19,289 bases of DNA from Promethearchaeota archaeon (lineage in GTDB: Archaea; Asgardarchaeota; Lokiarchaeia; Sigyniarchaeales; SOKP01): assembly GCA_030599585.1 (NCBI GenBank), contig JAUVNS010000033.1:1-19289 (forward strand), in the 5' to 3' direction. Position numbers and translations under genes: made by a program. This document shows positions 1 to 19,289 of the stretch, piece after piece. The notes under the pieces were generated by a model. That model had not been told where the DNA came from, did no database searches, and saw only the letters and a program-made list of their open reading frames with translations. Each line of letters starts with the position of its first letter. The stretch's first letter is position 1.

Positions 1-254
1 GATACTTTTTCATAAAAAAAGGTAGCTCCCCATTTTTCAGCTTGTTCCCTCATTTTTTCCGTTAATTCAAGACCGTGGATACTCTCAAATCCCGGATAAT
101 TTTCAATTTTTGGAGCCGTCCCAGCTAGGCCTCCAAATCCTGTACCTTCATAAAGAGCAGTCTTTAAACCCATTCGCCCCCCATAAATTGCAGCGGTTAA
201 TCCCGCGGGGCCGCCACCAATAATTACTAAGTCAAATTCATTTTTATCAGACAA
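1..254 (-). CDS. trxB: Thioredoxin-disulfide reductase, N-terminal 84 aa (gene runs off the left edge)
   Basis: Not in the ORF track; translated by hand from TTG at 254: MSDKNEFDLVIIGGGPAGLTAAIYGGRMGLKTALYEGTGFGGLAGTAPKIENYPGFESIHGLELTEKMREQAEKWG. It shows the GxGPAG FAD motif and the TrxB-typical IENYPG. A GTGGAG SD-like element lies just upstream. The CxxC would lie outside the window. Confidence 0.88.
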   Translation of the reverse strand, partial: MSDKNEFDLVIIGGGPAGLTAAIYGGRMGLKTALYEGTGFGGLAGTAPKIENYPGFESIHGLELTEKMREQAEKWGATFFYEKV

Positions 255-357
255 TTTTAGTCTCCACTATTTTGTAGCTTTATTTACATATAATAAGCTT
301 AATAATAGTTTAAATTTTTTTTTTATAATTTATATGGATTAAATAAACTCTAATTTT

Positions 358-1305
358 TTACTCTTTCTGCAATTGACGAAGATATTTGCAAGCGTTTATC
401 CCAGCACGTGCACCTTCTGCTGCAGCAAAAACTACTTGAAATAGGCCGCCAGTACAATCTCCAGCAGCATAAACTCCTTTGAGATTCGTTTTTTGTTCGT
501 CATCCACTTTAATATTTCTTAGATCGTCTAATTCTACCCCCGCCTTTTTAAAAATTGAATTAGAAGATATGTGTGATATAATAAATAAACAACTTAATTC
601 AAACTCTTTTATTATTTCAACATCTTCTGATTCAGACTTAGTAGATTTACATATAATTTTTTGAATCATACCATCCGAATCTGGAATTGCTTCAATTACT
701 TCCATCTTCTCAATAATTTCAATTCCCGTATCTATAACTTCATTAGCCTTATCAGGTAGTTCTTCAATTCCCACATCAGTAATAACACGAACTATACATC
801 CCATCTGTCTTAGAACCAAAGCATCTTCCATCACTTCATCGTCTTTTCCGTATAAATATACTACTTTATCTTTGTATAACGGTCCATCCCATATTGCGCT
901 GTAGGAAACACCATATCCAAGTAAAATGTCTTCCCCTTTTATAACTTCTTTTCGTTTCCCCGTACCCGTGGCAATAACTACAACATCAGCAGTGATGTTT
1001 GCTGTTCTCGTAGAAATCATATTCGTTCCCATGCCCAGCATTAACTCAATAACATCTCCACTAATTATTTTAACGCTATCGTAGTTTTCAGCGTGTTTCT
1101 TAAATTTTTCAAGAAGTTCTAACCCAGTAACATCCATTTCTCCTAACCAGTTTTGTATTTCTTTCGTTTTTTCTAAAGAAGACGGTTCCTTTCCTTCTAA
1201 AATTATCGTACTTCTATTTGCTCTACCACAATAAACTGCAGCACTTAATCCAGCTGGTCCTGCTCCTATTATTAGAACTTCACACTTATACTCTTGTAAT
1301 TCCAT
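358..1305 (-). CDS. Thioredoxin reductase-like FAD-dependent oxidoreductase with degenerate active site (SxxW instead of CxxC)
   Basis: GAGPAG, IATG and TNLKGVYAAGD FAD motifs. GVSYSAIWDG aligns with canonical GVSYCATCDG. The NADPH motif GGGNSA is replaced by YGKDDEV. Confidence 0.9.
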   Translation of the reverse strand: MELQEYKCEVLIIGAGPAGLSAAVYCGRANRSTIILEGKEPSSLEKTKEIQNWLGEMDVTGLELLEKFKKHAENYDSVKIISGDVIELMLGMGTNMISTRTANITADVVVIATGTGKRKEVIKGEDILLGYGVSYSAIWDGPLYKDKVVYLYGKDDEVMEDALVLRQMGCIVRVITDVGIEELPDKANEVIDTGIEIIEKMEVIEAIPDSDGMIQKIICKSTKSESEDVEIIKEFELSCLFIISHISSNSIFKKAGVELDDLRNIKVDDEQKTNLKGVYAAGDCTGGLFQVVFAAAEGARAGINACKYLRQLQKE

Positions 1306-1504
1306 AAAAAACCCCTTAACACTTTCTGTTTAAGAAAATAAGGTGCTAATAATTATACTAAATGGTTTCTAAATTAAAAATAATTTTATAATTATTTAAG
1401 TTTGATTCAAAAAGATAGGAAATAATTAAATGCTAATATTATATCAGATAATTTGAAATTTATTATTGCTGCTAAATTAAATTTAATCAATTCGATGTAA
1501 ATTC

Positions 1505-1514
1505 AAAAAAAAAA
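1505..1514 (-). terminator. Oligo-T terminator of the thiolase gene
   Basis: T10 run on the minus strand 12 nt after the thiolase stop codon; archaeal-type terminator. Confidence 0.5.
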
Positions 1515-1526
1515 TTGAGATCTTGA

Positions 1527-2816
1527 TTATATATCGAGATTTTCGATAATAGTAGCAACGCCTTGTCCACCTCCGACACAAGCGTTAGCAACTCCATATC
1601 TTGCCTTCTTTTCTTTTAAAATTCTTGCTAAAGTACCCGTTAATCGTATCATAGTCGAACCTAATGGATGACCTATAGCAGTAGACCCGCCCATTATATT
1701 CACTTTTTCTTCAGGGATATTAAATTTATTCATGCAATTTAACGCGACGATGCAAAAAGCTTCGTTTATCTCCCAATAATCGATGTCGTCTGCAGTGAGA
1801 TTCGCCTGTTTTAACGCTTTATGAGTAGCTGGGACTGGACCTCTTCCCATAACAGTAGGGTCTACACCAGCCCAAGCCATTGAAATAATTTTAGCTAAAG
1901 GCTCGATTCCCCTTTTTTTTGCCATTTCTGCTTCCATAAGAACTGCTGCTGTCGCTCCCGCGTTTAATGGAGATGAATTTCCCGCCGTGATGACGCCTTC
2001 TTCCGTCCCTTCTCTCTTTATATACCCTTCTTTTCCCCCATTTTTTTCTAAGAAAAAAGGTTGGGCTATTCGTCGCAGTTTAGACACTGCCTCTAAAGTA
2101 GATTTTCGGGGATTCATATCTCTATCGATTACCAATTTCTCTTCAATATTCCCTGGAGCATGACCTTCAATTCCTATGATTTCACCTTTAAAATACCCAT
2201 TTTCTTGACTTTTGATTGCTAGATTATGACTTCTTACACCAAATTTATCTAAATCTTCTTTTGTAAATGATGGAACTTCTTCTTCATATAATTTCTGAGC
2301 CGTCTGTAGCATATTAAAGGATGTTTGTAAATCTAATTCGGGTCTGTAAAACTTACTTTCCTTATTTTCTGTTGAATAATTACGATCTATCCCAATCCCC
2401 CGAACGCGAGTCATGTGTTCAAACCCCGTGTTTAATACGCAATTACTATTTCCCGTCATGATTTCCATTATTCCCACATGCATCCCTGATCCTGCTGAAG
2501 CGCACTGTCTATCAATAAAAAACGACGGAACTTCATAAGGAAATCCTGCTAAGAATAGAGGACCACGGCCTCCATATGTCCAATTTTCCAATACTCCCGA
2601 AGCAACTCCTATTGATACTTCCTCTATGTCTTTTTTCTCTATTCCTTTTTCTGCTAATTTACCATCAAAAAATTTCATTAGTAATTCAGCAAGGAGTTCA
2701 TCTCCTCTAATCTCACCAAAAACATCCCTCTCAGGTTGAGTTGGTCTTGAACGAGAAAATGCAGTACGAGCATAATCAATTAACCAGACTTCTTTCAATA
2801 CTAGTTCGCCTATCAT
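1527..2816 (-). CDS. Acetyl-CoA C-acyltransferase (thiolase)
   Basis: Intact thiolase motifs: DRQCAS (nucleophile Cys), NEAF, GHPLG and CVGGGQG. The start could alternatively be the TTG a few codons downstream. Confidence 0.95.
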   Translation of the reverse strand: MIGELVLKEVWLIDYARTAFSRSRPTQPERDVFGEIRGDELLAELLMKFFDGKLAEKGIEKKDIEEVSIGVASGVLENWTYGGRGPLFLAGFPYEVPSFFIDRQCASAGSGMHVGIMEIMTGNSNCVLNTGFEHMTRVRGIGIDRNYSTENKESKFYRPELDLQTSFNMLQTAQKLYEEEVPSFTKEDLDKFGVRSHNLAIKSQENGYFKGEIIGIEGHAPGNIEEKLVIDRDMNPRKSTLEAVSKLRRIAQPFFLEKNGGKEGYIKREGTEEGVITAGNSSPLNAGATAAVLMEAEMAKKRGIEPLAKIISMAWAGVDPTVMGRGPVPATHKALKQANLTADDIDYWEINEAFCIVALNCMNKFNIPEEKVNIMGGSTAIGHPLGSTMIRLTGTLARILKEKKARYGVANACVGGGQGVATIIENLDI

Positions 2817-2846
2817 TTTAGATTTTAATTAATTTGAAGTAAAATG

Positions 2847-3326
2847 TTATATCGTTTTAGATATATAATAAGGTGTTTTTTTAACTTCTTTCTTTTTATA
2901 ATGGTTCCCAAATAGATATCCTAATATTACCCCAACTATCGCATACATTATTCCGTAATTCATTAATAAGAATAATAGATATTGTAAAAGGAGAAGAACA
3001 TCAGCTCCATATACTGGTATAAAATAAATAATCCAATCAACGAAACCTATTAATAATAATGATAAAATTGAACTTACCAATCCAACAATTACGCCTGTTT
3101 TAATGTGCGATTGGTATTCATTTCTATATTTAAATGTGAAAAAGAGTCCAATACAGCTTCCTATAACTAAAATTATATCACCTATAAAGAAAAATCCCGT
3201 GGGGAGAATCAAGAACAAAACATTAGTTATTAAGACACTTAATAAAACTCCAATTAGCATATTATATCTTTGGGCAAATCCAGAATCAGTCTCAGCAACC
3301 ATGCACTTTTTCACCAAGTTTTTCAA
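2847..3326 (-). CDS. Hypothetical integral membrane protein (about 4 TM helices), probably co-transcribed with the thiolase
   Basis: 159 aa with four hydrophobic Gly-containing stretches and a basic C-terminal tail; 30 nt gap to the thiolase. Start uncertain (TTG or an internal ATG). Confidence 0.75.
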   Translation of the reverse strand: MKNLVKKCMVAETDSGFAQRYNMLIGVLLSVLITNVLFLILPTGFFFIGDIILVIGSCIGLFFTFKYRNEYQSHIKTGVIVGLVSSILSLLLIGFVDWIIYFIPVYGADVLLLLQYLLFLLMNYGIMYAIVGVILGYLFGNHYKKKEVKKTPYYISKTI

Positions 3327-3605
3327 ATAGTATTGATCTTAATTGTCTTTTACATAAAGAGTTTTTTGAATAAGACTTAAGAAAATTTTTTAGTGTTAAA
3401 TATTATTGAGGGTTCATATTTATTATTAGAACTAAAACCATCAGCTTCTGTGTTATAAATATATTTTTGTTTTCATTCATCATTTTATAATCGTTAAACA
3501 GCAATTTTATAATTTTTCATAACCCTATTAATTAAGGAAAAGTAGTAATTTAACTGAAGAAGAAATATTAAAAAAACTATTTAGATAAAACTAATTGAAT
3601 ATAAA

Positions 3606-4559
3606 GTGAAATTAAAAATGGGAATGTTAAGTGGAAAAGTCGCTATAATAACCGGTGCTGGTCGTGGTGTTGGTCGAGAAGAAGCTTTAGCTATGGCTAA
3701 AGAGGGTTGTAATTTGATCGTAAATGATCTCGGAGCGGGAGCCGCTGATTTAGATGAAGAGATGAAAATTGCTGATGAGGTTGTCGAAGAATGTAAAAAG
3801 ATAGGAGTAAAAGCGATTGCAAATTACGATTCTGTGGTCGATTACAACAAAACAAAAAGTATGATAGACCAGGCGATCTCAGTATTTGGCAAATTAAATA
3901 TTGTCGTGAATAACGCAGGGATTTTACGCGATAGAATGATTTTTAACATGACGGAAGCTGAATTTGACGATGTTATCGCAGTTCATTTAAAAGGAACCTT
4001 TAACTTAACCCGACATGCGGCAGTTTATTTTAGAAAAATGGGAAAAGAAAATCCTAATTTAAAGAATTTTGGTAGAATTATTAACACAGCATCCGACTCT
4101 GGATTGTATGGGAATGTAGGGCAATCAAACTATGGTGCTGCTAAATCGGGTATTGCTACTTTCTCAGTAATCGTAGCTCGTGAATTAGTTAAATATGCTA
4201 CTGTAAATTGTGTCGTTCCAAGCGCTAGAACTCGTATGACTACTGATTTAGCTCCAAATTTAGCTGAAAAGATGAAATCTCAAACTAAAAAAGGTTTTGA
4301 TGTTTTTAATCCGTCTCATTTCGCTCCTTTAGTCGTATACCTTGCATCCGATGCCGCTAAAAAAATTAACGGAGAAGTTTTTAAAGCTATAGGTGACAAG
4401 GTTTGGGTTTATCGTGGATGGCGCGCTGTTAAAATGATAAATAACAATGGAATTCCTTTTACACCTCAAGAATTGGACGATCGAGTTAAATCAGAACTAA
4501 TGAAAGATTTACCCTCTAAAATCGAGGGTGCTGTATCTCATGACACCTTACTAAGTTAA
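3606..4559 (+). CDS. Short-chain dehydrogenase/reductase, MFE-2/HSD17B4-like 3-hydroxyacyl-CoA dehydrogenase subtype
   Basis: TGAGRGVG, IVNDLG, NNAGILRDRM, VHLKG and GNVGQSNYGAAK (YxxxK), all typical of the MFE-2 N-domain-like SDRs. The start may be the ATG at 3618. Confidence 0.92.
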   Translation: MKLKMGMLSGKVAIITGAGRGVGREEALAMAKEGCNLIVNDLGAGAADLDEEMKIADEVVEECKKIGVKAIANYDSVVDYNKTKSMIDQAISVFGKLNIVVNNAGILRDRMIFNMTEAEFDDVIAVHLKGTFNLTRHAAVYFRKMGKENPNLKNFGRIINTASDSGLYGNVGQSNYGAAKSGIATFSVIVARELVKYATVNCVVPSARTRMTTDLAPNLAEKMKSQTKKGFDVFNPSHFAPLVVYLASDAAKKINGEVFKAIGDKVWVYRGWRAVKMINNNGIPFTPQELDDRVKSELMKDLPSKIEGAVSHDTLLS

Positions 4560-4668
4560 TATTTTAAAATTTGATAAAATATTATTAACATTTCGAAATA
4601 ACATTTAATAAAATTAAATTAGCTCGAATAATTTTTTTATTTAAAATTAAGTTTAAAATCAATGTATT

Positions 4669-5628
4669 ATGGCAGAATCTAAAGCCCTAATTTTCCAGAT
4701 TCAAAAAATGTCCACTGAAGATGGACCCGGAATTAGAACAACGGTTTTTTTTAAACAGTGTCCTTTAAAATGTATTTGGTGCCATAATCCCGAATCTATT
4801 CTAAAAAAAAAGCAATTAGAGTGGTTCAAACATAAATGTATAGGTTGTAAGATCTGCATTGAAACATGTCAGAAGGGAGCATTAACCCTCGATGAGGATG
4901 GGATGCATATCGACAGAGATAAATGTGATAGTTGTGGATTGTGCTCAGAAGAATGTCCTAGTACTGCTTTACATATGTTTGGCGAATTATGGGAGTTAGA
5001 GGATTTGTATTACGAAATTCAAAAAGATAAAGTCTACTACACCCAATCTCATGGAGGTATTACAGTTTCAGGAGGCGAACCTACGCTCCAATCTGATTTT
5101 TTATTAGATTTTTTGAAGAAATGTAAAGAAAATGGAATTTCAACAGCGTTAGACACGTGTGGATACGCTTCCAAGAATATTTATAATAAAATTTTGCCCT
5201 TAATTGACTTAATACTTCTCGATATTAAAGAAATTAATTCCGAAAAGCATGAAAAATACACAGGAGTTCCAAATACCCTTATTTTAGAAAATGCAATCTG
5301 GATTTCGAAGTATGTTAAAAAAAATAATAAGAAACTTTGGATTCGAACTCCAATTATCCCAAATTATACTGCTACAGCGGAAAATATAAATGGAATTGGA
5401 GACTTTATTGTTAACAAATTACACAACATTCCAGAAAGATGGGACTTGCTGTCGTTCAATAACTTATGCACGGCGAAATATGAAAGATTAGACATTGAGT
5501 GGTCTCTGAAAGACTTCCCTCTAATTTCTTCAGATGAAATGGACAAACTTATTGAAGTTGGTAAGAAATTAGGCGTTAAGAATGTTCAATGGTCAGGTCT
5601 AACTAGGAAACAAGATTTGGAGAAATAA
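4669..5628 (+). CDS. Glycyl-radical enzyme activating protein (radical SAM, with 2x[4Fe-4S] ferredoxin insert)
   Basis: DGPGIRTTVF, CPLKCIWCHNPE (CxxxCxxC), ferredoxin motifs CIGCKICIETC and CDSCGLCSEEC, GGITVSGGEP, DTCG. Confidence 0.96.
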   Translation: MAESKALIFQIQKMSTEDGPGIRTTVFFKQCPLKCIWCHNPESILKKKQLEWFKHKCIGCKICIETCQKGALTLDEDGMHIDRDKCDSCGLCSEECPSTALHMFGELWELEDLYYEIQKDKVYYTQSHGGITVSGGEPTLQSDFLLDFLKKCKENGISTALDTCGYASKNIYNKILPLIDLILLDIKEINSEKHEKYTGVPNTLILENAIWISKYVKKNNKKLWIRTPIIPNYTATAENINGIGDFIVNKLHNIPERWDLLSFNNLCTAKYERLDIEWSLKDFPLISSDEMDKLIEVGKKLGVKNVQWSGLTRKQDLEK

Positions 5629-5702
5629 TTTTAAATTTTATATTTTAATCTGCTTTATTTTAAATAGATTAAATTATTAAGTTAATTTTGAGTTGTTATT
5701 TT

Positions 5703-5707
5703 GGTGA
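5703..5707 (+). promoter_or_regulatory. Shine-Dalgarno (GGTGA) for the glycyl radical enzyme
   Basis: GGTGA 8 nt upstream of ATG 5716; archaeal-type SD. Confidence 0.6.
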
Positions 5708-5715
5708 TCTAAAAA

Positions 5716-8220
5716 ATGAGTAAGAGTAATGAAATTGATGCTAAGGAAAAAGGAGCAACAAAATTTCCTATTGCTGAGCCTCACGATCTTTCCCCTCGTT
5801 CTAAATGGCTTAGAGATTATTATTTCAAGGGTTTAGCGCGAGAATGGAACAATCAAATAGTATCATTTACAACAGGAACTGATTGGGATATTGTTTTTCA
5901 TGAGGGAGATTATTATATTAATCCTGAAGCACATTATTATATTCAGATACTCGGAAAAAATGATCGAGGTGCATTTGCTTCATCTTTTAGATCAATGGCT
6001 ATAGCAGTCGAATTAATAAAAAATTTTTGGGAGTTATCTTTACCAGAACGTAGAGTAACCTTTCTGGAAAAGGTTATGCTTGACTATATTCCTCAAGAAA
6101 TTATTTCTGAAAATGATTTAATCGCAGGTGGGAGATTTAATACGCAATTAAGCAAATGTTTTAATAAGGAAGAAGCGAAAGAATATTGGAAAAGGAATAT
6201 AGGAAATCGAGAAGCTGTATTTAAATATCACAAATCTGGTTTCGGAAATTTAGGAGCAACACCAGGTCATATTATACCTGATTATGAAACTGTTGTTAAA
6301 AAAGGATTTAAATATATCTATGAGAAAGCTAAGAAGACATACGATAACCTTACCAACGAGGAAAAAAATGGACCAAAAGGAGAAGAACTTAGGGCTATTA
6401 TGATCTCAACGGAAATTCCAAAGAAATTAGCAAAAAAGTACGCTGAAGAATGTCGAAGATTAAAAGATGAGGCTACTACGCCTGAAAGCGTTGAAAAACT
6501 TGAGCAAATGGCAAATAATTTAGAAAGAGTGCCATGGGAACCTGCTGAGACCTTTTGGCAAGGCGTTCAAGCAGTTTGGCTCACCCACATGTTAGTAATG
6601 GCTGAAGAATCATACCCCGGAGCAGGCCTCTCTTTTGGAAGAATTGATCAATACCTATGGGATTTGTATAAAAAGGATGTTATTGAGCAAGAACTATTCA
6701 CAAAAGAATTTGCAAAAGATATTTTAGGCAGTTTCTGGTTTCATTGTAATACTGTGTATGATGCAATGATTAATGTTGGTAATCAGGGAATATTATCAGG
6801 ATTCGGTCAGATTATAACACTTTCTGGATGTGGTCCAAATGGAGAGGATTTAACAAATGAACTTACATACACTATCCTTGAAGTCATAGATTCATGGTAT
6901 CCAAGTCTTGAGCCTAAACCTAACGTAAGAATTCATAGAAATTCTCCAGATAAACTTTTGGATATATTAGTAAATATGATTGCAAGATCTCAAGGCGCTC
7001 CTTTCATTCTAAATTTTGACGAGAGAAGCATTGCTGGAATGGTTAAAGAAGGTATACCTGAAGAAGAAGCTTGGAATTATGGAGTAGTAGGTTGCCTAGA
7101 AAATACAATGCAAGGTAACGATAGAAGTGGAACTGTGAATTGTAATCTTAATTTAACTAAATCTATAGAATTAACACTATGGAATGGCAAAAATATGCCT
7201 GGAAATGATATAGCTACTAAATCTGGCGAAGATATCGGACCAGCAACAGGAGATACTGAAAACTTTCAAACATGGGAAGAGTTTTATAACGCTTGGAAAG
7301 AACAAATTAAATTTATGATTAAATATACTGTGGATGTAAATAATTTATGCGAAGAACTTCGAGGTGATTTTATTCGCACTCCATACTTGTCATCGATTGT
7401 TCGAGGATGTATAGAGCAAGGTTTAGATATTACAAATGGAGGTCCTGAATTAAGATTCGTAACGGTTGAAGGAGTGGGATTTGCTACAACAGTAGATTCA
7501 TTACTATCAATTAAGAAGCTTGTATATGAGGATAAGAAATATACAATGGCACAAATAAAAGATTCCATAATGAACGACTTCAAAAGAAACGAAGTAATGC
7601 AAGCTTATTTAATGAATAAAGCTCCTAAATATGGGAACGATGAAGATGATGCTGATGAATTTTCTAAAATGGTAATGGAAACATGGGCTGAAGAATGTTG
7701 GAGATATAAAACACCAACTAACTTTCAATATCGTCCGGGAATGTTATCATGGAACTATTGGGCTGGAGCAGATGCTGGTTTTACAATAGCAACACCAAAT
7801 GGACGGAATAAGGGATCATTTCTATCAAATGCAATCTGTCCCACCAATGGAGTAGATATAAAAGGACCTACAGCAGTTACTAATTCTGTTGGGAAAGTAT
7901 TAGGAGGAAAAACTGAATCTGGAGAATACATTAATTGTTTACCCAATGGAGCAAGCCATACAATTACCTTTAATCCATCTATAATTAAAGATCCAGAGCA
8001 TAAAGAGAAATTTAAAGCTTATTTAAGAGGTTATATAGAAAACGGAGGTACTGCCCTACAAATCAATATGCTCGATGGTGAAATGCTAAAAGATGCTCAA
8101 AAACATCCCGAAAATTATAAAAATCTTTTAGTAAGAATAACAGGCTATAACGCATACTTCACCACCATTGGTAGAGAATTACAGGATGAGATAATCGCAA
8201 GAGAATCTCATAGAATCTAG
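5716..8220 (+). CDS. Glycyl radical enzyme (PFL2/eliminase-like family), substrate unknown
   Basis: SFGRIDQYL, thiyl loop VGCLE (C460), APKYGND, ATPNGR, glycyl loop LLVRITGYNAYF (G810). It has a single Cys, so it is not a true PFL (which has CC). Confidence 0.95.
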   Translation: MSKSNEIDAKEKGATKFPIAEPHDLSPRSKWLRDYYFKGLAREWNNQIVSFTTGTDWDIVFHEGDYYINPEAHYYIQILGKNDRGAFASSFRSMAIAVELIKNFWELSLPERRVTFLEKVMLDYIPQEIISENDLIAGGRFNTQLSKCFNKEEAKEYWKRNIGNREAVFKYHKSGFGNLGATPGHIIPDYETVVKKGFKYIYEKAKKTYDNLTNEEKNGPKGEELRAIMISTEIPKKLAKKYAEECRRLKDEATTPESVEKLEQMANNLERVPWEPAETFWQGVQAVWLTHMLVMAEESYPGAGLSFGRIDQYLWDLYKKDVIEQELFTKEFAKDILGSFWFHCNTVYDAMINVGNQGILSGFGQIITLSGCGPNGEDLTNELTYTILEVIDSWYPSLEPKPNVRIHRNSPDKLLDILVNMIARSQGAPFILNFDERSIAGMVKEGIPEEEAWNYGVVGCLENTMQGNDRSGTVNCNLNLTKSIELTLWNGKNMPGNDIATKSGEDIGPATGDTENFQTWEEFYNAWKEQIKFMIKYTVDVNNLCEELRGDFIRTPYLSSIVRGCIEQGLDITNGGPELRFVTVEGVGFATTVDSLLSIKKLVYEDKKYTMAQIKDSIMNDFKRNEVMQAYLMNKAPKYGNDEDDADEFSKMVMETWAEECWRYKTPTNFQYRPGMLSWNYWAGADAGFTIATPNGRNKGSFLSNAICPTNGVDIKGPTAVTNSVGKVLGGKTESGEYINCLPNGASHTITFNPSIIKDPEHKEKFKAYLRGYIENGGTALQINMLDGEMLKDAQKHPENYKNLLVRITGYNAYFTTIGRELQDEIIARESHRI

Positions 8221-8349
8221 AAATTTATATTTATTAACCAATTATTATTAAAACCAAAATAAAATACCATAAGAAGTAAAAAATCAACAACACCATCTTG
8301 TTAATAATTTCCATTAAAAAATTATATACTATAAAATGCGTGATAAAAT

Positions 8350-9228
8350 ATGAGTGAAGATAATACTAAATTTGGGTGGAATTCTGAATTTTCAGATGAT
8401 CTTATTGAATTTACTCAACCAGACATAATGGTGAAATTAGTTTCTACAATAGATTCAAGAGGTTGGCCCCATCTTACAATAATTACATCAAATCGGGCGA
8501 AAAAAAAAGATCAAATAGTATGGGGGCAATTTTTTGCAGGCACGAGTAAAGAATATGTCCAAAAAGATCCAAAACAAGGAATTTTTTATATGACTGCAGA
8601 AGCTCCATTTAAGTTCATCCAAGTTAAAGCTGATTTTACTCACACTGAAAACGAAGGAGAAGACCTTGAATATTTCAATCAATCAGCTTTTTTTAGATAT
8701 TTCACGTATATTAACGTTTATAAAGTTTTTTATAACCATGTTGTTGGTGTAACTCCTATTAGAGATTTACCACCTGGTAACATCCCAAGAAAAATTGTTA
8801 AAGCTATTACTAAAGAAGCAGCAACTAATCTAGAGCAAAGGATGTTAAATGTAATAGGATATAAACTATTTACAAATAAAATAGGTGTTAGAGCAATTGC
8901 ATATATCGATCCTTCCGATGGATATCCTATAATTATTCCACATCTTCAACTAAATGCTGTTGATCATAATAGACTCTATTTTCCATTGACGGCATTAAAA
9001 GAAGATTTTCTTCAGATTCCTGTAAATTCTAAAGTTGCTGTAATTGGTGCTAATTTCGATATGGCAAGCCAAGTAGTGAAAGGAACATTTACGGGGATTC
9101 AAAAATTCGAAGAAACTGAATATGGTTTAATCGATATTGAAGAAATATATAATAGTTCTCCCCCAATAATAGGAAAAATTTACCCCAAAATTGAATCCGT
9201 TCCTAAGGTTACTGACTTTCACTTGTAA
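8350..9228 (+). CDS. Tandem-domain pyridoxamine 5'-phosphate oxidase-like (split beta-barrel, FMN/F420-binding) protein
   Basis: Two copies of the PNPOx-like start motif: KLVSTIDSRGWPHLT and RAIAYIDPSDGYPIII. Each is followed by a QVK(A/G)xFT strand (QVKADFT / QVVKGTFT) and a late (V/I)F/YN motif. Confidence 0.7.
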   Translation: MSEDNTKFGWNSEFSDDLIEFTQPDIMVKLVSTIDSRGWPHLTIITSNRAKKKDQIVWGQFFAGTSKEYVQKDPKQGIFYMTAEAPFKFIQVKADFTHTENEGEDLEYFNQSAFFRYFTYINVYKVFYNHVVGVTPIRDLPPGNIPRKIVKAITKEAATNLEQRMLNVIGYKLFTNKIGVRAIAYIDPSDGYPIIIPHLQLNAVDHNRLYFPLTALKEDFLQIPVNSKVAVIGANFDMASQVVKGTFTGIQKFEETEYGLIDIEEIYNSSPPIIGKIYPKIESVPKVTDFHL

Positions 9229-9348
9229 TTATTTTTCATTTTCGTATTTTATTAAATAAAATTTTGAAAATTTTATTACTGATTTTGTTTTTTCTAAACT
9301 AAGTGAATAATTATTATTTATTACTAAATTTAGGAGATTCATATTATT

Positions 9349-10881
9349 ATGAGCAAAAAAATGAATGTACTTTTTATTATTACGGATCAGCAACGCGCTG
9401 ATATGATGGGTTGTTATGGCAATCAAATAATTAAGACACCAAATTTAGATAGATTTGCTAAAGAAAATGTAAGGTTTTCTAACGCTTACTGCGTATGTCC
9501 TATGTGTATGCCTAATAGAGCCACGATGTTAACTGGTTATTATCCTAACGTCCATGGCGTACGAAGTAATGGGATAAATTTACCGGAAGATGTGCCGACA
9601 ATAACTCAAACGCTTGCAAAAAGAGGGTACCATACCGTCAATGTAGGCAAAACTCATTACAACACGTGGACGCCAAGATACGATCCAAAAACAAAATCGG
9701 CAGAGGATTTCCAAGATTGGAGAACAAAAAACCCTAAAGGTAATTACCTAACGCATGATAATTTTCCAATCCCCTATTATGGGTTTGAGGAAGTCGATTT
9801 AGTTGTAGGACATGGTAACGCATGTATCGGACACTATCTTGAATGGATAGAAGAAAGAGATCCTAAACTTGCGAAAAAAATTGTAGATGAGTATTCAAAT
9901 AAAGTACCTTGTCTCGAAATTTTTTATGAAAGCTGGGTTCCTATAGAGCTTTATAATACAACGTACATTCAAAATAATACAATCTCTTTCTTAGAACGAT
10001 ACTCTAAAGGAATCTATGGAGAAAAACCTTTCTTTTTACATTGCTCTTTTCCTGATCCCCATCAACCAGTCTCACCACCTGGAAGGTATAGAGATATGTA
10101 TAAACCAGAGGACATGGTACTTCCTGATAATTTCCATAATATAAAAAACTTATATAAACACCCTTATTTAAAAAAGCATTTAGAAAAGCCTCCCGCTAGA
10201 GACGCATTATTACGTGAAGAAACAGAAGAAAATATAAGAAAGTTTATCGCTCTCAGTTATGGTTCTGTTTCTTTAATCGATCACGCTGTAGGTCAAATTT
10301 TAGCTTCGTTGGAAAAGTTAGGATTAGCAGATAATACGATGGTGATTTTCACCTCAGATCACGGAGATTACTTGGGAGACCACAGTTTAATATTAAAAGG
10401 AATCTCTCCCTTTAACGGCACTCTACAAGTACCTTTAATTTGGCGGGTTCCTGGCGTTACTAAATCAGCAGTTTCTGATGCGTTAATAAGTTCTGTAGAT
10501 ATACCTAAAACTATTCTTGAGTTATTAGATATCAAGGAAAAACATAGACCACCGGGAATGCAAGGCTATGACATGACACCGGTTTTGAAGGATCCTACAA
10601 TTGATTTACGGGATTCTATTCTAATAACAGAAGACGAAGAAGTAGGTCCGCGAGGACCCTTATTTACGAGAATAGTTCATTTGATCACTAAAGATTTTAA
10701 ATTAACTAAATATGCTGAGCTACCCGGATATGGAGACATTTTTGATCGAAAGAACGACAAGGCCGAATTAAATAATTTATGGGAAAAGGATCAAGAGTTA
10801 AGACTAAAACTATTGGACAAGATGTTCCACGAATATTCCATGACTCGAAGTAGGTTTCCAAAAAGAGATTCAGGATTTTAA
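9349..10881 (+). CDS. Cys-type (formylglycine) sulfatase-family hydrolase, choline-sulfatase/arylsulfatase-like
   Basis: NVLFIITDQQR, CMPNRATMLTG (CxPxR, C53), VGKTH, SFPDPH, FTSDHG, LKG. AGGAG SD upstream; no signal peptide seen. Confidence 0.93.
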   Translation: MSKKMNVLFIITDQQRADMMGCYGNQIIKTPNLDRFAKENVRFSNAYCVCPMCMPNRATMLTGYYPNVHGVRSNGINLPEDVPTITQTLAKRGYHTVNVGKTHYNTWTPRYDPKTKSAEDFQDWRTKNPKGNYLTHDNFPIPYYGFEEVDLVVGHGNACIGHYLEWIEERDPKLAKKIVDEYSNKVPCLEIFYESWVPIELYNTTYIQNNTISFLERYSKGIYGEKPFFLHCSFPDPHQPVSPPGRYRDMYKPEDMVLPDNFHNIKNLYKHPYLKKHLEKPPARDALLREETEENIRKFIALSYGSVSLIDHAVGQILASLEKLGLADNTMVIFTSDHGDYLGDHSLILKGISPFNGTLQVPLIWRVPGVTKSAVSDALISSVDIPKTILELLDIKEKHRPPGMQGYDMTPVLKDPTIDLRDSILITEDEEVGPRGPLFTRIVHLITKDFKLTKYAELPGYGDIFDRKNDKAELNNLWEKDQELRLKLLDKMFHEYSMTRSRFPKRDSGF

Positions 10882-10913
10882 ATTATAGAAAAAAATGAAA
10901 ACTCTGAAAAAAA

Positions 10914-11804
10914 ATGAAGTGGAAAACGAAAATAACTCAGTGTTTTGGAATAGAGTATCCCCTCGTAATGGGAGCTTTTGGTGGATGGGGTAAATCTGAG
11001 TTTGCATCTACTTTTTCAAATTCAGGGGGCTTAGGAATCATTGCTGCATTGAACTTTCCAAATCTGGAAGATTTTCGGAAAGATATACAAAAGATGAAAC
11101 AATTGACTGACAAACCTTTTGGAATTAATCTCTCGTTGCCGCATCATATCTTAAATGATACCGAGGAAGGTAAAAAAACAAAAAAAAGGTATTTAGATTA
11201 CATCGATATCGCCCTCAATGAAAATTGTAGCATCTTTACAACTTCAGGATATAAAGCTTCTTTCATTGGGAAAAGAGTTCATGAAGCAGGTGGATTATGG
11301 TTCCACAAATGCGTTTTAATCAAGCATGCTATTTCAGCAGAAGAAGAAGGTGTAGATGGAGTTACATTAGTAGGTTTAGAAGGAACTGGGTTTAAAAATC
11401 CACAAACAAACTCTACACTGGTAAATATAACCTTAGCAAGAAAAATGCTCAAAATTCCGATCATTGCTGCTGGTGGGATTGGTGATTCAAGAGGTTTTTT
11501 AAGCGCTCTGGCAATGGGAGCTGATGCGGTATGTTTAGGTACAGCCTTAATGATCACTCGTGAATGTCCCGTACCAGAAAGAATTAAGAAAAAATGGCTC
11601 AATTTAGATATCTATGATGAGCAATTTCATGAAAAAATATACAAATATAATGTAAAGAATTTTATGGCGCCTTCGACGGCAATAGGACACCATAATGAGA
11701 TAATCCCTATGAAAACCTTAGTCGAGGAAATGATTAAAAATGCAGAGAATATATTGCTTTCTTGGGGATTTGATAATAACGAAATCAATACACTTCACTT
11801 TTAG
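10914..11804 (+). CDS. Nitronate monooxygenase / FabK-like FMN-dependent oxidoreductase family protein
   Basis: FGIEYPLVMG, GGLGII, TDKPFGINL, IPIIAAGGIGD, LAMGADAVCLGT. GLEGTGF occupies the position of the usual GxEAGGH. Confidence 0.9.
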   Translation: MKWKTKITQCFGIEYPLVMGAFGGWGKSEFASTFSNSGGLGIIAALNFPNLEDFRKDIQKMKQLTDKPFGINLSLPHHILNDTEEGKKTKKRYLDYIDIALNENCSIFTTSGYKASFIGKRVHEAGGLWFHKCVLIKHAISAEEEGVDGVTLVGLEGTGFKNPQTNSTLVNITLARKMLKIPIIAAGGIGDSRGFLSALAMGADAVCLGTALMITRECPVPERIKKKWLNLDIYDEQFHEKIYKYNVKNFMAPSTAIGHHNEIIPMKTLVEEMIKNAENILLSWGFDNNEINTLHF

Positions 11805-11837
11805 TATTGAGAATACATTGTAGGTTGGTTAAAGCCA

Positions 11838-11999
11838 ATGAAAAGCGATAAGAAAAAAGAAAAATCCAAGCTTGACGACGAAGAATTAGAGAAGATTTTC
11901 GAGTCAACATGGAAAAATTGGGAATCCCGTAGAAAGTGTGAGCAGACTCATACACCAGAGTATATTAAAAGAAAAAATAAAAAGAATCACACTAAATAA
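11838..11999 (+). CDS. Small Lys/Glu-rich hypothetical protein (53 aa)
   Basis: Hand translation: MKSDKKKEKSKLDDEELEKIFESTWKNWESRRKCEQTHTPEYIKRKNKKNHTK*. ATG 33 nt after the NMO stop, with AGGTTGG upstream; fills the otherwise empty gap. Confidence 0.5.
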   Translation: MKSDKKKEKSKLDDEELEKIFESTWKNWESRRKCEQTHTPEYIKRKNKKNHTK

Positions 12000-12165
12000 C
12001 CGTTTTCTTCAAATCTTCTTGAAATTTTCCTGTTCTTCGCCATTTTTTATATTAATAATTAAAATTCAAAAAATTTATAGGAATTAGGCTAATAGATAGA
12101 ATATTAGTTATATATAGATAATAAAAAATCTACAAAAAATTATAACAATTTAAAGTGAAAAAAAA

Positions 12166-14268
12166 ATGGCAGTAGCGTTTTTAATAGTATCTTTAATCGC
12201 AGGAATAATTTCTATCGGAATGGCAATGTATTTTAGAATGCTAGTCTTGAAAGAGGATCCTGGGAATGAAAAAATGGTTACGGTTGCTGGATATATAGAA
12301 GATGGCGCAAAATCGTACATCAAGGTACAATACATGGTTTTAAGTATTTTTGTTGGAGCATTATTTTTAGTAATTCTCTTCTTATTACCTTCTCCATTAG
12401 CACCTGGCGAACGATATGCTGTATGGTTCAATTGGGAACAAGCTGTAGCATATGCTATCGGGTCCGCAGGATCCATGGTTGCGGGATATTTAGGCTTATA
12501 TGTTGGCGTAAAAGCTAATACCAGAGCAGCTCAAGCTTGTACAGTAGGCACGAAAGAAGGGTTTAATGTTGCTTTTTTCGGTGGAGCAGTAATGGGATTA
12601 GCTGTTGTAGGCGTAGCCCTCATCGGAGTTTCACTATTGTATATGGTGTTTAGAACACCGTTAATAATTCTTGGGTTTAGTTTTGGAGCAAGCAGTATCG
12701 CACTATTTATGAAATGTGGTGGTGGTATTTTTACCAAAACTGCAGATGTGGGAGCTGATCTCGTAGGAAAAGCAGAATATAATTTACCCGAAGACGATCC
12801 AAGAAATCCTGCAACTATAGCTGATAATGTCGGAGATAACGTTGGTGATATCGCTGGGATGGGTTCTGACTTATTTGATTCATATGTAGCGTCTATCGTT
12901 GCCTCAATGATGCTCGCAGCCTCAATAGCTTTAATTACTGGTATAGATATTACTCTAGACCCTATATTACGGATTACCCTTGTCATTACACCTGTTGTTT
13001 TATGCGGAGTTGGGTTAATTGCTTCTCTCATTGGGATTTTTATCATTAAATATAGAAAAGCAGAAAATCCAGGAAAAGCTCTGAATAATGGAACGTATTA
13101 TGCAACACTGATTTTTGCTGGTATTGCCGCTCTATTTACGTGGTTAATGTCCCTTGAATTAAACGAGGAAGGGGCTCTATTATTATGGAGGATTTACTTT
13201 GCTGTTTTAATCGGACTTGCATCTGGTATTGTAATGGGCTTTACAAGCGATTACTTCACCCGTGAAGATAAGAAACCGACTAAAAACATTGCAAACGCAG
13301 CAAAAGAGGGTCACGCTGTAGTTATCTTAAGTGGTTTTTCATACGGACTCCTCAGCGTAGTTCCTCCAACTCTTGGTATTATCGTAGCAATGTCAGTATC
13401 CTATCTTCTTGCTGGAGTGTTTGGAGTTGCAATGGCAGCAGTAGGTATGTTAGCAATTGTTGGTACAATCGTATCTAATGATGCATTCGGACCTATCGTT
13501 GATAATGCTCGGGCAATCGCTGAACAAGGTGAATTGGGAGATGATGTGATCCGAACCGCAGATCATTTGGATTCTGCTGGAAATACAGCTAAGGCTATCA
13601 CCAAAGGGTTCGCAATTGGAGCCGCTAATTTGACAGTTTTTGCATTATTATTCTCTTTTGCTGAAGAATCAGGGATTACAGTGGTGGATTTATTGAAAAT
13701 AGAAGTGCTTATTGGAGCTTTCATTGGTGTGGTTGTGCCTGCTCTTTTCTCAGCATTATTAGTTTTAGCAGTTCAAAGAAATGCAGCAAAAATGGTTGAT
13801 GAGATTCGAAGACAATTTGAAGAAAACCCAAAAATTCTTACTGGTGAAGAACCTGCTAATTTCAAGAGGACAATTGACATAGCAACGAAAGGCTCTCTAC
13901 GGGAATTAATCATACCAAGTATAATCTCAATAACCGTTCCTATTGGTGTTGGTATTTTATTTGGCGTAGCTTCCTTAGCGGCATTTCTAGCAGGTGCTAT
14001 ATTATCAGGTTTCGTATTCGCAGTGTTCATGAGCAATAGTGGTGGGGCATGGGATAATGCAAAAAAATGGATTGAAGATGGCAACTTAGGAGGCAAAGGA
14101 ACTGAAGTACATAAAGCATCAATTACTGGTGATACGGTGGGAGATCCTTTCAAGGATACCGCAGGTCCAAGCATCAATACATTGTTAGTAGTAATGAGCT
14201 TAACAGCATCAATGTTTATGGGTTTAATCTTACTATTTAATGGCGGATTAGGTCTAATAACATTCTAA
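12166..14268 (+). CDS. hppA: Membrane-bound ion-translocating pyrophosphatase, K+-independent type
   Basis: GGGIFTKTADVGADLVGKAE, EDDPRNPATIADNVGDNVGD, DAFGPIVDNA, GNTAKAITKG (Lys determinant K476), GGAWDNAKK, GDTVGDPFKDTAGPS; many TM segments. Confidence 0.97.
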   Translation: MAVAFLIVSLIAGIISIGMAMYFRMLVLKEDPGNEKMVTVAGYIEDGAKSYIKVQYMVLSIFVGALFLVILFLLPSPLAPGERYAVWFNWEQAVAYAIGSAGSMVAGYLGLYVGVKANTRAAQACTVGTKEGFNVAFFGGAVMGLAVVGVALIGVSLLYMVFRTPLIILGFSFGASSIALFMKCGGGIFTKTADVGADLVGKAEYNLPEDDPRNPATIADNVGDNVGDIAGMGSDLFDSYVASIVASMMLAASIALITGIDITLDPILRITLVITPVVLCGVGLIASLIGIFIIKYRKAENPGKALNNGTYYATLIFAGIAALFTWLMSLELNEEGALLLWRIYFAVLIGLASGIVMGFTSDYFTREDKKPTKNIANAAKEGHAVVILSGFSYGLLSVVPPTLGIIVAMSVSYLLAGVFGVAMAAVGMLAIVGTIVSNDAFGPIVDNARAIAEQGELGDDVIRTADHLDSAGNTAKAITKGFAIGAANLTVFALLFSFAEESGITVVDLLKIEVLIGAFIGVVVPALFSALLVLAVQRNAAKMVDEIRRQFEENPKILTGEEPANFKRTIDIATKGSLRELIIPSIISITVPIGVGILFGVASLAAFLAGAILSGFVFAVFMSNSGGAWDNAKKWIEDGNLGGKGTEVHKASITGDTVGDPFKDTAGPSINTLLVVMSLTASMFMGLILLFNGGLGLITF

Positions 14269-14298
14269 TACAAGCTACAAGTTAAAAATAACATAAAA

Positions 14299-14312
14299 TT
14301 TTTTCTTTTTTT
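14299..14312 (+). terminator. T-rich terminator after hppA
   Basis: TTTTTTCTTTTTTT about 30 nt after the stop codon. Confidence 0.45.
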
Positions 14313-14419
14313 ATAATTAATGTGTTCCTAGTAATAGCTATCAATGGATAAATTGACATTAAAATCGAAAAACATTATTTAAAATTGAGTATTTAGTCTA
14401 TTATTTAAACTATTAATTC

Positions 14420-15751
14420 TTGGATTTGGACTCACCTATGGCTGATAGAAAATTCCTTAACAAAGAAGAACACGCTGATATCTTGAGAAATTATTCTATC
14501 GATCCGAGAAAAGCAATGTTTACTATCATCCTAAGTATTATGGTGGATGTTTTCGGATATAGTATGGTATTGCCACTTTTACCTAAAATTGTATCAGATT
14601 TTGGCTATTCACCTATTTTTGTAGGTATAATTATATCCTCAAATGCAATATCTACTTTTATATTCGGACCAATTTGGGGAAGACTATCAGATAAATACGG
14701 TCGTAAGCCAATATTACTAATTTCTCAGGCAGGAACTGGTATTTCATTTTTAATCTTAGCCTTATCTCCAAACATTTATGTTATACTTTTTTCAAGAATT
14801 TTAGATGGAGTATTTGGAGGACAAATTCCAGTTATACGTGCTTACATTTCCGATATCACTACACCAGCAACACGTGCTTCTGAAATGGGCAAATTAATGA
14901 TAGGACATACCGTAGGGATGGTTTTTGGACCACTTATCGGAGGTTTTTTAGGAGAAATCGATTGGAGATACCCTGCTCTAATCGCAGTTCTTTTGTCCAT
15001 AATTGCAATTACCTTAACAATAAGAGTATTAATAGAGAGCATGCCCAAAGATCGAATCTCTGATCTTAAACTACGAAAAAAAACACGAGAATTGTCTTCA
15101 GAGAAAAAAGAGAATACCTTTACAAGAGAAATTATCGGTCGTTTTGCTCAAATTTTCTTATTATTTTTTATTACAGTTATGTTTAATTCGAGCATGGCTT
15201 TAATTCTTATGGAAAGGTATGGAGCTTCCCCAATCATTATTGGGCTTGTTATGACTCTTGCTGGTGTAACAATCATGATATACGGGGGTTTTCTTATGAA
15301 ACCGCTCTTTAAGAAAGTAGGAGAAAAGAGAATTTTATTGATTGCTTCGATTCTTCTTGTTGTAAATTTTGCAGTCTTCCCTTTTATGACGGAATTGTGG
15401 ATGATTTTTGCTTTCATTCCATCGTTCGTATTCAGTATGGTGTTTTTACCCTCTTTAATACAGAGCAATATTACTAAAGCAGTGGATGCTGATAAACAAG
15501 GTTTAGTGAGCGGAATGACGACCAATGTTCAGTCAATCGCACAAATAATTGCACCTTTAATTGCAACAGGGTTCATAGAAATAGGAGGATTAACTATAGG
15601 TATGATCTTTTTAAACCAATACGAACTTATAGGTTATTTGGCAGTTATATTAGGGATTGGGCTCTTCGTAATCTTATTCTTTGATTTAAAACGACATTCC
15701 TATCTCTTTTCTTACGAAAAACCACAAAAAGAATCTGTTGGATCGGACTAA
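14420..15751 (+). CDS. MFS transporter, TetA/DHA1-like
   Basis: Motif A WGRLSDKYGRK, SRILDG, AYISDIT, GPLIGGFL; about 12 TM. The start may be the ATG at 14438. Confidence 0.92.
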   Translation: MDLDSPMADRKFLNKEEHADILRNYSIDPRKAMFTIILSIMVDVFGYSMVLPLLPKIVSDFGYSPIFVGIIISSNAISTFIFGPIWGRLSDKYGRKPILLISQAGTGISFLILALSPNIYVILFSRILDGVFGGQIPVIRAYISDITTPATRASEMGKLMIGHTVGMVFGPLIGGFLGEIDWRYPALIAVLLSIIAITLTIRVLIESMPKDRISDLKLRKKTRELSSEKKENTFTREIIGRFAQIFLLFFITVMFNSSMALILMERYGASPIIIGLVMTLAGVTIMIYGGFLMKPLFKKVGEKRILLIASILLVVNFAVFPFMTELWMIFAFIPSFVFSMVFLPSLIQSNITKAVDADKQGLVSGMTTNVQSIAQIIAPLIATGFIEIGGLTIGMIFLNQYELIGYLAVILGIGLFVILFFDLKRHSYLFSYEKPQKESVGSD

Positions 15752-15808
15752 TTCAAAATAGAAAATTACACCTAACCCATTTTAATTCTAAGTAACATTT
15801 ACTATTCT

Positions 15809-16576
15809 ATGTCGAAATTCCTTATAAGTTCGATTGAGCAAAATTTAAACGAGTTCTATTTAAAGTGCTCAAGACATTTCAATTTTGAATCTATGTATAC
15901 TGATAAACTAAAATGGGTAAGGGCAAAAACTGCAGATTGGCCATGTTGCATATTTCAAGCAAACTTTAATGATTCCGATATTCATCTCGAAATTGAACAA
16001 GTTAAAAGCTTGATTCAATCAGGTAAGGCACCAGATGGTTGGACTGTGGGGCCCTTAACCAAACCTGAAAATCTCGGTAAATTACTTTTGAAACATAATT
16101 TTTCAGATGTATTTCACCAAGCAGGGATGGCACTCAACTTGTCTAAATTAAATAATTTAACAAGTAATAACACTGCTTTAGTTGTAAAAAAGGTTGAAAG
16201 CGAAGAAGAATTAAACAAATGGTCTAAAATTGTTTCAGTAGTGTTTCACATAAAAGTTGACCATGAATTATTAGAATTTTTACGAGTTCAGGGCGAAGTA
16301 TCATTTTATGTAGGTATTTTTAATGAAAAATATGTCTCGGCATTATTACTTTATCTCATTCCAGGAATTGCTGGAATTCACGCAGTCAGTACATTACCAG
16401 ACTATAGAAACAAAAGTTTTGCTCTCACGATGAGTAATAGAGCATTGATTGATGCACGCGATCTAGGATATAAATATGGAGTTCTGCAAGCTTCCTCAAT
16501 GGGTCAATTTGTTTACAAAAAATTAGGATTTAAAAAATATTGCGATATAATCACTTATTCCTTAAGTGGGGAATAA
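15809..16576 (+). CDS. GNAT family N-acetyltransferase
   Basis: C-terminal GNAT domain: AGIHAVSTLPDYRNKSFA (acetyl-CoA loop) and LQASSMGQFVYKKLGF. Confidence 0.88.
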   Translation: MSKFLISSIEQNLNEFYLKCSRHFNFESMYTDKLKWVRAKTADWPCCIFQANFNDSDIHLEIEQVKSLIQSGKAPDGWTVGPLTKPENLGKLLLKHNFSDVFHQAGMALNLSKLNNLTSNNTALVVKKVESEEELNKWSKIVSVVFHIKVDHELLEFLRVQGEVSFYVGIFNEKYVSALLLYLIPGIAGIHAVSTLPDYRNKSFALTMSNRALIDARDLGYKYGVLQASSMGQFVYKKLGFKKYCDIITYSLSGE

Positions 16577-16639
16577 ATAGGTAGAATACCTAATCTTAAA
16601 ACAATCACATATTTATTTCATTTTATCTTTTATAGATTT

Positions 16640-16967
16640 GACACATGAGAATTGGGGCTGACGGTGAACTTGATTCGCTGAGGAACCTCGCCTCACATTT
16701 CCAAACTAGGAGTAGATAACTATTACGGTGAAAACCGTATTTTAGCAACTGAAACGACACTGCCCTTTTACGCATATTAATGACTTGGGATTAAGCCAGA
16801 GAAATTGTAATCGGGAACGGTTGGAACGAGCTAAAACCTGGGTGCAAGGCCAAATGAAAGCGATGAGGATTTGGAACGAGCTTTAGGTAGGCCGCTTAGT
16901 TTGATGCCCCGACCATTATTTGGTGACAAATAACGGAACAAAAAGGCGGGTATAAATCTCAGGTGTC
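16640..16967 (+). ncRNA. rnpB: RNase P RNA, archaeal type A
   Basis: Folded by hand. P1 GACACaUGAGA/UCUCAgGUGUC; P2 GGGGC/GCCCC; P3 CGGUGAA/UUCGCUG; CR-I GAGGAACCUCGCCU pairing with CR-V ACAAAAAGGCGGGUA (P4, bulged U); P6 UUCCAAA/UUUGGAA; P7 CUAGG/CCUGG; short P8; P9 UACGGU-GAAA-ACCGUA; P10/11 UUUUAGC/GCUAAAA; CR-II GCAACUGAAAC; GGUGCAAGGCCAAA; P15 GGCC/GGCC; P16 AAAGC/GCUUU; P19 UUAUUUG-GUGA-CAAAUAA; no P18. Confidence 0.96.
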
Positions 16968-16985
16968 TTTTTTTCCCTTTTTTTT
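16968..16985 (+). terminator. Oligo-T terminator of rnpB
   Basis: TTTTTTTCCCTTTTTTTT immediately after the 3' strand of P1. Confidence 0.7.
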
Positions 16986-17063
16986 AAATTAATGTTTCTA
17001 AATAAGCATTAATAAACATAAAAAAACATGAAAAAGCAATAAAAATTGAATAGATATTAGACC

Positions 17064-17894
17064 TTAAGATGCTTCTGTGTTTTCAATAAGTTTTAGTTCT
17101 TTCTCGCTTAGAATAATTTCTGCCGCTTTCGCGTTAGCTTCCACATGTTCGATTTTAAATGCTTTAGGTATAGCAATAACATTTTTATGGTTTATTAGCC
17201 ATGCTACAGCAATCTGTTGAATTGTAGCATCATGTGCTTTAGCTACACTATTTAATTTATCCCTCATCTCTCCTTCTAAATTGGAATAACCTTTGTGTCC
17301 GAGAGGGCTATAAGCCGTTAAAGTCACTTTATTTTTTTGATAGTATGGTAACGACTCAGATACATGGTTTTGCTTAGTGATATTTGCGTGTAATTGATTC
17401 GCTACTAAATCAGTATTAAGAAAGCTTACGCTTTCCTTGAACTGGTCAACTGAGAAATTACTTACTCCTACATACCTCGTTTTACCTTCTTTTACTAAAT
17501 GATCCAATATCTTCATTTGTTTTTCCCTTGAAGTGAAAGGGGAAGGCCAATGTATTAAGTACAGATCGAAATTTTTAATTCCTAAGCGCTTTAAACTTTT
17601 ACTAGCGGCTTTTTTCATCGTTCTCAAACTCATGTGCATCGGAAATAACTTGCTTGTGATAAATAAATCATCTCTGTTATATTCAGAAATTAAGTCACCG
17701 ACTATTTTTTCGGAAGTGCCAAACCCATAGACTTCAGCAGTATCTATGTGTGTCATACCTAATTCTATCCCCCGCCTTAATGAGTTTTTCCATGATTCGT
17801 AATAGTCTTTTCCCTTTCTGCTTTTAATTCCCCACGTACCTTGACCAAGGATAGGGATTTTTTCCCCTGTTTTTCCTAATTCAACTTTCCTCAT
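17064..17894 (-). CDS. Aldo/keto reductase
   Basis: LGQGTW, IDTAEVYG (catalytic D, Y), ITSKL (K), DLYLIHWP (H), VGVSNF, AYSPLG, AIPKA. Confidence 0.95.
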   Translation of the reverse strand: MRKVELGKTGEKIPILGQGTWGIKSRKGKDYYESWKNSLRRGIELGMTHIDTAEVYGFGTSEKIVGDLISEYNRDDLFITSKLFPMHMSLRTMKKAASKSLKRLGIKNFDLYLIHWPSPFTSREKQMKILDHLVKEGKTRYVGVSNFSVDQFKESVSFLNTDLVANQLHANITKQNHVSESLPYYQKNKVTLTAYSPLGHKGYSNLEGEMRDKLNSVAKAHDATIQQIAVAWLINHKNVIAIPKAFKIEHVEANAKAAEIILSEKELKLIENTEAS

Positions 17895-18366
17895 AGTAAA
17901 TAAAAATTAATCTTTGAATTTAATCGTCTTTCTTTTTAGATATAAAGCCTTGAGAAATAAAATTGAGAATTATAATATAATTTAGTATAACTTTTATAAT
18001 CTATAAGAGCTTATTACAATCTGAAATTTTAGATCAAAGATTACTTATAAAAAGTAGTGAAGATATCAGAGGACTTATCCAACTTCTGCATAAAAATATA
18101 AAATACGGTAAGATTATTGATTTTCCTTTTTTTCACGGGAGAAAACGAAACAGACGAAAAATTATATATATTGTGCGAAAACATTGATTACTATCTTAAT
18201 AATGCGTTAATAACTCCTAAAAAAATTGGGTTCTGGACGCTTTATTATAATGTCTAAGGGAACAGCGTAATCCAAAGTTAAGACAAATATAAATTTATAG
18301 TTAATTTCTTCGAAGGCGATAATCATTAATAAGTATAAATATTTTAGGCTTAAAATTTCTTCAATT

Positions 18367-19289
18367 ATGAGGAGTAAGAGAATAATATCAATCTTTACGG
18401 TATTTATTGCTTGTTTACTTTTAGGTAGCAGTTATTCCTCTAATAATCCTTACATAAATAATACGATGGTCGGAGATATATCTCCAAAAACATCTGCAGT
18501 ACCAATATTTTCAATTGATTCGCCATCTAATTACTCTTTATTCGGTAAACTAGCCACGAATTATTCATTGACAATAACAGAAGGATTAGGTAATTTTACA
18601 TGGTATGAATTTTTAGGAGTAGGAGCAAATTCAACTCCAATAGAATTAGATGGGACTCCAAATGAAAATATCGAAGAGCCTTTTAATCAAACCATGTGGG
18701 ATTCTTTATCTAACGGAACTGCTACTGTTAGGTTTTATGTGAATAATTCCTGGGGTGAATTAGGATATTTAGATGCGATAATAAGGATTGATATAATTGA
18801 TCCAATAATCAATCTGATTGCCCCCACTGGTGGTTTTTTCAATTCTACACCCCCAGACTTTAGGATCGAAATTTCAGATCCAAATTTGAATACAACATGG
18901 TACACTTTAAACACAAATCAAACAAAACATATTTTTTCTTCTAATGGAACTATAGATGGTTGGTCGTATTTAAATGATGAATTAGTAACGATTAAATTCT
19001 ACGCTAATGATTCTGTGAGTAATGAGAATTCTACTTCAGTCCAAGTTACAAAAGATGTTGTTAACCCTACAGGCTCTATTGCAATTAATGATGGTGATAC
19101 ATGGTCAAACTCTACCAGTGTGACGCTGTCATTGACGTACGACGATGCCACATCTGGAGTGCTTGAAGTGCGATACAGTAACGATGGTAGCTCGTGGACT
19201 GCCTGGGAGGCTCCAGGTGCAACTAGAGCTTGGAATTTAGAAGTTGGCGATGGTACTACTACGGTCTATTATGAAGTTAAAGATAACGC
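18367..19289 (+). CDS. Secreted/surface glycoprotein with tandem Ig-like beta-sandwich repeats (partial, runs off the right edge)
   Basis: Not in the ORF track; open for 307 codons from ATG 18367. N-terminus MRSKRIISIFTVFIACLLLGSS (signal peptide), then ISPKTSA. Repeats read P..I.SP...TWY...W..L.(N)G..T(V/I)(R/K)FY(V/A)N(N/D)S...KD...P. I counted 15 N-x-S/T sequons. Confidence 0.88.
   Translation, partial: MRSKRIISIFTVFIACLLLGSSYSSNNPYINNTMVGDISPKTSAVPIFSIDSPSNYSLFGKLATNYSLTITEGLGNFTWYEFLGVGANSTPIELDGTPNENIEEPFNQTMWDSLSNGTATVRFYVNNSWGELGYLDAIIRIDIIDPIINLIAPTGGFFNSTPPDFRIEISDPNLNTTWYTLNTNQTKHIFSSNGTIDGWSYLNDELVTIKFYANDSVSNENSTSVQVTKDVVNPTGSIAINDGDTWSNSTSVTLSLTYDDATSGVLEVRYSNDGSSWTAWEAPGATRAWNLEVGDGTTTVYYEVKDN

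Follow-up and report, generated by a model that had tools for sequence, protein, structure and literature searches.

A conserved pairing of an uncharacterised glycyl radical enzyme family with a predicted tandem split-barrel protein in Asgard archaea and bacteria

All characterised glycyl radical enzymes (GREs) that act as C-O, C-N or C-S eliminases or as isomerases keep a CxE motif whose Glu bonds with a hydroxyl of the substrate; in glycerol dehydratase, His164 protonates the leaving hydroxyl (PMC13450708). Certain GREs work with a second protein; trans-4-hydroxy-L-proline dehydratase (HypD), for example, is followed by P5C reductase in a two-step logic of radical dehydration and then reduction, while 4-hydroxyphenylacetate decarboxylase (gamma) and benzylsuccinate synthase (beta/gamma) each have a constant, family-specific extra subunit, these subunits being small Fe-S proteins. 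A. fulgidus PflD/PFL2 (2f3o), a single-Cys enzyme of debated function, is the sole structurally studied archaeal GRE of the pyruvate formate-lyase (PFL)-like type. A review of June 2026 records that a function has been assigned to no archaeal PFL-like GRE and that entire clades are without validation (PMC13450708). Metabolic reconstructions of Asgard archaea currently read such genes as PFL, providing formate for syntrophy, or as alkane- or aromatic-activating enzymes of the Ass/Bss type.

Here, a GRE locus from Promethearchaeota archaeon is compared with these systems. The window, which is the whole stretch of DNA that was analysed, comprises 19,289 nucleotides of contig JAUVNS010000033.1. 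As stated in a preliminary description, six co-directional genes lie on its forward strand at positions 3606-11804 with gaps of 32-129 nt, an arrangement confirmed by the ORF list and by Pfam and NCBIfam matches. Their products are, in order, an SDR, a GRE activase, the GRE, a tandem split-barrel protein (SB2), a sulfatase and an NMO-like oxidoreductase, and the successive gaps measure 109, 87, 129, 120 and 32 nt. Since the spacers are strongly AT-rich and contain T-runs, a single transcript for the six genes cannot be assumed, and the spacers of 87-129 nt may hold separate promoters; the only tight pair is that formed by the sulfatase and NMO-like genes. Genes for microcompartment shells, aldehyde or alcohol dehydrogenases, P5C reductase, PTS components and small Fe-S subunits are absent from the window, again in keeping with the preliminary description.

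The GRE (5716-8220, 834 aa) has the PFL-like barrel (PF02901, 425.5 bits) and the C-terminal glycyl radical domain (PF01228, 79.4 bits) that define the superfamily. Its Cys loop reads VVGC460-L-E462-NT and its Gly loop R807-I-T-G810-Y. An alignment of 32 archaeal and bacterial family members contains approximately 200 invariant positions, and G810, G459-C460, C460-L461-E462 and H185 are invariant in all 32 sequences; these include the CxE motif of the GRE 1,2-eliminase/isomerase class. Active-site residues were mapped by pairwise sequence alignment, according to which His185 is the equivalent of glycerol dehydratase His164. Identity within the family is at least 45%, as opposed to ~32% at most to any other protein, and in the ranked matches it falls directly from 47% or more for members to 30% for the hits that follow; in two database searches, each of which scored more than 3,000 GRE-superfamily proteins, the 240 proteins listed were all at least 63% identical to the query. 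A tree separates the family from the genome's own GRE paralogues by a branch of length 1.98 (SH-aLRT 100), so that the isolated cluster without a characterised member that had been anticipated is indeed observed. Every curated equivalog model scores the protein far below its own cut-off, with values of 392 bits for HypD (cut-off 1100), 381 for HpsG (1000), 361 for HpfG (1000), 340 for CutC (1050), 260 for indoleacetate decarboxylase (1100) and 200 for HPA decarboxylase (1150). The subfamily model TIGR01774 (PFL2-3, glycerol/propanediol dehydratase) returns 441 bits, which is likewise below its cut-off of 678.

The best matches in both sequence (313 bits) and fold are the glycerol and 1,2-propanediol dehydratases (1r8w, 5i2g), eliminases heading the fold matches to the full-length AF2 model with TM values of 0.75-0.80. 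The dehydratases have in common with the window GRE the ten-stranded barrel, the Gly loop, the CxE motif, the His164 equivalent and a long-form activase. However, overall identity amounts to only ~24-31%, glycerol dehydratase His281/Ser282 and Asp447 are replaced by Ala303/Gly304 and Val474, Tyr339 is deleted, and the Cys loop is GCLENT rather than GCVEP; moreover, the window lacks microcompartment and aldehyde-processing genes and has the putatively obligate split-barrel partner. HypD provides the top-scoring equivalog model, and radical dehydration followed by a reductase step would be a logic common to both systems, but HypD Asp278 corresponds to Gly302 and the partner is a tandem split barrel as opposed to ProC. 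With YbiW/PflD, which opens the ring of 1,5-anhydro-hexitol-6-phosphate, and with HplG, the window GRE would share CxE chemistry on a hydroxylated anionic substrate, and some Asgard cassettes have sugar-type neighbours (PfkB kinase, GH38, MFS_2). Conversely, these matches reach 233-260 bits with ~22-23% structural identity, the window is without aldolase or PTS context, and an SB2-type partner is not known for YbiW/PflD or HplG. A. fulgidus PflD/PFL2 is the second-best match (300 bits), yet with ~26-30% identity it represents a separate family. On the strength of motifs and scores, the window GRE is assigned to an isolated, uncharacterised family and is predicted to be neither a pyruvate formate-lyase nor a hydrocarbon-activating enzyme. 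The family is found in Asgard archaea and bacteria among sediment, rumen and gut anaerobes, the bacterial hosts of the cassette including Clostridia, Spirochaetota, Izemoplasma and Anaerolineales.

Gene neighbourhoods were compared across 71 related loci, 45 of them from Asgard archaea and 26 from bacteria. The GRE, its activase and SB2 are the only conserved genes across the set, and the functional unit is this three-gene module, which is smaller than the system originally proposed. The activase (4669-5628; TIGR02494, 318 bits, cut-off 174) has Radical_SAM and Fer4 matches at residues 55-103, with a ferredoxin-like two-cluster insert, and a homologue adjoins the GRE in 58 of the 71 loci. The placement of the activase directly upstream of the GRE, which had been highlighted in the window, is not general, most relatives having the order GRE-activase-SB2. 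SB2 (8350-9228, 292 aa) is encoded in 54 of the 55 loci for which at least 4.5 kb is available after the GRE (33/34 Asgard and 21/21 bacterial, across five bacterial phyla), and in each of eight further Asgard loci from other families. The suspected conserved neighbourhood of activase and split barrel is thus real. Because many of the Asgard loci are interrelated, their shared synteny does not count as independent evidence. Bacterial loci add only a GntR/FCD regulator, in the order GntR-GRE-activase-SB2. Around the 26 bacterial loci, 144 Pfam families were recognised in 107 neighbouring proteins, none of them in more than three, and no conserved transporter or downstream enzyme emerged among these loci that would constrain the chemistry.

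SB2 forms a tiny family: 1.84 billion proteins yielded 224 representatives, and a search without length limit revealed no fusion to a GRE or an activase among the best 150 of these. As a marker of the cassette it is present in ~70% of the sampled genomes of the window's Lokiarchaeal family. Two distant members (23% identity) also occur in the order GRE-activase-SB2(-GntR), with activase and SB2 genes that overlap by 4-11 nt. SB2 continues to adjoin the GRE where the activase is displaced or absent (loci L026, L030, L064, L036, L037, L065, L079, L092 and L093), and the window's genome encodes five GREs and a single SB2; together these observations indicate that SB2 goes with the GRE and not with the activase. 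From this distribution SB2 is considered a predicted obligate partner of the GRE family. The pairing recalls the extra subunits of 4-hydroxyphenylacetate decarboxylase and benzylsuccinate synthase, but in place of a small Fe-S protein the predicted partner is a duplicated, PNPOx-like barrel. Full-text literature searches found no description of a GRE paired with a split-barrel, PNPOx-type or FMN-binding protein. Prediction of a complex between GRE residues 127-834 and SB2 gave a score of 0.03 against a mark of 0.32, which informs neither way.

The double split-barrel designation given to SB2 in the preliminary description is upheld as a fold. Neither Pfam nor NCBIfam gives a match to the window SB2 itself, PF01243 being matched by 27 of 33 relatives (best E 3.4e-9) and not by the window SB2 at E<=0.001, and the family profile reaches solved split-barrel chains with E ~0.03 only. 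The AF2 model (pLDDT 85.7), however, consists of two beta-rich modules, of which residues 9-141 resemble FMN-binding split barrels with Z scores of up to 13.2 and residues 167-270 with a Z score of 7.6. Matches to the first domain, found with Foldseek (E 2e-6) and VIA-align, include 3in6 (Z 13.2), HupZ (Z 12.9) and the D. vulgaris FMN-binding protein (Z 11.5). Judged from the model, SB2 is probably a PNPOx/HupZ-like split barrel and a predicted flavin binder. The fold binds F420 or heme in other families, and flavin, F420, heme or no cofactor at all are each possible for SB2.

These observations are, with moderate confidence, best accommodated if the module constitutes a new GRE system of the eliminase/isomerase type with an obligate flavoprotein-like partner, acting on a probably anionic substrate by a proposed mechanism that is drawn from the motifs at each of its steps. 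The activase would install the glycyl radical on Gly810, from where it would move to Cys460, and the resulting thiyl radical would take a hydrogen from a carbon that bears or adjoins a hydroxyl. Glu462 of the CxE motif would deprotonate the substrate hydroxyl while His185 protonates the oxygen leaving group, and cleavage of the C-O bond, whether as dehydration or as ether or ring opening, would yield a carbonyl product. Two further invariant residues, Arg470 and Arg673, lie close to the Cys loop and on the strand carrying the Arg by which C-S lyases bind sulfonate, a placement that suggests an anionic substrate; the bacterial GntR/FCD protein, being of a carboxylate-sensing regulator type, points in the same direction. 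The substrate is probably both hydroxylated and anionic, as far as can be judged from the residues and the regulator. For SB2, the most likely role would be that of a flavin protein whose working partner is the GRE and not the activase; it could either reduce or isomerise a reactive GRE product or assist catalysis as an accessory subunit.

A different role for SB2 was also considered, in which it would serve the activase specifically, by donating electrons or as an activation factor, much as flavodoxin serves PFL-AE. GRE activases depend on a low-potential reductant, a part that flavodoxin plays in E. coli (PMC13450708), and the usual order GRE-activase-SB2, the overlap of the bacterial activase stop with the SB2 start, and the closeness in fold to a small, electron-carrier-like FMN-binding protein of Desulfovibrio vulgaris (Z 11.5) would all be consistent with such a function. 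Nevertheless it appears unlikely, given that SB2 keeps its place next to the GRE even in loci where the activase lies elsewhere, that four other GREs in the same genome run without SB2, and that none of the characterised GRE systems is known to require a reductant of its own. A more ambitious form of the preferred reading, in which SB2 acts with the GRE, would make this the first two-component glycyl radical system whose catalysis requires a flavin-binding tandem split barrel, possibly with radical C-O (ether or ring) cleavage coupled directly to flavin-dependent reduction and, in Lokiarchaeia, where the cassette adjoins DUF447 within the methanopterin gene cluster, with a possible cofactor intermediate resembling a C-glycoside or anhydro-sugar as its target; put in these terms the proposal is speculative and distinctly unlikely.

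The preliminary description had united the SDR, activase, GRE, SB2, sulfatase and NMO-like protein, together with a thiolase, in a single catabolic pathway for a sulfate or phospho-ester, for example an ether lipid or the headgroup of a lipid. The co-directional genes and short gaps lend this proposal some appeal, as does the recurrence of two of the accessory genes. The sulfatase (9349-10881; PF00884, 176.1 bits, and SGSH_C) carries CMPNRATMLTG and SDHG motifs and no N-terminal signal-like segment, features that identify it as a predicted cytoplasmic, Cys-type, type I (formylglycine) sulfatase; it reaches no equivalog cut-off (arylsulfatase 236 bits against 481), and an anaerobic sulfatase maturase (anSME; 398.6 bits, cut-off 349) is encoded elsewhere in the genome. 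A sulfatase gene lies near the cassette in 11 of the 71 loci, nine Asgard and two from Spirochaetia, so that both domains of life are covered, and takes up four or more different arrangements, where chance would account for ~3% (10 sulfatases in a 4.85 Mb genome). Recurrence of the sulfatase therefore stands, but not its conservation, the remaining 60 loci having none. The NMO/FabK-like FMN oxidoreductase (10914-11804) is taken as a family member because it matches PF03060 with 129 bits, its 125 bits against the FabK equivalog TIGR03151 being well below the cut-off of 453. NMO-like genes are near the cassette in eight of the 71 loci, and orthologues with 68-94% identity travel with the sulfatase, upstream in L010 and L029 and downstream in L038, L039 and the window.

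The remaining genes fit the single-pathway proposal poorly. The SDR (3606-4559; adh_short, 118.8 bits; PRK07791, 322.7 bits, cut-off 373) is matched by a homologue next to the GRE in a single locus, that of the closest relative (L039), and is probably a neighbour outside the system, while a thiolase gene occurs in four of the 71 loci and on the opposite strand. Bacterial loci contain nothing conserved beyond the GntR gene and the three core genes. A few Asgard cassettes do have thiolase, 3-hydroxyacyl-CoA dehydrogenase or SCP2 genes nearby, but with these few beta-oxidation-type exceptions the variable accessories are of carbohydrate type (GH38, PfkB, MFS_2 and sulfatase), and an ether-lipid or headgroup substrate finds no support. 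The idea of six genes as one conserved system was accordingly abandoned, and the corresponding pathway is decidedly improbable. Instead, the sulfatase and NMO-like genes are lineage-specific accessories recruited to the three-gene module in the window's genome, and with a sulfatase in the locus, desulfation of a sulfated substrate form would probably come first. Both the window and one distant Asgard family have MFS and GNAT genes close to the cassette; this recurrence was treated as chance, the GNATs being unrelated (E 0.23) and the MFS proteins only 28% identical.

The surroundings of many Asgard cassettes raise the alternative that the module serves tetrahydromethanopterin synthesis, through radical opening of the ribofuranosyl ring of an arylamine C-riboside and subsequent flavin-dependent reduction. 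Approximately 26 of the 45 Asgard loci are DUF1464-flanked (DUF1464 in 26, DUF447 in 22), the cassette being placed between DUF1464/dihydropteroate-synthase-like genes and a same-strand DUF447 gene, with dihydroneopterin aldolase and GHMP-kinase-family genes just beyond; the latter family is that of beta-RFAP synthase. The FMN-binding split barrel is also the fold of DUF447 (MTH_863, Z 7.5), and cyclic ethers are opened by known GRE isomerases (YbiW/PflD). Against this, the window's genome has adjacent DUF447 and DUF1464 genes on another contig without the cassette, three near-complete Loki genomes retain DUF1464 in the absence of the GRE family, and the shared synteny may stem from one inherited insertion. 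Furthermore, the cassette is widespread, under a GntR regulator, in the four bacterial groups named above, which are not known to make methanopterin. A function in this pathway is thus very unlikely.

Assignment to the fumarate-adding alkyl- and benzylsuccinate synthases, which has been suggested for PflD-like GREs from Hermodarchaeota and Lokiarchaeota, would rely on a single catalytic Cys, a sequence ~30% identical to those of AssA/BssA and a resemblance to A. fulgidus PflD (criteria of PMC8163825), and family members are present in MAGs labelled Hermodarchaeota. The assignment is extremely improbable, since eliminases score 260-313 bits as opposed to 199 for MasD and 156 for TutD/BSS and are closer by fold too, neither the Glu of CxE nor the dehydratase His varies within the family, and no conserved small Fe-S gene, of beta/gamma type or otherwise, was found among the neighbours of the 71 loci, the partner being a 292-aa split barrel without a conserved Cys. 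There is next to no likelihood that the GRE is a pyruvate formate-lyase, despite source annotations of 'pyruvate formate lyase family protein' or 'formate C-acetyltransferase' and a Promethearchaeota reconstruction in which PFL produces the formate (10.1101/2025.03.11.642519), for the loop contains Gly459-Cys460 instead of a Cys-Cys pair, the TIGR01255 score is 100 bits (cut-off 994), and E. coli PFL matches the C-terminal 200 residues only (53.5 bits). Some databases also mislabel family members as HypD.

The family to which the window GRE belongs is one of the archaeal PFL-like clades that await validation, and a large one. Its motif, score and neighbourhood data argue against both of the readings, PFL and Ass/Bss, that Asgard reconstructions have placed on such genes, and the strict pairing of GRE and SB2 has no counterpart among characterised GREs. 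For enzymologists, the GRE, activase and SB2 represent a defined three-protein system for reconstitution, and the bacterial GntR/FCD regulator offers a handle on the search for the substrate.

The window spans an entire contig of 19.3 kb (~33% GC) from a 4.85-Mb Asgard (Promethearchaeota/Lokiarchaeia) MAG, and the archaeal origin of the contig is confirmed by an archaeal RNase P RNA (RF00373) at 16642-16965 on the plus strand, whose 130 bits clear the gathering score of 84. The GC content and relatives named Promethearchaeota are further evidence of the origin. The preliminary description had placed six genes on the plus strand, all of which were found with the same boundaries, encoding an SDR (3606-4559), a GRE activase (4669-5628), the glycyl radical enzyme itself (GRE; 5716-8220), a 292-residue tandem split-barrel protein referred to here as SB2 (8350-9228), a sulfatase (9349-10881) and an NMO-like protein (10914-11804). 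Successive genes are separated by 109, 87, 129, 120 and 32 nt. These spacers are strongly AT-rich and contain T-runs, and a single long transcript is therefore not a given in an archaeon. Elsewhere, an ORF for a lysine-rich 53-residue protein (11838-11999, plus strand) lies in the 361 nt that separate the NMO-like gene from an H+-pyrophosphatase gene, and ORFs of 159 residues (2847-3326, minus strand) and 307 residues (18367-19287, plus strand) are without family assignment, the former having a homologue only in the window's closest relative (locus L039, 94% identical) and the latter running off the contig end.

Conservation of the gene neighbourhood at 71 loci was examined by tblastn and by grouping every neighbouring ORF into clusters. 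Only two neighbours of the GRE are conserved across domains, namely the activase and SB2, each present at 58 of the 71 loci, and the activase and split-barrel neighbourhood that had been predicted is thus borne out in both Archaea and Bacteria. When loci with at least 4.5 kb of sequence after the GRE are counted, SB2 is found at 33 of 34 Asgard and all 21 bacterial loci, and it is present also at all eight additional loci from other Asgard families. A GntR/FCD regulator is added in bacteria (22 of 26 loci); beyond this regulator and the GRE-activase-SB2 cassette no gene is conserved at the 26 bacterial loci, where the 107 neighbours cover 144 Pfam families and no single family occurs more than three times. 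A distant cassette occurs in Asgard family f11 (L089:5015-11722, L090 and L091), in which the GRE and SB2 show 45-46% and 25-27% identity, respectively; genes for a GNAT acetyltransferase, an ACT/HTH protein and an MFS_1 transporter lie downstream in the same orientation.

The six genes had been proposed, with a thiolase, to constitute a single pathway. The GRE, activase and SB2 stand as its conserved part and the sulfatase and NMO-like gene as optional members, whereas the SDR and thiolase are not counted as parts of the system, homologues being found beside the GRE in L039 only (SDR) or near it at four of the 71 loci (thiolase). The sulfatase is intact and of the Cys type; it carries both the CMPNRATMLTG and the SDHG motif, its N-terminus does not resemble a signal, and an anaerobic sulfatase maturase is encoded in the window's genome. 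Sulfatase genes adjoin the cassette at nine Asgard and two Spirochaetia loci. Four arrangements occur, with the sulfatase immediately before the GRE, in the orders sulfatase-NMO-GRE and SB2-sulfatase-NMO, and downstream in Spirochaetia. Since the window's genome has only 10 sulfatases per 4.85 Mb, adjacency by chance is expected at ∼3%; the related Asgard loci are, however, not independent. The NMO-like gene travels with the sulfatase at eight loci, and the pair is taken to represent real but optional accessories. Other optional neighbours of Asgard cassettes include genes for MFS_2 transporters, an amidohydrolase, a GH38 mannosidase with a PfkB kinase, SCP2, 3-hydroxyacyl-CoA dehydrogenase and a molybdopterin oxidoreductase, a mixture that leans towards the carbohydrate side while naming no substrate.

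Scanning a single genome for each species gave 79 loci, in which GRE identity is 63-94% among Asgard archaea and 47-55%, over the full length, in bacteria (Desulfobacterales, Thermodesulfobacteriota, Anaerolineales, Spirochaetota, Clostridia and Izemoplasma), the Clostridia including rumen and gut MAGs. Below these members identity drops directly to 30%. Approximately 200 positions are invariant in 32 members, including G810, C460, E462, H185, R470 and R673, and a quick maximum-likelihood tree places a branch of 1.98 (SH-aLRT 100) between the family and the paralogues in the same genome. The GRE also scored far under the cut-off of every curated equivalog model (HypD, 392 against 1100 bits; HpsG, 381 against 1000; CutC, 340 against 1050; PFL, 100 against 994). 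The drop in identity, the long branch and the missed cut-offs uphold the earlier expectation that the family is isolated. The four other GREs of the genome (L002-L005, on contigs C20, C11, C32 and C26) have GCVEP or GCVG loops and are 28-32% identical to the window's GRE; the four include one with KVGGY as its glycyl loop, one whose GCVG Cys loop lacks the Glu, and one of 994 residues. Locus L055:1-22469, from a Thermodesulfobacteriota MAG, has four GRE genes in 22 kb, of which one belongs to the present family and one encodes 1014 residues.

The GRE comprises a PFL-like barrel and a glycyl radical domain, with the glycyl loop R-I-T-G810-Y and the single-Cys loop V-V-G-C460-L-E462-N-T. According to a 2026 review, a CxE motif is common to all known C-O, C-N and C-S eliminases and to new isomerases, and every PFL-like GRE characterised to date is bacterial (PMC13450708). 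The top solved relatives are tied at 260-313 bits (glycerol dehydratase, A. fulgidus PFL2, IseG, HypD and CutC), with alignments that begin only at residue ∼183. The full-length AF2 model (pLDDT 83) aligned with eliminases over its whole length (TM 0.75-0.80, 22-26% identity), and X-succinate synthases ranked lower. In pairwise alignments, His164 of glycerol dehydratase corresponds to His185, whereas the diol-binding His281, Ser282 and Asp447 are replaced by Ala303, Gly304 and Val474, and Asp278 of HypD by Gly302. Asgard PflD-like GREs have been named Ass/Bss because they have a single Cys and ∼30% identity (PMC8163825), and a PFL role has been given to such enzymes in metabolic reconstructions (10.1101/2025.03.11.642519). 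Neither label suits the window's family: X-succinate synthases rank under the eliminases by fold, and the PFL label is at odds with 100 bits against 994 and a single-Cys loop.

In a tree of 40 family members the bacterial proteins group together (SH-aLRT 100) as sister to a Lokiarchaeial clade, and further Asgard members (families f4, f6 and f11) make up another clade that branches outside both. This topology, in which the outgroup branches are long, hints at an origin in archaea and a single later transfer to bacteria. The activase of the window shares 86-89% identity with those of L023, L024 and L072, the GREs of which are only 72-74% identical, whereas its GRE and SB2 share 85-91% and 76-88% identity with loci L006-L018, where the activases reach only ∼70%; the locus (4669-9228) may be a mosaic, as suggested by these identities, formed by recombination between two cassette types.

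No match to the window's SB2 was found in Pfam or NCBIfam, and 27 of 33 relatives match PF01243. Two beta-rich modules are seen in its AF2 model (pLDDT 85.7): residues 9-141 resemble FMN-binding split barrels (Swol_0183, Z 13.2; HupZ, 12.9; D. vulgaris FMN-binding protein, 11.5) and residues 167-270 resemble KtzT (Z 7.6). SB2 proteins form a tiny family (224 representatives in 1.84 billion proteins); among the matches listed nearly all are of 260-300 residues, and no fusion to another protein was seen among the best 150 of the 224. Two representatives at 23% identity retain the order GRE-activase-SB2(-GntR), with overlapping activase and SB2 genes. As had been noted, no characterised GRE is known to have such a partner: unlike the present family, none of the GRE systems in PMC13450708 has a split-barrel protein, and full-text literature searches returned no description of the pairing. 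The main alternative is that SB2 serves as a general reductant of the activase. However, SB2 remains beside the GRE at loci that lack the activase or have it in another position, and the window's genome has a single copy of SB2 for five GREs. Because of this strict pairing with the GRE, SB2 is read as a probable partner in the reaction of the GRE.

A less probable explanation concerns the setting of many Asgard cassettes. At approximately 26 of 45 Asgard loci (DUF1464 in 26, DUF447 in 22), DUF1464 and a dihydropteroate-synthase-like gene lie on one side of the cassette and DUF447 (same strand), dihydroneopterin aldolase and a GHMP-kinase-family gene on the other, often with rubrerythrin directly upstream of the cassette; CofH/MqnC-like radical SAM genes and RibD_C occur in the same flanks (L006-L034 and others, for example L008:1-22502). 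These flanking genes look like a tetrahydromethanopterin biosynthesis cluster, and the embedded cassette could conceivably catalyse a radical ring-opening step in synthesis of the cofactor. This proposal has a low probability, however, since DUF447 and DUF1464 lie side by side, without the cassette, on a different contig of the window's genome, DUF1464 is kept in three near-complete Loki genomes that lack the GRE family, and the bacteria that carry the cassette are not known to use methanopterin.

The conserved core, comprising the GRE, its activase and the tandem split-barrel protein, is a real, widely distributed and uncharacterised GRE system.
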